Sequence record: NC_028780.1
From: Escherichia phage slur07
Direction: 5' to 3' (one strand)
DNA length: 64,000 nt
Shown: piece by piece, positions 1-64,000 of the stretch
How positions within the stretch are numbered: the stretch's first letter is position 1
How the letters are laid out: each line of letters opens with the position of its first letter
The notes under the pieces: model-generated
The model's input: only the letters and a program-made list of their open reading frames with translations
Databases searched by the model: none
What the model was told of the DNA's origin: nothing
Made by a program: the position numbers and the translations under genes

Positions 1-1
1 A

Positions 2-256
2 ATAAAAGACCATGTTTTAGAAGTTAATGAATTCCTGAGTATGCCTCCGCGTCCTGACATTGACGAGGATTTTATTGATGGGGTTGAATATCGTCCTGGA
101 CGTTTAGAAATCACAGATGGAAATCTTTGGCTTGGATTTACAGTTTGTAAACCTAACGAGAAGTTCAAAGACCCGTCACTTCAATGTAGGATGGCAATTA
201 TCAACAGTCGTCGTTTACCAGGAAAGGCTTCTAAAGCAGTAATTAAAACTCAATGA
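2..256 (+). CDS. hypothetical protein, probably 5'-truncated by window edge
   Basis: Frame is open from position 2 to stop at 256 (track ORF 41..256); no recognisable motif. Confidence 0.3.
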   Translation: MKDHVLEVNEFLSMPPRPDIDEDFIDGVEYRPGRLEITDGNLWLGFTVCKPNEKFKDPSLQCRMAIINSRRLPGKASKAVIKTQ

Positions 257-263
257 GGTAAGC

Positions 264-809
264 ATGAGAAAAGCACTACTCGCTGGTCTATTGGCCATTT
301 CAATGATGGCACATAGCTCCGAGCATACTTTCAGTAATGTCCAACTCGATAACATGCGTTACGCGTATCAATTCGGGGAACAATTTTCTAAGGATGGAAA
401 ATATAAAACACATAAAAATATCCACAAGAGCGGATTAGGTCATATAATGGCAGCCATTTTATGGCAAGAAAGCTCTGGCGGAGTTAATTTAAAATCTAAA
501 CCAAAGCATCACGCTTATGGAATGTTCCAAAATTATTTGCCTACTATGCGAGCGAGAGTTAAGGAACTTGGTTATAATATGACCGATGCTGAAATAAAAA
601 GAATGTTGAATAAACGGTCCAATTCAGCTTCCTGGGCGTACATTGAACTTTCTTATTGGTTAAATATACATAAGGGCGATATAAGAAAAGCAATATCCTC
701 TTATAATTCGGGATGGAATGTTAAAGCAGGTTCTAGATATGCTTCTGAAGTCCTAGAAAAGGCTAATTACCTTAAAAATAATAAACTTTTGGAAATAGTA
801 AATGACTAA
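264..809 (+). CDS. putative secreted lytic transglycosylase-like protein
   Basis: 181 aa; N-terminal signal peptide MRKALLAGLLAISMMAHS; WQESSGG...YGMFQ segment resembles SLT-domain catalytic region (E-S ... G.FQ). Confidence 0.5.
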   Translation: MRKALLAGLLAISMMAHSSEHTFSNVQLDNMRYAYQFGEQFSKDGKYKTHKNIHKSGLGHIMAAILWQESSGGVNLKSKPKHHAYGMFQNYLPTMRARVKELGYNMTDAEIKRMLNKRSNSASWAYIELSYWLNIHKGDIRKAISSYNSGWNVKAGSRYASEVLEKANYLKNNKLLEIVND

Positions 810-1143
810 AATTTTGGTTTTATGTATAGGATTAATTTCATTTTCTGCGTTAGCAGATACATCATATACTGAAATTAGAGAGTATGTAAACCGTACTGCA
901 GCGGATTATTGCGGGAAAAATAAAGCATGTCAAGCTGAATTTGCACAGAAATTAATATATGCATATAAAGACGGAGAAAGAGATAAATCAAGTAGATACA
1001 AAAACGATACATTATTAAAACGATATGCTAAAAAGTGGAATACCTTAGAATGTTCAGTTGCGGAGGAGAAAGATAAAGCCGCTTGTCATTCAATGGTTGA
1101 CCGTTTGGTAGATTCTTATAATCGAGGATTGAGTACTAGATGA
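802..1143 (+). CDS. secreted hypothetical protein
   Basis: 113 aa; signal peptide (MTKILVLCIGLISFSALA); start overlaps upstream stop; 4 Cys. Confidence 0.45.
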   Translation: MTKILVLCIGLISFSALADTSYTEIREYVNRTAADYCGKNKACQAEFAQKLIYAYKDGERDKSSRYKNDTLLKRYAKKWNTLECSVAEEKDKAACHSMVDRLVDSYNRGLSTR

Positions 1144-1607
1144 TTGTAAAATATATCAAGGGCGATATTGTCGCCCTTTTCGCTGAAGGTAAAAATATTG
1201 CGCATGGATGCAATTGTTTTCATACTATGGGTTCAGGCGTAGCGGGTCAATTAACCAAAGCTTTCCCTAAAATTTTGGAAGCTGATAAATTACAGACTGA
1301 ATGGGGTGATGTAACTAAACTCGGTTCTTACTCAGTCTATGAAAAATACTTTAGGACTCATAAAGCGTATTGCTTTAATCTTTATACTCAATTTCAACCA
1401 GGGCCAAATTTTGAGTATTCCGCTTTAATGAATTGTATGTTAGAATTAAATGAGTTTGGTGAAAATAAACTGATTAAACCTACAATCTATATGCCTAGGA
1501 TTGGTGCAGGCATAGGTAAAGGGAACTGGGATATTATTGAGGGGATTTTAGATACATATTCCTCTAAATTAGAAATTGTGATTGTTGATTGGGAACCGTT
1601 ATTATGA
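1140..1607 (+). CDS. macro-domain protein (TARG1/OARD1-like ADP-ribose binding/hydrolase fold)
   Basis: 155 aa; KGDIVA...NIAHGCNCFHTMGSGVAGQL...MPRIGAGIGKGNW matches TARG1 blocks (KGDLFA / LAHCISEDCRMGAGIA / MPRIGCGLDRLQW); ATGA-coupled start. Confidence 0.7.
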   Translation: MIVKYIKGDIVALFAEGKNIAHGCNCFHTMGSGVAGQLTKAFPKILEADKLQTEWGDVTKLGSYSVYEKYFRTHKAYCFNLYTQFQPGPNFEYSALMNCMLELNEFGENKLIKPTIYMPRIGAGIGKGNWDIIEGILDTYSSKLEIVIVDWEPLL

Positions 1608-1816
1608 ATATACATTATCCACATCCGTATGACCCAAAGAATAAGGCAGTAATTATTCGTCAATGGGAACGCATTTGTCGTACTAAATGTCCAATTAATA
1701 GTCCACATGATGTAGATAAAGACTACATTGGAACATTCGTTGAATATACCTTTATTGATAAGAAAGGTCGTAAACAGCATGTAGAAGAATACTGCTTAAA
1801 GGTGACATGGTTATGA
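1604..1816 (+). CDS. hypothetical protein
   Basis: 70 aa; ATG 1604 overlaps upstream TGA (ATGA coupling); Cys/His-containing. Confidence 0.45.
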   Translation: MNIHYPHPYDPKNKAVIIRQWERICRTKCPINSPHDVDKDYIGTFVEYTFIDKKGRKQHVEEYCLKVTWL

Positions 1817-2019
1817 GCCAAACTAGTATTCTTAAAAATGCCCACTGTGAAAAGTGTAAATGGCCGGTTGTTTTTGCTTTATGCAACGATGAAATGGCTT
1901 GTGATTTCGATTATTGGTGCTATTGTTCTAATAAAGGATGCATCAATCATAAAGGTGAAGGATTTTATTCGGGATTTTATCCTTATCCAGATTTCGTTAA
2001 AGAAGGTAAACCGAAATGA
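1813..2019 (+). CDS. hypothetical Cys-rich protein
   Basis: 68 aa; 8 Cys (CEKCKW...CNDEMACDFDYWCYCSNKGC); ATGA coupling. Confidence 0.45.
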   Translation: MSQTSILKNAHCEKCKWPVVFALCNDEMACDFDYWCYCSNKGCINHKGEGFYSGFYPYPDFVKEGKPK

Positions 2020-2189
2020 ATAGTTCTGAGTTACAATATGAAGTGTTACGTGAACTTGATAATTTAATTGAACTCGCTGTTAATAAAGGTTTTGCCATTG
2101 GAATTGGTCAAAAAGATACTGATCATTTAACTGTGGAAATATTTAAGCAAAAGCGAATTATTTTAAAACTTTTGGAAATTAATATATGA
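2016..2189 (+). CDS. hypothetical small protein
   Basis: 57 aa ORF not in track (<60 aa); ATGA overlaps at both ends linking 1813..2019 and 2186..2371. Confidence 0.35.
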   Translation: MNSSELQYEVLRELDNLIELAVNKGFAIGIGQKDTDHLTVEIFKQKRIILKLLEINI

Positions 2190-2371
2190 GTTTAAGCAAA
2201 GAACAAAAAGACAAACTCTTTTCTCTTATCCACGAAGTTATGGATAAAAACAGTGAATTGGAAAAAGTTTGTGATGAATGCGGTCCTTTTAATGCAAATG
2301 AATACGAAGAACTTTCTAAAGAATTCGATAATAAAGAACAAGAACTTATTAATTATATAAATTCCTTATGA
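2186..2371 (+). CDS. hypothetical small acidic helical protein
   Basis: 61 aa; N-terminal (S/T)xEQK motif shared with 2368..2556 and 4367..4930 ORFs. Confidence 0.45.
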   Translation: MSLSKEQKDKLFSLIHEVMDKNSELEKVCDECGPFNANEYEELSKEFDNKEQELINYINSL

Positions 2372-2556
2372 TTACTCGCGAACAAAAGAACGAAATATTA
2401 TTTTTAGTTGGTGAAATTATTAGTTTAGAAAAGGATTTGTCTTTTGAAATATCTTCTGAATATGGAGATGCCGAAACATATTACGAATTAGTAAAATCTA
2501 TCGATAAAGTTGAAAATGATTTAGAAACATATTTAGAAAATTTAACTAAGGACTAA
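2368..2556 (+). CDS. hypothetical small acidic helical protein (paralog of previous)
   Basis: 62 aa; MITREQKNEILFL... similar to MSLSKEQKDKLFSL... Confidence 0.45.
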   Translation: MITREQKNEILFLVGEIISLEKDLSFEISSEYGDAETYYELVKSIDKVENDLETYLENLTKD

Positions 2557-2557
2557 G

Positions 2558-3139
2558 ATGGCGAGTTTAATTTTTACTTATGCAGCAATGAATGCTGGAA
2601 AATCTGCTTCTCTTTTGACTGCTGCACATAATTATAAAGAACGTGGAATGAGTGTATTAGTTCTTAAGCCTGCTATTGATACTCGCGATTCTGTCTGTGA
2701 AGTCGTTTCTCGCATTGGAATTAAGCAGGAAGCGAATATTATTACAGATGATATGGATATTTTCGAGTTCTATAAATGGGCTGAAGCACAAAAAGATATT
2801 CATTGCGTATTTGTAGATGAAGCTCAGTTTTTAAAAACTGAACAGGCGCATCAATTGAGCCGAATTGTTGATACATATAATGTTCCTGTTATGGCTTATG
2901 GGCTAAGGACTGATTTCGCTGGAAAATTATTTGAAGGTTCTAAAGAACTTTTAGCGATTGCAGATAAACTTATTGAACTAAAGGCAGTTTGTCATTGTGG
3001 TAAAAAAGCGATTATGACAGCTCGATTAATGGAAGATGGATCACCAGTTAAAGAAGGTAATCAAATCTGTATTGGTGATGAAATTTATGTTTCTTTGTGT
3101 AGAAAACATTGGAATGAATTAACTAAAAAGCTCGGTTAG
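2558..3139 (+). CDS. tk: thymidine kinase
   Basis: 193 aa; P-loop YAAMNAGKS, VDEAQF, C-terminal Cys/His zinc site (CHCG...C); matches T4 Tk length. Confidence 0.9.
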   Translation: MASLIFTYAAMNAGKSASLLTAAHNYKERGMSVLVLKPAIDTRDSVCEVVSRIGIKQEANIITDDMDIFEFYKWAEAQKDIHCVFVDEAQFLKTEQAHQLSRIVDTYNVPVMAYGLRTDFAGKLFEGSKELLAIADKLIELKAVCHCGKKAIMTARLMEDGSPVKEGNQICIGDEIYVSLCRKHWNELTKKLG

Positions 3140-3181
3140 TGCAAAAGTTATAAATAGGTTTATCTAACTAAAGGGGTATAT

Positions 3182-3394
3182 ATGCTACAATTAACTGAAA
3201 AGCAACTTCGCAATCTTACTGTTCTTCAATTAGATGAAATTCGTAGGGAAGTTGGAAATATCATTTCAGCTTTGCGTCGAGAAGTATCACTCAACCAATC
3301 TCCGGCAGACTATACTAGATTGCGAAATTTTGAAAAATACCTTGATAAAGTTAAGGCCGTGCATCGGCATAAAGTAAATACAGGACAAAAATGA
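3182..3394 (+). CDS. hypothetical protein (rI.1 position)
   Basis: 70 aa ORF between tk and rI with SD-like aaagggg upstream. Confidence 0.45.
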
Positions 3395-3406
3395 TAGGAG
3401 GCCTTT

Positions 3407-3700
3407 ATGGCCTTAAAAGCAACGGCACTTTTTGCCATGCTAGGATTGTCATTTGTTTTATCTCCATCGATTGAAGCGAATGTCGATCCTCATTTTGATA
3501 AATTTATGGAATCTGGTATTAGGCACGTTTATATGCTTTTTGAAAATAAAAGCGTAGAATCGTCTGAACAATTCTATAGTTTTATGAGAACGACCTATAA
3601 AAATGACCCGTGCTCTTCTGATTTTGAATGTATAGAACGAGGCGCGGAGATGGCACAATCATACGCTAGAATTATGAACATTAAATTGGAGACTGAATGA
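3407..3700 (+). CDS. rI: lysis inhibition regulator rI
   Basis: 97 aa; N-terminal signal-anchor (ALFAMLGLSFVLSP); size and position next to tk match T4 rI. Confidence 0.75.
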   Translation: MALKATALFAMLGLSFVLSPSIEANVDPHFDKFMESGIRHVYMLFENKSVESSEQFYSFMRTTYKNDPCSSDFECIERGAEMAQSYARIMNIKLETE

Positions 3701-4083
3701 AATTCAGCGACTTTTCACAAAGTGGAAAACCTTCAAAGGCAGATGAATACTTAGGTTTATTAATGGCTGCACAAGCTTATTTTCATTCTGCACATTTTGA
3801 AACTAAAAGTTATGCTAGACACAAAGCATACGATTTTATTTTCTCCGAGTTGCCAGATTTGATTGATAAATTTGGTGAGCAATATTTGGGGTATTCTGGT
3901 AGAAAATACACACCTTCAATTCCAGATGCCAGTAAACTTCCTACCGACACAATTAAAATGATTGATCACATACTAGACCAATCTAACAGCATTTATAAAG
4001 AAATGCCTCCAGCCATCCAAAGCACGATAGATGATATTACTGGAATGTTTTACCAGAGTAAGTATCTTCTTTCCCTCGAATAA
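3697..4083 (+). CDS. hypothetical protein (rI.-1 position)
   Basis: 128 aa; ATGA-coupled to rI; followed by terminator. Confidence 0.5.
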
Positions 4084-4087
4084 CATT

Positions 4088-4110
4088 AGTCTCCTTCGGG
4101 AGACTTTTTT
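4088..4110 (+). terminator. rho-independent terminator
   Basis: agtctcc-ttcg-ggagact hairpin followed by T6. Confidence 0.75.
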
Positions 4111-4120
4111 CATTTTACCG

Positions 4121-4181
4121 GTTTACTTTCCGTTTGAGCTGTGGTACTATACAACTATCGGATAAAGAGGAGAACATCATG
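4121..4181 (+). repeat. PeSL-like early promoter/leader cassette (copy 1)
   Basis: GTTTAC 4121-4126, 18-nt spacer, TGgTACTAT 4142-4150, conserved leader ...ctatacaactatc..., SD, ATG 4179. Confidence 0.7.
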
Positions 4182-4367
4182 AAAATTGAAGCACTTAATC
4201 AAGAAGGAAATATCTACGTCATCATTAATGGTGATTTTTTCGTCGACATGGATGAAGTTACTAGTGAAGAACTTGTAGAATTTCTTAAGAAACGTTATAA
4301 TATGTGTGATGAAGTTGCAACTCACATGGCGTGTGCAATATTCTCTCTTTCATATGTGGTGGAATAA
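4179..4367 (+). CDS. hypothetical protein
   Basis: 62 aa from ATG 4179 downstream of cassette; track ORF start 4134 rejected because it translates the promoter leader. Confidence 0.5.
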
Positions 4368-4570
4368 TGATTAGTATCGAACAAGCGGATAAAATTAAGG
4401 AATTGGTAGCTTTAATTCGTAAAGCAGATGAGGAACTTAGTGACTTTGCTTGGTTTTCGTCAGGCATTGCAAATAAAAGTATTGAAGAACTTGAAGATAA
4501 AGTTAATAATGCTGTAGAAGCGTTAGATATGTTTCTTGATGAAATTATCGATCATAATACGAGAGTTTAA
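4367..4570 (+). CDS. hypothetical small helical protein
   Basis: 67 aa; TAATG overlap with upstream gene; xEQ(A/K)xKI motif. Confidence 0.45.
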   Translation: MISIEQADKIKELVALIRKADEELSDFAWFSSGIANKSIEELEDKVNNAVEALDMFLDEIIDHNTRV

Positions 4571-4572
4571 GT

Positions 4573-4767
4573 ATGCTAACACGCGAACAGTTTGAAAAAA
4601 TCATTAAATTAGCACGTGATATTGAAATAGATTCATATCAATTAGCAGTTGAGCATTGTGAAGGATATTCATACGACGGTATAGAAGCAGCTAAAAAGGA
4701 TTTGGATAAATCCAAAGCTAAGTTAGTTCAATATCTTGAAATGATTAGGTGGAATAATGAAAACTGA
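4573..4767 (+). CDS. hypothetical small helical protein
   Basis: 64 aa; MLTREQFEKIIKL... family-like N-terminus. Confidence 0.45.
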   Translation: MLTREQFEKIIKLARDIEIDSYQLAVEHCEGYSYDGIEAAKKDLDKSKAKLVQYLEMIRWNNEN

Positions 4768-4930
4768 AAAGCAGATGTTTTTAATGAAGCTAATTGAAGA
4801 ATATGCTAATGCAGTTTCTGACTATGAATGTTCTTCTCGTGAAAGAGGTACAGCTTTCGCAAAGGAAGAAATGAAAATCATGGTTGATGCTCATACAAAG
4901 CTTCAGAATTTTATCGAAAACGTCATTTAA
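4757..4930 (+). CDS. hypothetical small protein
   Basis: 57 aa ORF not in track; MKTEKQMFLMKLIEEY...; overlaps upstream gene by 11 nt. Confidence 0.35.
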   Translation: MKTEKQMFLMKLIEEYANAVSDYECSSRERGTAFAKEEMKIMVDAHTKLQNFIENVI

Positions 4931-4932
4931 TG

Positions 4933-4962
4933 GTTTACAAGTTGGCAAGGTTATGGTATAGT
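4933..4962 (+). promoter_or_regulatory. T4-type early promoter
   Basis: GTTTAC 4933-4938, 18 nt, TGGTATAGT (-10 4957-4962). Confidence 0.6.
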
Positions 4963-5094
4963 AATCTTGTCAACTGCCAAGGAGAAGAGAATGAAAGTTT
5001 TGTTTGTTGTGTATGTGGTGATTCAATATAATTACCCAATGTTTACTTATAATCTGGTGAACAACATTATTGATATGATTCAGAGGAGTATGTA

Positions 5095-5640
5095 ATGACG
5101 GTAGCGGCGAAACGATTAGTATTAGAAGTTAGTTCACTTTTTGGTGAATTGGCTATAGAAAAAGTAAATAATATGTATCGTTTGACACAAGAAGACGATA
5201 TGCTATATTTTACGCCTAGTGAAATCATTCATTTAACCCAAATTGAAAATCCTTATACTGATAAAATTGTAAGCATTAATGATGAGCATAAAATTCATTT
5301 TTATTCTTCATGCCCAGGATTTAATATTGAAAGCGAGTCAATATGCTTATCAGTTATCCATTGGGATAGTTTTATAGATAAGATTAAATATTTTTATTAT
5401 TCTAATGAAAGAAAACACAGTTTAAAATGGTTTAAAAATTGCAATGCTATTATTACTAACGCTTGCAATCAGAATGATGAAACTGTTTTAAACGTATCAA
5501 AATGTTATGAAGATGGAGATGTCTTAACTATTCGTCAAATTGATGATTTTCGAGCACATATTGTCACATTTACCAAAGACGAAGCTATTGCACTAAAGAC
5601 TTATCTTGATTCTGTTATTCCAACTATGATTTCAAAGTGA
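5095..5640 (+). CDS. hypothetical protein (paralog pair member A)
   Basis: 181 aa; C-terminal ...DEAIALKTYLDSVIPTMISK similar to next ORF. Confidence 0.5.
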   Translation: MTVAAKRLVLEVSSLFGELAIEKVNNMYRLTQEDDMLYFTPSEIIHLTQIENPYTDKIVSINDEHKIHFYSSCPGFNIESESICLSVIHWDSFIDKIKYFYYSNERKHSLKWFKNCNAIITNACNQNDETVLNVSKCYEDGDVLTIRQIDDFRAHIVTFTKDEAIALKTYLDSVIPTMISK

Positions 5641-5646
5641 GGAAAT

Positions 5647-6168
5647 ATGTTTATTTCAAGTGAAAGTGGTTTAATTCGTGTTGAATTTAAAAATGACATC
5701 TTCCTTAGTCAAGGAGATGATATTATTAAAATGAGTTATGACGAAATCAAGAAAATTTGTCATACTCTTGAAAGCCGTGGAAAAGTAAATGCTGTTATTG
5801 ACATCGGTGATTTATGGGTAACGCTTTATGAAGTATCCGAAGGATTTAACATTGAAGATGAAAATAACATTTTAGCTATTGATAAAAGAACTGATTTGTT
5901 TGATGTATTAAAAGCCTATGAACAGTCAAATGGTGGAAGAAAAGCTGCATTGATTTATCAAAAACCACATTCATGTGGAACTGCTTCAATCATTTCAAAT
6001 ATTGAAGGTGAAGTTGATACTTATATGTGTGTTTTAAAAGCTGGTGGTGACCGTCATCCGGATTTTATTTCTATTCGTCAAAACAATGGAGAAATTTCAT
6101 TATCAAAATCAGAAGCTGAAGCTATGATTAAGTATTTAACAACCATTACGCCTTCAATGAAAGGATAA
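5647..6168 (+). CDS. hypothetical protein (paralog pair member B)
   Basis: 173 aa; C-terminal ...SEAEAMIKYLTTITPSMKG similar to previous ORF; shared GFNIE(S/D)E core. Confidence 0.5.
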   Translation: MFISSESGLIRVEFKNDIFLSQGDDIIKMSYDEIKKICHTLESRGKVNAVIDIGDLWVTLYEVSEGFNIEDENNILAIDKRTDLFDVLKAYEQSNGGRKAALIYQKPHSCGTASIISNIEGEVDTYMCVLKAGGDRHPDFISIRQNNGEISLSKSEAEAMIKYLTTITPSMKG

Positions 6169-6170
6169 TT

Positions 6171-6632
6171 ATGATTATTAATGAAAACTCTTGGCACTAT
6201 AAATTATTCAAATTGTTTAACGATGAATGGCAACGACCTAAGACATTATGCGCATATTTTTGGTCTATTGCCATTCCTACATTTTTCGTTTCTATTTTTG
6301 GGTGTGCTATACTCGTAGGGTTAACAATTATTTGTGCAGAAAGCCTACAACGTTGGCTTATTTTCGGTAGTTTATGGACTCTTCTTCCATCGGCATTTAT
6401 ACTTGCACTTTTGGTTGTTTTACTTATTATCGGTTCATTTGTTATTCCTGCACATTTGCGTGAAAAATATAAAGATTATAAATGGAAAAAGGATTATGCT
6501 TTACACGTAGAAAATATTGATAGAGCGTATAAAGGTTTACCTCCTATTCAACCCAAGAAATCGATTATCGTCGAATTTTTAAAAGCTCGTAAAGCTAAAG
6601 TATGTCCTGTTATTGAATATAAGGCTGAATGA
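6171..6632 (+). CDS. integral membrane protein
   Basis: 153 aa; three hydrophobic segments (CAYFWSIAIPTFFVSIFGCAILVGLTIIC; WLIFGSLWTLLP; ILALLVVLLIIGSFVIPA). Confidence 0.5.
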   Translation: MIINENSWHYKLFKLFNDEWQRPKTLCAYFWSIAIPTFFVSIFGCAILVGLTIICAESLQRWLIFGSLWTLLPSAFILALLVVLLIIGSFVIPAHLREKYKDYKWKKDYALHVENIDRAYKGLPPIQPKKSIIVEFLKARKAKVCPVIEYKAE

Positions 6633-7641
6633 TGAAAACAGTAATGAAAAGCTATTTTGGTAGTCATCTTTATGGAACTTCTACCCCAGAATCTGATGTA
6701 GATTTTAAAGAAATTTTTGTTCCTCCTGCTCGCGATATTCTTATCGGAAATGTCAAAGAGCACATGAGTAAAAACACTAACAACACATCATCTAAAACAC
6801 TAAAGATGATATTGACCATGAACTATACAGTCTTAAATATTTCTTTAAATTAGCAGCAGATGGTGAAACTGTAGCATTGGATATGCTTCACACTCCACCT
6901 GAACTAGTGGTTAAATCTGATTTGCCTGATGTGTGGAAGTTTATTCAAGACAACCGTTCTCGTTTTTATACGACTAACATGAAATCCTATTTAGGATATG
7001 TCCGCAAGCAAGCTTCTAAATACGGCGTCAAGGGTTCTCGTTTGGCTGCATTACGTGATGTATTGAAAGTAGTTAATCAAATCCCTGAGCAATGGGTTGA
7101 TTACCAAGAAGACGGTTCCATTAAGCAGCGTCGTACTAAAGTTGAAGATATTAAGCATCGTCTTCCAGAAAACGAATTCTGTGAATGGGTGTTCCATAAT
7201 CATGAGAAAACAGGTCCACAAACGTTCTATACAGTGCTGGGTCGTAAATATCAGACAACGCTTTCTCTTATTGAGCTTAAGCAGTCACTGAACAAATTAG
7301 ATGCTGAATATGGTGAACGTGCTCGTAAGGCCGAAGCTAATGAAGGTATTGATTGGAAAGCACTAAGTCATGCTTGTCGTGGTGGACTTCAACTATTGGA
7401 AATTTACAAAACTGGCGACTTGATTTATCCACTCCAAGATGCTCCATTTATTCTCGACGTGAAGTTGGGTAAACATCCATTTAAAACAGTTCAAGAGTTT
7501 TTGGAAGATGTGGTCGATCAAGTAGAAGCAGCATCTACTGAAGCTTCTAAGAATGGTATGCCTAAAACAGTAGACATGAGTTTCTGGGATGACTTCCTTG
7601 AGAAGGTCTATCTTGAAAACCACCGAAGTTATTATAAATGA
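6629..7641 (+). pseudogene. pol-beta-type nucleotidyltransferase, split by a frameshift
   Basis: ORF 6629..6853 has GSHLYGTSTPESDVDF NTase motif; frame-shifted continuation open 6796..7641 (..DDIDHELYSLKYFFKLAADGETVALDMLHTP.., ..HACRGGLQLLEIYKTGDL..); junction at A4 run 6794-6797. Confidence 0.55.
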
Positions 7642-7643
7642 TA

Positions 7644-7667
7644 GGGAGCCTTCGGGCTCCCTTTTTT
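7644..7667 (+). terminator. rho-independent terminator
   Basis: gggagcc-ttcg-ggctccc hairpin followed by T6. Confidence 0.75.
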
Positions 7668-7691
7668 ATTTCAAAAATTTTTCACAAAACT

Positions 7692-7758
7692 GTTTACAAG
7701 CATAAAGCTTTATGGTACTATACAACTATCAACTGATACGGATTTGGAGAATAAAATG
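7692..7758 (+). repeat. PeSL-like early promoter/leader cassette (copy 2)
   Basis: GTTTAC 7692-7697, TGgTACTAT -10 7716-7721, leader ctatacaactatcaactgatacggatttggagaataaaATG, near-identical to 34913-34979. Confidence 0.75.
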
Positions 7759-8724
7759 AAAACTGTAACTATCAATAAGGGTATCTACTTCGGTAAAGAA
7801 ATCTCTGGAACTTTTGAGCTCTTAGGTGAATGGTTCCCAGATAATGCTCCGGTAGATGCGCAAGGAGATGGTAAAGTTTTTGTTGAAATTGACGGTAAAC
7901 GTCGCGGTGTTTGGGTTTACAAATCAGACATTTCATATGATGGTGTAAAAGTTGAAGAAGTTAAAGAATCGTATGAAGATATGAAAACCCGCATTAATAA
8001 AAGATTTAATGTTATGGGAATGATGACGAATGGTATTATTAATGGAAATATTCGTTCATTAATTATCTCTGGTGCGGCGGGTATTGGTAAAACGTATTCT
8101 TTAGATAAAGCTTTAAATAAAGCAAATGATATTGGATACATTGAATATAAAAGCATTAACGGTAAAATCTCCGGTATCGGTCTTTATGAACAGCTTTGGA
8201 ATAATCGTGAAGAGAATTCTGTCCTTTTGATTGATGATGTGGATGTTTTCTCTGATATGGACATTCTTAATCTTCTGAAAGCTGCTCTGGACACTGGAGA
8301 GACCCGTAAAGTCTGCTGGAGCACCGCATCTTCTTACTTAGAAGAAAAAGGCATTGAGCGTGAGTTTGAATTTAAAGGAACGATTGTTTTTATCACAAAC
8401 GTTGACATTGACCGCGAATTAGACCGTGGTACTAAACTTGCTCCACATTTACAAGCATTAGTGTCCCGCTCAGTTTATTTGGATTTGGGTGTTCACACTA
8501 ATGAAGAAATTATGGTCAGGGTTGAAGATGTTATTCTTTCAACTGACATGATGCAAAAGCGCGGTCTTTCTGATGAAGAAACTTATAAAGCATTATCATG
8601 GATGAAAGTCAATGTTAATCGTTTACGCAATGTTTCACTGCGTACTGCTCTTTATCTTGCTGACTTTATTATGACCGACAAAAATGGTTGGGAAGAAATT
8701 GCTGAGGTTACTCTTCTGAAATAA
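7756..8724 (+). CDS. P-loop NTPase (AAA-like ATPase)
   Basis: 322 aa from ATG 7756; Walker A GAAGIGKT, Walker B VLLIDDVD, sensor-like FITN. Confidence 0.65.
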   Translation: MKTVTINKGIYFGKEISGTFELLGEWFPDNAPVDAQGDGKVFVEIDGKRRGVWVYKSDISYDGVKVEEVKESYEDMKTRINKRFNVMGMMTNGIINGNIRSLIISGAAGIGKTYSLDKALNKANDIGYIEYKSINGKISGIGLYEQLWNNREENSVLLIDDVDVFSDMDILNLLKAALDTGETRKVCWSTASSYLEEKGIEREFEFKGTIVFITNVDIDRELDRGTKLAPHLQALVSRSVYLDLGVHTNEEIMVRVEDVILSTDMMQKRGLSDEETYKALSWMKVNVNRLRNVSLRTALYLADFIMTDKNGWEEIAEVTLLK

Positions 8725-8822
8725 TTCATAAGAGGCCTTCTATGACAAAAAGGCAGTTCAGAAATAGATTATATGGACTGCCATCAAAAAGATGACTAGA
8801 ATTAAACTGGTAAATGGAGGTA

Positions 8823-9128
8823 ATGATGTTATACTCAAAGGCTCGTGAAATTTATGAAACTAAAATTAAAGAAGCAGTATTTCAGTTCGCAACAACGATG
8901 CGATGGACAAATGATTGGGAGTATTCAAAAAATCATAAGAAGTCCTTGGTGACAAGAAAGGCTCATATGTTAGTGTTAATAGACCGTGAGCAGATTAAAG
9001 CCCGAGAAGCCCTCCAGAATCATAAAAAGGCTGCCTTTGAATGGTTTATGGATAACACTGCTCCTGAGACTAAGAAAGCAGTGAGCGCGTGGTTCAGTGG
9101 AAAAAATTGTGAAAGAAGTTTCTTTTAG
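8823..9128 (+). CDS. hypothetical protein
   Basis: about 101 aa; SD ggagg 8816-8820; start ATG 8823 or 8826. Confidence 0.4.
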   Translation: MMLYSKAREIYETKIKEAVFQFATTMRWTNDWEYSKNHKKSLVTRKAHMLVLIDREQIKAREALQNHKKAAFEWFMDNTAPETKKAVSAWFSGKNCERSFF

Positions 9129-9130
9129 TT

Positions 9131-9191
9131 GTTTACAAGACCGTTCCTCTGTGGTACTATACAACTATCAACTACGGAGGAACAGAAAATG
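9131..9191 (+). repeat. PeSL-like early promoter/leader cassette (copy 3)
   Basis: GTTTAC 9131-9136, TACTAT 9155-9160; arms GTTCCTC 9143-9149 / GAGGAAC 9177-9183 can pair, enclosing -10 and SD; ATG 9189. Confidence 0.75.
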
Positions 9192-9716
9192 AATGCTAAA
9201 GATATTTTCAACTTGGTAAACTACAATGATGGTAAATTTAAATCTGAAGCTCAAAGCAAGTTCTTTAATGACATCTCAATTGGAGGTGAAATCACTGTTG
9301 ATGGAGGACAAATTTACAAATCACGTTGGAATTGGATCGTTATTATTGATGAGATTGGTATTGTAGAAATTTACAAAAATACGAATAAAAATCGTACATT
9401 ACACTGGTCTCGTGATACTAACGAACAGTACAAAAAGGATAAAGCATCTAAATTATCTCGTGTAACTCAAGAAGATATTGAGTTCATCAAGAAAGATATT
9501 TTGATGTATGATAACTTAATTGCTGAAGAGCAAGCTGTTATTGATAAATTTGATGAGATTAAAGCTTCTCGTGAAATTCCTGATTTTATGAAAGAATCAG
9601 TAAATGAACGATACACTCTCATTTCAGAGCGTATTGAAACTTACAAAAAGCAAAGAGCTGAACGCCAGAATACTCTTCGGAAGTTTGAAGAACGGTTAAA
9701 GACGGTACTCGCATAA
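9189..9716 (+). CDS. hypothetical protein with C-terminal amphipathic tail
   Basis: 175 aa; C-terminal charged helix ...RQNTLRKFEERLKTVLA similar in character to the next four large ORFs. Confidence 0.5.
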   Translation: MNAKDIFNLVNYNDGKFKSEAQSKFFNDISIGGEITVDGGQIYKSRWNWIVIIDEIGIVEIYKNTNKNRTLHWSRDTNEQYKKDKASKLSRVTQEDIEFIKKDILMYDNLIAEEQAVIDKFDEIKASREIPDFMKESVNERYTLISERIETYKKQRAERQNTLRKFEERLKTVLA

Positions 9717-9718
9717 CC

Positions 9719-9742
9719 GCTTTATACCAAGGATGGTATAAT
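9719..9742 (+). promoter_or_regulatory. putative MotA-dependent middle promoter
   Basis: cGCTTTA (MotA-box-like) 9719-9724, 12-nt spacer, TGGTATAAT with -10 9737-9742. Confidence 0.45.
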
Positions 9743-9771
9743 GGTTCTAAGCCCTTTTAATTGAGATTATT

Positions 9772-10179
9772 ATGAAACAGTTGATAATTAAAAGATTGAA
9801 TTTATTGATATGTTGTTTATGTATAGTAATTGCATATGGTTATTACGCAATTAATGATTATATGCATTATAAAGATTATGATGTTACTGTAGTTAATACC
9901 TTTACAGGAACTCAAGGAAAGGGGTCTAGTTTATCGTTTATTGCCGTATATGAACTAAATGACGGTTATAGATTTAGCGAATATATTTCACTGGAGATGT
10001 ATTCTTCAATAGAAAAAGGTGATAATATTACTGTAAGTTTACGTCCTTTCGACGTAAAACAGACATTGTTTGATAATATTGTTTGGTTCTTTGGAATGGT
10101 ATTAGTTCAATCTGTGTGTGGTGCTTATATAGTCTGTTCCATCTTATTCTGTATATTTAGTAAAATTGAAATTGAGTGA
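9772..10179 (+). CDS. membrane protein
   Basis: 135 aa; N-terminal TM (LNLLICCLCIVIAYGYYAI) and C-terminal TM (IVWFFGMVLVQSVCGAYIVCSILFCIF). Confidence 0.5.
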   Translation: MKQLIIKRLNLLICCLCIVIAYGYYAINDYMHYKDYDVTVVNTFTGTQGKGSSLSFIAVYELNDGYRFSEYISLEMYSSIEKGDNITVSLRPFDVKQTLFDNIVWFFGMVLVQSVCGAYIVCSILFCIFSKIEIE

Positions 10180-10186
10180 GGAAAAT

Positions 10187-11074
10187 ATGTCAGTAGTAAT
10201 TAATAATGTCAATGCAGTAATTAAATCTTTAGTTAATAAAAAATTGAATGAATGGACTGTACTTCGTCGTGGAGAGCCAGATAAATTTTTTCATAGATTT
10301 AACCCAACTTTGGATTTGAATGTTATTGACAGAGATGTTCATGCTGAAATATTAGATAAGTTTAAAGTTGATATTGGGTTTGGATTAGATAAACATTTAC
10401 AACGAACAAACGGGTCTGGAATGGGTTTATCTAATCGCATCATGAAAGCCCTTAATAAAATTGGAGCGTTGTCTCGTATTAATGCGAGTGAAATCCTTCG
10501 CAATTATAATAAAGGATATGACCTTTATGGTCGACTAATGCCGAAATTATCATTCGATCAAATGATTGCGGATTTGTGGGAAAATCAACGACGATTATTA
10601 GCATTAGGCGCTCGATTAGCTAAAGGTCTAGATAAACAAATGATTTTTAAGACCAATAATACAGAAGACCTTAAATGCTTTAAATTTAGTATTCGCGGCG
10701 ATGATTATTATATCAGAGCTCGCTCTACAGATTATGTTAATATGGGGCATCATCTCTGTTTAGCTTTTGAAGTTTTAAAAGAAGCTGGAACGTTAGAATA
10801 TTCATCTGGTGCTAAATGCCCGATTGGTTCAAATTGCATTTTAATTTATCGCCCGGATGAATCCAGTTTAACTAAATTTCCTACAAAACCTGTACCAGTT
10901 CGTAGTAATGAAAAACATTCTGAGCAAATTGATTATTTTAATAAGCAAATTGAAGAGCTGAATATTTCTATTCAACAATATGACGATGAAATTTTCAGAC
11001 TATCTGGACTGAGTAGTAAAGCTAAATCTGAACGTGAAAAATTAATTAAAATTGTTGATTTACTTAAATCTTAA
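10187..11074 (+). CDS. hypothetical protein, tandem array member 1
   Basis: 295 aa from ATG 10187 (TGAGGAAAATATG context); C-terminal tail ...KAKSEREKLIKIVDLLKS. Confidence 0.5.
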   Translation: MSVVINNVNAVIKSLVNKKLNEWTVLRRGEPDKFFHRFNPTLDLNVIDRDVHAEILDKFKVDIGFGLDKHLQRTNGSGMGLSNRIMKALNKIGALSRINASEILRNYNKGYDLYGRLMPKLSFDQMIADLWENQRRLLALGARLAKGLDKQMIFKTNNTEDLKCFKFSIRGDDYYIRARSTDYVNMGHHLCLAFEVLKEAGTLEYSSGAKCPIGSNCILIYRPDESSLTKFPTKPVPVRSNEKHSEQIDYFNKQIEELNISIQQYDDEIFRLSGLSSKAKSEREKLIKIVDLLKS

Positions 11075-11082
11075 GGAACACC

Positions 11083-12102
11083 ATGAAAACTCGTTCTCAA
11101 ATTGAAGATATGGTTCGTAATGCCAGCTATACTCGTGATGTTATGACATTTTTGTGCCAAAATAATTTAGACCCTGATAAAGTTAATCGTGATATTCACT
11201 TTAAATATATGAATAGCAGTGAATGGTTACGTCATTTTAGTAAAGCGGGGTATATTACACAAATGACTGCTCGTGAGCAGCTCACCGATTTCTGTAAAAC
11301 TATTGATTATAAAAATCCTCTATTTGTTCAAGGTGTTGGTCAGAGTAAGGTCGATTTATCATCTGGATTTTTCAATCCAAATCATTATCGTATTGAATGG
11401 AGATTTATTGCTCTATTCCGTAAACAATTAAAGCAAATTTTGTCGACGGCTAGTCGATTAAAAGGTTCTGATATTAACTTAAAGAATCTGAAATTTGATG
11501 GTTATACTCTTCAGATGGAAGTAAGACCATTAAAAGAAAATAATAGAACTGCACGAATTAGCTTTAAACCTAATACAAAAAATTCTCTTTCAATTTGTGA
11601 ATGCCTTAAATCACAGTTGACAGAAGCATTTAAGTATATGGATGTTGTTGCTGCTGTTCAATCTAAGATTTTACCTCGTTTTGAACGATTTAAGTTAGAT
11701 ACAACATCATATGAACTTGATATGATCGTTTCATTTAAATACGATTTTTTGAGAAAGGACGAAGTCCCGCAAGAGAAAAAGCAGGAAGTGCAAGATAACT
11801 TAAATTTATCCAATTACTTATCAAACGATCCTAAATTTTGGATGTATAGTTCAGGTAATAATGATGCATGGAAATTCAATAAAGTGAATTTTCTTCCTGT
11901 TGAAAATCCGAGTCTTAAACCTGTTGAAAAATGGCACGCGGATGCGATTGAGAAGTCTATCAAGGCAGTAGATGATGAACTCGTTAAAGCGACCAATGAA
12001 GTGCTAGAAGCTGAAAAGGCGTTAGAACAAGCTCAAGAAAAAGTAAAAAATCTCACGAAGCAACGTTCTAAACTGAACAATGCACTAAATGCACTGAACT
12101 AG
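11083..12102 (+). CDS. hypothetical protein, tandem array member 2
   Basis: 339 aa; N-terminus MKTRSQIEDM; C-terminal tail ...KQRSKLNNALNALN. Confidence 0.5.
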   Translation: MKTRSQIEDMVRNASYTRDVMTFLCQNNLDPDKVNRDIHFKYMNSSEWLRHFSKAGYITQMTAREQLTDFCKTIDYKNPLFVQGVGQSKVDLSSGFFNPNHYRIEWRFIALFRKQLKQILSTASRLKGSDINLKNLKFDGYTLQMEVRPLKENNRTARISFKPNTKNSLSICECLKSQLTEAFKYMDVVAAVQSKILPRFERFKLDTTSYELDMIVSFKYDFLRKDEVPQEKKQEVQDNLNLSNYLSNDPKFWMYSSGNNDAWKFNKVNFLPVENPSLKPVEKWHADAIEKSIKAVDDELVKATNEVLEAEKALEQAQEKVKNLTKQRSKLNNALNALN

Positions 12103-12131
12103 TTTACTTTGCCACAAGGATGTGGTATAAT
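12102..12131 (+). promoter_or_regulatory. T4-type early promoter
   Basis: GTTTAC 12102-12107, 18 nt, TGTGGTATAAT (-10 12126-12131); same promoter variant as 57128-57157. Confidence 0.7.
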
Positions 12132-12159
12132 GTTCTTACTTTCTACTGAGGAGATTATT

Positions 12160-13161
12160 ATGACTCGTAACGAATATATCAAATCATTCAATAGCGTTAT
12201 TGATGATAAAGCTATACCGATGTTTGGTCAAAATATCGTTCTTTCTATTATCAATCAATGGCTCAATAGTGTTGATGCAAGTATTGTTTCTTCTACTAAA
12301 TTTATTCATGAAATTCGTAAAATTTCTAGCCGTGTAGATAAAGATGTTATCAAGAAAACTTTTAAAGAGTCTCGTCTTCTTTCATATTTGGTTAATCGGG
12401 ATATTCTTGGTAATTTTGGGAAAGAAATTAAACGAACCAAAGATGTAGTAGGATATAATTGGTTCGGTGATGTTAATTCTTATCATCTTAATAATAAAGA
12501 AGACCCTGAGAATATTTTTACTCGTCGTTGGATTAGTAATTTCAGACTTTTCAAAGGACAAATTCTAAAATCAGCTTCTAAATTATGTTATGGCGATTAT
12601 CGTCAAATTCATCCTTTGGCTTCTGATATGATTATCGTAAAAGAATATGAGCTTGATGAAAATAAAGTAGCTATTTTTGTGAATTATGGATTTTTTACAC
12701 CAAACGCTAACCAAAAGAATATTAATAAATTTTTCTCAATTGCTAGCACTATAACTCGTCAGTTAGAGACTGCATTACTTTGTATGGAAACAGTAGAAAA
12801 TATTCATACATATCCTTTTAAGAATATATGCGGATGGGAAGGATATAAAATTGTAATTAGTCTTCGTGAAGTGAAATGTGCTTATTCACCGACTGATAAA
12901 GAAATTTACCAACAAAAATGTGAAGAAATTGTGAATACTCCTAAAGAAGAAACTACACTTGAGGAACTAATGGATAATCTTGATGATTCGCCTGAATCGG
13001 TAGAAATTCGTCCAGAAGTTATTGCATTAGAAAAAGCTTATAAAGAAGCTCTAGAAATTTCTAATAAAGCGCAGAAAGAATATGAGCAGGCTAAAAAGAT
13101 TTGGGAAGAATCCGTTAATCGTCTTGATCGTCTTGAACAAGCTTTACAGTTAATTAAGTAA
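12160..13161 (+). CDS. hypothetical protein, tandem array member 3
   Basis: 333 aa from ATG 12160; track start 12109 translates the promoter; C-terminal tail ...SVNRLDRLEQALQLIK. Confidence 0.5.
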   Translation: MTRNEYIKSFNSVIDDKAIPMFGQNIVLSIINQWLNSVDASIVSSTKFIHEIRKISSRVDKDVIKKTFKESRLLSYLVNRDILGNFGKEIKRTKDVVGYNWFGDVNSYHLNNKEDPENIFTRRWISNFRLFKGQILKSASKLCYGDYRQIHPLASDMIIVKEYELDENKVAIFVNYGFFTPNANQKNINKFFSIASTITRQLETALLCMETVENIHTYPFKNICGWEGYKIVISLREVKCAYSPTDKEIYQQKCEEIVNTPKEETTLEELMDNLDDSPESVEIRPEVIALEKAYKEALEISNKAQKEYEQAKKIWEESVNRLDRLEQALQLIK

Positions 13162-13213
13162 TTTAAAGCCAAGGATGGCTCGGAGTATAAACCATTAACC
13201 AAGTGAGAAGAAT

Positions 13214-14143
13214 ATGAAAACTCGTAAACATTATATTGATTATTTTGACAGTCTTATTACTAAACATCGTAATTATCAGATAGGACACAGAGCAGTAATC
13301 AATAATATTCTTCGTGATTTCCTTCAATATGTTGGTCAGGAAAATCATATCTGTAAAGATACTCAAACCGCTTATTCTCATTCGTTAGGCAATTTGCTTG
13401 AATGGTTTAAACGTTCTCGTATGTTATCTTCTACTGTAGCTCATGAGAACATTAAAAACTTTATGAAGCCGAGCTTCATTAAATCTGAGACATCTATAAC
13501 CGATTTGGTTGAATTTACTATTGTTAATGATGTTAAAAAGACTCATTTGGCTGATTGGTTTTCTACCATTCCTGAAACTAAATTTGCTGATAAATTTGCT
13601 TGTCAATTCAATGACCAAGTGAATATGCTTTTTAAGCATGCTCGCAAACTATTTACCGCGGGCGATGACCGTACAAATACAGTTCATGTTAAGGACTGGG
13701 TTATTGCTGATGAAGTAACACACAAGCCAGGTGGTTCATCAGTATTAATTAATATCCAGGTTCCTTATTATTACTCACGTAATCTTGGCACCATGACAGC
13801 TAAAGAAATTAATAAGCACAACAAAACTATTCGTTCGTTGTCTTATAAACTCCGCATGATGTTAAAAATTATGGACGTAGTGGAAATGTATGACGAAACC
13901 GAAGATAATGGTTCAATGTTATACAGTTCACGCATTCTAATTAAACTGAAGAACCCTAATACATATAAGACAGTTGTAAAAGAGCCTAAAGTAGAAAAGG
14001 TTGATAATCTGAGTGAAGAACGTGAATATCTCAATGCCCGTTTGATTGAAGTTGAAGCCCAAATTACAGAACACGCCAAATTGTTAAAAGCTCTTAATGC
14101 AAAAGCAAATGGTTTACGTAATGCTATTGAGGTATTGAAATGA
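13214..14143 (+). CDS. hypothetical protein, tandem array member 4
   Basis: 309 aa; N-terminus MKTRKHYIDYF; C-terminal tail ...[15 protein letters not shown]. Confidence 0.5.
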   Translation: MKTRKHYIDYFDSLITKHRNYQIGHRAVINNILRDFLQYVGQENHICKDTQTAYSHSLGNLLEWFKRSRMLSSTVAHENIKNFMKPSFIKSETSITDLVEFTIVNDVKKTHLADWFSTIPETKFADKFACQFNDQVNMLFKHARKLFTAGDDRTNTVHVKDWVIADEVTHKPGGSSVLINIQVPYYYSRNLGTMTAKEINKHNKTIRSLSYKLRMMLKIMDVVEMYDETEDNGSMLYSSRILIKLKNPNTYKTVVKEPKVEKVDNLSEEREYLNARLIEVEAQITEHAKLLKALNAKANGLRNAIEVLK

Positions 14144-14529
14144 AAAAGCGTTTATTAGAAGACATTGCAGCTTCAAGTAATTCCAGTTTAATTAAAATTA
14201 TTATGGCTGGTGAGGAAGATGATATGGAAATGCGTGGAAAGATTCATGGCTGCGACGATTTAGATTTTAAACCTCCAGCATGGGATGCTATTATGGCTAT
14301 GGTTGAACGACGTGAAAGAGCTTCTAAAAACGTTCCTAATTGCCCTGAATGCGGTACTGAACAAGTTCAATTGATTAACTGGCGTAAACCAGAGCTTGAA
14401 TATAAATGCCGTCAATGTAAACATAAATTCAGTAAGCATGCTCCGGAAATGGTTAAATTGCCTGACTCTACTGAGTTCTTTAAAGAACTTGTGAGTGTTC
14501 AACCAATGCCTAATAATATTTTGGATTAA
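14140..14529 (+). CDS. zinc-ribbon protein
   Basis: 129 aa; CPECG...(17)...CRQCKHKF four-Cys ribbon. Confidence 0.45.
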
Positions 14530-14531
14530 AA

Positions 14532-14774
14532 ATGACCAAGCGTAAAGAATATATGGAGGCTGCTGAAAAGGCAGTCCGTGAATTAGCAATAGCTTATTAT
14601 AATGAACATGGTAAATTTCCTGATAGATACAGCGTGCTTAAATCTGCTTTAACTCGTTCATATAAAAATATGCTATCAGAAGTAAGTGATATTATATACA
14701 AACATAAAGAACAAACGGGCCAAAGTCTTGATTACGACGAGACTTTTAAACAAGTACTAGGAATTAAGGAATAA
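14532..14774 (+). CDS. hypothetical protein
   Basis: 80 aa ORF immediately upstream of nrdC. Confidence 0.4.
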
Positions 14775-14776
14775 AT

Positions 14777-15040
14777 ATGTTTAAAGTATATGGTTATGAT
14801 AGCAACATTCATAAATGTGTGTATTGCGATAATGCAAAACGTCTTTTGACCGTGAAGAAACAGCCGTTTGAATTTATCAACATTATGCCGGAAAAAGGTG
14901 TTTTTGATGATGAGAAAATCGCTGAGCTTCTGACTAAACTAGGTCGTGATACTCAAATCGGCTTGACAATGCCCCAGGTATTTGCTCCCGATGGAAGTCA
15001 TATTGGTGGATTTGACCAACTGCGAGAATATTTTAAATGA
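14777..15040 (+). CDS. nrdC: thioredoxin/glutaredoxin (NrdC)
   Basis: 87 aa; CVYC active-site CxxC; size and position upstream of gene 49/nrdD as in T4. Confidence 0.8.
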   Translation: MFKVYGYDSNIHKCVYCDNAKRLLTVKKQPFEFINIMPEKGVFDDEKIAELLTKLGRDTQIGLTMPQVFAPDGSHIGGFDQLREYFK

Positions 15041-15252
15041 TGCTCGAAGGAACTGACTATATTCATGATTACCGCGGAAGCGCGGTATATGTAGGTGATG
15101 AAGTTGCAGTTTATTATGGGTATGGAACTTTGATGACAGCCAAGGTTATTCAAATTAAAAATAATCGTGCTAAACTCGAAGTTTATTATTCTAATGGTGA
15201 AAAGTCTATTTCTAAGTGGAAATACGGCGATTGTATGGTTAAATTGGGGTAA
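15037..15252 (+). CDS. hypothetical protein
   Basis: 71 aa; ATGA-coupled to nrdC. Confidence 0.4.
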   Translation: MMLEGTDYIHDYRGSAVYVGDEVAVYYGYGTLMTAKVIQIKNNRAKLEVYYSNGEKSISKWKYGDCMVKLG

Positions 15253-15254
15253 AT

Positions 15255-15425
15255 ATGATTTACGATATTAATGTATCACGAGCTCCGTCAATGGTTACTA
15301 TTCCAGCCGAAGAACTAGATCGTCTTCAGAAAATTGAAGAACTTCTTTGGGAAATTGAATGTGACCTGCCATCAGGACTAGAATCCTGGATTGATGATGA
15401 AGAACTTAATAAATTGCGAAATTAA
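15255..15425 (+). CDS. hypothetical small protein
   Basis: 56 aa ORF not in track; acidic. Confidence 0.3.
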   Translation: MIYDINVSRAPSMVTIPAEELDRLQKIEELLWEIECDLPSGLESWIDDEELNKLRN

Positions 15426-15435
15426 TTGGTGAAAA

Positions 15436-15756
15436 ATGACTATTGAAAATAAATTAGATGTTGATGCAGTTCTGAGCGAAATCATTGAAGACCATGATGC
15501 ATTTTCGGAAAACTATGATTTCGATTTTTCCGATTATCTTAAACCTGTCGAAATAGAAGACTGGGTGCAAGATGGTAAATGTCAATATCGTCAGTGTGTT
15601 TACTTTAGTCCAAAACATAATGTACATGTGGCTGTAAATGAATCTCGGTCAGGTTCTTATCATTCTGACTGGTATTATGCAGTTCCGACTGTTGAACTAG
15701 TCGAGCCCCATGAACGTGTAGTAACTCAGACAGTACGAGAATGGATTACGCTATAA
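15436..15756 (+). CDS. hypothetical acidic protein
   Basis: 106 aa ORF. Confidence 0.4.
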   Translation: MTIENKLDVDAVLSEIIEDHDAFSENYDFDFSDYLKPVEIEDWVQDGKCQYRQCVYFSPKHNVHVAVNESRSGSYHSDWYYAVPTVELVEPHERVVTQTVREWITL

Positions 15757-15879
15757 AACCTTGGTGGGCGGCTAGATGGGAAACTGTAGAGCCAGAGCCG
15801 GAAGAACCGGTTTACACTGATGAAGAAACGGTGTATAATGAACCTACAATAAATGACATAATTGATATGGAGATGGGAC

Positions 15880-16299
15880 ATGATTACAGTAGATAAGTGG
15901 TTTAGAATTAATCGTGCTGATACAGGGCTGTGTAATTACTGGCCGGAACTTAGTGCAGGTAATGTCTTTAAAGTTCGTGAACTTGCAAAAGAATGTGAAG
16001 ATGATATAGAGCCTGATACTGGAATTATTGAAATTGAACTTTCTGATGGAAAGATTATTAACATCTACGATAAGCCAATTACGTATTGGTGCTTGTGGAA
16101 TACTGAATCAGTAGAAAATGGCGAAATTGAAGAAGTTGTAGAGCGAACTAATCAAGTTGTTCAGAAGCCTAAAGCCGATTTTCAAGGTGAACGTATTTCA
16201 TATGCATTAGCTAAATTAGCTGCACAAGAAAATAACGATGGCTATGAAGGAAATTTGATGCAAGCTGCGGCAGAATATATTGAATGGCTTGAAACCTAA
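15880..16299 (+). CDS. hypothetical protein
   Basis: 139 aa from ATG 15880 (SD ggag 15869-15872); track start is a TTG at 15862. Confidence 0.4.
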   Translation: MITVDKWFRINRADTGLCNYWPELSAGNVFKVRELAKECEDDIEPDTGIIEIELSDGKIINIYDKPITYWCLWNTESVENGEIEEVVERTNQVVQKPKADFQGERISYALAKLAAQENNDGYEGNLMQAAAEYIEWLET

Positions 16300-16406
16300 A
16301 TTTCTTTTTCTGACCAAAAGATTCGGCAATATAAGCGATTGAATCAAATGTTTTACAATACTTGAAAATAATAAATACCCTTATCTATTTAAGGTAAGGG
16401 TTTATT

Positions 16407-16880
16407 ATGTTATTGACTGGCAAATTATACAAAGAAGAAAAACAGAAATTTTATGATGCACAAAACGGTAAATGCTTAATTTGCCAACGAGAACTAAATC
16501 CTGATGTTCAAGCTAATCATCTTGATCATGACCATGAATTAAATGGACCAAAAGCAGGAAAGGTACGTGGATTGCTTTGTAATCTCTGCAATGCCGCAGA
16601 AGGTCAAATGAAACATAAATTTAATCGCTCTGGTTTAAAGGGACAAGGCGTTGATTATCTTGAATGGTTAGAAAATTTACTTACTTATTTAAAATCCGAT
16701 TACACCCAAAATAATATTCACCCTAACTTTGTTGGAGATAAATCAAAGGAATTTTCTCGTTTAGGAAAAGAGGAAATGATGGCCGAGATGCTTCAAAGAG
16801 GATTTGAATATAATGAATCTGACACCAAAACACAGTTAATAGCTTCATTTAAGAAGCAGCTTAGAAAGAGTTTAAAATGA
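16407..16880 (+). CDS. 49: recombination endonuclease VII (Holliday junction resolvase)
   Basis: 157 aa (T4 gp49 length); Zn site CLICQ...C..C and HLDHDHE motif; ATGA-coupled to nrdD. Confidence 0.85.
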   Translation: MLLTGKLYKEEKQKFYDAQNGKCLICQRELNPDVQANHLDHDHELNGPKAGKVRGLLCNLCNAAEGQMKHKFNRSGLKGQGVDYLEWLENLLTYLKSDYTQNNIHPNFVGDKSKEFSRLGKEEMMAEMLQRGFEYNESDTKTQLIASFKKQLRKSLK

Positions 16881-18694
16881 CAATTGAAAAAGAAATTGAA
16901 GGATTGATTCATAAAACTAATAAAGACCTTTTAAACGAGAATGCTAATAAAGATTCTCGTGTTTTTCCAACTCAACGGGACCTTATGGCTGGTATTGTGT
17001 CTAAACACATTGCCAAAAATATGGTCCCGTCTTTTATTATGAAAGCGCATGAAAGCGGAATTATCCATTTCCACGATATTGATTATTCCCCTGCTCTTCC
17101 ATTTACTAATTGCTGTTTAGTAGATTTAAAAGGAATGCTTGAAAACGGATTTAAGCTAGGTAATGCACAGATTGAAACTCCTAAATCAATTGGCGTTGCT
17201 ACTGCAATTATGGCACAAATTACTGCACAGGTTGCTTCTCACCAATACGGCGGAACGACTTTTGCGAATGTAGATAAAGTACTTTCTCCTTATGTTAAAC
17301 GCACCTATGCAAAACATATTGAGGATGCAGAAAAATGGCAAATCGCCGATGCGTTGAATTATGCTCAATCTAAAACAGAAAAAGACGTATACGATGCATT
17401 CCAAGCTTATGAATATGAAGTAAATACTCTCTTTAGTTCAAACGGACAGACTCCTTTTGTAACAATTACATTTGGTACGGGAACTGACTGGACTGAACGA
17501 ATGATTCAGAAAGCAATTCTGAAAAATCGTATTAAAGGTCTTGGTCGTGATGGGATAACTCCTATTTTCCCTAAGCTTGTTATGTTCGTTGAAGAAGGTG
17601 TTAATCTTTATAAAGACGATCCGAACTATGATATTAAGCAGCTTGCTCTAGAGTGCGCAAGCAAAAGGATGTATCCTGATATTATTTCAGCTAAGAACAA
17701 TAAAGCTATCACTGGTTCATCTGTTCCTGTTTCTCCAATGGGTTGCCGTAGTTTCTTGAGCGTATGGAAAGATTCGACTGGTAATGAAATTCTTGATGGA
17801 CGTAATAATCTTGGTGTTGTAACATTGAATCTTCCTCGCATCGCGTTAGATTCTTATATTGGAACACAGTTCAATGAACAGAAATTTGTTGAATTGTTCA
17901 ATGAACGAATGGATTTGTGTTTTGAAGCTTTGATGTGTAGAATTAGTTCCTTAAAAGGAGTTAAAGCGACTGTTGCTCCTATTCTTTACCAAGAAGGTGC
18001 ATTCGGGGTTCGTCTTAAACCTGATGACGACATAATTGAGTTATTTAAAAACGGTAGAAGTTCAGTGTCTTTAGGATACATTGGTATTCACGAATTGAAT
18101 ATTCTTGTCGGTCGTGATATTGGACGAGAAATTTTAACTAAAATGAATGCTCATCTTAAACAGTGGACTGAAAGAACCGGATTTGCTTTTAGTTTATATT
18201 CGACTCCTGCTGAAAACCTTTGTTATCGCTTCTGTAAACTCGATACAGAAAAATATGGAAGCGTAAAAGATGTTACCGATAAAGGTTGGTACACTAACAG
18301 TTTCCATGTTTCAGTAGAAGAAAATATTACTCCGTTTGAAAAGATTTCCCGTGAAGCGCCATATCATTTCATTGCGACAGGTGGTCACATTTCTTATGTT
18401 GAACTTCCTGATATGAAAAATAACTTAAAAGGTCTTGAGGCCGTGTGGGATTATGCTGCACAACATTTAGATTATTTTGGTGTTAATATGCCAGTAGATA
18501 AATGTTTTACATGCGGAAGTACCCATGAAATGACTCCTACTGAAAACGGATTTGTTTGTTCTATTTGTGGAGAAACTGATCCTAAAAAGATGAATACCAT
18601 AAGAAGAACATGTGGTTATTTGGGAAATCCGAACGAACGCGGATTTAATCTCGGTAAAAATAAAGAAATCATGCATAGGGTTAAACACCAATGA
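16877..18694 (+). CDS. nrdD: anaerobic ribonucleoside-triphosphate reductase, intronless
   Basis: 605 aa; C-terminal Zn ribbon CFTCG...CSICGE and glycyl-radical motif RTCGYLGNP; uninterrupted ORF. Confidence 0.95.
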   Translation: MTIEKEIEGLIHKTNKDLLNENANKDSRVFPTQRDLMAGIVSKHIAKNMVPSFIMKAHESGIIHFHDIDYSPALPFTNCCLVDLKGMLENGFKLGNAQIETPKSIGVATAIMAQITAQVASHQYGGTTFANVDKVLSPYVKRTYAKHIEDAEKWQIADALNYAQSKTEKDVYDAFQAYEYEVNTLFSSNGQTPFVTITFGTGTDWTERMIQKAILKNRIKGLGRDGITPIFPKLVMFVEEGVNLYKDDPNYDIKQLALECASKRMYPDIISAKNNKAITGSSVPVSPMGCRSFLSVWKDSTGNEILDGRNNLGVVTLNLPRIALDSYIGTQFNEQKFVELFNERMDLCFEALMCRISSLKGVKATVAPILYQEGAFGVRLKPDDDIIELFKNGRSSVSLGYIGIHELNILVGRDIGREILTKMNAHLKQWTERTGFAFSLYSTPAENLCYRFCKLDTEKYGSVKDVTDKGWYTNSFHVSVEENITPFEKISREAPYHFIATGGHISYVELPDMKNNLKGLEAVWDYAAQHLDYFGVNMPVDKCFTCGSTHEMTPTENGFVCSICGETDPKKMNTIRRTCGYLGNPNERGFNLGKNKEIMHRVKHQ

Positions 18695-19161
18695 ATTATG
18701 ATAGATTTTATCCTTGCGATTTTGTTAATGGCCCTGGTTGCAGGGTTGTTCTTTTCGTTACAGGTTGTTTGCATAAATGCGAAGGGTGTTATAATAAATC
18801 AACATGGAATGCTAGAAATGGTATTCCATTTACTGGTGAAACACTAGAACAATTGATTGAATGTTTGAATAATGATTATATAGAAGGATTAACTATAACC
18901 GGAGGTGACCCTCTTTATCCTGATAACAGAGACGTGATTCACTCTGTGGTTCAAACAGTAAAAAATCTTTATCCCAATAAAAGCATTTGGTTGTGGACAG
19001 GATATAAGTTTGAAGATATTAAACAACTAGAAATGCTTAAATATGTTGATGTTATTATTGATGGGAAGTATGAGAAAAATCTTCCGACTAAAAAGCTGTG
19101 GCGAGGATCAGATAATCAGCGACTTTGGTCAAATACCGATGGGGTGTGGAAACATGATTAA
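18691..19161 (+). CDS. nrdG: anaerobic RNR activating enzyme (radical SAM)
   Basis: 156 aa; CLHKCEGC radical-SAM cluster motif; ATGA-coupled to nrdD. Confidence 0.9.
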   Translation: MNYDRFYPCDFVNGPGCRVVLFVTGCLHKCEGCYNKSTWNARNGIPFTGETLEQLIECLNNDYIEGLTITGGDPLYPDNRDVIHSVVQTVKNLYPNKSIWLWTGYKFEDIKQLEMLKYVDVIIDGKYEKNLPTKKLWRGSDNQRLWSNTDGVWKHD

Positions 19162-19276
19162 ATTGAATTATATTATGGACACTATAAATGATATGATTTT
19201 TCATTTTGGTCCAGAATTTTATTCGCAATATAGTTTAGTGCTTATCAATGCTTGGTTAATCAATTAAGGGTAAAAT

Positions 19277-19489
19277 ATGTATAAATTTCGTAAAGGTTTA
19301 GCTGATTTTCTTACAACTGTAACGTTCTTTCTGTTTATGGCAGTTGGAGCTATTTTTCTTATTCCTTTTATTGTTGTATTTTTCGTGATTAGTTTAATTT
19401 CTCCAGAAAAGGGCTTATCTTCTAGTGAGTTCAATGAGCGTCTGGATAAAATTACTAACAAGCTGAATGCTGCTCTTAGTAAGGAATAG
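19277..19489 (+). CDS. small membrane protein
   Basis: 70 aa; one long hydrophobic segment (TVTFFLFMAVGAIFLIPFIVVFFVISLI). Confidence 0.45.
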   Translation: MYKFRKGLADFLTTVTFFLFMAVGAIFLIPFIVVFFVISLISPEKGLSSSEFNERLDKITNKLNAALSKE

Positions 19490-19491
19490 TT

Positions 19492-19800
19492 GTGAAACAA
19501 AATAAGATTGAAGTCTATGGAATTCCAGATGAAGTAGGTCGTTGTCCTGGATGTCAATCAGTTACAAAACTTCTAAAGGAGCTCAATGCTCCTTTTACTT
19601 TCTATAAAGTTCTTACAAATAATGGTAAGATTGAGTATGATCGTCCACTGATTGTATCTCTTGCTAAACGCGCTGGATTCACATCTCTTAACATTCGTTA
19701 TCCAGTCATTTTCATTAATGATTCTAGACAAAAGAACATTAAACACTTCAAAGAAACTCTCATTTCACTTGGATATGATAGAGATATCATAGAAGATTAA
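19492..19800 (+). CDS. nrdH: glutaredoxin-like protein (NrdH-like)
   Basis: 102 aa; GTG start; CPGC CxxC motif; position after nrdG. Confidence 0.6.
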   Translation: MKQNKIEVYGIPDEVGRCPGCQSVTKLLKELNAPFTFYKVLTNNGKIEYDRPLIVSLAKRAGFTSLNIRYPVIFINDSRQKNIKHFKETLISLGYDRDIIED

Positions 19801-19804
19801 GACG

Positions 19805-19825
19805 GGCCCTCTGGGCCTTTCTTTC
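19805..19825 (+). terminator. putative rho-independent terminator
   Basis: ggccc-tct-gggcc hairpin followed by T-rich tract. Confidence 0.5.
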
Positions 19826-19898
19826 TCACATTCTGTATATTACCATTCTAAGCTATCGTTCCTTTCTTATCATTCCCTAAAATATTTTTCACAAAGTT

Positions 19899-19928
19899 GT
19901 TTACAACAAGTTCAAACCGTGGTATTAT
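19899..19928 (+). promoter_or_regulatory. T4-type early promoter
   Basis: GTTTAC 19899-19904, 18 nt, TGGTATTAT (-10 19923-19928). Confidence 0.65.
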
Positions 19929-19958
19929 TAACATATGAATTGCCTTTGAGGAATTGAT

Positions 19959-20141
19959 ATGGTTATGATTGATAAAGAAATTAAAAGGGGACAGTATTAT
20001 CTTATTAATGGTAATGCTGTTCGCGTTACTCATGTAAATAGTTTTGAAGTTTGCTATATTATACTCAAGTTACATAAACGCATGATTTGCGATCGTGCTG
20101 CATTTAGTTCAGTTGCTAAGGAAATTAAACTCCATGGGTAA
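19959..20141 (+). CDS. hypothetical protein
   Basis: 60 aa; SD gagg 8 nt upstream. Confidence 0.4.
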   Translation: MVMIDKEIKRGQYYLINGNAVRVTHVNSFEVCYIILKLHKRMICDRAAFSSVAKEIKLHG

Positions 20142-20427
20142 AACGTATCGTCGTAAAGACTTGAAAGTGCGTGATTATGACTATTTCGGAAAGCGTAAAG
20201 CTCCTGACGGTGTAAGTCATAAAGATATGGTTGAAAACATTTTTCGCTCAGATAAATGGCGTAGAATGAAAGGTATTGATTCAGAAGTTAAAGATGAGTT
20301 AAATCGTCAATTACGCGGTGAAGTAAGAAAGTTGAAAAAATCAGTTTACATTGACGATGATTTTGATTATAATACTTCTCAACGAGTTGCTAAACGTAAA
20401 TCAAACGAGTGTTATCGTTACAGCTGA
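20134..20427 (+). CDS. hypothetical basic protein
   Basis: 97 aa from ATG 20134; Lys/Arg-rich. Confidence 0.4.
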   Translation: MGKTYRRKDLKVRDYDYFGKRKAPDGVSHKDMVENIFRSDKWRRMKGIDSEVKDELNRQLRGEVRKLKKSVYIDDDFDYNTSQRVAKRKSNECYRYS

Positions 20428-20566
20428 GGAAAATATGAATATCAAACGCATGCTTTTTAAGCAAGGGCTATACACTTTAAATGTTACTCCAAAGGGTGAT
20501 ACAACTAAGTGGTCAGTAAATGACTGGATTAAATTTATTGATGAAAACGGTAATTGGGAAATTTAA

Positions 20567-20767
20567 ATGAATCCTGAATCTAAATTATCGCAGCGAATTG
20601 CCGAAGCTCGTCGTCAGTTCTTTGAAAATATGATAGCACAAGGTATTGATGACGAAGTTTTTCTAAACTGGTTTTGGAATCACAAATATTCAAGTTGCTC
20701 AGGAGCAATATTAATATCAGCCGCAATGATGTATGAAGGCTGGAAGGGTGCCAAAAAGTTTAGCTAA
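20567..20767 (+). CDS. hypothetical protein
   Basis: 66 aa; followed by terminator. Confidence 0.4.
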   Translation: MNPESKLSQRIAEARRQFFENMIAQGIDDEVFLNWFWNHKYSSCSGAILISAAMMYEGWKGAKKFS

Positions 20768-20784
20768 GGGCTTCGGCCCTTTTT
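20768..20784 (+). terminator. rho-independent terminator
   Basis: GGGCTTCGGCCC (UUCG tetraloop) followed by T5. Confidence 0.8.
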
Positions 20785-20819
20785 GGATAATAAAATTTTA
20801 ACGTAATTGAGGATAATGT

Positions 20820-21146
20820 ATGACTATTCAAATTAAAAACGTCATTAATTCTTACGCATATGATAAAGTAGTTTCTTTGCTAGAAAAAGGCGATATTGTA
20901 ACTCCTCAAATTTTGGATAAATGGGAAAAAGAGCTTCATCAGACGATGAAACAGAATGATCAGAAGATTGGACGCAATACTGTCCGTGAATTGTTGGTTC
21001 AATATATCTTGTCAGAATTTGATGTTAAAGCTTTTGGTGTAGAATCTAAAGCTTATCAAAAGCATGAAATTTCCGATAAAACTATTCGTCGCATGAAAAA
21101 TCAACGCAAGAAAAAATTTGCAGACCTGAAAATTACTAAGGTATAA
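20820..21146 (+). CDS. hypothetical protein
   Basis: 108 aa ORF. Confidence 0.45.
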   Translation: MTIQIKNVINSYAYDKVVSLLEKGDIVTPQILDKWEKELHQTMKQNDQKIGRNTVRELLVQYILSEFDVKAFGVESKAYQKHEISDKTIRRMKNQRKKKFADLKITKV

Positions 21147-21148
21147 TT

Positions 21149-21364
21149 ATGAACGAAGCTCTTATTAACGATTTGCGTCTTGCCGGATATGAAGTAAATA
21201 CAAACGGCAATGGTTTAACTCAAATTGAAGGAAATGGATTCATCCTTGAGTATGAATTTAGCCAATGGTGGTTATATGGCAATTATGGCGAATTGATTGA
21301 ATATGTTGACCAATTTGATTCACTAGATGCAGCTCTTGAAGCGGCTAAGTTGATGAATGTATGA
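21149..21364 (+). CDS. hypothetical protein
   Basis: 71 aa ORF. Confidence 0.4.
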   Translation: MNEALINDLRLAGYEVNTNGNGLTQIEGNGFILEYEFSQWWLYGNYGELIEYVDQFDSLDAALEAAKLMNV

Positions 21365-21630
21365 AATTTATTAATATTTCTATTACTATTGAAAATTATG
21401 GCATTTTCTATGTTGACCAATACATGAAAATTTCATTTTTCCCAAATAAAACTGGTGTTGGATATTGGGAAAGTCATGTTTCTGAATTAAATGAAAGTGA
21501 ATATGTTAGTACACATGAAAAGTTTTTAGACTTTTTATATCATGCTGATTTAACTAGTCATTATATAGATATTCATGAATTTAAAAAGATGATGGAAAAA
21601 GTATTCCAAGCATACTGTTTACTTAGATAA
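21361..21630 (+). CDS. hypothetical protein
   Basis: 89 aa; ATGA-coupled. Confidence 0.4.
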   Translation: MKFINISITIENYGIFYVDQYMKISFFPNKTGVGYWESHVSELNESEYVSTHEKFLDFLYHADLTSHYIDIHEFKKMMEKVFQAYCLLR

Positions 21631-21708
21631 CTGATATCCTCTATGCTTTAAGATAGATCTTCAAATATTATGATATAATAGATCTATGAATTGAGCTAAG
21701 AGGTGAAA

Positions 21709-22266
21709 ATGTCAGAAACTAAGCCTAAATATAATTACGTAAACAATAAAGAGCTTTTACAAGCTATTATTGATTGGAAAACAGAATTAGCAAATAATAA
21801 AGACCCAAATAAAGTAGTTCGTCAGAATGATACTATCGGATTAGCCATTATGCTTATTGCAGAAGGCTTATCTAAACGTTTCAACTTTTCAGGATACACC
21901 CAGTCTTGGAAACAAGAAATGATTGCAGATGGTATAGAAGCTTCTATTAAGGGGCTTCACAATTTTGATGAAACGAAATATAAAAACCCGCATGCGTATA
22001 TAACTCAAGCTTGTTTTAATGCATTCGTCCAACGTATTAAAAAAGAACGTAAGGAAGTTGCAAAGAAATATAGTTACTTCGTTCACAATGTCTATGACAG
22101 TCGTGACGACGATATGGTTGCGTTAGTAGATGAAACTTTTATTCAAGACATCTACGATAAAATGACGCATTACGAAGAATCAACCTATAGAACACCGGGG
22201 GCTGAAAAGAAAAGTGTTGTAGACGATTCTCCTAGTTTGGATTTTTTATATGAGGCTAACGATTAA
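21709..22266 (+). CDS. 55: late-transcription sigma factor gp55
   Basis: 185 aa from ATG 21709 ([23 protein letters not shown]...), matching T4 gp55 N-terminus and length; MotA-box TGCTTTA at 21644-21650 upstream. Confidence 0.9.
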
Positions 22267-22468
22267 CCTCTCCGGATTCTTGGAAGAAATACCTGAAGTT
22301 GAAGCTATTCCCTATTTACTTAAAATGTATCTCAGGGAAGTTTTAGCTCTTGACATTGATATTGATCCAGAAAATCCGTATGATACCGCTTTTAAATCTA
22401 ATGGTGTAGAATTAAATTACAGGTATCATTTAACAGATGATGATTTTTATTTTATATTAGAGAAATAA
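22250..22468 (+). CDS. hypothetical protein
   Basis: 72 aa; overlaps 3' end of gene 55. Confidence 0.4.
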
Positions 22469-22469
22469 T

Positions 22470-22787
22470 ATGACTGATAAACCCGAAATTAATGATGAAG
22501 TGGAAAAGCTTATTTCTTCTATTGAAGAAAAGAACCGTCTTGAAGCAGAAAGAAAAGCAAATAAGTTATTGTCTAAAAACAAACGCGAACTGAATCGTCT
22601 TTATAAGCACGCTCAGACTGCAGCTGAAAACAATAATTTTGCTCAATACGAATATGCTATCAAGAAAAGTCGGGATATTCTAAAACAGCCATATAACGAT
22701 GAACTCATCAGTATTCTTTGGAAGACTACTAGATCGCAAATTGAGGATATGATTGATGCTTACACACGTAAAATTCAAGCGTCTTAA
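22470..22787 (+). CDS. hypothetical protein
   Basis: 105 aa ORF. Confidence 0.4.
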   Translation: MTDKPEINDEVEKLISSIEEKNRLEAERKANKLLSKNKRELNRLYKHAQTAAENNNFAQYEYAIKKSRDILKQPYNDELISILWKTTRSQIEDMIDAYTRKIQAS

Positions 22788-22959
22788 AATTAATGCAGGA
22801 TTTACTGAATCTTTGAATGGTCATCTTTGTGTGAAAATTTCTGAAAAAGAATACCATGATAGTTCAATTAAAGAAGTTAATCCTCCTATTGTAAGAGCAG
22901 ACCCTAATATGAAAGTGTGGGTTGATTCTTATCAAGTCAAAAAATGGTGGCAGTTATGA
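22753..22959 (+). CDS. hypothetical protein
   Basis: 68 aa ORF; start uncertain. Confidence 0.3.
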   Translation: MMLTHVKFKRLKINAGFTESLNGHLCVKISEKEYHDSSIKEVNPPIVRADPNMKVWVDSYQVKKWWQL

Positions 22960-23154
22960 AAGATGAACACCCAGACTTCTGAAATAGATTATAATAAAAT
23001 TCGTTCCTCTAAAGAGGAAATGATGAGACTCTTTAAAGCGTCTCATGATAAAGCTAAAGCAGAAGGAACTATAAAATATAAGCGCATAAAATTTAAAAGT
23101 TCTAACGAGCCTCTGTATGGCGTATTATGTGGATAGGAGCTTCGGCTCCTATAT

Positions 23155-23179
23155 TGCTTTATAAATTTTTGGTAAAATA
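23155..23179 (+). promoter_or_regulatory. putative MotA-dependent middle promoter for agt
   Basis: TGCTTTA MotA box 23155-23161, about 11-12 nt spacer, TAAAAT -10-like. Confidence 0.5.
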
Positions 23180-23202
23180 AACCAAAACAAAGAGGATATT
23201 AA

Positions 23203-24405
23203 ATGAAAGTATGTATTTTTATGGCTCGAGGTCTTGAAGGTTGTGGTGTAACTAAATTTTCTCTTGAGCAACGTGATTGGTTTATTAAGAATGGTCATGA
23301 AGTAACTTTGGTTTATGCTAAAGATAAATCATTTACTCGTAATTGCGCGCATGATTATAAATCATTTTCAATTCCGGTTTTATTGGCAAAAGAATATGAT
23401 AAAACACTTAAGCTGGTAAATGATTGTGATATTCTAATTATCAATTCAGTTCCTGCTACTTCGGTTGAAGAAGACACTATTAATAACTATAAAAAAATTA
23501 TTGATAACATTAAACCTTCTGTTCGTGTTGTAGTTTATCAACATGACCATTCTTCTCTTTCTTTGCGCCGAAATTTGGGATTAGAAGAAACTGTTCGTCG
23601 AGCTGATGTTATTTTTAGCCATTCTGATAATGGTGATTTTAATAAAGTTCTGATGAAAGAATGGTATCCTGAAACAGTTTCTCTGTTTGATGATATTGAA
23701 GAAGCACCGACAGTATATAACTTTCAGCCTCCTATGGATATTGCGAAGGTTCGGTCAACCTACTGGAAAGATGTTTCTGAAATTAACATGAATATCAACC
23801 GTTGGATTGGTCGTACGACTACATGGAAAGGTTTTTATCAGATGTTTGATTTTCATGAAAAACATCTTAAACCTGCAGGACTAAGTACTATTATGGAAGG
23901 TCTGGAACGTTCTCCAGCGTTCATTCCTATTAAAGAAAAAGGAATTCCATACGAGTATTATCGTCTTCATCAAGTAGACCAAATTAAAATTGCTCCTAAT
24001 TTGCCAACGCAAATTCTTGACCGTTATGTAAATAGCGAAATGCTTGAACGTATGAGTAAATCCGGTTTTGGTTATCAGTTGAGTAAGTTGGATAAAAAAT
24101 ATCTACAACGTTCTTTAGAATATACTCATCTCGAGCTTGGTGCATGTGGAACAATTCCGGTATTTTGGAAATCTACTGGCGAAAATTTAAAATTCCGTGT
24201 TGATAATACTCCTTTGACCTCGCATGATAGCGGTATCATTTGGTTTGATGAAAATGACATGGAATCAACATTTGAACGTATTAAAGAACTGTCATCTGAC
24301 CGAACTCTTTATGACCGCGAACGCGAAAAAGCTTATGAATTTTTGTATCAGCATCAAGATTCAAGCTTCTGCTTTAAAGAACAGTTTGACATTATTACAA
24401 AATAA
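23203..24405 (+). CDS. agt: DNA alpha-glucosyltransferase
   Basis: 400 aa, same length as T4 alpha-gt; N-terminus MKVCIFMARGLEGCGVTKF...; position between 55 and 47. Confidence 0.85.
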   Translation: MKVCIFMARGLEGCGVTKFSLEQRDWFIKNGHEVTLVYAKDKSFTRNCAHDYKSFSIPVLLAKEYDKTLKLVNDCDILIINSVPATSVEEDTINNYKKIIDNIKPSVRVVVYQHDHSSLSLRRNLGLEETVRRADVIFSHSDNGDFNKVLMKEWYPETVSLFDDIEEAPTVYNFQPPMDIAKVRSTYWKDVSEINMNINRWIGRTTTWKGFYQMFDFHEKHLKPAGLSTIMEGLERSPAFIPIKEKGIPYEYYRLHQVDQIKIAPNLPTQILDRYVNSEMLERMSKSGFGYQLSKLDKKYLQRSLEYTHLELGACGTIPVFWKSTGENLKFRVDNTPLTSHDSGIIWFDENDMESTFERIKELSSDRTLYDREREKAYEFLYQHQDSSFCFKEQFDIITK

Positions 24406-24406
24406 A

Positions 24407-24420
24407 GGGCTTCGGCCCTT
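24407..24420 (+). terminator. rho-independent terminator
   Basis: GGGCTTCGGCCC hairpin followed by TTTAGCTTT. Confidence 0.6.
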
Positions 24421-24421
24421 T

Positions 24422-24446
24422 AGCTTTATACGGAGTTTGATATAAT
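24422..24446 (+). promoter_or_regulatory. putative MotA-dependent middle promoter for gene 47
   Basis: aGCTTTA 24422-24428, 12 nt, TATAAT 24441-24446. Confidence 0.55.
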
Positions 24447-24585
24447 GATATTTCTTGGATATGTGATACTTTTTCTTGCATTTTATCTATTCACTAGAGC
24501 ATGTTGGATTGGGTTCTTTAGCACGCCAGATGGGTTTATTTCAATAATTTTATTTTGCATTTCAATGACGGTTCTTGATATATGA
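24445..24585 (+). CDS. hypothetical small membrane protein
   Basis: 46 aa hydrophobic ORF not in track; ATGA-coupled to gene 47; its start overlaps the -10 of the middle promoter. Confidence 0.3.
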   Translation: MIFLGYVILFLAFYLFTRACWIGFFSTPDGFISIILFCISMTVLDI

Positions 24586-25601
24586 AAATTTTAAATTTAG
24601 GTGATTGGCATTTAGGCGTTAAAGCCGATGATGAGTGGGTTCAATCCATTCAGTTGGATGGAATTAAACAAGCAATAGAATATTCTAAGAAAAATGGAAT
24701 TACTACATGGATTCAATACGGCGATATTTTTGATGTGCGAAAAGCAATCACGCATAAAACTATGGAGTTCGCTCGTGAAATAGTTCAAATGCTTGATGAT
24801 GCTGGTATTACCCTACATACTGTTGTAGGAAACCATGATATGCACTTTAAAAATACTTTAACTCCAAATGCCTCTACTGAGCTTTTGGCTAAATATCCTA
24901 ATGTTAAAGTATATGATAAGCCTACTACAGTAGATTTTGACGGATGTTTAATTGATTTAATTCCTTGGATGTGTGAAGAAAATACTGGTGAAATTCTTGA
25001 GCACATCAAAACTTCATCTGCTTCTTTTTGTGTTGGTCACTGGGAACTGAATGGATTTTATTTTTATAAAGGAATGAAATCTCACGGTCTTGAACCTGAT
25101 TTCCTTAAGACTTATAAAGAAGTGTGGTCTGGTCACTTCCATACTATCTCTGAGGCTGCTAACGTCAGATATATTGGGACACCATGGACACTAACTGCAG
25201 GTGACGAGAATGACCCTCGCGGGTTCTGGATGTTTGATACAGAAACAGAACGAATGGAATTTATTCCAAACAATACTACCTGGCATCGTAGAATTCATTA
25301 TCCATTTAAAGGAAAAATTGACTATAAAGATTTTACAAATCTATCAGTACGTGTTATAGTAACTGAAGTAGACAAAAATCTAACGAAGTTCGAATCTGAA
25401 CTAGAAAAAGTTGTGCATTCATTACGAGTTGTGTCAAAAATTGATAACTCTGTCGAGTCAGATGAAAGTGAAGAAGTTGAAGTTCAATCTCTTCAGACGT
25501 TGATGGAAGAATACATTAATGCAATTCCAGACATCACTGATTCTGACCGTGAAGCACTTATTCAATATGCGAATCAGCTATATGTAGAGGCAACACAATG
25601 A
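24582..25601 (+). CDS. 47: recombination nuclease subunit gp47 (Mre11-like)
   Basis: 339 aa; calcineurin-like phosphoesterase motifs (LGDWHLG, GNHD, GHWE..GH.H). Confidence 0.9.
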   Translation: MKILNLGDWHLGVKADDEWVQSIQLDGIKQAIEYSKKNGITTWIQYGDIFDVRKAITHKTMEFAREIVQMLDDAGITLHTVVGNHDMHFKNTLTPNASTELLAKYPNVKVYDKPTTVDFDGCLIDLIPWMCEENTGEILEHIKTSSASFCVGHWELNGFYFYKGMKSHGLEPDFLKTYKEVWSGHFHTISEAANVRYIGTPWTLTAGDENDPRGFWMFDTETERMEFIPNNTTWHRRIHYPFKGKIDYKDFTNLSVRVIVTEVDKNLTKFESELEKVVHSLRVVSKIDNSVESDESEEVEVQSLQTLMEEYINAIPDITDSDREALIQYANQLYVEATQ

Positions 25602-25861
25602 CTTTTGATGAATTTAAAAATGTTATGATGAGTCAGCATTTTGAATGCGAAGTAAAAGATGATATTGGGCATAAAGAAATTATTGAATATTGGTTTGAAC
25701 CGTTAGAGGTTGAAGATAATTGTATTAAAAAGGTTACAGTCTGCACTGACTGGGCTGTATCTTTTAACTTCAACATTTTAGATAATGACACACCTAAATC
25801 ATTACAAGATATGGCTGTATCTTGTATTAAGGATGCATACTGTGAAGTTTTCGACATTTGA
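25598..25861 (+). CDS. hypothetical protein (46.x position)
   Basis: 87 aa; ATGA-coupled to gene 47. Confidence 0.45.
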   Translation: MTFDEFKNVMMSQHFECEVKDDIGHKEIIEYWFEPLEVEDNCIKKVTVCTDWAVSFNFNILDNDTPKSLQDMAVSCIKDAYCEVFDI

Positions 25862-26048
25862 CATTAATGATGAATTCATAGCAAACATTGATTATACCGA
25901 AGAAGATTCTAGATATGTTGGAATAATTTACATTACATCAAAAACAGCACAAGGCGTTGTTTGCATGGCTGAATTTGACGAATACTTTTTAGATTATGAT
26001 GATATGATAGAATGGTCTAAAAGATACATTAAAAGGAATCTTTTGTGA
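25833..26048 (+). CDS. hypothetical protein (46.x position)
   Basis: about 71 aa; start uncertain (track ORF 25785..26048). Confidence 0.35.
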   Translation: MHTVKFSTFDINDEFIANIDYTEEDSRYVGIIYITSKTAQGVVCMAEFDEYFLDYDDMIEWSKRYIKRNLL

Positions 26049-27733
26049 AGAATTTTAAACTAAATCGAGTTAGGTATCAAAATATAATGTCAGTAGGTGG
26101 AAATCCTATTGACATTCAATTAGATAAGGTTCAAAAAACTCTTATTACTGGACGAAATGGCGGTGGTAAGTCTACTATGCTAGAAGCCATCACATTTGGG
26201 CTTTTTGGCAAGCCATTTCGTGATGTAAAGAAAGGTCAATTAATAAACAGCACAAATAAGAAAGAACTTTTAGTTGAACTGTGGATGGAATATGATGAGA
26301 AAAAGTACTATATCAAAAGAGGACAAAAACCGAACGTTTTCGAAATCACCGTTAACGGTACACGTCTTAATGAATCTGCCAGCAGTAAAGATTTCCAAGC
26401 AGAATTTGAACAGCTTATCGGAATGTCATATGCCAGTTTCAAGCAGATTGTTGTCCTTGGTACAGCAGGGTATACCCCTTTCATGGGTTTGTCGACCCCT
26501 GCACGAAGAAAGCTTGTGGAAGACCTGCTTGAGGTAGGAACATTAGCTGAAATGGATAAGCTTAATAAAGCACTAATACGTGAATTAAATTCACAAAACC
26601 AAGTGCTTGATGTTAAAAAAGATAGTATTATCCAACAAATTAAAATATATAATGATAACGTTGAACGCCAGAAAAAATTAACGGGTGACAACCTTACTCG
26701 TCTGCAAAATATGTACGATGATTTGGCAAAAGAAGCTAGAACGCTAAAATCGGAAATAGAAGAAGCTAATGAAAGATTAGTTAATATTGTTTTGGATGAA
26801 GACCCGACTGATGCATTTAATAAAATCGGTCAAGAAGCAGTTTTAATTAAATCAAAAATTGACTCATATAATAAAGTCATTAATATGTATCACGAAGGTG
26901 GATTATGTCCAACCTGTTTGTCGCAATTAAGTTCCGGTGATAAAGTTGTTTCTAAAATTAAAGATAAAGTTTCTGAATGCACGCATTCGTTTGAACAGCT
27001 TTCAACACATCGTGATAATTTAAAAGTTCTTGTTGATGAATACCGAGATAATATTAAAACCCAACAGTCGTTGGCAAATGATATTCGCAATAAAAAGCAA
27101 TCTCTAATCACGACGGTAGATAAAGCTAAAAAAGTTAAAGCGGCTATAGAAAAAGCATCTTCTGAGTTTATTGACCATGCTGATGAAATAGCACTGCTTC
27201 AAGAAGAACTTGATAAAATTGTTAAGACAAAAACTAATTTAGTAATGGAAAAATACCACCGAGGAATTTTGACTGATATGCTCAAAGATTCTGGTATTAA
27301 AGGTGCTATTATTAAAAAGTACATTCCATTATTTAATAAGCAGATTAACCATTATCTTAAAATAATGGAAGCGGATTATGTGTTTACATTAGATGAAGAA
27401 TTTAATGAGACAATTAAATCCCGTGGTCGTGAAGATTTTAGTTATGCTTCATTCAGTCAAGGTGAAAAAGCACGAATTGATATTGCTCTTTTATTTACTT
27501 GGCGTGATATTGCTGAAAAAGTTTCAGGTGTTAAAATAAGTTGTTTATTTCTTGATGAAGTGTATGACGGTGCATTTGATGCTGAAGGTATTAAAAATGT
27601 AGCTAAAATTTTAGATGGTTTGAAGGATACCAACTTCTTCATAATTTCGCATAAAGACCATGACCCACAAGAATATGGTCAGCATATTCAGATGGAAAAA
27701 GTTGGTAGATTTAGTTTAGCTAAGATTAGCTAA
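26045..27733 (+). CDS. 46: recombination ATPase subunit gp46 (Rad50/SbcC-like)
   Basis: 562 aa; Walker A GRNGGGKST, central coiled coil with CPTC zinc hook, C-terminal LFLDEVYDG. Confidence 0.9.
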   Translation: MKNFKLNRVRYQNIMSVGGNPIDIQLDKVQKTLITGRNGGGKSTMLEAITFGLFGKPFRDVKKGQLINSTNKKELLVELWMEYDEKKYYIKRGQKPNVFEITVNGTRLNESASSKDFQAEFEQLIGMSYASFKQIVVLGTAGYTPFMGLSTPARRKLVEDLLEVGTLAEMDKLNKALIRELNSQNQVLDVKKDSIIQQIKIYNDNVERQKKLTGDNLTRLQNMYDDLAKEARTLKSEIEEANERLVNIVLDEDPTDAFNKIGQEAVLIKSKIDSYNKVINMYHEGGLCPTCLSQLSSGDKVVSKIKDKVSECTHSFEQLSTHRDNLKVLVDEYRDNIKTQQSLANDIRNKKQSLITTVDKAKKVKAAIEKASSEFIDHADEIALLQEELDKIVKTKTNLVMEKYHRGILTDMLKDSGIKGAIIKKYIPLFNKQINHYLKIMEADYVFTLDEEFNETIKSRGREDFSYASFSQGEKARIDIALLFTWRDIAEKVSGVKISCLFLDEVYDGAFDAEGIKNVAKILDGLKDTNFFIISHKDHDPQEYGQHIQMEKVGRFSLAKIS

Positions 27734-28442
27734 GTTTATATTTACAGTTATCATTATGCCACCTTGATAAATTTCCGAAAGTGGTAACTTTACCGCAATG
27801 GACGCAAGTACCAGTCTTTTCAGTTTTCTTGCGTCCATTTGGATTTTTCTTGCAGAAATTTCTATGCGCTGCGATAACGCATTTCTTGCCTATCATTCCG
27901 CAGAATTCGCAGGATGTTTCTTCAAGAACGATTGCTTTAAGCCCGTTTGAGATATTATTTCTGTGTTCTTTAGACATTGGTGGTCTAACTTTAGGATTGG
28001 GGTGATTTGGGCAGTTATCAAAATGCCAACGATTCATATTCCCGCTTAATCCAGACTTACCGCAATGAGGACAAGTTAGTCTTGCTTTATTAGCTACTGC
28101 ATCAGACATTTTCTTTCGTGTCTCCTGGGAGAATTCTTTATTCTTTTCTATTTCCCAGAGTTTACGACGAATCCAACCGAAAGTTTTATTGTTGCGTTTA
28201 GCGTATTTTGTGGAAACTGTCATCATGTTAGCAGCATAGACTAATTTTGGTTCAGAAGGATAAATTTTTACTAAAAGTTGATGAGCTACATAGTGCTCTT
28301 CTGGTGTTAAATCTACTAAGTTTGAGGCATCATCGCTGCCATTTAAACAGCGTGGTATAATGTGATGAGATTCAGTATAGCAATCAAGTTTTCGAGATTT
28401 AGCATTAGAGATTAACTTTTCATAAATTAGTTTATAATTCAT
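27726..28442 (-). mobile_element. free-standing HNH homing endonuclease-like gene (Mob-type), antisense
   Basis: 238 aa minus-strand ORF with SD; HNH motif ESHHIIPR...N...H; three repeated Cys zinc-finger units (CPHCGK...WHFDNC, CEFCG...C, CVHCGK...WHNDNC); convergent with 46. Confidence 0.75.
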
Positions 28443-28493
28443 AACATATCCTTTTGATACAGCGAGTGATAAACATATTTATACGGAGGAACT

Positions 28494-28685
28494 GTGGCAG
28501 AATATTCAACTGGACAGCATCTATTAACTATTCCTGAAATAAAACGATATATTCTGAGAAATAATTTTTCTAATGAAGAGCATATAGTTACTGAATCTAT
28601 GCTTAGGAATGCATTTAAATCAGAATATACAAAAATAATGTCCAATAGAAATGAAGCTTGGACTGTTACTGATTATTATGACTAA
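28494..28685 (+). CDS. hypothetical protein (45.2 position)
   Basis: 63 aa; GTG start with SD ggagga. Confidence 0.4.
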   Translation: MAEYSTGQHLLTIPEIKRYILRNNFSNEEHIVTESMLRNAFKSEYTKIMSNRNEAWTVTDYYD

Positions 28686-28694
28686 AGGTGTATT

Positions 28695-29084
28695 ATGACT
28701 AAAATTACTGTGAATTATACTGTTGACGTAAAAGATATTCAGCCAAAACACGTGCGTTCTGAATCAAATCCACAAAACCAAAATAAAATTCGTCGAGCAT
28801 GGGTTTTGTCTCTTTCTGATAACGCAATGGAAGTTATTCAGAACAAAATTAAATCTGCACCTGCTCGTCATGCGTATTATGAAGCTATCGATCGTGAAGT
28901 AAGTAATAAATGGATTGAACTAATGCGCAAACATACTACAGAATCCCTAAACGCCGGTGCTAAATTTATTATGACTTCATGTGGTGAACGCCTTGAAGAT
29001 GATTATTGTGGTAATGCAGATGAACGTCTAATTGTTGCTGCTCAAATTGTTGCGGAAACAATTGCGGCTGATTTTAATCGTTAA
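28695..29084 (+). CDS. rpbA: RNA polymerase-binding protein RpbA
   Basis: 129 aa (T4 RpbA length); position immediately upstream of gene 45. Confidence 0.7.
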
Positions 29085-29139
29085 TTGCTTTATTAAATTA
29101 GTTATAAAATTAAATCTCATTTGAATTGAAGGAAATTAC

Positions 29140-29826
29140 ATGAAACTGTCTAAAGATACTACTGCTCTGCTTAAAAATTTCGCTACTATTAACTCCGGTA
29201 TTATGCTTAAATCCGGTCAATTTATTATGACTCGCGCAGTTAATGGTACAACTTATGCGGAAGCAAATATTTCTGACGTTATTGATTTTGATGTAGCAAT
29301 TTACGATTTGAACGGTTTTCTCGGTATTCTGTCTCTAGTTAATGATGATGCAGAAATTTCCCAGTCAGAAGATGGAAATATTAAAATTGCTGATGCTCGT
29401 TCAACAATTTTTTGGCCAGCAGCCGATCCGAGTACAGTAGTTGCTCCTAATAAACCAATTCCATTCCCGGTAGCATCTGTTGTTACTGAAATTAAAGCTG
29501 AAGACCTTCAACAACTGTTGCGTGTATCTCGTGGTCTGCAAATTGATACAATTGCTATCACGGTAAAAGAAGGTAAAATCGTAATTAACGGTTTTAATAA
29601 AGTAGAAGATTCTGCTCTGACCCGTGTTAAATATTCTTTGACTCTTGGTGATTATGATGGTGAAAATACATTTAATTTCATTATCAATATGGCAAATATG
29701 AAAATGCAACCAGGAAATTATAAACTTCTGCTCTGGGCAAAAGGTAAACAAGGTGCTGCTAAATTTGAAGGTGAACATGCGAATTATGTAGTAGCTCTTG
29801 AAGCTGATTCCACCCACGATTTTTAA
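29140..29826 (+). CDS. 45: sliding clamp gp45
   Basis: 228 aa; sequence recognised as T4 gp45 (MKLSKDTTALLKNFATINSGIMLKSGQFIMTRAVNG...). Confidence 0.95.
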   Translation: MKLSKDTTALLKNFATINSGIMLKSGQFIMTRAVNGTTYAEANISDVIDFDVAIYDLNGFLGILSLVNDDAEISQSEDGNIKIADARSTIFWPAADPSTVVAPNKPIPFPVASVVTEIKAEDLQQLLRVSRGLQIDTIAITVKEGKIVINGFNKVEDSALTRVKYSLTLGDYDGENTFNFIINMANMKMQPGNYKLLLWAKGKQGAAKFEGEHANYVVALEADSTHDF

Positions 29827-29830
29827 TAGA

Positions 29831-29845
29831 GGGCTTCGGCCCTTT
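29831..29845 (+). terminator. rho-independent terminator
   Basis: GGGCTTCGGCCC followed by TTTATAATTT. Confidence 0.6.
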
Positions 29846-29877
29846 ATAATTTACACTAAAACTTGAATGAGGAAATT

Positions 29878-30837
29878 ATGATTACCGTAAATGAAAAAGA
29901 ACACATTCTTGAACAGAAATATCGTCCATCTACTATCGATGAATGTATTCTTCCCGCCTTTGATAAAGAAACCTTTAAATCTATTACAAGTAAAGGTAAG
30001 ATTCCACATATTATTCTTCATTCTCCTTCTCCAGGAACAGGTAAAACAACTGTAGCAAAAGCATTGTGTCATGATGTAAATGCTGATATGATGTTTGTGA
30101 ATGGGTCAGATTGTAAAATTGATTTCGTTCGTGGTCCTTTAACTAATTTTGCCAGCGCCGCTTCATTTGATGGTCGTCAAAAAGTAATCGTTATTGATGA
30201 ATTTGACCGCTCAGGTTTAGCAGAATCTCAGCGACATCTTCGTTCCTTTATGGAAGCTTACAGCTCAAACTGTAGTATTATTATTACTGCTAACAATATT
30301 GATGGTATTATTAAACCGCTTCAGTCACGCTGCCGAGTTATCACATTCGGTCAACCGACCGATGAAGATAAAATTGAAATGATGAAGCAGATGATTCGTC
30401 GGTTGACCGAAATCTGTAAACATGAAGGTATTGCTATAGCTGATATGAAAGTTGTAGCAGCTTTGGTTAAAAAGAATTTTCCTGATTTTCGTAAAACTAT
30501 TGGCGAGCTCGATAGTTATTCATCTAAAGGTGTTTTGGATGCTGGTATTTTATCACTGGTTACTAACGATCGTGGTGCTATTGATGATGTTCTTGAGTCT
30601 CTCAAAAATAAAAATGTTAAACAACTCAGAGCTTTAGCACCAAAATATGCAGCCGATTATTCGTGGTTCGTGGGTAAACTTGCCGAAGAAATCTATTCAC
30701 GTGTAACTCCACAAAGTATTATTCGTATGTACGAAATTGTCGGCGAAAATAATCAGTATCATGGTATTGCAGCTAATACTGAATTGCATTTAGCTTATCT
30801 TTTCATTCAATTAGCATGCGAAATGCAGTGGAAGTGA
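29878..30837 (+). CDS. 44: clamp loader large subunit gp44
   Basis: 319 aa from ATG 29878 ([17 protein letters not shown]...); AAA+ Walker [11 protein letters not shown], Walker B VIVIDEFD. Confidence 0.9.
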
Positions 30838-30838
30838 T

Positions 30839-31402
30839 ATGAGCTTATTTGAAGATGATATTCAATTAAACGAGCATCAAATTGCTTGGTATTCAAAAGA
30901 TTGGACAGCTGTCCAATCCGCTGCTGATTCTTTTAAAGAAAAAGCTGAAAATGAATTTTTTGAAATAATTGGAGCTATCAATAATAAAACTAAATGCTCA
31001 ATTGCTCAAAAAGATTATTCAAAATTCATGGTCGAAAATGCATTATCACAATTTCCAGAGTGCATGCCAGCTGTATATGCTATGAATTTAATTGGATCAG
31101 GCTTAAGTGATGAAGCTCATTTTAATTATCTAATGGCTGCAGTTCCTCGTGGTAAAAGATATGGTAAATGGGCAAAACTGGTTGAAGATTCCACCGAAGT
31201 ATTGATTATTAAGTTACTTGCTAAGCGGTATCAAGTTAATACAAATGATGCAATTAACTATAAATCAATTCTTACTAAAAATGGAAAACTACCTTTAGTA
31301 TTAAAAGAACTTAAAGGATTAGTCACGGATGATTTTTTGAAAGAAGTGACTAAGAACGTAAAAGAACAGAAACAACTCAAAAAACTAGCATTGGAATGGT
31401 AA
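30839..31402 (+). CDS. 62: clamp loader small subunit gp62
   Basis: 187 aa (T4 gp62 length); position between 44 and regA. Confidence 0.85.
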
Positions 31403-31403
31403 A

Positions 31404-31772
31404 ATGATTGAAATTACTCTTAAAAAACCTGAAGATTTTCTGAAAGTAAAAGAAACTTTGACTCGTATGGGAATTGCTAATAATAAAGATAAAGTTCTGT
31501 ATCAGTCCTGTCATATTCTTCAGAAAAAAGGACTATACTATATCGTTCATTTTAAAGAAATGCTTCGTATGGATGGCCGTCAAGTTGAAATGACAGAAGA
31601 AGATGAAGTTCGTCGTGATTCGATTGCATGGCTATTAGAAGATTGGGGACTGATTGAAATCGTTCCTGGTCAAAGAACTTTTATGAAAGATTTAACTAAT
31701 AACTTCCGAGTTATTTCTTTTAAACAAAAACATGAATGGAAACTCGTTCCTAAATATACGATTGGTAATTAA
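31404..31772 (+). CDS. regA: translational repressor RegA
   Basis: 122 aa (T4 RegA length); position between 62 and 43. Confidence 0.85.
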   Translation: MIEITLKKPEDFLKVKETLTRMGIANNKDKVLYQSCHILQKKGLYYIVHFKEMLRMDGRQVEMTEEDEVRRDSIAWLLEDWGLIEIVPGQRTFMKDLTNNFRVISFKQKHEWKLVPKYTIGN

Positions 31773-31782
31773 GGTAAATTAT

Positions 31783-32019
31783 ATGACACAATCAGAGATT
31801 CAGTTTACCGAAGCTTTTCTAATATTCGAAAATCTAAAACAAACATATGGTCTGTCTTCTACCCAACTGGTTTTTGACCTCCCGGAAGATAAACAAATAG
31901 AATTCCAAAAAGAATTCCAACGATTAGTTTACCCACGCCAACGCGCATTTCATGCGATTATCAAAACCACAAATACAGATGGCAAGTCCGTTATATCGCG
32001 TCGTACAATAGAAATTTAA
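31783..32019 (+). CDS. hypothetical protein
   Basis: 78 aa from ATG 31783. Confidence 0.4.
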   Translation: MTQSEIQFTEAFLIFENLKQTYGLSSTQLVFDLPEDKQIEFQKEFQRLVYPRQRAFHAIIKTTNTDGKSVISRRTIEI

Positions 32020-32025
32020 AGCAAA

Positions 32026-32042
32026 GGGGCTTCGGCCCCTTA
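32026..32042 (+). terminator. rho-independent terminator
   Basis: GGGGCTTCGGCCCC hairpin followed by TTATTT; a TATAAT at 32050-32055 follows. Confidence 0.55.
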
Positions 32043-32099
32043 TTTGGAGTATAATATATCAAGAGCCTAATAACTCGGGCTATAAACTAAGGAATATCT

Positions 32100-34796
32100 A
32101 TGAAAGAATTTTATATCTCTATTGAAACAGTCGGAAATAATATTGTTGAACGTTATATTGATGAAAATGGAAAGGAACGTACTCGTGAAGTAGAATATCT
32201 TCCAACTATGTTTAGGCATTGTAAGGAAGAGTCAAAGTACAAAGACATCTATGGTAAAAACTGCGCTCCTCAAAAATTTCCATCAATGAAAGATGCTCGA
32301 GATTGGATGAAACGAATGGAAGACATCGGTCTCGAAGCTCTCGGTATGAACGATTTTAAACTCGCTTATATCAGTGATACATACGGTTCAGAAATTGTTT
32401 ATGACCGAAAATTTGTTCGTGTAGCTAACTGTGACATTGAGGTTACTGGTGATAAATTTCCTGACCCAATGAAAGCTGAATATGAAATTGATGCTATCAC
32501 TCATTACGATTCAATTGATGATCGTTTTTATGTTTTCGACCTTTTGAATTCAATGTATGGTTCAGTATCAAAATGGGATGCAAAGTTAGCTGCTAAGCTT
32601 GACTGTGAAGGTGGTGATGAAGTTCCTCAAGAAATTCTTGACCGAGTAATTTATATGCCATTCGATAATGAGCGTGATATGCTCATGGAATATATCAATC
32701 TCTGGGAACAGAAACGACCTGCTATTTTTACTGGTTGGAATATTGAGGGATTTGACGTTCCGTATATCATGAATCGCGTTAAAATGGTTCTCGGTGAACG
32801 TAGTATGAAACGCTTCTCTCCAATCGGTCGAGTAAAATCTAAACTTATCCAAAATATGTACGGTAGCAAAGAAATTTATTCTATTGATGGCGTATCTATT
32901 CTTGATTATTTAGATTTGTATAAGAAATTCGCATTTACTAATTTGCCGTCATTCTCTTTGGAATCAGTTGCTCAGCATGAAACCAAAAAAGGTAAATTAC
33001 CATACGACGGTCCTATTAATAAACTTCGTGAGACTAATCATCAACGATACATTAGTTATAACATCATTGACGTAGAATCAGTTCAAGCAATTGATAAAAT
33101 TCGCGGGTTTATCGATCTAGTTTTAAGTATGTCTTATTACGCTAAAATGCCTTTTTCCGGTGTAATGAGTCCTATTAAAACTTGGGATGCTATTATTTTT
33201 AACTCATTGAAAGGTGAACATAAGGTTATTCCTCAACAAGGTTCGCACGTTAAACAAAGTTTTCCGGGTGCATTTGTATTTGAACCTAAACCAATTGCTC
33301 GTCGATATATTATGAGTTTTGACTTGACGTCTCTGTATCCGAGCATTATTCGTCAGGTTAACATTAGTCCTGAGACTATTCGCGGACAGTTTAAAGTTCA
33401 TCCAATTCATGAATATATCGCAGGAACAGCTCCTAAACCGAGCGATGAATATTCTTGTTCTCCGAATGGATGGATGTATGATAAGCATCAAGAAGGTATC
33501 ATTCCAAAGGAAATCGCTAAAGTATTTTTCCAGCGTAAAGATTGGAAAAAGAAAATGTTCGCTGAAGAAATGAATGCCGAAGCTATTAAAAAGATTATTA
33601 TGAAAGGCGCAGGGTCCTGTTCAACTAAACCAGAAGTTGAACGATATGTTAAGTTCAGTGATGATTTCTTAAATGAACTATCGAATTATACTGAATCTGT
33701 TCTCAATAGTTTGATTGAGGAATGTGAAAAAGCAGCTACACTTGCTAATACAAATCAGCTGAACCGTAAAATTCTTATTAACAGTCTTTATGGTGCTCTT
33801 GGTAATATTCATTTCCGTTACTATGATTTGCGAAATGCTACTGCTATCACAATTTTCGGCCAAGTTGGTATTCAGTGGATTGCTCGTAAAATTAATGAAT
33901 ATCTGAATAAAGTATGCGGAACTAATGGTGAAGATTTCATTGCAGCAGGTGATACTGATTCGGTATATGTTTGTGTAGATAAAGTTATTGAAAAAGTTGG
34001 TCTTGACCGATTCAAAGAGCAGAACGATTTGGTTGAATTCATGAATCAGTTCGGTAAGAAAAAGATGGAACCTATGATTGATGTTGCATATCGTGAGTTA
34101 TGTGATTATATGAATAACCGCGAGCATCTGATGCATATGGACCGTGAAGCTATTTCTTGCCCTCCACTTGGTTCAAAGGGCATTGGCGGATTTTGGAAAG
34201 CGAAAAAGCGTTATGCTCTGAACGTTTATGATATGGAAGATAAGCGATTTGCTGAACCACATCTAAAAATCATGGGTATGGAAACTCAGCAGAGTTCAAC
34301 ACCAAAGGCAGTGCAAGAAGCTCTCGAAGAAAGTATTCGTCGTATTCTTCAGGAAGGTGAAGAGTCTGTCCAAGAATATTACAAAAACTTCGAGAAAGAA
34401 TATCGTCAACTTGACTATAAAGTTATTGCTGAAGTAAAAACTGCGAACGATATAGCGAAATATGATGATAAAGGTTGGCCAGGATTTAAATGTCCGTTCC
34501 ATATTCGTGGTGTGCTAACTTATCGTCGAGCTGTTAGTGGTCTGGGTGTAGCTCCAATTTTGGATGGAAATAAAGTAATGGTTCTTCCATTGCGTGAAGG
34601 AAATCCATTTGGTGACAAGTGCATTGCTTGGCCGTCGGGCACAGAACTTCCAAAAGAAATTCGTTCTGATGTACTATCTTGGATTGACTACTCAACTTTG
34701 TTCCAAAAATCGTTTGTTAAACCGCTTGCGGGTATGTGTGAATCGGCAGGTATGGACTATGAGGAAAAAGCTTCGTTAGACTTCCTGTTTGGCTGA
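32100..34796 (+). CDS. 43: DNA polymerase gp43 (family B)
   Basis: 898 aa (T4 gp43 length); exonuclease motifs, polymerase motifs LYPSII, KILINSLYGALG, AAGDTDSVYV. Confidence 0.95.
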   Translation: MKEFYISIETVGNNIVERYIDENGKERTREVEYLPTMFRHCKEESKYKDIYGKNCAPQKFPSMKDARDWMKRMEDIGLEALGMNDFKLAYISDTYGSEIVYDRKFVRVANCDIEVTGDKFPDPMKAEYEIDAITHYDSIDDRFYVFDLLNSMYGSVSKWDAKLAAKLDCEGGDEVPQEILDRVIYMPFDNERDMLMEYINLWEQKRPAIFTGWNIEGFDVPYIMNRVKMVLGERSMKRFSPIGRVKSKLIQNMYGSKEIYSIDGVSILDYLDLYKKFAFTNLPSFSLESVAQHETKKGKLPYDGPINKLRETNHQRYISYNIIDVESVQAIDKIRGFIDLVLSMSYYAKMPFSGVMSPIKTWDAIIFNSLKGEHKVIPQQGSHVKQSFPGAFVFEPKPIARRYIMSFDLTSLYPSIIRQVNISPETIRGQFKVHPIHEYIAGTAPKPSDEYSCSPNGWMYDKHQEGIIPKEIAKVFFQRKDWKKKMFAEEMNAEAIKKIIMKGAGSCSTKPEVERYVKFSDDFLNELSNYTESVLNSLIEECEKAATLANTNQLNRKILINSLYGALGNIHFRYYDLRNATAITIFGQVGIQWIARKINEYLNKVCGTNGEDFIAAGDTDSVYVCVDKVIEKVGLDRFKEQNDLVEFMNQFGKKKMEPMIDVAYRELCDYMNNREHLMHMDREAISCPPLGSKGIGGFWKAKKRYALNVYDMEDKRFAEPHLKIMGMETQQSSTPKAVQEALEESIRRILQEGEESVQEYYKNFEKEYRQLDYKVIAEVKTANDIAKYDDKGWPGFKCPFHIRGVLTYRRAVSGLGVAPILDGNKVMVLPLREGNPFGDKCIAWPSGTELPKEIRSDVLSWIDYSTLFQKSFVKPLAGMCESAGMDYEEKASLDFLFG

Positions 34797-34809
34797 TAGA
34801 ATAAATCTA

Positions 34810-34830
34810 GGGACCTCCGGGTCCCTTTTT
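34810..34830 (+). terminator. rho-independent terminator
   Basis: gggacc-tccg-ggtccc hairpin followed by T5. Confidence 0.8.
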
Positions 34831-34912
34831 CATACAAGTAATATAAATCTATACTTATGAAAAACAGATGATTCTGGACCTTTAGAATTCCCTAAAAAAT
34901 TTTCACAAAACT

Positions 34913-34979
34913 GTTTACAAGACTGTTCCTCTGTGGTACTATACAACTATCAACTAATACGGATTTGGAGAATAAAATG
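34913..34979 (+). repeat. PeSL-like early promoter/leader cassette (copy 4)
   Basis: GTTTAC 34913-34918, TACTAT 34937-34942, leader ...ctatacaactatcaactaatacggatttggagaataaaATG (ATG 34977). Confidence 0.75.
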
Positions 34980-35213
34980 AAAATTGTTTATGGTTGCTTA
35001 GCAGTGTGTTTAGTTGCATTAGCCGCTGTTCCATTTATTGATATTGAAAATGATACTCAGAATGTGATTGAATCTAATACTGTTATTCACATGAATGGTA
35101 AAGTATCAACAAAAATTGATGATAATCTTCATATGAATACTAATGGAACGCTGGGTGTTCAATTAGGTAATACCTGTGTAAGCACTACTGGAGTAATTAC
35201 TACTTGTATTTGA
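34977..35213 (+). CDS. secreted/membrane hypothetical protein
   Basis: 78 aa; N-terminal hydrophobic segment (IVYGCLAVCLVALAAVPFI). Confidence 0.45.
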   Translation: MKIVYGCLAVCLVALAAVPFIDIENDTQNVIESNTVIHMNGKVSTKIDDNLHMNTNGTLGVQLGNTCVSTTGVITTCI

Positions 35214-35223
35214 GGAAATTATT

Positions 35224-35604
35224 ATGAAAATCGCTATTTTGATTATTGCATTAGGTCTTACTGGCTGTGTAGCTCAAGGACCAGTAGTAAATCAGTCTGA
35301 TGCAGGAAAAATTGTAAACTGTTCAAGCAAGTTTTATAATCCTAATGTCAAGTGTTATAAAGAAGCTCCAAAACAGACAGTAGAACAAATGCAGGCGAAT
35401 TTTGACGAAGCTATTCGTCCAGATGAATCTGCTCAAGCATATCGTAATTCGGATGTAATTACACGCGAAGAAAAAATTGAAAACTACTGCGCCGAAATTT
35501 GGGCTAATTGGGCTAATAATTACCAATGGCGTACTGGTAAAAATGCTCCGATGGAGTATGTAGTGAATTCTTATAATTCATGCGTAAAAAATTTGACTAA
35601 GTGA
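35224..35604 (+). CDS. putative lipoprotein
   Basis: 126 aa; lipobox LTGC in MKIAILIIALGLTGCVAQ. Confidence 0.5.
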   Translation: MKIAILIIALGLTGCVAQGPVVNQSDAGKIVNCSSKFYNPNVKCYKEAPKQTVEQMQANFDEAIRPDESAQAYRNSDVITREEKIENYCAEIWANWANNYQWRTGKNAPMEYVVNSYNSCVKNLTK

Positions 35605-35611
35605 GGAAAAG

Positions 35612-35863
35612 ATGGAAACTTTAGTAGCAGGTTCAATTTTTATGGTTTTAGTTTCAGGCGTGTTGGCTATTATTATATACATGCTTCCATGGTTCATTGC
35701 CTTGATGCGTGGGTCAAAATCAACAGTAGGAATCTTTTTCACGTCTTTACTGTTTAACTGGTCAATTATTGGTTGGTTTATTACATTTATTTGGTCAATT
35801 GCGGGTGAAACCAAAAAGTCTGCACAGCCAAATCAGGTAATTATCATCAGAGAGAAGGAATGA
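35612..35863 (+). CDS. imm: superinfection immunity protein (Imm-like)
   Basis: 83 aa (T4 Imm length), two TM helices; position between 43 and 42. Confidence 0.6.
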   Translation: METLVAGSIFMVLVSGVLAIIIYMLPWFIALMRGSKSTVGIFFTSLLFNWSIIGWFITFIWSIAGETKKSAQPNQVIIIREKE

Positions 35864-36009
35864 AAAGCAAAATTATAGCAGCATTGCTTTTAATCTTGAT
35901 GGTTATAATAAGTATATACTATAGTGTAACGGTTCCTCTTATGATTCCAACTATTATTTTAGGTTGGGGTTTATTACTGTTACAAGTTAAATATGAATGT
36001 ATCAATTGA
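35860..36009 (+). CDS. hypothetical small membrane protein
   Basis: 49 aa hydrophobic ORF not in track; ATGA-coupled to imm. Confidence 0.3.
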   Translation: MKSKIIAALLLILMVIISIYYSVTVPLMIPTIILGWGLLLLQVKYECIN

Positions 36010-36016
36010 GGTTTAA

Positions 36017-36757
36017 ATGATTAGTGACTCTATGACAGTTGAAGAAATCCGTCTTCATTTGGGGCTTGCATTAAAGGAAAAAGATTTCGTAGTTGATAAA
36101 ACTGGCGTTAAAACTATTGAAATTATTGGCGCATCATTTGTAGCAGATGAACCGTTTATTTTTGGCGCTCTTAATGATGAATACATTCAGCGTGAACTTG
36201 AATGGTATAAATCTAAGAGCTTGTTCGTTAAAGATATTCCGGGTGAAACACCGAAGATTTGGCAACAAGTAGCATCTTCTAAAGGTGAAATTAACTCGAA
36301 TTATGGTTGGGCTATCTGGTCAGAAGATAACTATGCCCAGTATGATATGTGTTTAGCTGAACTTGGTCAAAATCCTGATTCTCGGCGCGGTATCATGATT
36401 TATACTCGTCCATCTATGCAGTTTGACTACAATAAAGATGGTATGTCAGATTTCATGTGTACGAATACAGTACAATACCTGATTCGTGATAAGAAAGTCA
36501 ATGCAGTAGTAAGCATGCGCTCAAATGACGTGGTCTTCGGATTCCGTAATGATTATGCATGGCAAAAATACGTATTAGATAAATTAGTATCTGATTTGAA
36601 TGCAGGCGATTCAACTCGTCAATATAAAGCAGGTTTTATTATATGGAATGTTGGAAGTCTTCATGTATATTCTCGTCATTTTTATTTGGTTGATCATTGG
36701 TGGAATACTGGCGAAACTCATATTGTGAAAAAAGACTATAAAGGTGAGTGGAAATGA
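36017..36757 (+). CDS. 42: dCMP hydroxymethylase gp42
   Basis: 246 aa (T4 gp42 length); thymidylate-synthase-like fold motifs. Confidence 0.9.
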   Translation: MISDSMTVEEIRLHLGLALKEKDFVVDKTGVKTIEIIGASFVADEPFIFGALNDEYIQRELEWYKSKSLFVKDIPGETPKIWQQVASSKGEINSNYGWAIWSEDNYAQYDMCLAELGQNPDSRRGIMIYTRPSMQFDYNKDGMSDFMCTNTVQYLIRDKKVNAVVSMRSNDVVFGFRNDYAWQKYVLDKLVSDLNAGDSTRQYKAGFIIWNVGSLHVYSRHFYLVDHWWNTGETHIVKKDYKGEWK

Positions 36758-37596
36758 TTCAATTCGTAATTCCAAGTTATCAGCGTGTAGGGGCAGTTTC
36801 TGCCCTTGATATGTTTCCGACTGATTATGAACCGCATATTGTAGTGCGTGAACACGAAGAAAAAGCTTATTATGATGCCTATGGGTCTAGAGCTAAAATT
36901 ATAACTATTCCTGATGATGTAAACGGAATTGCCGGTACTCGTAAAGCAATTACTGATATGTATGCAGGTCAACGAATCTGGATGATTGACGATGATACTA
37001 CTATTCGTATGAGTTCAATGCGAAAAAGAGATGACCGTCGTTGTGTAGATAAAGTCAATCAATTAACCCGTGAACAGTTCTATGAATTGATTCAATACGT
37101 CGAAGATGCCATGGATTGTGGGTATTATCATGGTCATGCTCGTCTACCTATTTTTAAAATTACTTCATCTTGGGGTAATTATCGTGAAAATTCATATGGA
37201 TTCACGAATACATGGTATGACCTTGGAAAACTTACAACAGAACAAATTGGGTATGGAAAAATTGATTTATGCGAAGATATGTATGCATTTCTCAATTTAA
37301 TTAATCAAGGTTATCCGCATTTGGCCTTGTTCAAATATCTGGTTGTATCTGGAAAAGCACAAGCTCCTGGCGGATGTAGTTCAATTCGTAGTAATTCTAA
37401 ACATAATAGAGCGCTTGAACAAATCAATAGAGAGTTTCCAGAGCAAGCTCGTTGGAAAACTTCTAATATTGAAAAACGAAAATCGTTGGGTGAAGAAGAC
37501 GAGCCATTAAAGGTTCTTCGCATGTGTGTTTCTCGTAAAGAAAAATCAGAAGCATTTCATAAGTTTAATGCTATTCATCCAATAGCAGTTGATTAA
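36754..37596 (+). CDS. putative DNA glycosyltransferase (DxD motif), at the T4 beta-gt locus
   Basis: 280 aa from ATG 36754 (ATGA-coupled to 42); DxD motif in IWMIDDDTTIR; not the T4 beta-gt (351 aa) as far as I can recall its sequence. Confidence 0.5.
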   Translation: MIQFVIPSYQRVGAVSALDMFPTDYEPHIVVREHEEKAYYDAYGSRAKIITIPDDVNGIAGTRKAITDMYAGQRIWMIDDDTTIRMSSMRKRDDRRCVDKVNQLTREQFYELIQYVEDAMDCGYYHGHARLPIFKITSSWGNYRENSYGFTNTWYDLGKLTTEQIGYGKIDLCEDMYAFLNLINQGYPHLALFKYLVVSGKAQAPGGCSSIRSNSKHNRALEQINREFPEQARWKTSNIEKRKSLGEEDEPLKVLRMCVSRKEKSEAFHKFNAIHPIAVD

Positions 37597-37673
37597 TGCC
37601 TAAATTTATTGTGTTATAATTACTCTATCTTTAACCAGTGAGGAAAATATAATGATGCCTATGGAAAAAATGA

Positions 37674-38855
37674 ATGTCTATTGCAGATTTAAAATCCCGT
37701 TTGATTAAAGCTTCCACTTCTAAAATGACTGCTGAACTGACTACATCTAAATTCTTTAATGAAAAGGATGTAATCCGTACAAAAATCCCAATGCTTAATA
37801 TTGCTATTTCTGGTGCGATTGATGGCGGTATGCAGTCTGGTTTAACTATTTTCGCAGGGCCTTCTAAACACTTTAAATCAAATATGTCTTTGACTATGGT
37901 TGCGGCATATTTGAACAAATATCCTGACGCGGTTTGTCTATTCTATGATAGCGAATTTGGTATTACTCCAGCTTATTTGCGATCCATGGGAGTTGACCCG
38001 GAACGAGTAATTCATACGCCAATTCAGTCAGTTGAACAGCTGAAAATTGATATGGTGAACCAGCTTGAAGCTATTGAGCGTGGTGAAAAGGTTATTGTAT
38101 TCATCGACTCAATCGGTAATATGGCTTCTAAGAAAGAAACTGAAGATGCCTTGAATGAAAAATCTGTGGCAGATATGACTCGTGCTAAATCACTGAAGTC
38201 ATTATTCCGTATTGTTACTCCTTATTTTAGCATTAAAAATATTCCGTGCGTTGCGGTTAACCATACAATTGAAACCATTGAAATGTTTAGTAAAACCGTG
38301 ATGACAGGTGGTACAGGCGTAATGTATTCGGCTGATACTGTATTCATTATCGGTAAGCGTCAGATTAAAGATGGTTCTGATCTTCAGGGGTATCAATTTG
38401 TTCTAAATGTAGAAAAATCTCGTACCGTTAAAGAAAAAAGTAAATTCTTTATTGATGTTAAATTTGACGGTGGTATCGATCCTTATTCTGGATTGTTAGA
38501 TATGGCTCTAGAATTAGGATTTGTAGTAAAACCTAAAAATGGCTGGTATGCTCGTGAATTTCTTGACGAAGAAACCGGCGAGATGATTCGCGAAGAAAAA
38601 TCTTGGCGTGCAAAAGATACCAACTGCACTACATTCTGGGGTCCTTTATTTAAGCATCAACCATTCCGAGATGCTATTAAACGTGCTTATCAGTTAGGTG
38701 CTATTGATAGTAATGAAATTGTTGAAGCTGAAGTTGATGAATTGATTAACTCAAAGGTTGAAAAATTTAAATCTCCAGAAAGTAAAAGTAAATCAGCAGC
38801 TGATTTAGAAACTGACCTCGAACAGTTAAGTGATATGGAAGAATTTAATGAATAA
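37674..38855 (+). CDS. uvsX: RecA-like recombinase UvsX
   Basis: 393 aa; Walker A GPSKHFKS; N-terminus close to T4 UvsX (..DLKSRLIKASTSK..). Confidence 0.9.
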   Translation: MSIADLKSRLIKASTSKMTAELTTSKFFNEKDVIRTKIPMLNIAISGAIDGGMQSGLTIFAGPSKHFKSNMSLTMVAAYLNKYPDAVCLFYDSEFGITPAYLRSMGVDPERVIHTPIQSVEQLKIDMVNQLEAIERGEKVIVFIDSIGNMASKKETEDALNEKSVADMTRAKSLKSLFRIVTPYFSIKNIPCVAVNHTIETIEMFSKTVMTGGTGVMYSADTVFIIGKRQIKDGSDLQGYQFVLNVEKSRTVKEKSKFFIDVKFDGGIDPYSGLLDMALELGFVVKPKNGWYAREFLDEETGEMIREEKSWRAKDTNCTTFWGPLFKHQPFRDAIKRAYQLGAIDSNEIVEAEVDELINSKVEKFKSPESKSKSAADLETDLEQLSDMEEFNE

Positions 38856-39192
38856 AGATGATTTAGATTTAGATCTAGAAATTATCGATGAATCCCCCTC
38901 TTCGGAGGGGGAAGAAGAAAGAAAAGAACGTCTTTTTAATGAATCTCTTAAGATAATTAAATCTGCCATGGAAAATGTTATCCAGGAGATTGTCATTAAA
39001 CTAGAAGATGGTTCTACACATATAGTGTATGTAACTAAACTGGATTGGGTTGATGGAAAGGTTGTAATGGACTTTGCTGTTCTTGACCAAGAAAGAAAAG
39101 CTGAGTTAGCTCCTCATGTAGAAAAATGTATTACAATGCAACTGCAAGATGCATTTAATAAAAGGTCAAAGAAAAAATTTAAATTCTTTTAA
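38848..39192 (+). CDS. 40: gp40-like protein (head vertex assembly chaperone position)
   Basis: about 114 aa between uvsX and 41; start uncertain (GTG 38830 or ATG 38848). Confidence 0.5.
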   Translation: MNKDDLDLDLEIIDESPSSEGEEERKERLFNESLKIIKSAMENVIQEIVIKLEDGSTHIVYVTKLDWVDGKVVMDFAVLDQERKAELAPHVEKCITMQLQDAFNKRSKKKFKFF

Positions 39193-39201
39193 GGAGTAAG
39201 T

Positions 39202-40629
39202 GTGGTAGAAATTATTCTTTCTCATCTCATATTTGATCAAGCTTATTTTTCAAAAGTTTGGCCATATATGGATTCAGAATATTTTGAAAGTGGTCCAGCT
39301 AAAAATACATTCAAATTAATTAAATCTCATGTTAATGAGTACCATAGCGTTCCATCTATTAATGCGTTAAATGTTGCATTAGAAAATAGTTCATTTACTG
39401 AAACAGAATATTCTGGTGTAAAAACACTTATTTCAAAACTGGCTGATTCTCCGGAAGACCACAGCTGGTTAGTAAAAGAAACAGAAAAATATGTTCAGCA
39501 AAGGGCGATGTTTAATGCTACGTCTAAAATAATCGAAATTCAAACTAATGCTGAGCTTCCTCCGGAAAAACGAAATAAGAAAATGCCGGACGTTGGTGCT
39601 ATTCCTGACATTATGCGACAAGCATTATCAATTTCATTTGATAGTTACGTTGGTCATGATTGGATGGATGACTACGAAGCACGTTGGCTATCTTATATGA
39701 ATAAAGCTCGTAAGGTTCCATTTAAACTCAGAATTCTAAACAAAATTACTAAAGGCGGAGCTGAGACTGGAACACTGAACGTTTTAATGGCTGGAGTTAA
39801 CGTTGGTAAGTCATTAGGATTGTGTTCATTGGCAGCAGATTATTTGCAGCTCGGACATAATGTTCTTTACATTTCCATGGAAATGGCAGAAGAAGTCTGT
39901 GCTAAGCGTATTGATGCTAATATGCTTGATGTTTCTCTTGATGATATTGATGATGGGCATATTTCTTACGCTGAATATAAAGGAAAAATGGAAAAATGGC
40001 GTGAGAAATCTACCCTTGGTCGTTTAATCGTTAAGCAATATCCTACTGGTGGAGCAGACGCTAATACATTTCGATCACTTTTAAATGAATTAAAGCTCAA
40101 GAAGAATTTTGTTCCAACAATCATTATTGTCGACTATCTAGGTATTTGTAAATCTTGCCGCATCAGAGTTTACTCAGAAAATAGTTACACAACTGTTAAA
40201 GCTATCGCAGAGGAATTGCGTGCTCTGGCTGTTGAAACCGAAACTGTTCTTTGGACTGCAGCACAGGTCGGTAAACAAGCTTGGGACTCTTCCGATGTTA
40301 ACATGAGCGATATTGCAGAATCTGCTGGTCTTCCAGCAACAGCTGATTTTATGCTTGCGGTCATTGAAACCGAGGAGCTAGCAGCTGCTGAACAACAACT
40401 CATTAAGCAAATCAAATCACGATATGGCGATAAGAATAAGTGGAATAAGTTTTTAATGGGTGTTCAAAAGGGAAATCAGAAATGGGTAGAAATTGAACAA
40501 GATTCTACTCCAACTGAAGTGAGTGAAGTAGCAGGTTCACAACAGATTCAGGCTGAACAGAATCGCTATCAAAGAAACGAATCAGCTCGAGCTCAGTTAG
40601 ATGCTTTGGCAAATGAATTAAAATTTTAG
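39202..40629 (+). CDS. 41: replicative DNA helicase gp41 (DnaB-like)
   Basis: 475 aa (T4 gp41 length); GTG start with SD aaggag; Walker A GVNVGKS. Confidence 0.9.
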   Translation: MVEIILSHLIFDQAYFSKVWPYMDSEYFESGPAKNTFKLIKSHVNEYHSVPSINALNVALENSSFTETEYSGVKTLISKLADSPEDHSWLVKETEKYVQQRAMFNATSKIIEIQTNAELPPEKRNKKMPDVGAIPDIMRQALSISFDSYVGHDWMDDYEARWLSYMNKARKVPFKLRILNKITKGGAETGTLNVLMAGVNVGKSLGLCSLAADYLQLGHNVLYISMEMAEEVCAKRIDANMLDVSLDDIDDGHISYAEYKGKMEKWREKSTLGRLIVKQYPTGGADANTFRSLLNELKLKKNFVPTIIIVDYLGICKSCRIRVYSENSYTTVKAIAEELRALAVETETVLWTAAQVGKQAWDSSDVNMSDIAESAGLPATADFMLAVIETEELAAAEQQLIKQIKSRYGDKNKWNKFLMGVQKGNQKWVEIEQDSTPTEVSEVAGSQQIQAEQNRYQRNESARAQLDALANELKF

Positions 40630-40666
40630 TTTACAAGCTGACAAGACTATGGTATAGTAGTCTTGT
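40629..40666 (+). promoter_or_regulatory. T4-type early promoter with stem-loop around the -10
   Basis: GTTTAC 40629-40634, TATAGT 40653-40658; inverted repeat ACAAGAC 40641-40647 / GTCTTGT 40660-40666. Confidence 0.65.
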
Positions 40667-40687
40667 TGGTTAAATGAGGAGATTGTT

Positions 40688-40870
40688 ATGGAATTGGTAA
40701 AGGTAGTTTTTATGGGGTGGTTTAAGAATGAAAGCATGTTTACTAAAGAAATCACAATGATGAAAGATGACGTTCAATGGGCTACTACTCAATATGCTGA
40801 AGTTAATAAAGCATTAGTTGAAGCTTTCATTGATGACAAGAAAGTATGTGAAGTGGATTGCCGAGGATAA
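40688..40870 (+). CDS. dmd: Dmd-like antitoxin (61.5 position)
   Basis: 60 aa (T4 Dmd length) immediately downstream of gene 41, own early promoter. Confidence 0.5.
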   Translation: MELVKVVFMGWFKNESMFTKEITMMKDDVQWATTQYAEVNKALVEAFIDDKKVCEVDCRG

Positions 40871-40871
40871 T

Positions 40872-41129
40872 ATGCATATTGTTTTATTTAAACCTACTCC
40901 GTATAACGTCAGGAAAAATACACAATTTAAAGCACTTATTGCAGATACGTGGGAATTGGTGTTAGATATTCCAGCAGAAGAAAGTCCTCCATTTGGTCGA
41001 GTGGAATTTATTAAGTTTGCTGTACGTCCTACGAAGCGACAGATTCGTCAGTGTAAAAGGTATTTTCGTAAGATCGTTAAGCTAGAGAAACAGTTTGTAA
41101 CATGTGATTACGCAGAAGTTTTAAAATAA
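40872..41129 (+). CDS. hypothetical protein (61.4 position)
   Basis: 85 aa from ATG 40872 (SD gagg). Confidence 0.4.
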   Translation: MHIVLFKPTPYNVRKNTQFKALIADTWELVLDIPAEESPPFGRVEFIKFAVRPTKRQIRQCKRYFRKIVKLEKQFVTCDYAEVLK

Positions 41130-41131
41130 CT

Positions 41132-41161
41132 GTTTACTTTTGTTGGAAATTGAGATACTAT
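41132..41161 (+). promoter_or_regulatory. T4-type early promoter
   Basis: GTTTAC 41132-41137, 18 nt, TACTAT 41156-41161. Confidence 0.6.
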
Positions 41162-41189
41162 ATAAACATAAACTACTGAGGAGATTATC

Positions 41190-41483
41190 ATGAAAAAATT
41201 TATCTTTGCCACAATTTTTGCTTTAGCTTCTTGTGCTGCTCAGCCTGCTATGGCAGGTTATGATAAAGATTTGTGCGAATGGTCTATGACTGCTGATCAG
41301 ACTGAGGTTGAAACTCAAATTGAAGCAGATATTATGAATATCGTTGAGCGCGATCGCCCTGAAATGAAAGCTGAAGTGCAAAAACAGCTTAAGTCTGGTG
41401 GTGTAATGCAGTATAATTATGTTCTGTATTGCGATAAAAACTTTAATAATAAAAATATCATCGCTGAAGTGGTAGGTGAGTAA
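41190..41483 (+). CDS. sp: secreted periplasmic protein, spackle (Sp)-like
   Basis: 97 aa (T4 Sp length) with cleavable signal peptide MKKFIFATIFALASCAAQPAMA; position upstream of 61. Confidence 0.45.
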   Translation: MKKFIFATIFALASCAAQPAMAGYDKDLCEWSMTADQTEVETQIEADIMNIVERDRPEMKAEVQKQLKSGGVMQYNYVLYCDKNFNNKNIIAEVVGE

Positions 41484-41495
41484 TTAGAGGTTAAT

Positions 41496-41852
41496 ATGTA
41501 TAGTTCTGAATTTTCATATTTAAAAATGGAAAAAATTTCATACGATTTTATAGATGAAAAGGTTTATTACAGTTTCCATGAACCACGTTTTAATAGTGAG
41601 GTTGGGTTTATTGTAGTAAAAGATAATTTTATTTTAAAAATATATTCAGCATTAAAGGATTTTCATTACGAAAATATTAACCTAAAATTTAATAAAGAAA
41701 ACGTTCGTAATTGCGCAGTAACAATTACAGGAAATAAAGGTACATGTGTTATGCTATCTGATGAAATTAATGATTTGCTAAATGATGCAGAAAATATTAC
41801 TGCACCATCTATTGATGACCAAATTTTTAATGCTTTTATGAATAGAGGTTAA
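41496..41852 (+). CDS. hypothetical protein (61.2 position)
   Basis: 118 aa ORF. Confidence 0.4.
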   Translation: MYSSEFSYLKMEKISYDFIDEKVYYSFHEPRFNSEVGFIVVKDNFILKIYSALKDFHYENINLKFNKENVRNCAVTITGNKGTCVMLSDEINDLLNDAENITAPSIDDQIFNAFMNRG

Positions 41853-41853
41853 T

Positions 41854-42018
41854 ATGAAAACATATAAAGAATTTATCAAAGAAGATATGGTAGCTGGAGA
41901 TTCAGGTGGTAATCCTGAAAATATCTCTACTGGAACAACGTCAGGCGCTGTAGTAAATAAAGGTCCTGAACAGATTCCTAAAAAGAAAAAAGAGGAATCT
42001 AAAGAAAAAGAAGAGTAA
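41854..42018 (+). CDS. small protein with internal-protein-like capsid targeting sequence
   Basis: 54 aa ORF not in track; N-terminus MKTYKEFIKE resembles T4 IPIII CTS MKTYQEFIAE; remainder low-complexity Lys/Glu-rich. Confidence 0.4.
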   Translation: MKTYKEFIKEDMVAGDSGGNPENISTGTTSGAVVNKGPEQIPKKKKEESKEKEE

Positions 42019-42020
42019 AA

Positions 42021-43049
42021 ATGTCATCAATACCTTGGATTGATAATGAGTTTGCATACCGTGCATTAGCTCATTTACCTAAATTCACACAAGTAAATAA
42101 TAGTTCAACTTTTAAATTACGGTTTAGATGTCCTGTTTGTGGAGATTCAAAAACCGACCAGAATAAAGCTCGTGGATGGTATTATGGTGATAATAATGAA
42201 GGAAATATTCATTGTTATAACTGTAACTATCATGCACCAATCGGAATATATTTAAAGGAGTTTGAACCTGATTTATATCGTGAGTATATCTTTGAAATAA
42301 GAAAAGAAAAAGGTAAAAGTCGTCCAGTAGAAAAACCTAAAGAACTTCCTAAACAACCTGAGAAGAAAATAATTAAATCTCTTCCGTCATGTGTTAGATT
42401 AGATAAACTGGCGGAAGACCATCCAATTATAAAATATGTAAAAGCTCGTTGTATTCCAAAGGATAAATGGAAATATCTTTGGTTTACAACCGAATGGCCT
42501 AAATTAGTTAATAGTATAGCACCCGGAACATATAAAAAGGAAATACCTGAGCCTCGTCTTGTTATTCCAATTTATAATGCTAATGGAAAAGCTGAGTCTT
42601 TTCAAGGACGTGCATTAAAGAAAGATGCTCCTCAAAAATATATAACCATCAAAGCTTATCCTGAGGCAACAAAAATCTATGGAGTCGAACGAGTTAAAGA
42701 TGGTGATGTATATGTTCTAGAAGGACCTATAGATTCACTTTTTATTGAAAATGGTATAGCTATTACGGGTGGTCAATTAGACCTAGAAGTTGTTCCATTT
42801 AAAGATAGACGTGTGTGGGTTTTAGATAATGAACCTCGTCATCCTGACACTATTAAGCGAATGACTAAATTAGTTGATGCAGGAGAAAGGGTTATGTTTT
42901 GGGATAAATCTCCCTGGAAATCAAAAGATGTTAATGATATGATTAGAAAGGAAGGTGCAACCCCTGAACAAATTATGGAATATATGAAAAATAATATTGC
43001 CCAGGGGTTGATGGCTAAAATGCGGTTATCTAAATATGCTAAGATTTAA
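42021..43049 (+). CDS. 61: DNA primase gp61
   Basis: 342 aa (T4 gp61 length); N-terminal zinc ribbon CPVCG...CYNC; TOPRIM EGPIDSLF. Confidence 0.9.
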   Translation: MSSIPWIDNEFAYRALAHLPKFTQVNNSSTFKLRFRCPVCGDSKTDQNKARGWYYGDNNEGNIHCYNCNYHAPIGIYLKEFEPDLYREYIFEIRKEKGKSRPVEKPKELPKQPEKKIIKSLPSCVRLDKLAEDHPIIKYVKARCIPKDKWKYLWFTTEWPKLVNSIAPGTYKKEIPEPRLVIPIYNANGKAESFQGRALKKDAPQKYITIKAYPEATKIYGVERVKDGDVYVLEGPIDSLFIENGIAITGGQLDLEVVPFKDRRVWVLDNEPRHPDTIKRMTKLVDAGERVMFWDKSPWKSKDVNDMIRKEGATPEQIMEYMKNNIAQGLMAKMRLSKYAKI

Positions 43050-43246
43050 ATTAACCCAACTAAAGCAAATGCTAAATCTACGAATGTATCAAGAGTAACT
43101 ACTGGAATATTAATACCATGTGCAATTGCAACAGGTGATAAAATAAAGTTCCAGAGTAAAATTCCTACCATAGCAGAAATAGTAAAAGCTATACGTTTCT
43201 TATTACCTTTTATGGCATTAACAAGTGCCATTAATTTTTGTACCAT
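43046..43246 (-). CDS. antisense small membrane protein
   Basis: 66 aa minus-strand ORF, strong SD (ggagg 5 nt before ATG), two hydrophobic helices; occupies the 61-56 gap. Confidence 0.45.
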   Translation of the reverse strand: MVQKLMALVNAIKGNKKRIAFTISAMVGILLWNFILSPVAIAHGINIPVVTLDTFVDLAFALVGLI

Positions 43247-43259
43247 ATGTCCTCCTTAT

Positions 43260-43283
43260 TGCTTTATATATTTATTGTATAAT
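43260..43283 (+). promoter_or_regulatory. putative MotA-dependent middle promoter for gene 56
   Basis: TGCTTTA 43260-43266, 11 nt, TATAAT 43278-43283. Confidence 0.55.
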
Positions 43284-43317
43284 TAATCTACTAACCCATG
43301 AATTGAAAGGAAAAATA

Positions 43318-43836
43318 ATGGCTCACTTTAATGAATGTGCTCATTTGATCGAAGGTGTTGATAAAGCAAATCGTGCATATGCTGAGTATATTATGCACAG
43401 TATTGACCCATTGCAGGTTATGCTTGACATGCAGCGGCATTTACAGATTCGTTTGGCTAATGATAAACCAGAAACAAATCGTCATCCTGATTCACTTGAA
43501 ACTGCAGGAGAAGTTCTTGCTTGGCTGCGAAACCAAGACGATTATATCGCAGATGAAACTCGCGAGCTATATACTTCTCTTGGTGGTATGAGTAATGGTG
43601 AAAAAGAAGCTTCTGCCGTATGGAAACCTTGGAAGAAACGTTATTCTGAAATGCAATCCAAGAAAATTCAAGACTTATCTCCTGAAGATCAACTTGAAAT
43701 TAAATTTGAACTGATTGATCAATTTCACTTTTTCATGAATAAATTCATTGCTCTTGGAATGTCAGCTGAAGAAATATTTAAACTTTATTATCTGAAAAAT
43801 GCTGAAAACTTCGCTCGTCAAGACAGAGGCTATTAA
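43318..43836 (+). CDS. 56: dCTP pyrophosphatase gp56 (MazG-like)
   Basis: 172 aa from ATG 43318 (MAHFNECAHLIEG...); track start 43225 rejected because it runs through the promoter. Confidence 0.75.
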   Translation: MAHFNECAHLIEGVDKANRAYAEYIMHSIDPLQVMLDMQRHLQIRLANDKPETNRHPDSLETAGEVLAWLRNQDDYIADETRELYTSLGGMSNGEKEASAVWKPWKKRYSEMQSKKIQDLSPEDQLEIKFELIDQFHFFMNKFIALGMSAEEIFKLYYLKNAENFARQDRGY

Positions 43837-44039
43837 TGGCTCGTTTAAATAAACGTCAGCTTAAGAAAGCCCGCAAGAAACGTATTGACCAGCTATTTAA
43901 AGATTATGACAAGGAGCTCGTATGTGAGTTCTTATCTAATCAGCTTCGCAAAGCTTACACAATTAAAACTGGGCATATACCATTAGGCAAGTGGGTACAT
44001 GAAGAAGCCTTAAAATTAATTATAGAGCATTCAAAATGA
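43836..44039 (+). CDS. hypothetical basic protein
   Basis: 67 aa; ATGA-coupled. Confidence 0.4.
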   Translation: MARLNKRQLKKARKKRIDQLFKDYDKELVCEFLSNQLRKAYTIKTGHIPLGKWVHEEALKLIIEHSK

Positions 44040-44245
44040 AATTTAATTTTTATGCATGGCAAAAAGCCGGGAGACCGGCTAGTCGAGCATTTGGTTCTGA
44101 TGGATATAATATTAGAGCCCATTGGAAATTTAATGCTCCAGACGATTATTCTCCGGTAATTATTAACGGCGATGTTGTTATATTAACTAAAATTGGATAT
44201 TTTACCGTTCCGCGAGAATTTATTATAAATAATCATGTAATTTAA
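44036..44245 (+). CDS. hypothetical protein
   Basis: 69 aa; ATGA-coupled. Confidence 0.4.
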   Translation: MKFNFYAWQKAGRPASRAFGSDGYNIRAHWKFNAPDDYSPVIINGDVVILTKIGYFTVPREFIINNHVI

Positions 44246-44261
44246 ATAAAAGGAGAATTAC

Positions 44262-44507
44262 ATGGCTAGTACTCGCGGTTATGTTAATATCAAAACATTT
44301 GAGCAGAAATTAGATGGAAATAAGAAAATTGAAGGAAAGGAAATTTCCGTAGCTTTCCCTCTTTATTCTGACGTTCACAAAATTTCTGGCGCTCATTACC
44401 AGACATTCCCTTCAGAAAAAGCAGCATATTCTACAGTATATGAAGAAAATCAACGTACTGAATGGATTGCTGCAAATGAAGATTTGTGGAAAGTAACTGG
44501 TGAATAA
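44262..44507 (+). CDS. soc: small outer capsid protein Soc
   Basis: 81 aa; sequence recognised as T4 Soc (MASTRGYVNIKTFEQKLDGNKKIEGKEISVAFPLYSDVHKISGAHYQTF...). Confidence 0.8.
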   Translation: MASTRGYVNIKTFEQKLDGNKKIEGKEISVAFPLYSDVHKISGAHYQTFPSEKAAYSTVYEENQRTEWIAANEDLWKVTGE

Positions 44508-44513
44508 ATTCAA

Positions 44514-44537
44514 GGACTCCTTCGGGAGTCCTTTTTT
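44514..44537 (+). terminator. rho-independent terminator
   Basis: ggactcc-ttcg-ggagtcc hairpin followed by T6. Confidence 0.8.
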
Positions 44538-44547
44538 CATTTAAACG

Positions 44548-44577
44548 GTTTACTTTCCAAAATGAGTATGGTATAAT
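44548..44577 (+). promoter_or_regulatory. T4-type early promoter
   Basis: GTTTAC 44548-44553, 18 nt, TGGTATAAT (-10 44572-44577). Confidence 0.7.
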
Positions 44578-44603
44578 AGAATTATCTTATAGAGGAGAGC
44601 ACT

Positions 44604-44810
44604 ATGTTAAATCGTTGGATTAAACCAAATGAAGATTTAGATATTATCATTTCACGGCATGTAATGAAGAAATATGAACTGCAACCATGGTCTACAGAAG
44701 TTGTTGTTCATTCATTTATGATGTACGCAGATGGTTCTGTCGAATTTAATGCAGAAATTCGATATGATTATGGCGAAAAGCAAGTCGAATTCAAGAGAGG
44801 CTTTTTGTAA
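44604..44810 (+). CDS. hypothetical protein
   Basis: 68 aa ORF downstream of early promoter. Confidence 0.4.
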   Translation: MLNRWIKPNEDLDIIISRHVMKKYELQPWSTEVVVHSFMMYADGSVEFNAEIRYDYGEKQVEFKRGFL

Positions 44811-45151
44811 TGTTTATCTTTAATTGGTTTAAAAGTTTCTTTACAGATTTTTTCTCTACAACTCCGGGAGAAGGTGTAGTTCCTATTTCAAATGACTATC
44901 TTCCTTTAACTGTAGTTGAATATGTTTATATGGGAGATGGAACAGTAGAAGCAGTTACTATGACTTATGAAGAAGCCCAAGAATATTATAAAAATCCTTG
45001 GCGCTGGTCAGTACCTACTACATCATCTAATGCACAGAATACACAGTCTAGTTCTGATTCATATGACACCAATGTTCCTGTTCATGTATGGGCAGGTGAT
45101 TCATGTGGAAGTTCTTGTGATTCTAGTTGTTCATCTACATCTTGTGATTGA
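44810..45151 (+). CDS. hypothetical protein with Cys/Ser-rich C-terminal tail
   Basis: 113 aa; C-terminus [18 protein letters not shown]. Confidence 0.4.
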
Positions 45152-45159
45152 GGAAAATT

Positions 45160-45645
45160 ATGGAAGCGATTTTGTTTGAAATGTATATTAGCAGTAATAG
45201 CATGTCGTTTGCTAAAGATGTTCCAATTACTGTAGCCGTAGTGATTGATAAGGGTTATTGTAACCCTATGTATCTCGTAGAAAATTTCGTTTCAATGCCA
45301 GTTCCAGAAGATGTTGAAATAAAACTTAAAAAGATCGGAATTATTGAAACTGTGCCAAATAGTCCGTTTAGAGCAATTGAAGCATTTACTAAATCCGAAT
45401 ACATTAATGTTAGCGCAGAACAATATAATGGTAATCCTTTATCTTTTTATTCGTACGATTCAGTATATGACTGGAAAATAAATGAAGGAAATAAATTTAT
45501 AATTGCGAGTGAAGATGCTTTATCATACTTTATTTATTATGTATGGAATAATTTAAATCCAAAATTGCTAAAAATTCATGAATTTGACGATGCTCCTACT
45601 ATTGTTTTAGGTAAAACAAATGAAAGTTCTGAAGAAAATGCTTGA
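45160..45645 (+). CDS. hypothetical protein
   Basis: 161 aa from ATG 45160 (TGAGGAAAATTATG context). Confidence 0.45.
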
Positions 45646-45823
45646 ATGGTTCAATAGACCAAACTCAATGTATATTGACGATGGTTGGGTTGAACAGGCA
45701 AATAAAGAAATGCAGAACGAATCGGAAGAATGGATGAAATCTATGATTAAAGCTGAGCAAGAAAAGAAATTAGAACGCTCAGCGCTTAAATTGATGAGAG
45801 ATATCTATGGGGATAAATCATGA
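45620..45823 (+). CDS. hypothetical protein
   Basis: 67 aa; start uncertain (45620 or 45638). Confidence 0.35.
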
Positions 45824-45972
45824 ACAGAGATATGACGCTAGAAGAGGCCAAGGCTAAAGCAAATGAAGCACTGGATTTGCTTCTTAAAATGATGGAAGAA
45901 AATGAGAAATATATCCAGGAAAACAAAATTCCTGACGGCCCATTAGTAGGCAAGAGGAAATCACATGATTGA
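45820..45972 (+). CDS. hypothetical small protein
   Basis: 50 aa ORF not in track; ATGA-coupled. Confidence 0.3.
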
Positions 45973-46435
45973 AGTAGCAAAACATTATTCAATAGAATTT
46001 ATGTCTAAAGAAGGTAAATCAGTAAATACACTTGATAAAAAGTGCTCATTAATTATTCCTTTAGCAGAAAATCCGGATATTTTAATTAAAGATATAAAAG
46101 AAAGAAAATATCCAGAAAATGTTATTCTAATTATAAAGCATACTGAAGATATTTTGCAGAATACTGATTCACCTTTTTCTTCTTCTGAAGCTTTAACTAT
46201 TAAAGGCTATAAAAGAGCCCATGAATATGGTCTTTTTGACCTGTTTGAAGACGATAAAGTTAAATTAGCGAGTCAACCTTCTAAAAGTAAATCATTCATT
46301 ATTGAAGATATTAAAGATATAAATGCATTTGTTAAGATGGTCTGGGCTCATTTTGATGTTGGACTACGCTGGAGAATGTCCGAAGAAGAAAGAAAGATTA
46401 TTGAAGCTAATCGTCAATTTGGTTTTTATCGCTAG
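45965..46435 (+). CDS. hypothetical protein
   Basis: 156 aa ORF. Confidence 0.45.
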
Positions 46436-46443
46436 GAATTAAT

Positions 46444-46626
46444 ATGGATTTATTTGAGATGTTAGAAGATAATCATTTTACGAATAACCAGAATGATTCC
46501 AGTGATTATAAGAAAGAGTACCGTATAGTATTACAGAATTATGGAATTGAAGCCCCAGATGCTCTTCTAGAAGAACTAGCTTCATACCATCTTGACCCTC
46601 CGCCCTGGGCTCCCTGGGCAAAATAA
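46444..46626 (+). CDS. hypothetical acidic protein
   Basis: 60 aa ORF. Confidence 0.35.
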   Translation: MDLFEMLEDNHFTNNQNDSSDYKKEYRIVLQNYGIEAPDALLEELASYHLDPPPWAPWAK

Positions 46627-46637
46627 TTCAAAAAGTT

Positions 46638-46667
46638 GTTTACTTTCCTTTCTAACGATGATATGAT
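46638..46667 (+). promoter_or_regulatory. T4-type early promoter
   Basis: GTTTAC 46638-46643, 18 nt, TATGAT -10 46662-46667. Confidence 0.55.
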
Positions 46668-46693
46668 AGCTTCTGAAGTATACGGAGGCTATC

Positions 46694-47317
46694 ATGATTA
46701 TTAATCTTGCAGATGTTGAACAGTTATCTATAAAAGCTGAAAGCGTTGATTTTCAATATGATATGTATAAAAAGGTCTGTGAAAAATTTACTGACTTTGA
46801 ACAATCCGTTCTTTGGCAATGTATGGAAGCCAAAAAGAATGAAGCTCTTCATAGGCAGTTGAATAAAATCATTAAAAAGCATTTAACTAAATCACCTTAT
46901 CAGTTATATCGTGGTATATCAAAATCAACAGAAGAACTCATTAAAGATTTACAAGTTGGAGAAGTGTTTTCAACGAACAGAGTAGATTCATTTACTACTA
47001 GTTTGCACACAGCATGTGGTTTTTCTTATGTTGAGTATTTCACTGAAATAATATTTCGCTTAAAAACTGATAAAGCTTTTAATTATTCTGACCATATCAG
47101 CGATATTATACTTTCTTCTCCTAATACTGAGTTTAAGTACACGTATGAAGATACTGATGGGCTAGATTCAGAGCGTACTGATAACTTAATGATGATTGTG
47201 CGTGAACAAGAATGGATGATTCCAATTGGAAAGTATAGAATAACTTCTATTTCAAAAGAAAAATTACACAATTCATTTGGAACATTTAAAGTTTATGATA
47301 TTGAGGTAGTTGAATGA
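46694..47317 (+). CDS. modB: ADP-ribosyltransferase ModB
   Basis: 207 aa (T4 ModB length); ART R-S-E signature (LYRGIS ... STxxxxS ... EQEWMIP). Confidence 0.75.
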   Translation: MIINLADVEQLSIKAESVDFQYDMYKKVCEKFTDFEQSVLWQCMEAKKNEALHRQLNKIIKKHLTKSPYQLYRGISKSTEELIKDLQVGEVFSTNRVDSFTTSLHTACGFSYVEYFTEIIFRLKTDKAFNYSDHISDIILSSPNTEFKYTYEDTDGLDSERTDNLMMIVREQEWMIPIGKYRITSISKEKLHNSFGTFKVYDIEVVE

Positions 47318-47916
47318 AATACTCAGTAATGCAACTAAAAGATTTTAAAATAAAATCAATGGATGCATCGGTGCGTGCTTCTATTCGTGAAGAATTACTT
47401 TCTGAAGGGTTTAATTTATCTGAAATTGAACTTTTAATTCATTGTATTACTAATAAACCAGATGACCATACTTGGTTAAATGAAATAATCAAATCTCGTT
47501 TGGTTCCAAACGATAAACCTCTTTGGAGAGGTGTTCCAGCTGAGACTAAACAAGTATTAAATCAAGGAATTGATATTATTACATTTGATAAAGTCGTATC
47601 AGCTTCATATGATAAAAATGTAGCTCTACATTTTGCTTCCGGTTTAGAGTATAACACACAAGTTATTTTTGAATTCAAAGCTCCTATGGTATTCAATTTC
47701 CAGGAGTATGCTATAAAAGCTCTACGCTGTAAAGAATACAATCCAAACTTTAAGTTTCCGGATAGTCATCGTTATCGTAATATGGAATTAGTTTCAGATG
47801 AACAAGAAGTAATGATACCAGCTGGAAGTGTATTTAGAATTGCAGATAGATATGAGTATAAAAAGTATTCAACATACACTATCTATACTCTTGATTTTGA
47901 AGGATTTAATCTATAA
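47314..47916 (+). CDS. modA: ADP-ribosyltransferase ModA
   Basis: 200 aa (T4 ModA length); paralog of ModB with LWRGV ... EQEVMIP. Confidence 0.75.
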   Translation: MKYSVMQLKDFKIKSMDASVRASIREELLSEGFNLSEIELLIHCITNKPDDHTWLNEIIKSRLVPNDKPLWRGVPAETKQVLNQGIDIITFDKVVSASYDKNVALHFASGLEYNTQVIFEFKAPMVFNFQEYAIKALRCKEYNPNFKFPDSHRYRNMELVSDEQEVMIPAGSVFRIADRYEYKKYSTYTIYTLDFEGFNL

Positions 47917-47972
47917 TGGAAGGACTTAGATTCATTATACCATGAAAGTTTTAAAGCATTTTTCATAAAATT

Positions 47973-48002
47973 GTTTACAAGCCAAGGTAAAAATGTTATA
48001 GT
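47973..48002 (+). promoter_or_regulatory. T4-type early promoter
   Basis: GTTTAC 47973-47978, 18 nt, TATAGT 47997-48002. Confidence 0.6.
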
Positions 48003-48037
48003 ATAGTAGTCAACCGTCCGTAAGATGTGAGAAAAAT

Positions 48038-48784
48038 ATGAAACTGTCTAATAATCAAATTCGTAAAATTAAACGTCGTCTAGAGCATACCCAGGCATCT
48101 GCAAAAAGACGTTCTAAAGATTTTAACTTAGACTTCAATTACATTAAGAACATTTTAGATCAGAAAGTTTGTGCTTACTCAGGAGAACCTTTTGATAATC
48201 GTGTTGAAGGAGAGAAATTATCATTAGAACGTTTTGATAATAACGTTGGATACATTAAAGGGAATGTTATTGCAGTAAAGAAAAAGTATAATACATTTCG
48301 TTCTGATTATACTTTAGAAGAGTTGATTGAAAAGCGTGATTTATTTGCTTTGCGAATTGGTCGTTCATCTGCGAAAAAAGTTCATAAACTAAATTTAGAT
48401 GAAAAGAAATGGGCTAAAATCAAAAAGACTTATAATCAAATTAAAGCTATACAGAAAAAACGTGAAAACCGAATTGAACACATTTCTCAGCTTTCTAAAT
48501 CAAAACAGACCTCTGACATTAAGCTAAGGATTATAGCACTTAAAGCACGTATTGATGGTTCTCGCATAGCAGAAGGCGCTGAAGTTGTTAAATTGAACGT
48601 TCTTCTTAAAGGCTCGGATTGGAAAATTGTGAAAAAGCTGTCAGAAGCAGAAATGCAATATGATATGTGTGATAAAATTATTCAAGGTGTAGAGCGGTAT
48701 CAAAATTTGTCTTTTATTGATAAACTTAAACTGAAAAGAGGATACCCGCTAAATTGTTCAATTTTTAAACTTATCCGAGGATAA
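48038..48784 (+). CDS. srd: Srd-like protein
   Basis: 248 aa at the srd position between modA and dda; basic N-terminus. Confidence 0.45.
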   Translation: MKLSNNQIRKIKRRLEHTQASAKRRSKDFNLDFNYIKNILDQKVCAYSGEPFDNRVEGEKLSLERFDNNVGYIKGNVIAVKKKYNTFRSDYTLEELIEKRDLFALRIGRSSAKKVHKLNLDEKKWAKIKKTYNQIKAIQKKRENRIEHISQLSKSKQTSDIKLRIIALKARIDGSRIAEGAEVVKLNVLLKGSDWKIVKKLSEAEMQYDMCDKIIQGVERYQNLSFIDKLKLKRGYPLNCSIFKLIRG

Positions 48785-48785
48785 T

Positions 48786-49097
48786 ATGGTTTATGTATAT
48801 GCGATAGTTTACCGAGACAAAGACGGATTTACAGCGCCAGTTCCACTTGATGAACATCGTCCTGCTGTATTTTTTGAATGGAATATTGCTGATAAAGTAT
48901 TTACTACTCTTAAAGAGCAGTATCGACTAGCTTTAGGTAAGGGAATTCCAAGATTAGTTGAGACTCCACGTAAATTTTGGTTTAATAAAATAGAAGTTAA
49001 ACATGTTAAGCCTGATGTAGACACACAAAGATTATATCAGCGAATTTTAGATACTGGGCGTATTGTTAGTATACCAATTGCAGGGAATTTACGATGA
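48786..49097 (+). CDS. hypothetical protein
   Basis: 103 aa; ATGA-coupled to dda. Confidence 0.45.
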   Translation: MVYVYAIVYRDKDGFTAPVPLDEHRPAVFFEWNIADKVFTTLKEQYRLALGKGIPRLVETPRKFWFNKIEVKHVKPDVDTQRLYQRILDTGRIVSIPIAGNLR

Positions 49098-50413
49098 CAT
49101 TTGATGATTTGACCGAAGGCCAGAAAAATGCCTTTAACACTGTTATGAAGGCTATTAAAGAAAAGAAACACCATGTAACTATTAATGGACCTGCCGGTAC
49201 CGGTAAGACTACTCTTACTAAGTTCATCATTGAAGCTTTAATATCTACGGGTGAAACTGGTATTATTTTAGCAGCTCCTACTCATGCAGCTAAAAAGATT
49301 CTTTCAAAACTATCAGGGAAAGAAGCAAGTACTATTCATAGTATTCTTAAAATTAACCCAGTTACGTATGAAGAAAACGTTCTTTTTGAACAAAAAGAAG
49401 TACCAGATTTAGCTAAATGCAGGGTATTAATCTGCGACGAAGTGTCAATGTATGATAGAAAGCTCTTCAAAATTTTGCTTTCAACTATCCCACCATGGTG
49501 TACTATAATTGGAATAGGCGATAATAAGCAAATTAGACCTGTTGACCCAGGAGAAAATACTGCTTATATCAGTCCATTCTTTACACACAAAGATTTTTAT
49601 CAGTGTGAACTTACTGAAGTTAAACGCAGTAATGCTCCTATTATTGATGTAGCTACTGACGTTCGTAACGGTAAGTGGATTTATGATAAAGTTGTTGACG
49701 GTCATGGAGTACGTGGATTTACCGGTGATACCGCTTTACGCGATTTTATGGTAAATTATTTTTCAATCGTCAAATCACTAGATGATTTGTTTGAAAATCG
49801 CGTAATGGCATTTACGAATAAATCTGTTGATAAGTTAAATAGCATCATTCGTAAAAAGATTTTTGAAACTGATAAAGATTTTATTGTCGGTGAAATTATT
49901 GTAATGCAGGAACCATTAATTAAAACATATAAAATTGATGGAAAGCCTGTGTCAGAAATTATTTTTAATAACGGACAATTAGTTCGTATTATAGAAGCAG
50001 AGTATACATCGACGTTTGTTAAAGCTCGTGGTGTTCCTGGAGAATATCTAATTCGTCATTGGGATTTAACAGTAGAAACTTACGGCGATGATGAATATTA
50101 TCGTGAAAAGATTAAAATAATTTCATCCGATGAAGAATTGTATAAGTTTAACCTATTTTTAGGTAAAACGGCAGAAACTTATAAAAATTGGAACAAAGGC
50201 GGAAAAGCTCCGTGGAGTGATTTTTGGGATGCTAAATCACAGTTCAGTAAAGTGAAAGCACTTCCTGCATCAACATTCCATAAAGCGCAGGGTATGTCTG
50301 TAGACCGTGCTTTCATTTATACGCCTTGTATTCATTATGCAGATGCTGAATTAGCTCAGCAGCTTCTTTATGTTGGTGTCACTCGTGGTCGTTATGATGT
50401 GTTTTATGTGTGA
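49094..50413 (+). CDS. dda: SF1 DNA helicase Dda
   Basis: 439 aa (T4 Dda length); Walker A GPAGTGKTT; helicase motifs ICDEVSM, GDNKQ. Confidence 0.9.
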   Translation: MTFDDLTEGQKNAFNTVMKAIKEKKHHVTINGPAGTGKTTLTKFIIEALISTGETGIILAAPTHAAKKILSKLSGKEASTIHSILKINPVTYEENVLFEQKEVPDLAKCRVLICDEVSMYDRKLFKILLSTIPPWCTIIGIGDNKQIRPVDPGENTAYISPFFTHKDFYQCELTEVKRSNAPIIDVATDVRNGKWIYDKVVDGHGVRGFTGDTALRDFMVNYFSIVKSLDDLFENRVMAFTNKSVDKLNSIIRKKIFETDKDFIVGEIIVMQEPLIKTYKIDGKPVSEIIFNNGQLVRIIEAEYTSTFVKARGVPGEYLIRHWDLTVETYGDDEYYREKIKIISSDEELYKFNLFLGKTAETYKNWNKGGKAPWSDFWDAKSQFSKVKALPASTFHKAQGMSVDRAFIYTPCIHYADAELAQQLLYVGVTRGRYDVFYV

Positions 50414-50419
50414 GGATAT

Positions 50420-50680
50420 ATGATTAACATCAATTCAAAATATTTAAATCGTCTAATAGATGGTATAAGGAAGCATACTAATAAGCAAGATAATCTTAAT
50501 GTTATGGTAACAGGAGCTGAGCTCCTTCATAAGCTTTATCTTATAAGTGATACTATATTAGCAATTAAACGAATTGAAAAACAATCATATCACAGTAATA
50601 CAGATACGGTAATTACACTAGATGAAAGTGTCTGTAAATTACTAATTAAATTTGAGGAAGCTATTCGTGGAAATAACTAA
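50420..50680 (+). CDS. hypothetical protein, tandem paralog 1 of 3
   Basis: 86 aa; similar length and register to next two ORFs. Confidence 0.45.
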   Translation: MININSKYLNRLIDGIRKHTNKQDNLNVMVTGAELLHKLYLISDTILAIKRIEKQSYHSNTDTVITLDESVCKLLIKFEEAIRGNN

Positions 50681-50912
50681 AGATCAGTTTTATCTTCTTC
50701 AGGATAAAGTTAGCGAAATTTATGAAATTGCTCATGGTAAAAATCGTGAAACTGTAAAAATTGAATCTAGTAAGTTGATGCTTCAATTAGAAGAAATTGA
50801 ACGAGATTTAATTGCGTTAGAATTCTTTTGCGGTGAAGTGAAAACTGTTACAATTAATGATTATGTTTTAGGCGAAATTAGCTATCTTTATGAGGCGATT
50901 ATTAATGATTGA
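50667..50912 (+). CDS. hypothetical protein, tandem paralog 2 of 3
   Basis: about 81 aa from GTG 50667 (SD gagg); ..QF..L...V......G.E...I....L..LEEI..D... Confidence 0.45.
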   Translation: MEITKDQFYLLQDKVSEIYEIAHGKNRETVKIESSKLMLQLEEIERDLIALEFFCGEVKTVTINDYVLGEISYLYEAIIND

Positions 50913-51147
50913 ATTAAGTTGGTACCAATTTAAATCTCTTATGACAAATGTTAAAGCTGTCATTAAAGAAAATCAGGGTCCTGAAAATATTACTATTCGC
51001 GAAAAAGCTTTAAAGATAGTATACAGTCTTGAAGAAATACAAAAAGACATTGAATCTATGGCAAAATTTATTGATGAGCCTATCAATAAAGTTTATATTC
51101 AAGACTATACTGTAGGTCAAATTCGTGATTTAGCGAGGAAAATTTAA
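50905..51147 (+). CDS. hypothetical protein, tandem paralog 3 of 3
   Basis: about 80 aa from ATG 50905; aligns with paralog 2 (WYQFKSL..., LEEIQKDI..., IQDYTVGQI). Confidence 0.45.
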   Translation: MIELSWYQFKSLMTNVKAVIKENQGPENITIREKALKIVYSLEEIQKDIESMAKFIDEPINKVYIQDYTVGQIRDLARKI

Positions 51148-51830
51148 TGTTTGATTTTATTATAGATTTTGAAACAATGGGAAGTGGTGAAAAAGCAGCG
51201 GTTATTGATTTAGCTGTAATTGCTTTTGACCCTAATCCAGAAGTGGTTGAAACATTTGATGAATTAGTTTCACGTGGCATTAAAATCAAATTTGATTTAA
51301 AAAGCCAAAAAGGACATCGTCTTTTTACTAAAAGTACTATCGAATGGTGGAAGAATCAATCTCCTGAAGCTCGAAAAAATATTGCACCATCCGATGAAGA
51401 TGTAAGCACTATCGATGGTATTGCAAAATTTAATGATTACATCAATGCACATAACATCGATCCTTGGAAATCTCAAGGTTGGTGCCGTGGAATGTCGTTT
51501 GATTTTCCAATTTTAGTCGATCTCATTCGCGATATTCAACGTCTTAACGGCGTTTCCGAGAATGAGCTTGATACATTTAAGTTAGAACCTTGTAAATTCT
51601 GGAATCAGCGTGATATTCGTACCAGAATTGAAGCACTTCTGCTTGTTCGTGATATGACCACGTGTCCTCTTCCAAAAGGAACTTTAGATGGATTCGTTGC
51701 ACATGATTCTATTCATGACTGTGCGAAAGACATTCTGATGATGAAGTATGCTTTGCGATACGCTATGGGTCTTGAAGATGCTCCGTCAGAGGAAGAATGC
51801 GATCCTCTATCTCTTCCAACTAAACGATAA
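51147..51830 (+). CDS. dexA: exonuclease A (DEDD family)
   Basis: 227 aa (T4 DexA length); N-terminal DFETMG exonuclease motif. Confidence 0.85.
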   Translation: MFDFIIDFETMGSGEKAAVIDLAVIAFDPNPEVVETFDELVSRGIKIKFDLKSQKGHRLFTKSTIEWWKNQSPEARKNIAPSDEDVSTIDGIAKFNDYINAHNIDPWKSQGWCRGMSFDFPILVDLIRDIQRLNGVSENELDTFKLEPCKFWNQRDIRTRIEALLLVRDMTTCPLPKGTLDGFVAHDSIHDCAKDILMMKYALRYAMGLEDAPSEEECDPLSLPTKR

Positions 51831-51836
51831 AAAGTT

Positions 51837-51866
51837 GTTTACTTCCTCGGTTAGTTATGGTATTAT
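51837..51866 (+). promoter_or_regulatory. T4-type early promoter
   Basis: GTTTAC 51837-51842, 18 nt, TGGTATTAT (-10 51861-51866). Confidence 0.65.
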
Positions 51867-51893
51867 AACACCATAGCTACTGAGGATAATAAA

Positions 51894-52397
51894 ATGAAAA
51901 TTTATCGTGTTGAATCATCATTTAGTATTCTTAATTATGAAGATGCTATAACAATACGTCGAGATCTTTGTGTTCAAATAACTCCGTACAGGAGTATAAT
52001 AGATTCATGGAGTGAAGAGTGGTTATTACGCGTAGGTTATGACAGACCCAATTTTATGCATCATAGTAATGATAATAAAAGAATTCCTGTGCCGCATGAA
52101 GACAAATTATTAGTTAAAAATGCTAATATAGCAATTAATACTAATTTTGAGAAAGAAGAATATGTAGGCGTAGATCACTATATTCCAGGATGGTTTATAG
52201 CTCTTTATCATTTTGCTTTCGCTAGCGAATATGATATGATGAGATGGTTCACACGAGAAGAGCGTGAAGAATTAGCTTCTAAAGGATTTTATCTTGCTGT
52301 ATACGAAGTTCCTGAAGATGAAGTTATCATTGGTGGGCACCAAGTAATGTTCCGCAAATCCCATGCCGAATTAAAAGGCTTTATTACCTTAGATTAA
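51894..52397 (+). CDS. hypothetical protein
   Basis: 167 aa ORF downstream of early promoter. Confidence 0.45.
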   Translation: MKIYRVESSFSILNYEDAITIRRDLCVQITPYRSIIDSWSEEWLLRVGYDRPNFMHHSNDNKRIPVPHEDKLLVKNANIAINTNFEKEEYVGVDHYIPGWFIALYHFAFASEYDMMRWFTREEREELASKGFYLAVYEVPEDEVIIGGHQVMFRKSHAELKGFITLD

Positions 52398-52407
52398 AGA
52401 GAAAATT

Positions 52408-52845
52408 ATGATTAAAAATAATGCTGTTTATCAATTGAAAAAATTTGATGAAATTAAGAATTTTTCGGTACTGTCTAATACAGCTCATAATAAGTTTTGT
52501 GAACTTCTTGGTTTAACTGGCGGATATCCTTTTACTGTTATTAGTGTTAATAGCGGAATTCTTATCGGTATGATGTATATTGAAATTAGAAACTATTATG
52601 GAATGGTATCACCGCTTATTATTTATGAAAAAGATTTTAGTCTATTGACAGAAATTGAAAAACCTGAAGACCCGACTGATTTGTTGTGTAAGGCAGTTTA
52701 TATTCGTCGTCCATTCGCGAATCCGATTGGCGGTTGGGTAACTGACCAGTGGATTGAAGATGGCGTTGAACTTCTTAATGTAGTTCATGCTGGAGAGTAC
52801 TCCGTAGTTCCTCGCAGCGCAGTGATTAATGTTCGTGTAAGCTAG
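52408..52845 (+). CDS. hypothetical protein (paralog pair, shared C-terminal domain)
   Basis: 145 aa; C-terminal ..GGWVTDQWIEDGVELLNVVHAGEYSVVP.. shared with 52919..53407. Confidence 0.5.
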   Translation: MIKNNAVYQLKKFDEIKNFSVLSNTAHNKFCELLGLTGGYPFTVISVNSGILIGMMYIEIRNYYGMVSPLIIYEKDFSLLTEIEKPEDPTDLLCKAVYIRRPFANPIGGWVTDQWIEDGVELLNVVHAGEYSVVPRSAVINVRVS

Positions 52846-52880
52846 TTTACAAACTCTTGGGACCAGAGTATAATGGTCCC
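52845..52880 (+). promoter_or_regulatory. T4-type early promoter with stem-loop around the -10
   Basis: GTTTAC 52845-52850, TATAAT 52869-52874 flanked by GGGACC 52859-52864 / GGTCCC 52875-52880. Confidence 0.7.
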
Positions 52881-52918
52881 GCGGAGTATAAAATCTTTTT
52901 AACAAGTGAGAAATAACT

Positions 52919-53407
52919 ATGATTATTAATATTGGTGAATTAGCTCGTGTATCTGATAAATCCCGCTCTAAAGCAGCAGGAAAATTGGTCGAAATTGTAA
53001 GCATTCAGCTTAAACATGGCGTTAAAGATGAAGATTCTGAAGTAAAAGTGCGTATCATTCCTAAAGATGGAAAGTCTAAACCCCAGTTTGGCTATGTTCG
53101 TGCGAAATTTCTTGAATCTGCGTTTTTGAAAGCTGTTCCTGCTAAAGTAATTGAAACGATTGATACTTCACATGTAGGCGTAGACTTTAAGTGGAAACTC
53201 GGTCAAGCTATTAAGTTCATTGCTCCTTGCGAATTTAAATTTATCAAAGATGATGGAAAGGCTGCTTATACTCGTGCTATGTGTGGATATATTACCGATC
53301 AATGGGTAGAAGATGGCGTTAAGTTATACAATGTGGTATTTTTAGGAACATACAAAGTCATTCCTGAAAGTTGGATTAAACACTATAGCAATGCTCTCTA
53401 TGCATAA
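52919..53407 (+). CDS. hypothetical protein (paralog pair, shared C-terminal domain)
   Basis: 162 aa; C-terminal ..CGYITDQWVEDGVKLYNVVFLGTYKVIP.. Confidence 0.5.
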   Translation: MIINIGELARVSDKSRSKAAGKLVEIVSIQLKHGVKDEDSEVKVRIIPKDGKSKPQFGYVRAKFLESAFLKAVPAKVIETIDTSHVGVDFKWKLGQAIKFIAPCEFKFIKDDGKAAYTRAMCGYITDQWVEDGVKLYNVVFLGTYKVIPESWIKHYSNALYA

Positions 53408-53420
53408 AGTTTAAAATTTT

Positions 53421-53507
53421 TTCATAAAACTATATACATCAGTAGTTGATTATGGTACTATATCAATATCAACTACTGATACAGAAAACAACTTGGAGAA
53501 TAAAATG
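53421..53507 (+). repeat. PeSL-like promoter/leader cassette with 11-bp perfect stem (copy 5)
   Basis: CAGTAGTTGAT 53440-53450 / ATCAACTACTG 53468-53478 enclose TGGTACTAT (-10 53456-53461); -35 degenerate; leader ends ..cttggagaataaaATG 53505. Confidence 0.7.
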
Positions 53508-53774
53508 GAAAACTTAATTATCATCGAGCAATCTTTCAACGATTATGGTATGGCTTACGGTTATCGTGCGATAATGGAAGATTCTCGTGGATGTGTTATC
53601 GATATTGCTGAATGTAAAGATTTACTGCAGCTTTTGAAGATTGTTCGCAAAAATTGGGATTGTGAAAACATTAAAGCTCGTGTTGTAACGGAAGAAGAAA
53701 CTGTTTTTCATGATGTAAAATTTGCCAAAGGTGCTGCTACTCTTCTGAAACGCATCGCTCCACTGTTCAATTAA
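53505..53774 (+). CDS. hypothetical protein
   Basis: 89 aa from ATG 53505 downstream of cassette. Confidence 0.45.
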   Translation: MENLIIIEQSFNDYGMAYGYRAIMEDSRGCVIDIAECKDLLQLLKIVRKNWDCENIKARVVTEEETVFHDVKFAKGAATLLKRIAPLFN

Positions 53775-53787
53775 TGAGGAAATTGTA

Positions 53788-54003
53788 ATGAAACGTAAAA
53801 TTGTTCAGAATTGCACTAATGACGAATTTGAAGATGTATTATTTGATCCAGATTTGGTAGTAGTTCAAAAGGAACACACCATCAAGTTTACTCACTTGAC
53901 TTCGGTTTATGTGTATGAAAAGGTTGGTGATAAACAACCGATTTATGGTGTATTCCGTGAAATCACTGAAGACGGTACAACTTACTGGAAGGAAATTTAT
54001 TAA
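53788..54003 (+). CDS. hypothetical protein
   Basis: 71 aa ORF. Confidence 0.4.
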
Positions 54004-54422
54004 TGGCTATTAGATTTGAAGTTAATAAATGGTATCAATTTAAAAATAAACAAGCTCAAGAAGCTTTTATTAAAGACCATACTGATAACGGAATCTACGC
54101 ACGACGTTTAGGTATGGAACCTTTTAAAATTTTAGATGTTGACCATCTCAGTCGTCCTACTAAAATTGTGACATCTACTGGCACGGTTGGATACGCAACA
54201 GGCGGTGATATCCTTGATGAAAACTTTATCTGGCTCTCCACGAATGAAGCAGAGTTCTTTGACGAAGTTGGAAATCCATATCAAGCGTCCGAAGAGCAAA
54301 AGCAGGAAGAGCAAGAACAAATAGAAGATTTCACAGAATTCCCGGTCATGAAAGTTACTATTGAAAATAATGAACAGGCATGGTCCTTGTATCAGATGTT
54401 GAAAGCACACTTTAAGGAATAA
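54003..54422 (+). CDS. hypothetical protein
   Basis: 139 aa ORF; acidic C-terminal region. Confidence 0.4.
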
Positions 54423-54424
54423 TT

Positions 54425-54601
54425 ATGCCAATGTATGATTATAAATGCCAATCCGAAGATTGCGGGCATGAATATGAAAAAATTAAAAAGATTTCTGAAC
54501 GAGAAAATGATGTTTGTCCTAAATGTCATCGTCTGTCTACTCGTCGGCCTTCTGCTCCTAAGCATGTGAATGGCGGTTTTTACGACTTACTTAAAGGGTA
54601 A
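54425..54601 (+). CDS. zinc-ribbon small protein
   Basis: 58 aa ORF not in track; YKCQSEDCGH...CPKCH four-ligand ribbon. Confidence 0.4.
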   Translation: MPMYDYKCQSEDCGHEYEKIKKISERENDVCPKCHRLSTRRPSAPKHVNGGFYDLLKG

Positions 54602-54603
54602 TT

Positions 54604-54975
54604 ATGTTTAAAATCGGTAAGAAGTATCGCATTCGTGAAGGTGAAGAACAGAAATATCTATTTTCTGCTAGTAATAGGAATAGTTCTATTAATGCTGTAA
54701 TATTGACTAGTGAATTTATCGTTGAAGATATGAAAGGTCATAATGTTACAATGATTAGTACAGCATCTGGAAATGATGGAAAAATTCTTCATAGTTGTCA
54801 GAGTAATGTTCTAATTTATGATGAAGAATTTGACTTCTTCAAAGAAGTTTCCGAAGATTTTGATTTTGAATGTACTATTACTATGAAATCTGGTGACCCT
54901 CTTTCTTTTACAGTTAAAGATGAAAGAAGTCGCTTGAGAATTATTAGTCTTCTTCAAGCCATTAAATTTGAGTGA
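54604..54975 (+). CDS. hypothetical protein
   Basis: 123 aa ORF. Confidence 0.4.
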   Translation: MFKIGKKYRIREGEEQKYLFSASNRNSSINAVILTSEFIVEDMKGHNVTMISTASGNDGKILHSCQSNVLIYDEEFDFFKEVSEDFDFECTITMKSGDPLSFTVKDERSRLRIISLLQAIKFE

Positions 54976-55241
54976 AAATTATGAAATATATTAATCGTTC
55001 TATCGCTGCATTAGTATTAGCAGTGTCTTTAGCAGGATGTACTGATGCTGATAATGCAACCAAAGTTTTATCTTCAAGTGGTTTTACTAATATTGAAATC
55101 ACTGGATATAATTGGTTTGGTTGTTCTGAAAATGATTTCCAACATACTGGATTTCGTGCTATTGGACCTACTGGGCAGAAAGTAGAAGGAACAGTATGTT
55201 CTGGTCTATTCTTCAAAGATTCGACTATCCGTTTTAAATAA
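54972..55241 (+). CDS. putative lipoprotein
   Basis: 89 aa; signal peptide with lipobox LAGC (MKYINRSIAALVLAVSLAGCTD). Confidence 0.5.
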   Translation: MKIMKYINRSIAALVLAVSLAGCTDADNATKVLSSSGFTNIEITGYNWFGCSENDFQHTGFRAIGPTGQKVEGTVCSGLFFKDSTIRFK

Positions 55242-55243
55242 AA

Positions 55244-55258
55244 GGCCTTCGGGCCTTT
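55244..55258 (+). terminator. rho-independent terminator
   Basis: GGCCTTCGGGCC hairpin followed by TTTAGCTTT. Confidence 0.6.
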
Positions 55259-55283
55259 AGCTTTATGATTACCGGAGTATAAT
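55259..55283 (+). promoter_or_regulatory. putative MotA-dependent middle promoter for gene 39
   Basis: aGCTTTA 55259-55265, 12 nt, TATAAT 55278-55283. Confidence 0.55.
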
Positions 55284-55310
55284 ATTCCCGAAACCAAACG
55301 AGGATAAGTG

Positions 55311-57128
55311 ATGATTAAGAATGAAATTAAAATTCTGAGCGATATTGAACACATCAAAAAGCGTAGTGGCATGTACATTGGTTCTTCAGCTAATGAAATG
55401 CATGAGCGCTTTCTGTTTGGTAAATGGGAAAGTGTTCAGTATGTACCTGGTCTTGTTAAGCTTATTGATGAAATTATCGATAACTCAGTAGATGAAGGTA
55501 TTCGTACTAAGTTTAAATTCGCAAATAAAATTAATGTTACTATTAAAAATAATCAGGTAACAGTTGAAGATAACGGTCGTGGTATTCCACAGGCTATGGT
55601 TAAAACACCTACTGGTGAAGAAATTCCTGGTCCTGTTGCTGCATGGACTATTCCAAAAGCAGGTGGTAACTTTGGTGATGATAAAGAACGCGTCACTGGC
55701 GGTATGAATGGTGTTGGTTCTAGTTTGACAAACATTTTTTCTGTGATGTTTGTCGGTGAAACTGGTGATGGTCAAAATAATATTGTAGTTCGTTGTTCAA
55801 ACGGCATGGAAAATAAATCATGGGAAGATATTCCTGGAAAATGGAAAGGAACTCGTGTTACTTTCATTCCTGATTTTATGTCATTTGAAACTAATGAGCT
55901 GTCCCAAGTTTATCTTGACATTACACTAGATCGTCTCCAGACACTTGCAGTAGTTTATCCTGATATTCAATTTACCTTTAATGGTAAAAAGGTTCAGGGC
56001 AATTTTAAGAAATATGCACGACAGTATGATGAACATGCTATTGTTCAAGAACAAGAAAATTGTTCTATTGCGGTTGGTCGTTCACCGGATGGTTTTCGTC
56101 AATTAACATACGTCAATAACATTCATACTAAGAATGGTGGCCATCACATTGACTGTGTTATGGATGATATTTGTGAAGACCTTATTCCACAAATCAAACG
56201 TAAGTTCAAAATTGATGTAACTAAAGCACGCGTTAAAGAATGTTTGACTATCGTTATGTTTGTTCGTGATATGAAAAACATGCGATTTGATTCTCAAACT
56301 AAAGAGCGTTTGACTTCTCCATTTGGTGAAATCCGTAGTCATATTCAGCTTGATGCTAAAAAGATTTCACGTGCTATTCTAAATAATGAAGCAATTCTAA
56401 TGCCGATTATTGAAGCTGCCTTGGCTCGTAAATTGGCAGCAGAAAAAGCAGCTGAAACTAAAGCAGCTAAAAAGGCCTCTAAGGCAAAGGTTCATAAACA
56501 TATTAAAGCGAATCTTTGCGGTAAAGATGCTGACACTACTCTTTTCTTGACTGAGGGTGATTCTGCTATCGGATATCTTATTGATGTTCGTGATAAAGAA
56601 CTTCACGGTGGTTATCCATTGCGTGGTAAAGTTCTTAATAGCTGGGGTATGTCATATGCCGATATGCTTAAAAACAAAGAACTATTTGATATTTGCGCAA
56701 TCACTGGTCTAGTTCTTGGTGAAAAAGCTGAAAACTTGAATTATCATAATATTGCTATTATGACTGATGCTGACCATGATGGTCTAGGAAGCATTTATCC
56801 TTCTCTGCTCGGGTTTTTTAGTAATTGGCCAGAATTGTTTGAGCAAGGAAGAATTCGCTTTGTCAAAACTCCTGTAATCATCGCTCAGGTCGGTAAAAAA
56901 CAAGAATGGTTTTATACAGTCGCTGAATATGAGAGTGCCAAAGATGCTCTACCTAAACATAGCATCCGTTATATTAAAGGACTTGGCTCTTTGGAAAAAT
57001 CTGAATATCGTGAGATGATTCAAAATCCAGTATATGATGTTGTTAAACTTCCTGAGAACTGGAAAGAGCTTTTTGAAATGCTCATGGGAGATAATGCTGA
57101 CCTTCGTAAAGAATGGATGAGCCAGTAG
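55311..57128 (+). CDS. 39: DNA topoisomerase II large subunit, unsplit (ATPase + TOPRIM in one ORF)
   Basis: 605 aa from ATG 55311; GHKL ATPase motifs plus C-terminal TOPRIM (LTEGDSA, IMTDADHDG), which in T4 lies in separate gene 60. Confidence 0.9.
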   Translation: MIKNEIKILSDIEHIKKRSGMYIGSSANEMHERFLFGKWESVQYVPGLVKLIDEIIDNSVDEGIRTKFKFANKINVTIKNNQVTVEDNGRGIPQAMVKTPTGEEIPGPVAAWTIPKAGGNFGDDKERVTGGMNGVGSSLTNIFSVMFVGETGDGQNNIVVRCSNGMENKSWEDIPGKWKGTRVTFIPDFMSFETNELSQVYLDITLDRLQTLAVVYPDIQFTFNGKKVQGNFKKYARQYDEHAIVQEQENCSIAVGRSPDGFRQLTYVNNIHTKNGGHHIDCVMDDICEDLIPQIKRKFKIDVTKARVKECLTIVMFVRDMKNMRFDSQTKERLTSPFGEIRSHIQLDAKKISRAILNNEAILMPIIEAALARKLAAEKAAETKAAKKASKAKVHKHIKANLCGKDADTTLFLTEGDSAIGYLIDVRDKELHGGYPLRGKVLNSWGMSYADMLKNKELFDICAITGLVLGEKAENLNYHNIAIMTDADHDGLGSIYPSLLGFFSNWPELFEQGRIRFVKTPVIIAQVGKKQEWFYTVAEYESAKDALPKHSIRYIKGLGSLEKSEYREMIQNPVYDVVKLPENWKELFEMLMGDNADLRKEWMSQ

Positions 57129-57157
57129 TTTACTTTACCACAAGGATGTGGTATAAT
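57128..57157 (+). promoter_or_regulatory. T4-type early promoter
   Basis: GTTTAC 57128-57133, 18 nt, TGTGGTATAAT (-10 57152-57157); near-identical to 12102-12131. Confidence 0.7.
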
Positions 57158-57182
57158 TAATTGGGCAAATGAGGATATTGAA

Positions 57183-57386
57183 ATGAAATCATATAAAGTA
57201 AATTTAGAACTTTTTGATAAAGCAGTTCATCGAGAATATAGAATCATTCAACGCTTTTTCGATATGGGAGAAGCCGAAGAATTTAAAAACCGCTTTAAAG
57301 ATATTAGAGATAAAATTCAATCCGACACTGCAACTAAAGATGAACTACTAGAAGTTGCTGAAGTTATTAAGCGTAATATGAATTAA
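57183..57386 (+). CDS. hypothetical protein (rIIA.1 position)
   Basis: 67 aa ORF between 39 and rIIA. Confidence 0.45.
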
Positions 57387-57396
57387 TGAGGAAATT

Positions 57397-59574
57397 ATGA
57401 TTATCACCACTGAAAAAGAAACAATTCTTGGTAATGGTTCTAAATCAAAAGCATTTAGCATCGCAGCAAATCCTAAAGTATTTAAAATTCTGTCATCTGA
57501 TTTGTATACAAACAAGATTCGCGCAGTAGTCCGTGAATTGATTACTAACATGATTGATGCTCATGCTCTCAATGGAAATCCTGAAAAATTTATCATTCAA
57601 GTTCCTGGACGTTTAGATCCACGATTTGTTTGCCGAGATTTTGGTCCCGGTATGAGTGATTTTGATATTCAGGGTGATGATAATTCTCCTGGTTTGTATA
57701 ATTCATACTTCAGTTCATCTAAAGCTGAATCTAACGATTTCATTGGCGGATTTGGTTTAGGTTCTAAATCTCCGTTTAGTTATACTGATACGTTTAGTAT
57801 TACTTCGTATCATAAAGGTGAAATTCGTGGTTATGTAGCTTACATGGATGGCGATGGTCCACAAATTAAACCTACATTCGTAAAAGAAATGGGTCCAAAT
57901 GATAAAACTGGTATTGAAATCGTAGTTCCAGTTGAAGAAAAAGACTTTAGAAACTTTGCTTATGAAGTTTCTTATATCATGCGACCATTCAAAGATTTGG
58001 CTATCATTAATGGTCTTGACCGCGAAATTGATTATTTTCCGGATTTTGATGATTATTACGGTGTAAATCCAGAAAGATACTGGCCAGATCGTGGTGGATT
58101 ATATGCTATCTACGGCGGTATTGTTTATCCTATCGATGGTGTTATTAGAGACCGTAACTGGCTAAGCATTCGCAATGAAGTGAATTACATTAAATTTCCA
58201 ATGGGTTCACTTGATATTGCTCCATCTCGCGAGGCTCTTTCACTAGATGATCGCACTCGTAAAAATATCATTGAACGAGTTAAAGAACTCAGTGAGAAAG
58301 CATTTAATGAAGATGTAAAACGATTTAAAGAATCTACATCTCCTCGTCACACATATCGTGAATTGATGAAGATGGGGTATTCTGCTCGAGATTATATGAT
58401 TAGTAATTCAGTCAAATTCACGACTAAAAATCTGTCATATAAAAAGATGCAGAGCATGTTTGAACCTGACAGTAAGTTATGCAATGCAGGAGTTGTGTAT
58501 GAAGTAAATCTTGACCCTCGACTGAAACGCATTAAGCAAAGCCATGAAACTTCAGCCGTTGCATCAAGTTATCGTCTGTTTGGTATTAATACAACAAAAA
58601 TTAATATCGTTATTGATAATATTAAAAATCGTGTTAATATTGTCCGTGGATTAGCGCATGCGTTAGATGATAGTGAATTTAATAACACTTTAAATATTCA
58701 TCACAATGAGCGTCTTCTGTTTATTAATCCGGAAGTAGAATCGCAGATTGATTTACTACCTGATATTATGGCAATGTTTGAAAGTGATGAAGTTAACATT
58801 CATTATTTGTCAGAAATTGAAGCTTTAGTTAAAAGCTATATTCCAAAGGTAGTTAAAAGTAAAGCTCCTCGTCCTAAAGCTGCTACAGCATTTAAGTTTG
58901 AAATTAAAGACGGGCGCTGGGAAAAAGAGGAACTATTTACACTTACGTCAGAAGCAGATGAAATTACTGGTTATGTAGCGTATATGCATCGTTCTGATAT
59001 TTTCTCTATGGATGGTACTACATCGCTTTGTCATCCATCTATGAATATTTTGATTCGTATGGCTAATCTTATTGGCATTAATGAATTTTATGTTATTCGT
59101 CCGCTTTTGCAGAAAAAGGTAAAAGAGCTCGGTCAGTGCCAATGTATTTTTGAAGCTTTGCGTGATTTATATGTAGATGCTTTTGATGATGTAGATTATG
59201 ATAAGTATGTAGGTTATTCAAGTTCAGCTCAACGATATATTGATAAAATTATCAAGCATCCTGAACTAGATTTTATGATGAAGTACTTCAGTACAGATGA
59301 AGTTTCTGAAGAATATACACGACTCGCTAATATAGTTAGTTCATTGCGCGGTGTATATTTTAATGGTGGAAAAGATACCATCGGTCATGACATCTGGACG
59401 GTAACTAATCTTTTTGATGAATTATCACGTAATGCTTCAAAAAATAGTGATAAAATGGTTGCTGAGTTTACCAAGAAATTCCGTATTGTTTCCGACTTCA
59501 TCGGTTATCGCAACTCTTTAAGTGATGATGAAGTTTCTCAAATCGCTAAAACTATGAAGGCCCTTGCGGCCTAA
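57397..59574 (+). CDS. rIIA: rIIA protein (GHKL-ATPase-like membrane-associated protein)
   Basis: 725 aa (T4 rIIA length); N-terminal GHKL-like motif [10 protein letters not shown]; position upstream of rIIB. Confidence 0.85.
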
Positions 59575-59585
59575 TAAGGAAAATT

Positions 59586-60524
59586 ATGTACAATATTAAA
59601 TGCCTGACCAAAAACGAACAAGCTGAAATTGTTAAACTGTATTCAAGTGGTAATTACACCCAACAGGAATTGGCTGATTGGCAAGGTGTATCGGTTGACA
59701 CAATCCGTCGTGTTTTGAAAAATGCTGAAGAAGCTAAACGCTCTAAAGTTACTATTAGCGGTGATATTACAATTAAAGTTAATAGCGATGCAGTTATTGC
59801 TCCAGTTGCTAAATCTGACATTATTTGGAATGCATCTAAAAAATTCATTTCAATTACTGTCGACGGTGTAACTTATAACGCAACTCCTAATACTCATTCA
59901 AACTTCCAGGAAATTCTTAATCTGCTCGTAGCAGATAAGTTAGAAGAAGCAGCACAAAAAATTAATGTTCGTCGCGCTGTTGAAAAATATATTTCCGGCG
60001 ATGTTCGAATTGAAGGTGGAAGCTTGTTCTATCAAAATATCGAATTGCGGTCTGGTTTGGTTGATCGTATTCTTGACTCGATGGAAAAAGGCGAAAACTT
60101 TGAATTTTATTTTCCGTTCTTGGAAAATCTGTTGGAAAACCCAAGCCAAAAAGCTGTATCTCGACTCTTTGATTTCTTGGTAGCAAACGATATTGAAATT
60201 ACAGAAGATGGTTACTTCTATGCTTGGAAAGTAGTTCGTGACAACTACTTTGACTGTCACTCAAACACCTTTGATAACAGTCCTGGTAAAGTAGTTAAAA
60301 TGCCGCGTACTCGTGTGAATGACGATGATACACAAACTTGTTCTCGTGGTCTGCATGTGTGTTCTAAATCTTATATTCGTCACTTTGGCAGTTCAACCAG
60401 CCGAGTTGTAAAAGTTAAAGTACATCCACGTGATGTAGTATCAATTCCGATTGATTACAACGATGCTAAAATGCGTACCTGCCAATACGAAGTAGTTGAA
60501 GACGTTACTGAACAATTTAAATAA
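59586..60524 (+). CDS. rIIB: rIIB protein
   Basis: 312 aa (T4 rIIB length); N-terminal HTH-like segment (QQELADWQGVSVDTIRRVLK). Confidence 0.8.
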   Translation: MYNIKCLTKNEQAEIVKLYSSGNYTQQELADWQGVSVDTIRRVLKNAEEAKRSKVTISGDITIKVNSDAVIAPVAKSDIIWNASKKFISITVDGVTYNATPNTHSNFQEILNLLVADKLEEAAQKINVRRAVEKYISGDVRIEGGSLFYQNIELRSGLVDRILDSMEKGENFEFYFPFLENLLENPSQKAVSRLFDFLVANDIEITEDGYFYAWKVVRDNYFDCHSNTFDNSPGKVVKMPRTRVNDDDTQTCSRGLHVCSKSYIRHFGSSTSRVVKVKVHPRDVVSIPIDYNDAKMRTCQYEVVEDVTEQFK

Positions 60525-60525
60525 G

Positions 60526-60540
60526 GGCTTCGGCCCTTAT
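60526..60540 (+). terminator. rho-independent terminator
   Basis: GGGCTTCGGCCC hairpin followed by TTAT. Confidence 0.55.
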
Positions 60541-60556
60541 CATATTAAGGAAAATT

Positions 60557-60751
60557 ATGTTAGGTTATCAAGCACGAGTAAAAGAAGAATACGATCAATT
60601 AATGCTCAAAATTAATGCACTGAGCAAATTTTTAGAAAGCACAAAGTTTCTAACGGTTAGTGCAGTTGAGCAAGAACTGCTGCTTTCACAGTTCATCTCA
60701 ATGAAATCTTATGCTGAGTGTCTAGAGAAAAGAATCGCACAATTCAAATAA
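60557..60751 (+). CDS. hypothetical protein
   Basis: 64 aa ORF flanked by two terminator hairpins. Confidence 0.4.
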   Translation: MLGYQARVKEEYDQLMLKINALSKFLESTKFLTVSAVEQELLLSQFISMKSYAECLEKRIAQFK

Positions 60752-60756
60752 AATAA

Positions 60757-60777
60757 GGGCTTCGGCCCTTTTGTTTT
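60757..60777 (+). terminator. rho-independent terminator
   Basis: GGGCTTCGGCCC hairpin followed by TTTTGTTTT. Confidence 0.75.
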
Positions 60778-60814
60778 AAGAGAAATTATGATTCCGACAT
60801 AAAGGAAAGTTTAA

Positions 60815-61372
60815 ATGCAGAAAACGAATCCGGGTTTACAGAGACTATTTCAGATTCCGACATTTACCCTATCGAACAGTGACTTGACTAGTGAAATGAA
60901 GGTCAAAATTGCTGATACAGCAAGATACTCTTTAAAACAAAACCCGAACCAGGATAAAGCAGAAGTTATCGAAAGATGCCGTATCGCTGTGTACGCAGAG
61001 TTTTTTGTGGCAGATTGGCTAAGCGGATATGTCAATAAAGGCCAAGAAGATGTCGATGATCCGTACACATATGCATGGGATGTTTTAGCACATCCAAAAT
61101 ACTGTGGGCTCCGTGTAGAAGTTAAGACACATCAAACTGACTCGCGTTGGATTTCGGTAACAACGGGATGCAGCGGAGAGTATCCATATGGTTCTGGAAT
61201 AAATCTAGGGCCCATTCTAAATCATCAAGTCGCGGACTGTATAATTATATTCAACACTAAAGAAATTCATCCAGGTGTCATCCAGTACACTCCGAAGTTC
61301 ATCGGTGACAGAGAAGACCTTCGTAAGGTTGTAAGAAAAAGCAACTACAACGGATGGTATCTTTCTATTTAA
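60815..61372 (+). CDS. denB: DenB-like endonuclease (endonuclease IV position)
   Basis: 185 aa (T4 DenB length) directly after rIIB. Confidence 0.5.
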   Translation: MQKTNPGLQRLFQIPTFTLSNSDLTSEMKVKIADTARYSLKQNPNQDKAEVIERCRIAVYAEFFVADWLSGYVNKGQEDVDDPYTYAWDVLAHPKYCGLRVEVKTHQTDSRWISVTTGCSGEYPYGSGINLGPILNHQVADCIIIFNTKEIHPGVIQYTPKFIGDREDLRKVVRKSNYNGWYLSI

Positions 61373-61389
61373 AAAAATTTCATAAAACA

Positions 61390-61449
61390 GTTTACATACC
61401 ACAAGGACCGTGGTACTATACAACTATCAGCTACGGAGGAGTAAAAATG
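61390..61449 (+). repeat. PeSL-like early promoter/leader cassette (copy 6)
   Basis: GTTTAC 61390-61395, TACTAT 61414-61419, leader ..ctatacaactatcagctacggaggagtaaaaATG (ATG 61447). Confidence 0.75.
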
Positions 61450-61710
61450 AAATTTAAATTTTATTACGCTAAACATAAAATTACCGGTGAATTTATTGCA
61501 TTTACGACTTCAACTACAGGTGAAGGAGATATTTTTACTGCAGTATTTTTATCAAAATGGGAATCAGATCAACCTTACTTATCATCACGTGAAGATCTCC
61601 AACGATTAGTTAATGGAGAATATAATGATTCATGGTCATATTTAGTCCATGATTGTGTTAAAAAGGCAATAAAACAAAAACACCTGGAAATCGTTGAGAT
61701 TGAACTATGA
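61447..61710 (+). CDS. hypothetical protein
   Basis: 87 aa from ATG 61447; track start 61354 translates the promoter. Confidence 0.45.
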   Translation: MKFKFYYAKHKITGEFIAFTTSTTGEGDIFTAVFLSKWESDQPYLSSREDLQRLVNGEYNDSWSYLVHDCVKKAIKQKHLEIVEIEL

Positions 61711-61895
61711 GTTCATTATGGTGGTGTTTTGTTTGGTTAATTAGTATTCCAGTAATTTGTTTAACATTTACTTTTGTGATGAGGTTATTATGAAAATTTT
61801 GAATTCTGTACTTATTGCGTGTGCATGGTTGGTTGCACAAGTTTCGGCAGTAGTGATTGGTATTCACATTTATTACGAATATTTTTAAAAAAGTT

Positions 61896-61956
61896 GTTTA
61901 CAAGACTGTTCTTCCGTGGTACTATTACCCTATCAACTACGGAGGAACAGAAAATG
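61896..61956 (+). repeat. PeSL-like early promoter/leader cassette (copy 7)
   Basis: GTTTAC 61896-61901, TACTAT 61920-61925; CTGTTCTTCC 61906-61915 pairs (9/10) with GGAGGAACAG 61941-61950 sequestering the SD; ATG 61954. Confidence 0.75.
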
Positions 61957-62067
61957 AAAAAGATTGTTAAAGCTATATGGAATGTAGTTATAATACTAAT
62001 AGTTTTGAGTATATTCCCAATCGTTTTAATGATTGATGTATTAAACGTTTACTTTGGATTTATGTGA
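61954..62067 (+). CDS. small membrane peptide
   Basis: 37 aa hydrophobic ORF (MKKIVKAIWNVVIILIVLSIFPIVLMI...) from cassette ATG. Confidence 0.4.
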   Translation: MKKIVKAIWNVVIILIVLSIFPIVLMIDVLNVYFGFM

Positions 62068-62074
62068 GGAAAAT

Positions 62075-62272
62075 ATGAAGCGTAAACGCAGTGCTTTTAC
62101 ATTTATTGAATGGTTTTTCGATAATATTTTTCCGGCTTTATTCATTTTCATGCTGATTTTTGCCTTGGGTTCAGTTGTAGTTGGAATCTATTTGATGACA
62201 GTAGTCGGAATTGATATTCATCAAAATGGTTTAAAATCTGTTGTTGAAACAATTTGGAATGGTGTAAAATGA
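62075..62272 (+). CDS. small membrane protein
   Basis: 65 aa from ATG 62075 (TGAGGAAAATATG); hydrophobic helices. Confidence 0.4.
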   Translation: MKRKRSAFTFIEWFFDNIFPALFIFMLIFALGSVVVGIYLMTVVGIDIHQNGLKSVVETIWNGVK

Positions 62273-62387
62273 TGAATTTGCTGAGCGGTTGGTTTTATAT
62301 TCTTATGTTTTACATTGGTGCAAATTTCCCATATTGGATGGGATGGTCAACAACTGCATTTGGATTTTATACTCCTTGAGGTGAATT

Positions 62388-62603
62388 ATGAAAAGCTTTA
62401 AAGATGTAAAAGTTAGTGAAATTTTTTGTTTAGATAATGGTGATCAGTTAATTCGTATTTCACCTCTTAAGAGCACTAGCGAGAAAATGACAGTTAATGC
62501 TACTTTAGCAAACAATAGTAATGAACGTTTCTGTATTGAAAATGATACTGAAACTTATACCGTAGAAGAGTTTTGGGAGTTGAGCGTCGACTGCGACGAT
62601 TAA
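62388..62603 (+). CDS. hypothetical protein
   Basis: 71 aa ORF. Confidence 0.4.
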   Translation: MKSFKDVKVSEIFCLDNGDQLIRISPLKSTSEKMTVNATLANNSNERFCIENDTETYTVEEFWELSVDCDD

Positions 62604-62662
62604 TTTAATGGCTGTGTGTATTCATGCGGCCTTGGAGTAGAAAATAATTAGAGGAAATTAAT

Positions 62663-63121
62663 ATGAAATATATGACTGTTACTGATCTGAACAACGCAGG
62701 CGCTACTGTTATTGGTACAATCAAGGGTGGTGAATGGTTTTTGGGAACTCCGCATAAAGATATTTTATCTAAACCTGGATTTTACTTTTTAGTGTGTAAA
62801 TTAGATGGTCGTCCATTTAGTAATCCGTGCGTGTCTGCGCGATTTTATGTAGGTAATCAGCGTTCTAAGCAAGGATTCAGTGCGGTTCTAAGTCATATTC
62901 GTCAGCGTCGGTCTCAGCTTGCGCGTACTATTGCAAATAACAATGTTCCATACACAGTATTTTATCTGCCTGCTTCTAAGATGAAACCTCTGACGACGGG
63001 ATTTGGTAAAGGTCAGTTAGCTTTGGCGTTTACTCGTAATCATCATTCTGAGTATCAAACACTTGAAGAAATGAACCGTATGTTGGCTGATAACTTTAAA
63101 TTTGTTTTGCAGGCATATTAA
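62663..63121 (+). CDS. ndd: nucleoid disruption protein Ndd
   Basis: 152 aa; sequence recognised as T4 Ndd-like ([33 protein letters not shown]...). Confidence 0.75.
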
Positions 63122-63201
63122 TGAGTAATTTCCATAACGAACATGTGATGCAGTTCTATCGTAACAATCTTAAAACTAAAGGCGTCTTCGGACGCCAGTG
63201 A
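63121..63201 (+). CDS. stp: Stp peptide (activator of host anticodon nuclease PrrC)
   Basis: 26 aa [29 protein letters not shown], recognised as the T4 Stp peptide; TAATG-coupled to ndd; not in track. Confidence 0.65.
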
Positions 63202-63208
63202 GGAAAAT

Positions 63209-63364
63209 ATGAAACTTGTTCACGGTATAGCCTTTTTCTGTTGGTTCTTTTTATGCATCGGAACAGTAATAACTGGAGAAACTTCAGTATTTTTGCAAGC
63301 ATCAGCTCAGGGCGTATTAGCGATTTTATCATTATTCGCGTACATTGGTTCTAAAAATAGTTGA
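63209..63364 (+). CDS. ac: small membrane protein (ac-like, acridine sensitivity position)
   Basis: 51 aa hydrophobic ORF (T4 Ac length) after stp; not in track. Confidence 0.5.
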   Translation: MKLVHGIAFFCWFFLCIGTVITGETSVFLQASAQGVLAILSLFAYIGSKNS

Positions 63365-63374
63365 GGAGAATATT

Positions 63375-63533
63375 ATGAATATTGCAAAATTATTAGGAGT
63401 TATTTCATTTATTTGTTGGATAGTAGCATGTGTTTTAACTATCTGTATTGATGCCAGCAGTGTGTTTTCGCAAGCTTTAGCTCAGGGTATGTGTGCATAT
63501 TTAACATTTGTATTGTTATCTACTAATGATTAA
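63375..63533 (+). CDS. small membrane protein, paralog of ac-like ORF
   Basis: 52 aa from ATG 63375; shares ..SVF.QA.AQG.. core with 63209..63364. Confidence 0.4.
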   Translation: MNIAKLLGVISFICWIVACVLTICIDASSVFSQALAQGMCAYLTFVLLSTND

Positions 63534-63666
63534 GAAAATCTTGGGCTATTCATTAGCCCTTGCTATTTTATTGATAGCGTTATATTACGGAATAATGTTC
63601 GGATTAATTCAAGTCGTGCTTTTCATTTCTGATGTTATTATGGCACTACATTCACTAGTATGGTAA
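63526..63666 (+). CDS. small membrane protein
   Basis: 46 aa hydrophobic ORF not in track. Confidence 0.3.
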   Translation: MIKKILGYSLALAILLIALYYGIMFGLIQVVLFISDVIMALHSLVW

Positions 63667-63670
63667 ATTT

Positions 63671-64000
63671 ATGCAACTGAATAATCGCGATTTAAAAAGT
63701 ATCATTGATAATGAAGCATTGGCTTATGCTATGTACACGGTTGAAAATCGTGCTATCCCAAATATGATTGATGGATTTAAGCCAGTTCAACGATTTGTTA
63801 TTGCTCGAGCTCTTGATTTGGCACGAGGAAATAAAGATAAGTTTCACAAACTCGCTTCTATTGCAGGTGGTGTAGCGGACCTTGGATATCATCATGGCGA
63901 AAACTCTGCACAAGACGCAGGCGCTTTGATGGCTAATACTTGGAATAATAACTTTCCTTTGTTAGATGGTCAAGGAAACTTCGGTTCTCGTACTGTCCAA
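63671..64000 (+). CDS. 52: DNA topoisomerase II medium subunit gp52 (GyrA-like), 5' part only
   Basis: N-terminal 110 codons; GyrA-like motifs (AYAMYTVENRAIPNMIDGFKPVQR, GQGNFGS); runs off window end. Confidence 0.85.
   Translation, partial: MQLNNRDLKSIIDNEALAYAMYTVENRAIPNMIDGFKPVQRFVIARALDLARGNKDKFHKLASIAGGVADLGYHHGENSAQDAGALMANTWNNNFPLLDGQGNFGSRTVQ

Follow-up and report, generated by a model that had tools for sequence, protein, structure and literature searches.

Genes nrdC.3 to nrdC.6 of a T4-like phage are probably tandem paralogs with a predicted coiled-coil tail and a candidate role against host immune proteins

In T4, the reference phage, the genes from nrdC to nrdC.11 are mostly labelled hypothetical or, wrongly, "thioredoxin", and nrdC.3 to nrdC.8 are all non-essential. 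Plating of deletion phage on a Dsr1-expressing host showed that nrdC.5 restores infection of Dsr1-carrying cells by neutralising this Sir2-type bacterial defence protein (PMC9391042; Srikant, Guegler and Laub 2022). Among its neighbours, nrdC.1 inhibits Septu (bioRxiv 10.1101/2025.11.20.689424) and gp49.2 inhibits OLD (PMC13096335). In two reports (PMC10973363, PMC10981675), DSAD1 is described as the anti-DSR2 protein of SPbeta, that is, as another phage protein countering a defence-associated sirtuin. It differs from NrdC.5 in belonging to another phage lineage and in targeting DSR2 and not Dsr1, and it would be a plausible analogy, but no more than that, for the action of NrdC.5 on Dsr1. Phage tail-terminator proteins (lambda gpU-like; e.g. 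6tba_4A, 3fz2_A, 8bcp_C) were also considered, as possible structural matches to the core α/β domain.

The window, meaning the whole 64,000-nt stretch of DNA analysed here, is a Tequatrovirus (T4-like) genome in which the genes from nrdC.3 to nrdC.8 agree with their T4 namesakes in identity and synteny. The relevant features are as follows.

9132..9160, + strand: sequence resembling a T4 early-type promoter, ahead of nrdC.8 (GTTTAC-17-TGGTACTAT; consensus match only)
9189..9716, + strand: nrdC.8, 175 aa, separate family
9411..9710, + strand: helical hairpin of nrdC.8, residues 75-174 (AlphaFold2 model)
9719..9742, + strand: MotA-type middle-promoter-like site ahead of nrdC.7 (GCTTTA, 12-nt spacer, TATAAT; consensus match only)
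9772..10179, + strand: nrdC.7, 135-aa predicted membrane protein
10187..11074, + strand: nrdC.6, 295 aa, probable fourth paralog (phrog_2257, Foldseek, hhalign, tail register)
10898..11071, + strand: C-terminal helical region of nrdC.6, about residues 238-295 (family alignment and heptad analysis; boundary estimated)
11083..12102, + strand: nrdC.5, 339 aa, orthologous to the anti-Dsr1 gene of T4 (Pfam DUF7235, T4 identity, hhalign)
11935..12099, + strand: predicted C-terminal coiled-coil helix of nrdC.5, about residues 285-339, some seven clean heptads (boundary estimated)
12103..12131, + strand: T4 early-type promoter ahead of nrdC.4 (GTTTAC-17-TGGTATAAT)
12160..13161, + strand: nrdC.4, 333 aa (phrog_1435, PF26897 homologs, AlphaFold2)
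13012..13155, + strand: C-terminal helix of nrdC.4, residues 285-332 (AlphaFold2, conservation)
13214..14143, + strand: nrdC.3, 309 aa, close paralog of nrdC.4 (phrog_1435, BLASTP, hhalign)
13997..14140, + strand: C-terminal helix of nrdC.3, about residues 262-309 (heptad analysis; boundary estimated)

All five ORFs singled out in a preliminary description of this DNA were present at the positions given and matched annotated T4 genes (nrdC.8, nrdC.6, nrdC.5, nrdC.4 and nrdC.3), and the tail sequences and MKTR/MTRN starts quoted there were correct. The five genes do not form a strictly contiguous array, nrdC.7 being placed between nrdC.8 and nrdC.6. By consensus match, the two internal promoters it had proposed, at 9719-9742 (middle type) and 12102-12131 (early type), are plausible; the early-type site at 9132-9160 is additional to them. 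Where GenBank records label nrdC.x ORFs "thioredoxin", we rejected the label as having spread with the name of nrdC. The tail-protein labels given to these genes in the T6 record AP018814 were set aside, its annotation being visibly unreliable; the gene at the nrdD position is called there "RNA ligase 1 and tail fiber attachment catalyst".

Pairwise and profile comparisons argue that NrdC.3, NrdC.4 and NrdC.5 are full-length, collinear, remote paralogs. NrdC.4 and NrdC.3 shared 24% identity over 226 aa by BLASTP (E 2e-5) and aligned in hhalign at 98% (E 8e-14), and both matched the full-length phrog_1435 profile (E 6e-169 and 6e-115, respectively). The two together aligned with NrdC.5 at 93% (E 3e-7) over 237 collinear columns that included the tail. 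Homologs 87-97% identical carry PF26897, and the assignment to this model of the NrdC.4/NrdC.3 family was made via them. NrdC.5 matched Pfam DUF7235 (PF23882) with 411.6 bits (cut-off 30) over model positions 1-307 of 307, a model to which the other four ORFs gave no match in the Pfam search. With 96% identity over 100% of its length and the same neighbours, the window protein is the ortholog of T4 NrdC.5; NrdC.4, NrdC.3 and probably NrdC.6 are its remote paralogs with the same architecture, differing in that paralogs within the genome share at most ~24% identity with each other. Alleles also vary, the nrdC.3 product here being only 60-62% identical to those of T4 and T6. The AlphaFold2 model of NrdC.4 (pLDDT 82.8) consisted of a helical N-terminal domain, an α/β domain, a disordered linker (270-284) and a terminal helix (285-332), and Foldseek found the same fold in proteins of ~300-370 aa from T4-like phages of Acinetobacter, Pectobacterium, Erwinia, Serratia, Klebsiella and Aeromonas. 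Phage Acj61 holds two tandem copies in the syntenic slot; members from Acj61 and some from Yersinia phages gave no hhalign signal against the E. coli-phage profiles, despite their Foldseek matches.

NrdC.6 probably belongs to the same family, as suggested by a structural match to an ortholog together with weak profile scores. The NrdC.4 model matched the NrdC.6 ortholog of phage JS10, not the window protein itself, in Foldseek (E 2e-5, prob 1.0, TM 0.40/0.46). Against NrdC.4 plus NrdC.3, local hhalign gave 29% (E 6e-4; local range 14-29%) and global hhalign 74% (E 3e-6, 273 columns). NrdC.6 falls in phrog_2257, its homologs carry PF26899, and it has the tail register and terminal motif of the other three proteins. 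Moreover, Manna_094 is a natural in-frame nrdC.6::nrdC.4 hybrid that joins the NrdC.6 body to the linker and tail of NrdC.4. The bodies had been described as divergent. A model in which N-terminal domains of unrelated origin each carry the shared C-terminal module is contradicted by hhalign and Foldseek, since the bodies of NrdC.3, NrdC.4 and NrdC.5, and probably of NrdC.6, are homologous, and three, probably four, of the proteins are collinear from end to end. The tail would therefore have been inherited, not shuffled, and acquisition of a module need not be invoked.

NrdC.8, by comparison, belongs to a different family and is no paralog of NrdC.3-NrdC.6. Its AlphaFold2 model showed a small α/β domain (residues 1-74) followed by two helices (75-126 and 132-174) packed as an antiparallel coiled-coil hairpin. 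We considered a truncated member of the NrdC.3-NrdC.6 family and rejected it, since hhalign gave it a probability of no more than 1.5%, also when a deeper profile of 33 sequences was used, and the predicted architecture was different. What had been counted as its share of the common tail is, in the model, the second arm of the intramolecular hairpin, and it showed no significant similarity to the tails of NrdC.3-NrdC.6 (permutation p 0.28-0.61) and had a different register. The resemblance of NrdC.8 to antiparallel coiled-coil hairpin proteins (CT398/HP0958, prefoldin, DksA) covers the generic hairpin only, and no relative of known function was identified for its N-terminal α/β domain (motif NNG-FKSEKQ).

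The charged helical C-termini noted in the preliminary description do stand out. When the last 28 residues of the products of 82 window genes were scored for heptad periodicity and amphipathicity, NrdC.5, NrdC.8, NrdC.3 and NrdC.4 ranked 1-4 and NrdC.6 ranked 9th, with a score that was picked after the data had been seen and three of the ranked proteins being paralogs, hence not independent. The terminal motif L-x-x-A-[LI]-x-x-L-K is visible in all four families in the looser form L-x-x-[AVS]-[LI]-x-x-[LI]-K; I or V substitutions in the NrdC.4 and NrdC.6 alleles of the window explain why a strict C-terminal regular expression matched NrdC.5 and NrdC.3 alone. The last 20 residues were the best-conserved block of NrdC.4, NrdC.3 and NrdC.5 (identity 0.86, 0.85 and 0.61, vs 0.52, 0.65 and 0.42 for the respective bodies). 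Counted back from the C-terminus, the heptads of these three proteins are in phase, and in NrdC.5 hydrophobic residues fill the a (AILVLVRL) and d (IVAAALLL) positions, giving the hydrophobic a/d core over at least four heptads expected of a coiled coil. In NrdC.4 the tail was modelled as a single 48-residue helix behind the disordered linker.

The four genes are shown or predicted to be early or middle accessory genes, with a rate of evolution far above that of the genes around them. Between genera, nrdC.3-nrdC.6 products are 21-51% identical, vs 67-85% for those of the flanking nrdC.8 and nrdC.10, and fast divergence is accompanied by gene turnover, with copies often fused or deleted. The claim of a diversifying family of anti-defence effectors is supported in part: the genes form an accessory family that diversifies fast and lies among counter-defence genes, whereas the anti-defence role itself draws support from published work only, namely that on nrdC.5, nrdC.1 and gp49.2. 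For four of the five proteins, sequence searches of Pfam, PADLOC and PDB returned no functional match, the PADLOC defence models matching nothing save BrxC with the NrdC.4 tail (E 0.0016), through the coiled coil only. Literature searches returned no paper on the function of nrdC.3, nrdC.4 or nrdC.6 or on the mechanism of NrdC.5, and PDB searches no solved structure of NrdC.5.

We think it probable, on balance, that nrdC.3-nrdC.6 are tandem duplicates encoding proteins with variable bodies directed against immune proteins and a coiled-coil tail, nrdC.8 being unrelated. The ancestor of nrdC.6, nrdC.5, nrdC.4 and nrdC.3 would have been a single gene coding for a protein of ~300 aa, and many T4-like phages (Straboviridae) have this family between nrdC and nrdC.10. 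Each copy is shown or predicted to keep a common plan of helical N-terminal domain, α/β domain, flexible linker and long C-terminal heptad-repeat helix. The variable bodies of the copies other than nrdC.5 may recognise other host immune proteins, and the conserved tail, carried on its flexible linker, may form a coiled coil through which the protein oligomerises (prediction was of single chains, and NrdC.4 was modelled as a monomer). Oligomerisation could provide avidity or match oligomeric defence proteins. NrdC.8 is a small protein with no relation to these four, and in its model the terminal helix makes up one half of an antiparallel hairpin within the protein.

It could be argued that the tails resemble each other only in composition and heptad periodicity, the five genes being merely neighbouring accessory ORFs with no functional tie. 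This is correct for NrdC.8, and the shared signal is weak at the sequence level, since in leave-one-family-out tests an HMM made from four of the tail families failed each time to pick up the one left out; BLASTP between tails was non-significant (E > 0.7) and heptad-preserving permutation gave p of only 0.02-0.17 among NrdC.3-NrdC.6. Against it, when these four tails were aligned from their terminal LK, the best ungapped register was offset 0 in 6/6 pairs, with column-permutation p from <0.0001 to 0.018; the full-length homology is supported independently by hhalign and Foldseek, and the terminal motif recurs in distant members (Acj61p120 ..LNKALEIMML; Yersinia gp94 ..LQESLRTLK). The proposed likeness beyond composition hence survives for NrdC.3-NrdC.6 and fails for NrdC.8, and we regard mere composition as a rather improbable account. 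Even less credit is due to the reading in which unrelated effector domains each gained the same C-terminal module, by which all five proteins would dock on one shared host or phage partner. That all five end in top-ranked amphipathic helices, that these are the best-conserved parts of three of the proteins, and that the Manna_094 hybrid indicates body and tail to be recombinable and to persist in a viable phage would fit it; the collinear homology of the bodies and the off-register, intramolecular helix of NrdC.8 would not. The positions conserved across paralogs are a/d/g, mainly the heptad core a/d, a pattern more in keeping with the formation of a coiled coil than with a binding surface common to all. 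Within each family the tail surface positions are also nearly invariant, which might just as well reflect binding to a specific partner. We do not think, however, that the tail contacts one common host partner, as had been suggested.

It should also be considered that the copies may be redundant or dosage variants acting on one pathway (e.g. all against NAD+-depleting Sir2-type defences), or serve a host-takeover task unrelated to immunity. A phenotype is reported for nrdC.5 only, nrdC.3, nrdC.4 and nrdC.6 had no significant fitness effect in one host-comparison table of T4 HIDEN-SEQ, and whole copies are missing from the natural phages ACG-C40 and Manna at no obvious cost. Nevertheless, the low identity between paralogs of one genome, the separate maintenance of each orthologous lineage across genera, and the distinct, specific defence targets of the surrounding genes make this explanation unlikely. 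A further conjecture, to which we give very little weight, is that the α/β domain of NrdC.3-NrdC.6 is a diverged virion protein of the tail-terminator type. The proteins would then be early decoys, each paralog mimicking a structural protein recognised by a host immune sensor (Dsr1 in the case of NrdC.5) and occupying that sensor while leaving it inactive, with the coiled-coil tail supplying the oligomeric state and the array constituting an evolving library of structural-protein mimics.

Since tandem, fast-evolving anti-defence gene clusters are already well known in phages, the nrdC.3-nrdC.6 array represents no new principle. If nrdC.3, nrdC.4 and nrdC.6 are indeed paralogs of nrdC.5 with one fold and tail, they would be three specific counter-defence candidates, within a proposed family that spans many Straboviridae genera.

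The window belongs to a T4-like phage: its 9000-14600 segment matched 742 phage records, and Escherichia phage Kelasse (Tequatrovirus) was 98% identical. Comparison with the T4 reference annotation and Kelasse named the five ORFs as nrdC.8 and nrdC.6 to nrdC.3. The tandem array proposed in the preliminary description holds insofar as all five match T4 genes, but nrdC.7 interrupts it.

Genes and candidate promoters of the nrdC.8-nrdC.3 region (window coordinates)
9132-9160, early-type site resembling that at 12103-12131; consensus match only
9189-9716, nrdC.8, 175 aa
9719-9742, GCTTTA-12-TATAAT, fitting a MotA-dependent middle promoter; consensus match only
9772-10179, nrdC.7, 135-aa predicted membrane protein that breaks up the array
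10187-11074, nrdC.6, 295 aa
11083-12102, nrdC.5, 339 aa
12103-12131, early promoter of T4 consensus GTTTAC-17-TGGTATAAT; consensus match only
12160-13161, nrdC.4, 333 aa
13214-14143, nrdC.3, 309 aa

Several observations concern the neighbouring genes. In Mosigvirus JN02, an nrdC.7-like membrane protein (39% identity; L006 7253-7666), annotated 'thioredoxin', is encoded downstream of nrdC.2 and not between nrdC.8 and nrdC.6; the 'thioredoxin' labels carried by nrdC.3-.11 ORFs in many T4-like GenBank records are name propagation from nrdC. nrdC.10 (7744-8724), which weakly matched AAA/STAND NTPase families in Pfam (AAA_14, E 6e-5), is far commoner than nrdC.3-.8: it occurs in 1310 phage records, those of Vibrio, Aeromonas and jumbo phages among them. 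Just upstream of it lie a strong intrinsic-terminator-like hairpin (7643-7662; 8-bp stem with 6 GC pairs, then a T run) and, following this, an early-promoter-like site (7693-7721). nrdC.2 (14140-14529) encodes 129 aa in the window versus 104 aa in T4, with weak zinc-ribbon matches and CxxC...CxxC at residues ~66-98. Klebsiella and Yersinia T4-like phages encode in the same region another conserved protein of ~262 aa (L009 12286-13074 and L010 12630-13421), ending ..FELAKDDKTHAFYKRPS, which has neither similarity to the nrdC.3-.6 family nor a helical tail.

The preliminary description had regarded the protein bodies as divergent; our comparisons contradict the view that they are unrelated. NrdC.4 and NrdC.3 shared 24% identity over 226 residues (BLASTP, E 2e-5), both belong to phrog_1435, and hhalign aligned them with a probability of 98% (E 8e-14). 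The nrdC.5 family matched the merged nrdC.4 and nrdC.3 profile (93%, E 3e-7) over 237 collinear columns running through the tail. Local profile scores for nrdC.6 were weak (14-29%), but its global alignment was collinear end to end (74%, E 3e-6, 273 columns), and the NrdC.4 model matched the NrdC.6 of phage JS10 in BFVD (Foldseek E 2e-5, probability 1.0). The same search yielded uncharacterised proteins of ~300-370 aa (E 1e-8 to 1e-4) from T4-like phages of Acinetobacter, Pectobacterium, Erwinia, Enterobacter, Serratia, Klebsiella and Aeromonas; in Acinetobacter phage Acj61 the two matches (p120 and p121) are adjacent genes and occupy the syntenic position flanked by nrdC and nrdC.10. Given these matches and this synteny, nrdC.3-.5 and probably nrdC.6 belong to a single ancient Straboviridae family that is highly divergent and duplicates in tandem. 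The MKTR/MTRN starts and the C-terminal sequences had been quoted correctly. Common ancestry is the simplest explanation for the shared M-(K)-T-R start, although hhalign aligns nrdC.5 only from residue ~42 onwards.

When the C-terminal 28 residues encoded by each of 82 plausible window genes were scored for heptad-type amphipathicity, NrdC.5, NrdC.8, NrdC.3 and NrdC.4 ranked 1-4 and NrdC.6 ranked 9, by a metric picked after the data had been seen and with three of these proteins being paralogs. The feature is clearly concentrated in the nrdC locus. The AlphaFold2 model of NrdC.4 (21-sequence alignment, mean pLDDT 82.8) predicts a helical N-terminal domain, an α/β domain, a disordered linker (residues 270-284, pLDDT below 50) and a single unbroken helix (residues 285-332). 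The last ~50 residues of NrdC.5 contain about seven clean heptads (a = AILVLVRL, d = IVAAALLL), and the heptad phase counted from the C-terminus is identical in NrdC.3, NrdC.4 and NrdC.5.

Family tail profiles were anchored on the terminal LK and 21 ungapped registers compared per pair. Offset 0 was the best register in 6/6 pairs among nrdC.3, nrdC.4, nrdC.5 and nrdC.6, with column-permutation p values from <0.0001 to 0.018, which rose to 0.02-0.17 when the permutation preserved heptad class. Much of the tail signal therefore reflects a heptad phase common to the four families, to which the C-terminal L-x-x-[AV]-[LI]-[EN]-x-L-K adds a modest position-specific component. This terminal motif reappears in distant members without detectable body similarity (Acj61p120, ..LNKALEIMML; Yersinia phage gp94, ..LQESLRTLK), but a leave-one-family-out tail HMM never retrieved the omitted family, the motif therefore being too short and weak as a detector. 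Conservation within families peaks in the last 20 residues, with identities of 0.86 versus 0.52 for the body in nrdC.4, 0.85 versus 0.65 in nrdC.3 and 0.61 versus 0.42 in nrdC.5. The tail observation is partly confirmed: all five proteins have real tails, of which four share a specific one; that of NrdC.8 was out of register with the LK-anchored tails and not significant. NrdC.8 stands apart from the other proteins. Among the 37 NrdC.8 relatives found in 1.84 billion representative proteins, conservation was confined to an N-terminal domain of ~95 residues (motif L..NNG.FKSEKQ..F) and the helical C-termini vary. NrdC.8 has been taken for a nucleotide reductase in the DRT1 paper (PMC13275509), an assignment to which its predicted fold lends no support.

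Copy number varies among genera: Tequatrovirus has four family copies, Mosigvirus three (nrdC.3-type present, nrdC.4-type absent), and Gaprivervirus and Dhakavirus three (nrdC.4-type present, nrdC.3-type absent). Between genera, nrdC.10 and nrdC.8 are 67-85% identical, whereas identity is far lower for nrdC.6 (29-51%), nrdC.5 (23-28%) and nrdC.4 (44-51%). The window nrdC.3 allele is 99% identical to that of Kelasse and 77% to a Mosigvirus copy, but only 60-62% to the T4 and T6 alleles, while its neighbours share 91-100% identity with T4/T6 except for the downstream nrdC.2 (78%); this sequence pattern indicates that nrdC.3 alone underwent allelic replacement or was exchanged between genera. Its last 15 residues are the same in the diverged T6 allele, and the Mosigvirus copy lacks only the terminal K.

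Natural rearrangements in the region are common. Manna_094 of Salmonella phage Manna (L013 2715-3752) is an in-frame nrdC.6::nrdC.4 hybrid joining body residues 1-~265 of NrdC.6 to the NrdC.4 linker and tail (residues 251-333), equivalent to window 10187-~10980 joined to ~12910-13161, with a 21-nt microhomology at the junction (QQYDDEI / QQKCEEI) and nrdC.5 deleted. The metagenomic protein P0120 is an nrdC.5(145-271)::nrdC.3(129-309) fusion. An out-of-frame deletion in ACG-C40 (L014 3305-3716), starting at residue ~68 of nrdC.5 and reaching residue ~238 of nrdC.3, removes three family members, nrdC.5 through nrdC.3, and within Shigella phage Sf25 NrdC.6 (P0122, 378 aa) residues 176-258 are tandemly duplicated. 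The annotation splits Kelasse nrdC.5 (L002 4584-5604) into two overlapping ORFs, probably owing to a frameshift.

Regarding function, Dsr1 makes a T4 deletion clone fail on ECOR17, and MG1655 carrying dsr1 can be infected again once T4 nrdC.5 is expressed (Srikant, Guegler and Laub, eLife 2022, PMC9391042). The window NrdC.5 is 96% identical to the T4 protein. Nearby, nrdC.1 inhibits Septu (HIDEN-SEQ preprint, bioRxiv 10.1101/2025.11.20.689424) and T6 gp49.2 inhibits OLD (PMC13096335); nrdC.3 to nrdC.8 are listed as non-essential in T4 (HIDEN-SEQ supplementary tables). Our literature search turned up no publication addressing what nrdC.3, nrdC.4 or nrdC.6 do or how NrdC.5 works, and PDB sequence searches found no related solved structure for the flagged proteins. 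The genes themselves and the function of nrdC.5 are already known; neither the kinship of the copies nor their conserved tail nor their broad spread across Straboviridae appears to have been described in the literature searched.

The preliminary description had envisaged a diversifying family, as expected for host-takeover or anti-defence effectors, whose divergent bodies reach a common partner through a shared tail module. This reading is supported in part: the family is diversifying, has one proven member and lies in a counter-defence neighbourhood, but its bodies are not unrelated domains sharing a module, and nothing in our results pointed to a common partner. Across paralogs, conservation in the tail falls mainly on the heptad core (positions d, g, a, d), while exposed positions are paralog-specific, yet kept within each family. 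Because of this core bias we favour oligomerisation over a common partner as the role of the tail, the predicted structures being of monomers. For nrdC.3-.5 and probably nrdC.6, our results show or predict common ancestry, common architecture, a conserved tail, rapid divergence and accessory status, and anti-Dsr1 activity has been shown for nrdC.5; the tail may form a coiled coil through which the protein would oligomerise, and the other paralogs may bind other immune proteins through their variable bodies.

Follow-up and report, generated by a model that had tools for sequence, protein, structure and literature searches.

The minus-strand open reading frame (ORF) beside gene 46 of Escherichia phage slur07 (NC_028780.1; the whole stretch of 64,000 nucleotides that was analysed is referred to as the window) encodes a free-standing HNH homing endonuclease of the Mob class known from T4. 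We consider it very probable (roughly 80%), judging from the sequence, that it is a functional homing endonuclease gene of this class. This reading builds on the observed architecture and family of the protein, its sporadic distribution, a mobile cassette with definable boundaries, purifying selection and the conservation of a promoter motif.

An endonuclease gene convergent with gene 46

The coordinates that the earlier note had assigned to this ORF were exact, and its start codon is ATG (Table 1). The gene is convergent with gene 46 and, since the latter ends at 27733, overlaps its 3' end by 8 nt, in agreement with the same note. The location proposed there, between genes 46 and rpbA, was correct as regards gene 46, but the direct neighbour on the other side is gene 45.2, and rpbA lies one gene further. 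As that note had also stated, T4 has no endonuclease at this position and contains only a 55-bp spacer; its gene 45.2 begins with ATG-GAA, and homology with T4 picks up again at 28500 in the alignment. The window copy carries one private substitution (G>A at 27733), which changes P237 of the Mob protein to L and the stop codon of gene 46 from TAG to TAA.

Among the 45 ORFs of at least 150 aa in the 64-kb window, this is the only one on the minus strand. The earlier note had counted it as one of two minus-strand genes; the second could not be confirmed. The Mob-like tblastn matches at 44092-44435, a candidate for such a gene or for a Mob remnant, were weak and non-collinear, the plus strand of this region is fully coding, and the matches were dismissed as noise.

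The protein matched PHROG 655 ("homing endonuclease") with E=7.5e-69, and 2300 homologues were found at E<=1e-5. In tblastn searches against T4 it matched MobB (44% identity over 110 aa, 1e-26), MobE (42.5% over 115 aa, 8e-25) and MobC (37% over 134 aa, 1e-19), and it contains the N-terminal pattern of the Mob class, MNY...E-x-HHI-x-P...N...LT..EH..H. The fold of the model matched T4 MobB (E=2e-11) and MobC (E=2e-9) in BFVD; searches of solved structures gave no informative match. The class proposed earlier, a free-standing homing endonuclease of the Mob/Seg type, can thus be narrowed to Mob by both sequence (PHROG 655, T4 tblastn) and fold (BFVD).

The HNH core that had been claimed for the protein is present (E24-S-H26-H27-I-I-P-R...N41...H50...H54), and residues E24, H26, H27, P30, G35, N41, H50, H54 and W90 are invariant in an alignment of 34 homologues. 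In the AlphaFold2 model this domain consists of strands 24-27 and 42-45 and a helix, 47-60 (pLDDT 94-96). Alignment and model together contain the hallmarks of the HNH superfamily: strand 1 ends in a His general base, an Asn plays a structural role and the next helix bears a metal-binding His/Asn. The Pfam HNH profile PF01844 scored 16.9 bits, below its curated cutoff of 21.4, and the sole NCBIfam match was to the IscB HNH region (23 bits versus a threshold of 175); general HNH profiles cover the Mob HNH subclass poorly. Three paralogues (P0115, P0116 and P0119) do have a precomputed PF01844 match.

The protein as a whole has a "beads on a string" architecture: the HNH domain is followed by a NUMOD3-like helix, in the place where the paralogues have full NUMOD3 repeats, and by three I-TevIII-type CCHC fingers with a predicted DNA-binding function. 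A modular C-terminal DNA-binding region of this kind, here one helix and three fingers, is characteristic of the Mob class. The claim of three zinc-finger repeats holds for the CX2C...HX3C units, but the W-H-x-D-N-C sequence attributed to each of them occurs in fingers 1 and 3 only, finger 2 having A-H-R-N-F-C. Finger 1 is predicted by the AlphaFold2 model to be beta-beta-alpha (strands E121-123 and E130-132, helix H133-143). Finger 2 is limited, in the 34-sequence alignment, to the orthologue group of the gene 46 locus; its counterpart in the T4 I-TevIII remnant is the first finger, and the alignment of the two extends into the "NPN" linker that follows. The four ligands of finger 3 are invariant in all 34 sequences, and this finger shares 58% identity with that of T4 nrdB.1, which encodes the C-terminal part of MobE; overall, identity to the I-TevIII and MobE fingers ranges from 36 to 58%.

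Table 1. Features of the endonuclease locus and its surroundings (positions in the window)
Feature	Position	Strand	Basis or remark
Mob-class HNH homing endonuclease gene, 238 aa, ATG start	27726..28442	-	ORF list, PHROG 655, dN/dS
HNH (beta-beta-alpha-metal) nuclease domain, N-terminal, ~aa 1-95	28158..28442	-	alignment, AlphaFold2 model
NUMOD3-like linker helix, ~aa 100-118 (SQETRKKMSDA)	28089..28145	-	sub-threshold Pfam NUMOD3 match, aa 103-115
Zinc finger 1, C124-X2-C127-X12-H140-X3-C144	28011..28073	-	motif, alignment, model
Zinc finger 2, C178-X2-C181-X11-H193-X3-C197	27852..27911	-	motif, alignment
Zinc finger 3, C213-X2-C216-X12-H229-X3-C233	27744..27806	-	motif, alignment
Convergent 8-nt overlap, stop regions of gene 46 and endonuclease gene (TTAGCTAA)	27726..27733	.	
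Putative T4 late-promoter core, TATAAATA	28476..28483	-	motif; function inferred
Shine-Dalgarno-like AAGGA, 6 nt upstream of ATG	28449..28453	-	read from sequence
Inferred mobile cassette, ~960 bp (gene-46 tail, endonuclease gene, promoter and leader, 45.2 GTG start and extra Ala codon)	27540..28499	.	T4 alignment, sliding identity, segment matrices
Carrier-specific 3' tail of gene 46, 194 nt, gp46 codons 499-562 (Walker B, D-loop, H-loop, C-terminus)	27540..27733	+	
Gene 45.2; RBS and start codon (GTG-GCA) come from the cassette	28494..28685	+	
rpbA	28695..29084		one gene beyond 45.2

Distribution of the gene and its linkage to the gene 46 tail

In the phage collection, 58 records carried the gene and 519 did not, with a clean gap in identity between the two groups. 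Carriers make up about 10% of Tequatrovirus records, and the endonuclease was present at one of 36 diverse IMG/VR loci. The earlier note had regarded the gene as mobile, a view that presence in all relatives would have contradicted; these counts show that it is far from universal. It stands free between the conserved genes 46 and 45.2 and is missing from close relatives, as is typical of Mob-class genes.

The dN/dS ratio among carriers is 0.01-0.12 (with dS up to 0.14) and the ORF is intact in all eight copies examined; the endonuclease is therefore under purifying selection. These values, together with the PHROG 655 match, the 2300 homologues and the status of the gene as the sole long minus-strand ORF, ruled out a chance antisense frame.

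At least four lineages or genera have orthologues with this position and orientation, and convergence with gene 46 was found in all lineages examined. The identities of these orthologues to the window protein (63, 64, 44 and 42%) are close to those of the accompanying gp46 (65, 69, 45 and 45%, respectively). Phage F2 departs from this pattern: it is a Tequatrovirus whose gp46 is 82% identical to that of the window, yet its endonuclease allele is only 57% identical and lies nearer to the L023 allele (dN of 0.29 versus 0.36), which indicates transfer between lineages.

Comparison of the 46-rpbA junction in related phages, which had been suggested in the earlier note, defined the insertion as a cassette larger than the gene itself (Table 1). 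Within the gene 46 tail the identity to non-carriers falls to about 80% (66-85%), compared with 97-100% in the flanks, and 21 differences between carriers and non-carriers are fixed, with clusters at 27542-27564 and 27618-27640. As a result, gp46 of the carriers ends in GRFSLAKIS, as opposed to GRFTVMV in T4. The linkage of this tail to the endonuclease gene is nearly complete: all 58 carriers have it at >=97% identity, the next best record reaches 87%, the numbers of records with the tail (58) and with the gene (57-58) agree, and the carrier tail is absent from every empty-site record in the collection. Inside the cassette the carriers resemble one another at 94-100%, whereas their identity to non-carriers is about 80%. 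Outside it, carriers and non-carriers are interspersed, and the nearest relatives of the window on both flanks are non-carriers (99.0-99.2%); the genomic backgrounds in which the cassette sits are otherwise unrelated.

The same arrangement was observed in F2, which represents an independent replicate of the cassette-plus-tail pattern. Its left boundary, at nt ~1490-1497 of gene 46, matches that of the window type (27540, i.e. nt 1496 of gene 46). L014 and L015, relatives of F2 with an empty site, differ from it in the last ~200 nt of gene 46 but are otherwise 96-100% identical. The sequence data support the view that the diverged, tightly linked tail represents the kind of trace that a target or a co-conversion tract usually leaves, and the tail of gene 46 in empty-site phages is probably the location of the target site. 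The gp46 block adjoining the shared left boundary is nearly invariant across genera and lends itself to crossovers with or without cleavage at that place.

At the Walker-B codons both carrier lineages differ from their own empty-site relatives. These codons were rejected as a diagnostic resistant site, since CLFLDEV(Y/F)D is also encoded by non-carriers from other genera, which blurs the association, and we name no specific target. The Walker-B region is nevertheless retained as one of two candidate regions. A search for the donor lineage of the tail found at best 77% identity over the last 194 nt among the sampled sequences, and nothing above 83% for 27470-27725 in the phage collection.

Expression, predicted homing and alternative explanations

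The late-promoter motif TATAAATA lies 34 nt upstream of the ATG. Comparison of four diverged alleles (window/RB32, MHG19, F2 and L023) shows it to be conserved, 41-53 nt upstream of the start codon, and all four also retain the AAGGA. The 64 kb of the window hold one copy of the motif on the minus strand and three in total, compared with 10.9 expected. A further leader element, GCTGTATCAAA, is conserved among the alleles. The idea that it is an operator with similarity to the homing site, a situation known from I-TevI, was rejected, as it has no match at <=2 mismatches in the gene 46 tail or spacer of T4. An RNA hairpin that would mask the ribosome-binding site, like those known from mobE, segB and I-TevI, was likewise discarded, as the leaders of the four alleles fold no better than shuffled sequences (z from -1.1 to 0.0). 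An intrinsic terminator was looked for between gene 46 and the endonuclease gene and none was found; the TTAGCTAA repeat forms a weak hairpin only (z=-1.5).

The cassette replaces a spacer with MotA-box promoter-like sequence. In the window type the ORF contains a middle-promoter motif at 27931, and F2 has one beside 45.2. A compensating middle promoter was rejected, because the motif is missing from MHG19, L023, EC-F1 and Squirrel and is therefore not conserved.

For the timing of expression, the nuclease activity, the position of the target and homing itself, our best explanation follows the mechanism of related enzymes. The endonuclease gene would have its own late promoter and be read in the direction opposite to local transcription, and the enzyme would consequently be made only late in infection. 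During co-infection with a relative that has an empty 46/45.2 junction, its recognition site would lie within the final ~200 bp of the gene 46 of that relative, or at the junction, and the enzyme might either nick this site, as reported for MobE, or cut both strands as an I-TevIII-like dimer. Recombination-dependent repair templated on the carrier genome would then copy in the endonuclease gene together with the diverged, presumably cleavage-resistant gene 46 tail of the carrier.

Given the high mosaicism of T-even genomes, ordinary recombination could also place a discrete cassette in varied backgrounds. The gene might be an old resident that is no longer mobile and has been inherited vertically and by ordinary recombination, with many losses, its tail being merely a hypervariable linked segment. 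The empty-site Tequatroviruses alone show two gene 46 tail haplotypes ~80% apart, which means that the segment is hypervariable even without the gene; recombination, which would be rare within 194 nt at 80% identity, could keep the linkage passively, and the divergence of the orthologues follows that of their hosts. We nonetheless judge this explanation quite improbable, since an inactive passenger is hard to square with invariant catalytic residues and zinc ligands and with so low a dN/dS, the F2 allele points to transfer between lineages and the carrier tail occurs in no empty-site record. Strong purifying selection also fits an enzyme that has been domesticated or acts mainly as a weapon of competition: by cleaving gene 46 in co-infecting relatives it would shut out their genomes or markers, and it would be kept for this benefit to the carrier phage, not for its own spread. 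Such an enzyme would be biochemically identical to a homing endonuclease and only the object of selection would differ; homing and domestication cannot be separated by bioinformatics alone (PMC10448857). The roughly parallel divergence of Mob and gp46, in co-located and co-oriented orthologues of at least four lineages, suggests long co-residence rather than a short cycle of invasion and decay. However, a beneficial gene should be commoner than the observed frequencies in Tequatrovirus records and at IMG/VR loci, and a cassette with its tail is the footprint that homing predicts; domestication is in our opinion unlikely.

The least plausible of the alternatives, to which we attach very little weight, is a regulatory role with an incidental nuclease: late antisense RNA running from TATAAATA through the 3' end of gene 46 would lower gp46, or the protein would act as a DNA-binding repressor. 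The convergent overlap, the conservation of the promoter motif across alleles, the lack of a terminator between the two genes and the precedent of I-TevI, which doubles as an autorepressor (PMC2988022), are consistent with such a role. On the other hand, about 90% of the relatives do without the gene, selection acts on the protein sequence, catalytic residues included, the folding of the leader is not significant and its conserved element is unmatched in the empty site.

Within the preferred interpretation as a homing endonuclease, a more specific proposal can be put forward tentatively, its four parts taken jointly: the gene might represent a distinct, old Mob sub-lineage. In several Straboviridae genera, its members may have become specialists for the 3' end of gene 46, the Rad50-like gene. 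They may always be convergent, overlapping the gene 46 stop and possessing their own late promoter, a late restriction based on orientation that would replace the hairpins and terminators of mobE, segB and I-TevI. The hypervariability of the last ~65 codons of gp46 (from Walker B to the C-terminus) could result from repeated invasion and escape; in Tequatrovirus, at least three alleles of this tail, ~80% identical, coexist in genomes that are 98% identical elsewhere. Finally, the element would attack the very gene encoding the gp46/47 nuclease, which processes homing breaks.

Local gene conversion and marker exclusion in T-even co-infections are the work of homing endonuclease genes, which in this way shape the circulating alleles of essential genes. 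Here, a Mob-type element brings along an alternative catalytic tail of gp46, the phage Rad50 homologue, at a gene end that is unusually variable among T4-type phages. If active, the enzyme would be a second tractable member of the Mob class, MobE having resisted cloning and in vitro assay, and would offer a natural three-finger DNA-binding array for work on specificity. It would also make it possible to examine whether antisense placement behind a late promoter generally tames a toxic nuclease. In therapy cocktails of Tequatroviruses, biased inheritance of the 46-45 region is predicted when carriers and non-carriers are mixed.

Relation to known endonucleases

The gene was already known. RB32ORF054w, annotated in RB32 since 2006, and its counterpart RB51ORF057 bear the label [quoted passage not shown]. 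This is the same gene, with 99% amino acid identity and a shared position, orientation and overlap with gene 46, and the annotated putative homing endonucleases of RB32, RB33 and other phages are 99-100% identical to the window protein. Petrov et al. (2010, PMC2993671) counted the RB32 and RB51 copies among the "mob-like HNH" genes. The label "similar to mobB" is true of the HNH domain only, as MobB has no zinc fingers. In the literature on the gene at this locus and its orthologues we found no report of cleavage or preferential inheritance. The gene is thus a previously catalogued, ordinary though tidy example of its class and, with the gene annotated and the class well known, its discovery is incremental.

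T4 MobE is a free-standing HNH endonuclease encoded between nrdA and nrdB, which nicks nrdB of T2 (PMC2790892). The nick is made at nt 122-126 of this neighbouring gene and flanking polymorphisms are co-converted (PMC2790892). The likeness to our protein extends over the HNH domain (42.5%), the NUMOD3-like linker and the terminal CX2CX12HX3C finger (58% identical to finger 3), although MobE has one finger and the endonuclease of the gene 46 locus three. Both genes stand free beside an essential gene whose allele in the host differs at polymorphic sites; in the case of MobE, the target lies within this adjacent gene, ~100-250 bp from the insertion, where the host allele is polymorphic (PMC2790892). 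The two differ in their expression. mobE points the same way as its neighbours, lacks a promoter and relies on transcripts from upstream, and an internal terminator limits it (PMC2790892), whereas the gene at the 46 locus is antisense, has its own late-promoter motif and lacks a detectable terminator. The co-orientation with neighbours seen in T4 mobA, mobB, mobC and mobE is not shared by our gene. In two T4 regions all annotated features (90 and 24, respectively) are on one strand, and co-orientation is a habit of the T4 mob examples, not a defining property of the class.

In I-TevIII of phage RB3, fingers of the CX2CX12-13HX3C type are zinc-binding, and DNA binding requires them (PMC1865063). 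The endonuclease described here shares this domain logic and finger motif, and its fingers 2-3 with the "NPN" linker are 36% identical to the two fingers of the T4 I-TevIII remnant. I-TevIII has two fingers instead of three; it cuts as a dimer and leaves 2-nt 3' overhangs. Moreover, I-TevIII is encoded inside the nrdB group I intron, while the gene at the 46 locus is intergenic and on the opposite strand, and neither a group I intron nor any other Rfam family was matched anywhere in the window.

T4 SegF, SegG and other free-standing endonucleases of GIY-YIG type belong to a catalytic family unrelated to HNH. They too are encoded by intergenic selfish genes, and they cut in an adjacent conserved gene with co-conversion of its flanks (PMC2988022). 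The resemblance to the gene at the 46 locus would therefore be one of biology, and by analogy with these systems we predict for it the same "intronless homing" and marker exclusion.

The Mob ORF and its distribution

We regard the 238-aa minus-strand gene between genes 46 and 45.2 (the Mob ORF) as a predicted functional free-standing homing endonuclease of the T4 Mob class, a reading to which, judging from its sequence, we assign a probability of roughly 0.8. The ORF reported in the earlier note was found, with an ATG start and the HNH core described there. It is convergent with gene 46, which ends at 27733, and the proposed overlap amounts to 8 nt. The window belongs to a Tequatrovirus (T4-type) genome, and its plus-strand genes here run in the order 47, 46.2, 46.1, 46, 45.2, rpbA, 45, 44, 62; the placement between 46 and rpbA therefore holds on the gene 46 side, the downstream neighbour being 45.2 and not rpbA. 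Similarly, three CX2C...HX3C units are present, of which only fingers 1 and 3 carry the W-H-x-D-N-C described. The gene had been counted as one of two on the minus strand, but no second one was found in the window, where it is the only one of 45 ORFs of at least 150 aa in this orientation. Tblastn detected no paralogue elsewhere in the window (1-64000), and the T4 counterpart of the region contains mobA (a remnant), mobB and mobC, which indicates that slur07 has none of these three but does have the gene-46-locus endonuclease.

Features of the Mob ORF, its surroundings and its homologues (window coordinates)
Feature	Position	Strand	Description
Mob ORF	28442 down to 27726	-	238 aa, ATG start
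HNH core	Mob ORF N-terminal part		E24-S-H-H-I-I-P-R, then N41, H50, H54
NUMOD3-like short helix	Mob ORF, after HNH core
Zinc fingers 1-3	Mob ORF residues 124-144, 178-197, 213-233		CX2C-X11-12-H-X3-C
Tail cluster 1	27542-27564		Walker B: S-C-L-F-L-D-E-V-Y in carriers vs (S/N)-T-L-I-L-D-E-V-F in non-carriers
Tail cluster 2	27618-27640		K-D-T-N-F-F in carriers vs K-N-T-N-V-F in non-carriers; just before H-loop
TATAAATA, sole minus-strand copy	28483-28476	-	34 nt upstream of Mob ATG, then AAGGA
TATAAATA, other two copies	3149, 44224	+
Homologue, Yersinia phage MHG19			Mob 63%, gp46 65% identical
Homologue, IMG/VR locus L023			Mob 64%, gp46 69% identical
Homologue, Enterobacter phage EC-F1 (Pseudotevenvirus)			Mob 44%, gp46 45% identical
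Homologue, Klebsiella phage Squirrel_ER27			Mob 42%, gp46 45% identical

T4 has only a 55-bp spacer at this position, which bears out the statement of the earlier note that it encodes no endonuclease there. The gene, whose presence in all relatives had been named as evidence against mobility, is not universal. Querying the phage collection with 27380-27725 yielded 58 records (carriers) at 97% identity or more and, after a gap, 519 at 87% or less (non-carriers), with GenBank/RefSeq duplicates in both sets; the endonuclease DNA was recovered at ≥95% identity from 57 records and the protein from 58. Carriers thus make up about one tenth of Tequatrovirus records. All eight carrier ORFs compared are intact, and their pairwise dN/dS values of 0.01-0.12 (dS up to 0.14) show the gene to be under purifying selection. 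One G>A change at 27733, private to the window among these eight, replaces P237 of Mob by L and the TAG stop of gene 46 by TAA; with it, the 8-nt overlap becomes perfectly palindromic (TTAGCTAA).

Full-length homologues convergent with gene 46 and overlapping its end occur in four more phages (Table), and just one of 36 diverse IMG/VR loci containing gene 46 has the gene, which indicates that the association with this site is old and its occupancy sporadic everywhere sampled. The Tequatrovirus F2 carries, in the same place and orientation, an allele only 57% identical in protein and closest to that of L023, although its gp46 is 82% identical to that of the window. This mismatch breaks the parallel with host divergence and speaks for a transfer from one lineage to another.

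The gene 47-45 region is also a hotspot for other endonuclease genes, none of the following being present in the window: a MobD-like gene between 46.1 and 46 in phages G28 (L046:596-1450) and F2 (L004:4889-5708), with an unannotated gap of equal size there in RB51 (L045:600-1465); a homing endonuclease gene between rpbA and 45 in Salmonella phage F13076 (L047:4502-5389); and an HNH-motif protein just upstream of gene 46 in EC-F1 (L005:4886-5416).

The linked gene 46 tail

Comparison with five empty-site relatives showed 97-100% identity over 5.7 kb, except in the last part of gene 46, where it falls to 66-85%; the carrier RB32 is still 98-100% identical to the window there. The carrier-specific tract starts at 27540 (gene 46 nt 1496, gp46 codons 499-500), right where the Walker-B motif lies, and is unbroken in all eight carriers examined. 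On the right, 97-99% identity returns at once at codon 2-3 of 45.2, whose new ribosome-binding site and GTG start come from the cassette. The gp46 C-terminus reads GRFSLAKIS* in the carrier type vs GRFTVMV* in T4. Segment by segment, carriers form one tight group over the tail and the Mob ORF; in both flanks they are interspersed with non-carriers, which are the nearest neighbours of the window. The putative mobile unit is, on this evidence, larger than the Mob ORF.

The same pattern is seen in F2. Two empty-site relatives (L014, L015) match it at 58-85% identity in the final ~200 nt of gene 46 and at 96-100% over the rest of the region. Differences become dense from nt ~1490-1497 onwards, which is the boundary of the window type. 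The tails of F2 and the window are unlike (63%). The footprint is therefore reproducible. The shared boundary does not speak for homing alone: the gp46 block directly upstream of the tail, FSQGEKARIDIALLFTWRDIA, is almost invariant across genera, so that crossovers would tend to resolve at this natural site whether or not an enzyme cuts nearby.

By analogy with MobE, the candidate target most probably lies within the gene 46 tail or at the junction itself. Carriers show fixed differences from both empty-site haplotypes at 21 of 201 tail positions, grouped in two clusters (Table); since the carrier-type Walker-B residues also occur in non-carriers of other genera, these differences do not single out a specific site. 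The nick that MobE makes in nrdB lies at nt 122-126, and polymorphisms there are believed to protect the genome that carries mobE (PMC2790892). The two empty-site haplotypes (27515-27733; L007-L009 vs L010-L011) are only ~80% identical in a region otherwise ~98% identical and, counting the carrier and F2 tails, the last ~65 gp46 codons exist as at least four or five deep alleles, which may be the legacy of past endonuclease invasions and losses.

Predicted transcription signals

The Mob ORF is preceded by TATAAATA, which we take from established knowledge of T4 transcription to be the late-promoter core. The window contains three copies vs 10.9 expected from shuffles, a depletion in this early-gene region. 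Four diverged alleles retain the motif 41-53 nt upstream of the ATG and also share a leader element. This element, TTTATC...GCTGTATCAAA..AAGGA (28443-28475, minus strand), is conserved in MHG19, F2 and L023 though the proteins are just 57-64% identical between alleles; it does not fold into a significant RNA structure, and the empty site contains nothing that matches it. Neither a sigma-70-type promoter serving the Mob ORF nor an intrinsic terminator between it and gene 46 was found. A G+C-rich hairpin of 7 bp (AAGCCTC-TTAAT/TTATT-GAGGCTT), without a T-run, has the convergent stop codons of F2 and L023 within its loop or next to it; in the window type its place is taken by a tandem TTAGCTAAG repeat, which forms only a weak hairpin (z=-1.5).

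The cassette takes away a good MotA-box middle-promoter motif (TTATGCTTTA, 11 nt, TATAAT) that is present in the T4 spacer (L001). A similar motif lies inside the Mob ORF (27931-27958, plus strand), and in F2 (L004) one is located just upstream of 45.2, in a back-to-back arrangement with the late promoter; none was found in MHG19, L023, EC-F1 or Squirrel_ER27.

Relationship to known endonucleases

The gene is already annotated and catalogued, and its class is well understood. It is RB32ORF054w of the 2006 RB32 record (99% identical; 'putative site-specific intron-like DNA endonuclease, similar to mobB'), RB51ORF057 in RB51, and 'homing endonuclease' in many later records; a 2010 survey of T4-related genomes counted two mob-like HNH genes in RB32 (PMC2993671). 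A literature search found no dedicated study of it. What our analysis adds is the cassette with its linked gp46 tail, seen again in a second allele; the conservation of the late-promoter motif, and the antisense layout; the presence of three fingers of the I-TevIII type; purifying selection; and persistence at one site across genera.

The observation of the earlier note is real, and its interpretation as a putative Mob endonuclease is supported by an end-to-end match to PHROG 655 ('homing endonuclease', E=7.5e-69) and by 37-44% HNH-domain identity to T4 MobB (44%), MobE (42.5%) and MobC (37%). Only the nuclease domain justifies the label 'similar to mobB'. General HNH profiles score the protein under their curated cutoffs. 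At E<=1e-5, 2300 homologues are present in a large protein database. An alignment of 34 sequences shows no variation at E24, H26, H27, N41, H50 and H54, nor at any of the four ligands of the last finger. Only the gene-46-locus group has fingers 1 and 2, in whose place paralogues have NUMOD3 repeats. The AlphaFold2 model, confident per domain (mean pLDDT 88.7), comprises a beta-beta-alpha HNH core and three beta-beta-alpha fingers with helices between; its low pTM (0.51) is expected of a flexible string of modules. It matched MobB and MobC among predicted viral structures; comparison with solved structures was uninformative.

Finger 3 shares 58% identity with the MobE finger, and the pair of fingers in the T4 I-TevIII remnant can be aligned with fingers 2-3. 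I-TevIII has the same spacing (CX2CX12-13HX3C), and its fingers bind one zinc apiece and are needed for DNA binding (PMC1865063). In the T4 RefSeq, MobE is 141 aa long (L044:5717-6417; NC_000866 139716-140416) and its C-terminal finger, CPHCGKKVNKGNALRWHYDKC, lies in another frame annotated as the separate gene nrdB.1; the split reflects a real frameshift or else an artefact of the sequence or its annotation.

In the two T4 regions examined all annotated features, including mobA, mobB, mobC, mobE, segA and segF, lie on one strand, which makes the antisense placement of the Mob ORF unusual for its class. One reasonable reading, which we only infer, is that this placement would shield the nuclease gene from early and middle read-through and confine its expression to late transcription. 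For mobE and others the same restriction is provided by hairpins and terminators (PMC2790892, PMC2988022), whereas for the Mob ORF it would be provided by antisense placement.

Follow-up and report, generated by a model that had tools for sequence, protein, structure and literature searches.

Phages T2 and T6 differ in the sugar pattern of their DNA, a difference known for 60 years, with gentiobiosyl-hmC at about 72% in T6. The pathway leading to this modification, as outlined in three reports (PMC6024577, PMC11078745, PMC13216743), proceeds from gp56 and gp42 through a DNA alpha-glucosyltransferase (alpha-gt) to a beta-alpha-glucosyltransferase (ba-gt, also named ggt or TAGT) and ends with gentiobiosyl-hmC, which was reported to be lost from T6 upon deletion of ba-gt (PMC11078745). 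For T2, values of 70% alpha-glucosyl and about 5% gentiobiosyl were reported (PMC6024577). In T4, the slot between gene 42 and uvsX is occupied by a 351-aa beta-glucosyltransferase (b-gt), after which comes segA, a homing endonuclease. PMC13216743 describes alpha-gt combined with a TAGT as the common configuration and the alpha-gt/beta-gt pair of T4 as a rarity, i.e. the ba-gt arrangement is the most common one in Tequatrovirus and T4 is the exception.

The hmC sugar pattern decides which host defences can attack a phage. Gentiobiosyl-hmC was reported to remain uncut in vitro by Brig1, a glycosylase of alpha-glucosyl-hmC, and the sensitivity of T6 to Brig1 to increase without ba-gt (PMC11078745); the glucose on gentiobiosyl-hmC cannot be stripped by BapA (bioRxiv 10.64898/2026.02.25.707755), and the same modification is described as still recognised by GmrSD-type enzymes (PMC13216743). 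The first-pass annotation of the DNA analysed here, which was prepared from the sequence without database searches, states that the HMC sugar pattern governs sensitivity to host restriction systems.

The analysed stretch, hereafter the window, comprises 64,000 nucleotides of Escherichia phage slur07 (NC_028780.1) and contains all the genes of the pathway, i.e. gene 56, gene 42, alpha-gt and ba-gt. The relevant features are as follows:

23203..24405, + strand: alpha-gt, DNA alpha-glucosyltransferase, making the alpha-glucosyl-hmC acceptor for ba-gt (Pfam AGT PF11440, 786 bits)
36017..36757, + strand: gene 42, dCMP hydroxymethylase, making hm-dCMP (Pfam Thymidylat_synt, 56 bits)
36754..37596, + strand: ba-gt / ggt / TAGT, almost certainly UDP-glucose:alpha-glucosyl-hmC-DNA beta-1,6-glucosyltransferase (ORF, PHROG 842, PF20691, T2/Solly identity, GT-A fold)
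36784..36786, + strand: codon of R11 in the N-terminal IPSYQR motif, an arginine invariant throughout the family and replaced by His in laboratory T2
36988..36996, + strand: DxD codons D79-D80-D81, putative site for metal and UDP diphosphate (conservation, model position)
37276..37278, + strand: codon of D175 in the 'CED' motif, putative catalytic base of an inverting GT-A enzyme (invariant in 125 members, helix start)
37674-38855: uvsX, downstream of ba-gt (Pfam T4_UVSX_C, 133 bits)
43318..43836, + strand: gene 56, dCTPase/dUTPase (PHROG 173 at 6e-44, identity to phage EL)

The ba-gt ORF encodes 280 aa, starting with the ATG at 36754 and ending with the TAA stop at 37594-37596. A mechanical ORF list placed the start at a GTG 6 nt upstream of this ATG, but in T2 the gene is likewise annotated from the ATG, as a CDS of 843 bp. 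The stop codon of gene 42 (TGA) overlaps the ATG of ba-gt by 4 bp (ATGA), as read directly from the sequence, and this overlap suggests that both genes are probably co-transcribed and translationally coupled. The window gp42 is identical to that of T2 at 244/246 residues and to that of T4 at 237/246, and the matches of gp42, uvsX and the ORF itself agree with the earlier observation of a 280-aa protein between these two genes, at the position where T4 indeed holds its 351-aa b-gt. Searches of the 64-kb window with tblastn revealed no homologue of T4-type b-gt (best E = 1.3) and none of T4 segA (best E = 1.4). The 77-bp spacer between ba-gt and uvsX (37597-37673), which does not differ between the window, T2 and T6, is likewise devoid of segA.

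Within this spacer the sequence TGCCTAA is followed 11 bp later by TATAAT, a layout resembling that of a T4 MotA-box middle promoter, possibly one serving uvsX. A promoter and terminator scan of positions 35500-38000 gave counts equal to the shuffled expectation; it was a sigma-70 scan, whose scope excludes T4 middle and late promoters. A hairpin of 9 pairs lies at 36788-36808 (+), 35 nt inside the ba-gt coding region (GGGCAG-TTT-CTGCCC core), and its sequence is unchanged in T2 and T6. It may mean nothing, since terminator-like matches were no more frequent than in shuffled sequence.

On either side of imm.1 and imm there are two small conserved ORFs annotated in relatives only as 'phage protein': an 82-aa ORF (34965-35213, +; PHROG 4189) and a hydrophobic 49-aa ORF, whose start overlaps the imm stop (35860-36009, +; PHROG 3610). 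A 238-aa free-standing HNH (mob-type) homing endonuclease is encoded on the minus strand at 27726-28442 (PHROG 655, 7.5e-69; weak Pfam HNH match), in the otherwise all-plus-strand block from gene 46 to the 45.2/rpbA genes. The region 43049-43836 is mosaic. The dam gene, which in T4 and EL stands beside gene 56, is absent from the window; there is none between gene 61 and gene 56, as in phage Solly. The window gp56 is identical at 172/172 residues to the EL protein annotated 'dCTP pyrophosphatase', and only 71% identical to that of Solly.

We conclude that the gene at 36754-37596 is almost certainly a beta-alpha-glucosyltransferase of the T2/T6 type (beta-glucosyl-HMC-alpha-glucosyltransferase, TAGT family). 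A profile search against glycosyltransferase families, which the first-pass annotation had proposed as a check, gave a match to PHROG 842 ('beta-glucosyl-HMC-alpha-glucosyltransferase') covering the whole length of the protein (299 bits, 6e-89) and to Pfam PF20691 (TET-associated glycosyltransferase, TAGT) over profile positions 2-205 of 205, scoring 38.9 bits (gathering score, 27.5). The second proposed check, a comparison with T2 and T6, revealed identity at 278/280 residues to T2 ggt (MH751506) and at 276/279 comparable residues to T6 ggt (MH550421). The T2/T6-style reading put forward on the basis of the locus, the motif and the alpha-gt is thus supported by the T2/T6 identity, both family matches and the GT-A fold described below. 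It is also an enzyme already known, i.e. the T2/T6 one in its usual place and with its usual partner, and the gene is already annotated in RefSeq; the first-pass annotation was correct, and what it had found is not novel.

The ORF is not a chance frame, as the gene occurs at a nucleotide identity of at least 90% in 473 phage records, most of which come from Tequatrovirus phages of Escherichia, Shigella and Yersinia; in many of them it is annotated ba-gt. At the protein level, 248 records share at least 99% identity (tblastn), and the exact matches include the Durham phage Solly and BASEL phages in which the protein is annotated 'beta-alpha-glucosyltransferase'; homologues of about 65% identity occur in phages of other genera. 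A word-indexed homologue search gave only 11 proteins, and the wider family became visible in an exhaustive profile search of 1.84 billion representative proteins, which yielded 2,165 TAGT clusters at 50% identity (E <= 0.001). The members are mostly of 250-300 aa and have in common R11, the DxD, D175 and a PGG-S-R loop. Nearly all of the clusters are uncharacterised, which fits published remarks on solitary TAGT of unknown specificity. A sequence search for a solved structure of the family returned only two matches, both at chance level (E > 1).

Conserved positions were determined from an alignment of 125 diverse TAGT members, whose columns average 20% identity. R11, D80, D175, G186 and G207 are invariant, while I6, P7, R63, D79, D81, L180, G206 and R212 are conserved in at least 90% of the members. 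The motif IWMIDDDTTIR, which had been singled out earlier as a DxD motif, corresponds to residues 75-85, and with D80 invariant and both its neighbours conserved to the above extent, D79-D80-D81 is the conserved acidic motif of the family, so that the DDD is no coincidence. In an AlphaFold2 model (mean pLDDT 72.5 and pTM 0.73, i.e. moderate confidence), the DDD comes immediately after beta-strand 74-79, and D175 lies where helix 174-184 begins; the low-confidence loops of the model are 131-150 and 203-211, the latter spanning the conserved PGG motif. A GT-A fold with the conserved DxD was found for the ba-gt protein, which does not have the two Rossmann domains of the GT-B fold known from T4 b-gt. 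By conservation and position, D79-D81 would bind the UDP diphosphate together with a divalent metal. The candidate general base, by analogy with the 'ED/TED' motifs of GT2 enzymes, is D175, which belongs to an invariant 'ED'.

The following course of the modification can be proposed for slur07. The gp56 enzyme would remove dCTP, leaving only hm-dCTP for incorporation, and by the joint action of gp56 and gp42 hmC would take the place of C in the phage DNA. With UDP-glucose as donor, alpha-gt would then attach an alpha-linked glucose to hmC, and ba-gt, using UDP-alpha-glucose, would add another glucose to the 6-OH of the first one with inversion of the anomer, the predicted product being beta-1,6-glucosyl-alpha-glucosyl-hmC (gentiobiosyl-hmC). 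As a beta linkage is formed from an alpha-configured donor, UDP-alpha-glucose, ba-gt must be an inverting enzyme. This fits a GT2-like GT-A transferase, in which the DxD serves the metal and the diphosphate while the role of the base falls to an acidic residue preceding a helix; ba-gt would be a DxD-dependent, GT2-like inverting transferase of GT-A fold. The partner enzyme is genuine: the alpha-gt, which had been recognised earlier as T4-like, is identical at 365/400 residues (91%) to that of T4 and at 366/400 to that of T6, and at 399/400 to those of both T2 and Solly. Glucose transfer by ba-gt to alpha-glucosyl-hmC DNA, giving gentiobiosyl-hmC DNA, is supported indirectly; our analysis contributes the identity, family, fold, motif conservation, synteny and b-gt absence, and the product chemistry and the deletion phenotype are taken from the literature.

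Three other readings of the locus were considered. The position between gene 42 and uvsX would suit a diverged T4-type beta-glucosyltransferase acting on bare hmC directly in beta linkage, yet homology to T4 b-gt is refuted by both sequence and fold: BLASTP against T4 b-gt aligned 8 residues at E = 2.2, the ba-gt protein has no Pfam beta-gt match, and it adopts GT-A whereas T4 b-gt is a GT-B enzyme (PMC13216743). Moreover, the data of PMC13390438 record Durham phages with the ba-gt gene as being without beta-glucosyl-hmdC, and we regard this reading as virtually excluded. Hardly more credible, and in our opinion very improbable, is a TAGT enzyme with a different donor or acceptor, i.e. one using another sugar or, like the solitary type, acting on a different base modification. 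In favour of this reading, the family is large and for the most part uncharacterised (2,165 representative clusters); many phages are described as having a TAGT as their only such enzyme, with neither alpha-gt nor beta-gt (PMC13216743), and the acceptor may differ in the approximately 65%-identical homologues of other genera (table in PMC6024577). However, the window protein is 100% identical to that of Solly and 99% identical to the T2/T6 enzymes, whose product is gentiobiosyl-hmC, and the required alpha-gt partner is present in the window. The first-pass annotation had left room for 'another sugar', and this reservation is unneeded, as Solly, with the identical protein, contains alpha-gentiobiosyl-hmdC according to the HPLC/MS data of PMC13390438.

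The third reading concerns the extent of the modification, namely that ba-gt contributes little and that, as in T2, most of the glucosylation consists of single alpha-glucose residues and gentiobiosyl-hmC amounts to about 5%. The T2 enzymes, 399/400 (alpha-gt) and 278/280 (ba-gt) identical to those of the window, are nevertheless reported to give the 70%/5% pattern (PMC6024577), and the sugar ratio is unreadable from gene presence alone because such a near-identical pair is reported with so little gentiobiosyl-hmC. Against the T2-like reading, the window agrees with T6 and Solly at R11 and P251, the former is invariant in the family, and Solly, with its identical ba-gt, is about two-thirds gentiobiosylated (PMC13390438). 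A T2-like pattern in slur07 thus seems unlikely, although less so than the two other alternatives. The type of alpha-gt was also considered as a predictor of the ratio and it fails, since T6 (T4-type alpha-gt) and Solly (T2-type) are both highly gentiobiosylated; in EL (T4-type, 7 ba-gt substitutions) gentiobiosylation is intermediate, and in T2 (T2-type) it is low.

The two residues at which the T2 enzyme differs from that of the window are R11H and P251S, and at both the window shares the state of T6 and Solly; the differences from T6 ggt are Y40N, D55G and R106H. Residue 11 is Arg in the window, T6, RB14, Solly and 125/125 aligned TAGT members, and His in laboratory T2, where a one-base change (CGT to CAT) is responsible. 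Among 461 matching records, the exact 111-nt T2 allele was present only in 7 T2 records and SV76, and the allele nearest to it, that of RB14, differs at exactly the R11H base and encodes R11. As R11 is invariant across the family, the low gentiobiosylation of T2 may reflect a hypomorphic enzyme, and since the T2 alpha-gt is identical to that of Solly at 399/400 residues, the approximately 5% value may be caused by R11H, either alone or combined with P251S. We suggest tentatively, and with slightly more doubt than confidence, that the ba-gt allele of the window is ancestral and fully active, that the difference between T2 and T6 stems from R11H, private to the laboratory T2 lineage, possibly together with P251S, and that slur07 and most Tequatrovirus phages are T6-like. 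If this is true, T2 represents a hypomorph and not a separate 'modification type'. This explanation of the T2 phenotype was not found in the accessible text of the publications covered, which are a part of the literature.

The T6 record MH550421 has an amber codon (TAG) at ggt codon 10 and its product is annotated as 261 aa from M20, a protein that would be without the invariant IPSY-R motif. In another T6 record, AP018814, codon 10 is CAG, and over a 111-nt stretch NC_054907 likewise departs from MH550421 by one base (match only). The amber codon may have arisen by mutation in a particular stock or by an error in sequencing.

Returning to the T2/T6-type beta-alpha-glucosyltransferase, the DNA of the Solly group, analysed by HPLC/MS, was reported to contain about 1/3 5-hmdC and about 2/3 alpha-gentiobiosyl-hmdC, with a low background of alpha-glucosyl-hmdC and no beta-glucosyl form (PMC13390438). 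Because the slur07 ba-gt and alpha-gt are identical to those of Solly at 280/280 and 399/400 residues, respectively, our best prediction is a T6-like pattern, i.e. about 1/3 hmC, about 2/3 gentiobiosyl-hmC and little mono-alpha-glucosyl-hmC, the ratio being extrapolated from Solly. Such a pattern is expected to protect the DNA against enzymes that require alpha-glucosyl-hmC. In practical terms, the gene can be annotated with confidence and a T6-like DNA modification predicted, which is of use in the selection of restriction enzymes, of sequencing chemistry or of hosts for phage therapy, and does not constitute new biology.

When set beside known systems, the window protein shares only 6-15% sequence identity with GT2 inverting GT-A enzymes (e.g. 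TarP 6h1j, BcsA 9fmv/4p00 and AvpGT 9jma), from which it is distinguished by its predicted glycosylated DNA acceptor, the lack of a membrane/polymer-synthase domain and a separate Pfam family, PF20691. With T4 b-gt (GT-B, PF09198) it shares the slot, the UDP-glucose donor and the formation of a beta linkage on modified phage DNA; however, the sequences are unrelated, and the acceptor of T4 b-gt is the hydroxymethyl of hmC, whereas that of the window enzyme would be the 6-OH of the alpha-glucose on hmC. The TAGT of Solly (vB_Eco_Solly, OY720021) and of BASEL phages such as FriedrichZschokke and AndreasVesalius is 100% identical to that of the window; in Solly, with its nearly identical alpha-gt, DNA modification was measured directly (PMC13390438), while the flanking genome of the window is about 97% identical to that of Solly and mosaic. 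The closest correspondence is with the T2/T6 ba-gt/ggt (UniProt Q06717 and Q06718, cited in PMC6024577), which has the same length of 280 aa, the same alpha-gt partner, the same gene 42-uvsX locus, the same 4-bp overlap with gene 42 and the same downstream spacer, and relative to the T2 and T6 alleles the window carries the majority one.

Follow-up and report, generated by a model that had tools for sequence, protein, structure and literature searches.

T4 gene 61.1 and its counterpart in Escherichia phage slur07 encode a small conserved protein that resembles a capsid-targeted prohead protein and shares the cleavage junction and N-fist of gp23

Assembly of the T4 head is among the best-studied morphogenesis systems, and the capsid-targeting sequence (CTS) of its internal proteins (IPs) serves as a tool for packaging foreign proteins. 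Small peptides are also found inside the head; internal peptides II and VII are made by the prohead protease gp21 from scaffold and core proteins (gp67 and gp22). gp21 cleaves C-terminal to Glu (PMC5694885). The N-termini of T4 IPII and IPIII are both MKTYQEFIAE, while that of IPI is MKTFKEFTST. Mutagenesis of the IPIII CTS assigned residues 4 and 7 mainly to targeting and residues 8 and 10 to processing (review PMC9026906), and virtually any protein linked to the CTS has been reported to become encapsidated (PMC7697877). Maturation of the shell protein gp23 removes 65 N-terminal residues by a cut after Glu65, and 10 N-terminal residues are cleaved off gp24 (PMC9546572). Residues 66–91 of gp23 constitute the N-fist (PMC7136217), which in the expanded head touches four neighbouring subunits and helps to build the Soc site, and which in the unexpanded head lies in a disordered state in the shell interior, probably against the scaffold (PMC7136217, PMC9546572, PMC9958956). 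Before expansion, the longer segment 66–105 is located within the head, where it is probably in contact with the scaffold (PMC9546572). The capsomer openings measure 14–17 Å, and scaffold fragments leave through them (PMC9546572).

Here we describe a 54-codon open reading frame of Escherichia phage slur07 (NC_028780.1) whose predicted product appears to combine an IP-type leader with the gp23 N-fist. The window, i.e. the whole stretch of DNA that was analysed, comprises 64,000 nucleotides. The locus contains the following elements:

41496–41852, plus strand: ORF 61.2, a 118-aa variant, with its stop 1 nt before the 61.1 start
41845–41848, plus strand: GAGG, Shine-Dalgarno/ribosome-binding site as read from the sequence, 5 nt before the 61.1 ATG
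41854–42018, plus strand: ORF 61.1, ATG start, 54 codons and a TAA stop, translation MKTYKEFIKEDMVAGDSGGNPENISTGTTSGAVVNKGPEQIPKKKKEESKEKEE
42021–43049, plus strand: gene 61, DNA primase, starting 2 nt past the 61.1 stop, the conserved downstream neighbour

A 54-aa reading frame just upstream of gene 61 had been proposed in the original prediction, and an ATG-initiated frame was indeed found on the plus strand with exactly these boundaries. The last codons of 61.2 overlap its ribosome-binding site, and the GAGG context also occurs in two identical loci (L015 and L016). The window represents a segment of a Tequatrovirus genome: the 801 bases around 61.1 are 98–99% identical to the best-matching T4-like phages, and the gene order 41, dmd, 61.4, sp, 61.2, 61.1, 61 is identical to that of T4. 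The best-matching Tequatrovirus genomes annotate the ORF at 41854–42018 as 61.1 or hypothetical, and T4 gp61.1 (NP_049649, 'hypothetical protein') is identical at 52 of the 54 positions. PHROG 1823 ('unknown function') matched residues 1–54 with E=7e-34, and Pfam scans with the short and long forms of the protein returned no family. We concluded that the ORF is T4 gene 61.1, which is already annotated as a conserved small protein without an assigned function. The literature found on gp61.1 consisted of gene lists only, and an older notice of the leader similarity is possible in the T4 genome review or the 1993 work on ORFs 61.1–61.5.

gp61.1 is a small, probably disordered protein consisting of three parts, a leader, a copy of the N-fist, and a Lys-rich tail:

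41854–41883, plus strand: codons 1–10, leader MKTYKEFIKE, IP-type capsid-targeting/propeptide-like, ending at the putative P1 residue Glu10
41884–41967, plus strand: codons 11–38, gp23 N-fist paralogue, DMVAGDSGGNPENISTGTTSGAVVNKGP, matching gp23 66–93
41968–42015, plus strand: codons 39–54, 'EQIP' followed by a Lys-rich mixed-charge tail, EQIPKKKKEESKEKEE, conserved in character

The leader is identical to the IPII and IPIII N-termini at 8 of 10 positions, well above what chance would give, and keeps all four mapped CTS positions (Y4, F7, I8, and E10). The IPIII leader used in the initial comparison was correct, as the T4 IPII and IPIII sequences both start in this way, and the likeness to the IP N-termini held up in the alignment. 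The two positions at which 61.1 differs from IPIII, K5 and K9, each have a natural counterpart among the leaders at the ip loci of phage JS98: K5 in its ipIII (MKTYKEFIAE) and K9 in an ORF without annotation (MKTYQEFIKE). In ipI, the first 7 residues and the first 22 nt are identical to those of T4 61.1. We scanned every ATG, GTG, and TTG with at least 25 codons after it; of the 1,894 candidate starts that the window contains, 61.1 alone had a CTS-like pattern. Among 4,837 starts in the T4 genome, an MKT[YF] N-terminus was observed for ipI, ipII, ipIII, and 61.1 only.

A wider pattern, M-x-x-Φ-x-E-Φ-Φ-x-E, matched exactly five T4 starts, those of gp24, Alt, IPII, IPIII, and 61.1, compared to about 0.7 expected from composition, a significance that is overstated since the motif was defined after the sequences had been seen. 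When the motif was rebuilt from the four known substrates alone, the 61.1 of the window still matched. Two of these substrates are encoded elsewhere in the T4 genome:

NC_000866, 107323–108606: gene 24, leader MAKINELLRE, hydrophobic/Glu spacing as in the IP CTS
NC_000866, 123454–125502: alt, leader MELITELFDE, hydrophobic/Glu spacing as in the IP CTS

Both have the same leader architecture as 61.1, but gp24 and Alt are large, established head components processed by gp21, whereas for 61.1 this is predicted only. The I-K-E↓D context of 61.1 (↓, established or putative cut) is compatible with a cut on the C-terminal side of Glu and lines up in register with LTE↓A of gp23. At P1', 61.1 has Asp, as opposed to Ala or Ser in gp23, gp24, and the IPs; in Alt, too, the tenth residue is followed by Asp, its cut there being putative. 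The common spacing of hydrophobic residues and Glu suggests that the IP CTS, the propeptides of gp24 and Alt, and the last residues of the gp23 propeptide may represent one element that is recognised in prohead entry and/or in cutting by gp21. An AF2 prediction placed a short helix at residues 4–13 of 61.1. The region upstream of 61.1 shares no promoter/RBS cassette with ipI, ipII, or ipIII, and the gene is located between genes 41 and 61 and not at the ip loci, which are near gene e or the 57B/tRNA genes. A comparison of the 61.1 leader with the IPs of the same phage, performed for JS98 only, revealed no covariation, the 61.1 leader being the more divergent. Judged by its N-terminus, 61.1 resembles, and may be, a CTS-bearing prohead protein, although one encoded outside the ip loci.

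Beyond the leader, the protein is related to gp23. BLASTP aligned residues 2–38 of 61.1 with gp23 57–93 without gaps, with 16 of 37 residues identical (E=1e-8). A 61.1 family HMM searched against all T4 ORFs retrieved 61.1 itself and then gp23 58–94 (E=1.2e-7), with IPII and IPIII next in the ranking and below threshold. Searched against 177,635 distinct PDB sequences, it retrieved T4 gp23/gp23* chains only (E=1.2e-5), and the profile of the long 61.1 forms matched gp23 with E=1.3e-9. At the offset of 55 between the two proteins, Glu10↓Asp11 falls on Glu65↓Ala66, and the annotated mature peptide of the KVP20 capsid protein is cut in the matching register (LNE↓AVVNGD). 61.1 and gp23 have the motif G-D-x-G-x-N-x-x-N-I-x-x-G-x-T-S-G-A-V in common, but gp23 has His and Tyr (GDHGY) where 61.1 has Ser and Gly (GDSGG), and past a Gly-Pro 61.1 runs into its Lys-rich tail while gp23 continues with the N-arm and the conserved MGMVRRAIPNL. 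The part following the leader had been described as a low-complexity Gly/Ser/Thr peptide, which the alignments contradict, as it consists instead of a conserved gp23-homologous cleavage junction and N-fist. We concluded from these alignments that residues 2–38 are a paralogue of the gp23 propeptide end, cleavage site, and N-fist. A test for covariation between the module and the gp23 N-fist of the same phage gave no consistent signal. With 54 aa, of which only 37 align to gp23, 61.1 lacks the HK97-fold body (A, P, and I domains) and is therefore not a capsid protein, and AF2 predicted no fold for it.

Two further observations concern the relationship to gp23. The gp23 propeptide ends in AFGSFLTE, in which Glu and aromatic/hydrophobic residues fall at positions matching the CTS. 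In addition, several public records label 61.1 homologues of 50–160 aa as 'major capsid domain-containing protein' or simply 'major capsid protein' (e.g. H52, H69, H71, and H93; P0002, P0006, P0020, and P0043). These labels are due to the 37-residue similarity to the gp23 N-terminus and represent a misleading partial-match artefact; the automated label is spreading through phage annotations and is corrected here.

Selection was estimated on 19 distinct short-form 61.1 coding sequences. dN/dS was about 0.10 for the N-fist-like core, 0.22 for the leader, and 0.17 for the whole ORF; in the tail segment pN was 0.43 and synonymous sites were saturated. Thus, the core of 61.1 is under strong purifying selection. 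The Lys/Arg-rich character of the tail occurs in all homologues, while its sequence is not conserved. Phage records with a tblastn match to 61.1 numbered 1,431; among the weakest matches, a minority are possibly gp23 itself. The hosts of these phages include Escherichia, Klebsiella, Aeromonas, Acinetobacter, Vibrio, and others. A profile search of 1.84 billion representative proteins yielded 50 divergent 61.1 clusters. The Glu preceding the module was invariant in the 16 short forms, 46 long forms, and 49 divergent representatives read, and the residue two positions before it was hydrophobic in nearly all members examined, giving the junction consensus I/L/V/M-x-E↓(D/E/S/A)(M/V)(V/I)(A/S)GD, in keeping with the specificity of T4 gp21.

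The family occurs in two principal forms. In the long forms (PHROG 2086), found in Slopekvirus, Lazarusvirus, Schizotequatrovirus, and Ceceduovirus, a helical N-domain of about 100 aa takes the place of the 10-aa leader, whereas the junction, the module, the Lys-rich tail, and the locus are the same. No relatives of this N-domain were detectable, and a search for a remnant in T4 or the window (e.g. in 61.2) gave no match. A JS98-type short-form locus and one long-form locus agree in the upstream gene, spackle, and primase, with 80% identity between their modules, which indicates that the N-domain and the 10-residue leader interchange at one locus. Such an interchange fits both being removable N-terminal propeptides. 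Many of the very divergent short forms have CTS-like starts (MKTFNEL, MKSFTEFV, MKTIKELIED↓, and MIKFKDFVES↓); other short forms have divergent leaders, such as the JS98-type MKSFKEVMNE (V7/M8) and MTLLEKYKQSLSE. As the long forms and some short forms are devoid of an IP-type leader, the conserved function of the family cannot need an N-terminal CTS. We concluded that this function resides in the module and not in the leader. Three longer family members, P0095 (247 aa), P0109 (251 aa), and P0113 (149 aa), have a second CTS-like motif after the module and tail (MNEVSNFKQFVEGLE, MNEVLGFKAFMEG), which precedes a further domain of about 100 aa. PHROG scans of these extra C-terminal domains returned nothing informative. 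The three proteins might have arisen when a 61.1-like gene was joined to a CTS-bearing gene downstream of it.

The explanation that we tentatively favour, at somewhat less than an even chance, is that gp61.1 goes to the prohead, where gp21 processes it to an N-fist-like peptide of 44 aa. According to this model, gp61.1 would join the core of the assembling prohead via its leader and/or its gp23-like junction, the latter corresponding to the gp23 region facing the scaffold. gp21 would remove the leader after Glu10, in register with the gp23 cut, and thereby free a 44-residue N-fist-like peptide starting at Asp11 (DMVAGDSGGNPENISIGTTSGAVVNK). The freed peptide might remain with the DNA, leave the head via the capsomer pores, or act at N-fist or scaffold contact sites by occupying or competing for them. 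We infer prohead entry, gp21 cleavage, and the later role of the peptide from sequence relationships; gp61.1 was not among the T4 head and core components given in PMC9546572, PMC5694885, and PMC7697877. Counting against the model are the Asp at P1', the long forms without an N-terminal CTS, and the expression of the T4-type gene, with its early mRNA and no exact late-promoter box in the window or in T4. A disordered 44-mer could escape through openings of 14–17 Å, so retention in the head and injection are doubtful. The predicted product would also differ from internal peptides II and VII in that it would have a small gene of its own and would imitate the shell protein.

Morphogenesis genes are expected to have a late promoter of their own. 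An exact late-promoter box, TATAAATA, was found 21–29 nt upstream of 61.1 in 11 of 21 related loci. These 11 boxes are the sole occurrences on that strand in 66 kb, and several of the other related loci have one-mismatch versions at the matching place. No exact TATAAATA was found between 39 and 43 kb in the window or in its 41–61 cluster, nor at T4 61.1; the only plus-strand copy near the locus is located at 44224–44231. The closest element at the locus itself is:

41837–41844, plus strand: TATGAATA, one mismatch from TATAAATA, at −17, of doubtful function

In T4, the 61.1 mRNA belongs to the early class, gp61.1 has no protein class in the time-resolved proteome, and the ip genes are classified as 'early RNA, late protein' (PMC9697503 supplement). 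Early transcription among accessory and anti-defence genes (dmd and sp) in T4-type phages would fit a role in which gp61.1 is never packaged but remains in the cytoplasm, mimics the gp23 N-terminus or serves as its decoy, and thereby tunes head assembly or blunts defence. It would do so by occupying a partner that otherwise binds the gp23 cleavage junction/N-fist, such as gp21, the scaffold protein gp22, an assembly chaperone, or a host factor sensing capsid protein. We consider such a role unlikely, though it deserves to be taken seriously. Across family-level divergence, the modules were identical to gp23 N-fists at 10–21 of 33 positions and to each other at 13–23 of 33; they are thus as similar to the N-fists as they are mutually, which suggests a shared binding constraint. 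Capsid proteins are known to act as defence triggers (PMC9712102), and the folded helical N-domain of the long forms could be an effector. However, a decoy that stays in the cytoplasm leaves unexplained both the T4-type leader, which is otherwise exclusive to prohead-processed proteins, and the late-promoter box directly upstream of the gene in many relatives. One particular decoy has a defined target in gp23: the Gol peptide, which has a conserved core of about 29 residues, is the region of gp23 that activates the Lit protease. The most conserved gp23 stretch, MGMVRRAIPNLIAFDICGVQPM, is likely the Gol region and starts beyond the part common with 61.1. As the module stops just before it, 61.1 most likely lacks Gol, and a Gol/Lit decoy role is unlikely.

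A bolder version of the prohead model, which we regard as speculative and unlikely, treats 61.1 as a free-standing N-fist plus cleavage-junction module that uses a code common to gp23, gp24, Alt, and the IPs. The code for core docking and gp21 cutting would read M/x-x-x-Φ-x-E-Φ-Φ-x-E, with the cut after the final Glu, and the freed peptide would contribute to head maturation in a structural or regulatory way. It might take up, or compete for, N-fist or scaffold contact sites, e.g. at those vertices that lack an ordered N-fist or any N-fist at all, or explain unassigned internal density. The CTS of the IPs would, under the same assumption, mimic the end of the gp23 propeptide, and 61.1 would link the two.

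The leader likeness also raises the possibility that 61.1 encodes a fourth internal protein, the processed peptide of which is kept in the DNA-filled head, injected, and active early in the next infection. Its Lys-rich tail could bind DNA, and lysines of internal proteins have been reported to contact DNA phosphates (PMC3012670). We think this quite unlikely. The processed peptide would be net acidic in the window (7 Lys vs 9 Asp/Glu), short, and is not predicted to fold, and it could leave via the capsomer pores like the scaffold fragments. While the IPs are diverse, globular, basic, and fast-evolving cargos with Ala at P1', the predicted cargo of 61.1 is a 44-aa, probably disordered and strongly conserved segment of a capsid protein with Asp at this position. 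In addition, both locus and upstream region differ from those of the ip genes, and gp61.1 has not been reported in virions (PMC5694885, PMC7697877).

The position of the gene points to yet another role. A 61.1 homologue was found between the helicase and primase genes in Slopekvirus, Krischvirus, Lazarusvirus, Biquartavirus, Schizotequatrovirus, and Ceceduovirus; in these six divergent genera, primase follows directly downstream or two short ORFs on (KP15 and RB49). In the IMG/VR loci examined, primase was directly downstream. 61.1 sits between the helicase and primase genes across the Straboviridae, and in the Aeromonas phages SW69-9 and CC2 and the Vibrio phage VH7D its homologue is the sole ORF between 41 and 61. 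gp61.1 might accordingly be a replication-linked accessory factor at the primosome, its resemblance to head proteins being an evolutionary relic. We judge this to be very unlikely, as gene order is generally conserved among T4-like phages and the same cluster includes gene 40, which acts in head assembly, the strongest constraint falls exactly on the gp23-like module, the late-promoter boxes are typical of morphogenesis genes, and Pfam scans and profile searches with the family forms found no similarity to replication proteins. Finally, 61.1 is very short and has neither a Pfam family nor a reported phenotype, but a non-functional gene fragment or chance ORF has a negligible probability and is effectively refuted by conservation and purifying selection (1,431 tblastn records, 50 divergent cluster representatives, dN/dS of 0.10–0.22, near-saturated synonymous sites) along with a good ribosome-binding site.

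Returning to the favoured prohead model, 61.1 is a candidate for an additional gp21 substrate, in which the predicted cargo copies the shell protein's own N-terminus. By combining a CTS tag with a copy of the capsid junction and N-fist, it would add a candidate component or regulator to the prohead. The comparison further suggests a simple sequence rule for core entry and cutting that is common to gp24, Alt, the IPs, and gp23, and it offers a concrete hypothesis for the origin of the CTS.

Additional CTS-type leaders were encountered in JS98 (L036). In the gap equivalent to that of T4 ipI, two unannotated ORFs are located on the minus strand, one of 97 aa at 14554–14261 that starts with MKTYQEFIKES, and one of 69 aa at 14843–14634 with a GTG start and the N-terminus MKSYKEFLTEA. 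The annotated 'hypothetical' proteins orf112, orf114, and orf135 also have CTS-type leaders. Taking unannotated and annotated leaders together, JS98 appears to have at least six genes for CTS-bearing proteins within a 22-kb region.

The flanks of 61.1 and gene 61 vary among relatives. In the window, primase and gene 56 are separated by 268 bp (43050–43317) compared to 1,149 bp in T4, where the gap houses the dam methyltransferase gene; a tblastn search with T4 Dam gave no match within the 64-kb window. At this gap, the window has a 66-aa hydrophobic ORF on the minus strand (43046–43246) and a terminator-like hairpin (43212–43231). Further downstream, about 2.2 kb from 61.1, an 81-aa ORF at 44262–44507 lies 30 nt downstream of the TATAAATA at 44224–44231; we take this ORF to be soc, which encodes the small outer capsid protein. 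The Soc site on the capsid is built in part by the gp23 N-fist, the element that is copied in 61.1.

The ORF upstream of 61.1 is polymorphic as well, encoding 118 aa in the window, 208 aa in T4, and further variants elsewhere, including L021 (577–1095) and L028 (320–979). The 61.2 proteins of the window and T4 are weakly similar but have an identical C-terminus, SIDDQIFNAFMNRG, and 61.2 variants that otherwise look unrelated share an ending of about 13 residues, (S)IDDQIFNAFM(N/K)R(G/D). This shared ending may mark a recombination junction or reflect a constraint from the 61.1 translation-initiation region. In L018, two consecutive ORFs (159–731 and 733–1092) both have the shared 61.2-type ending.
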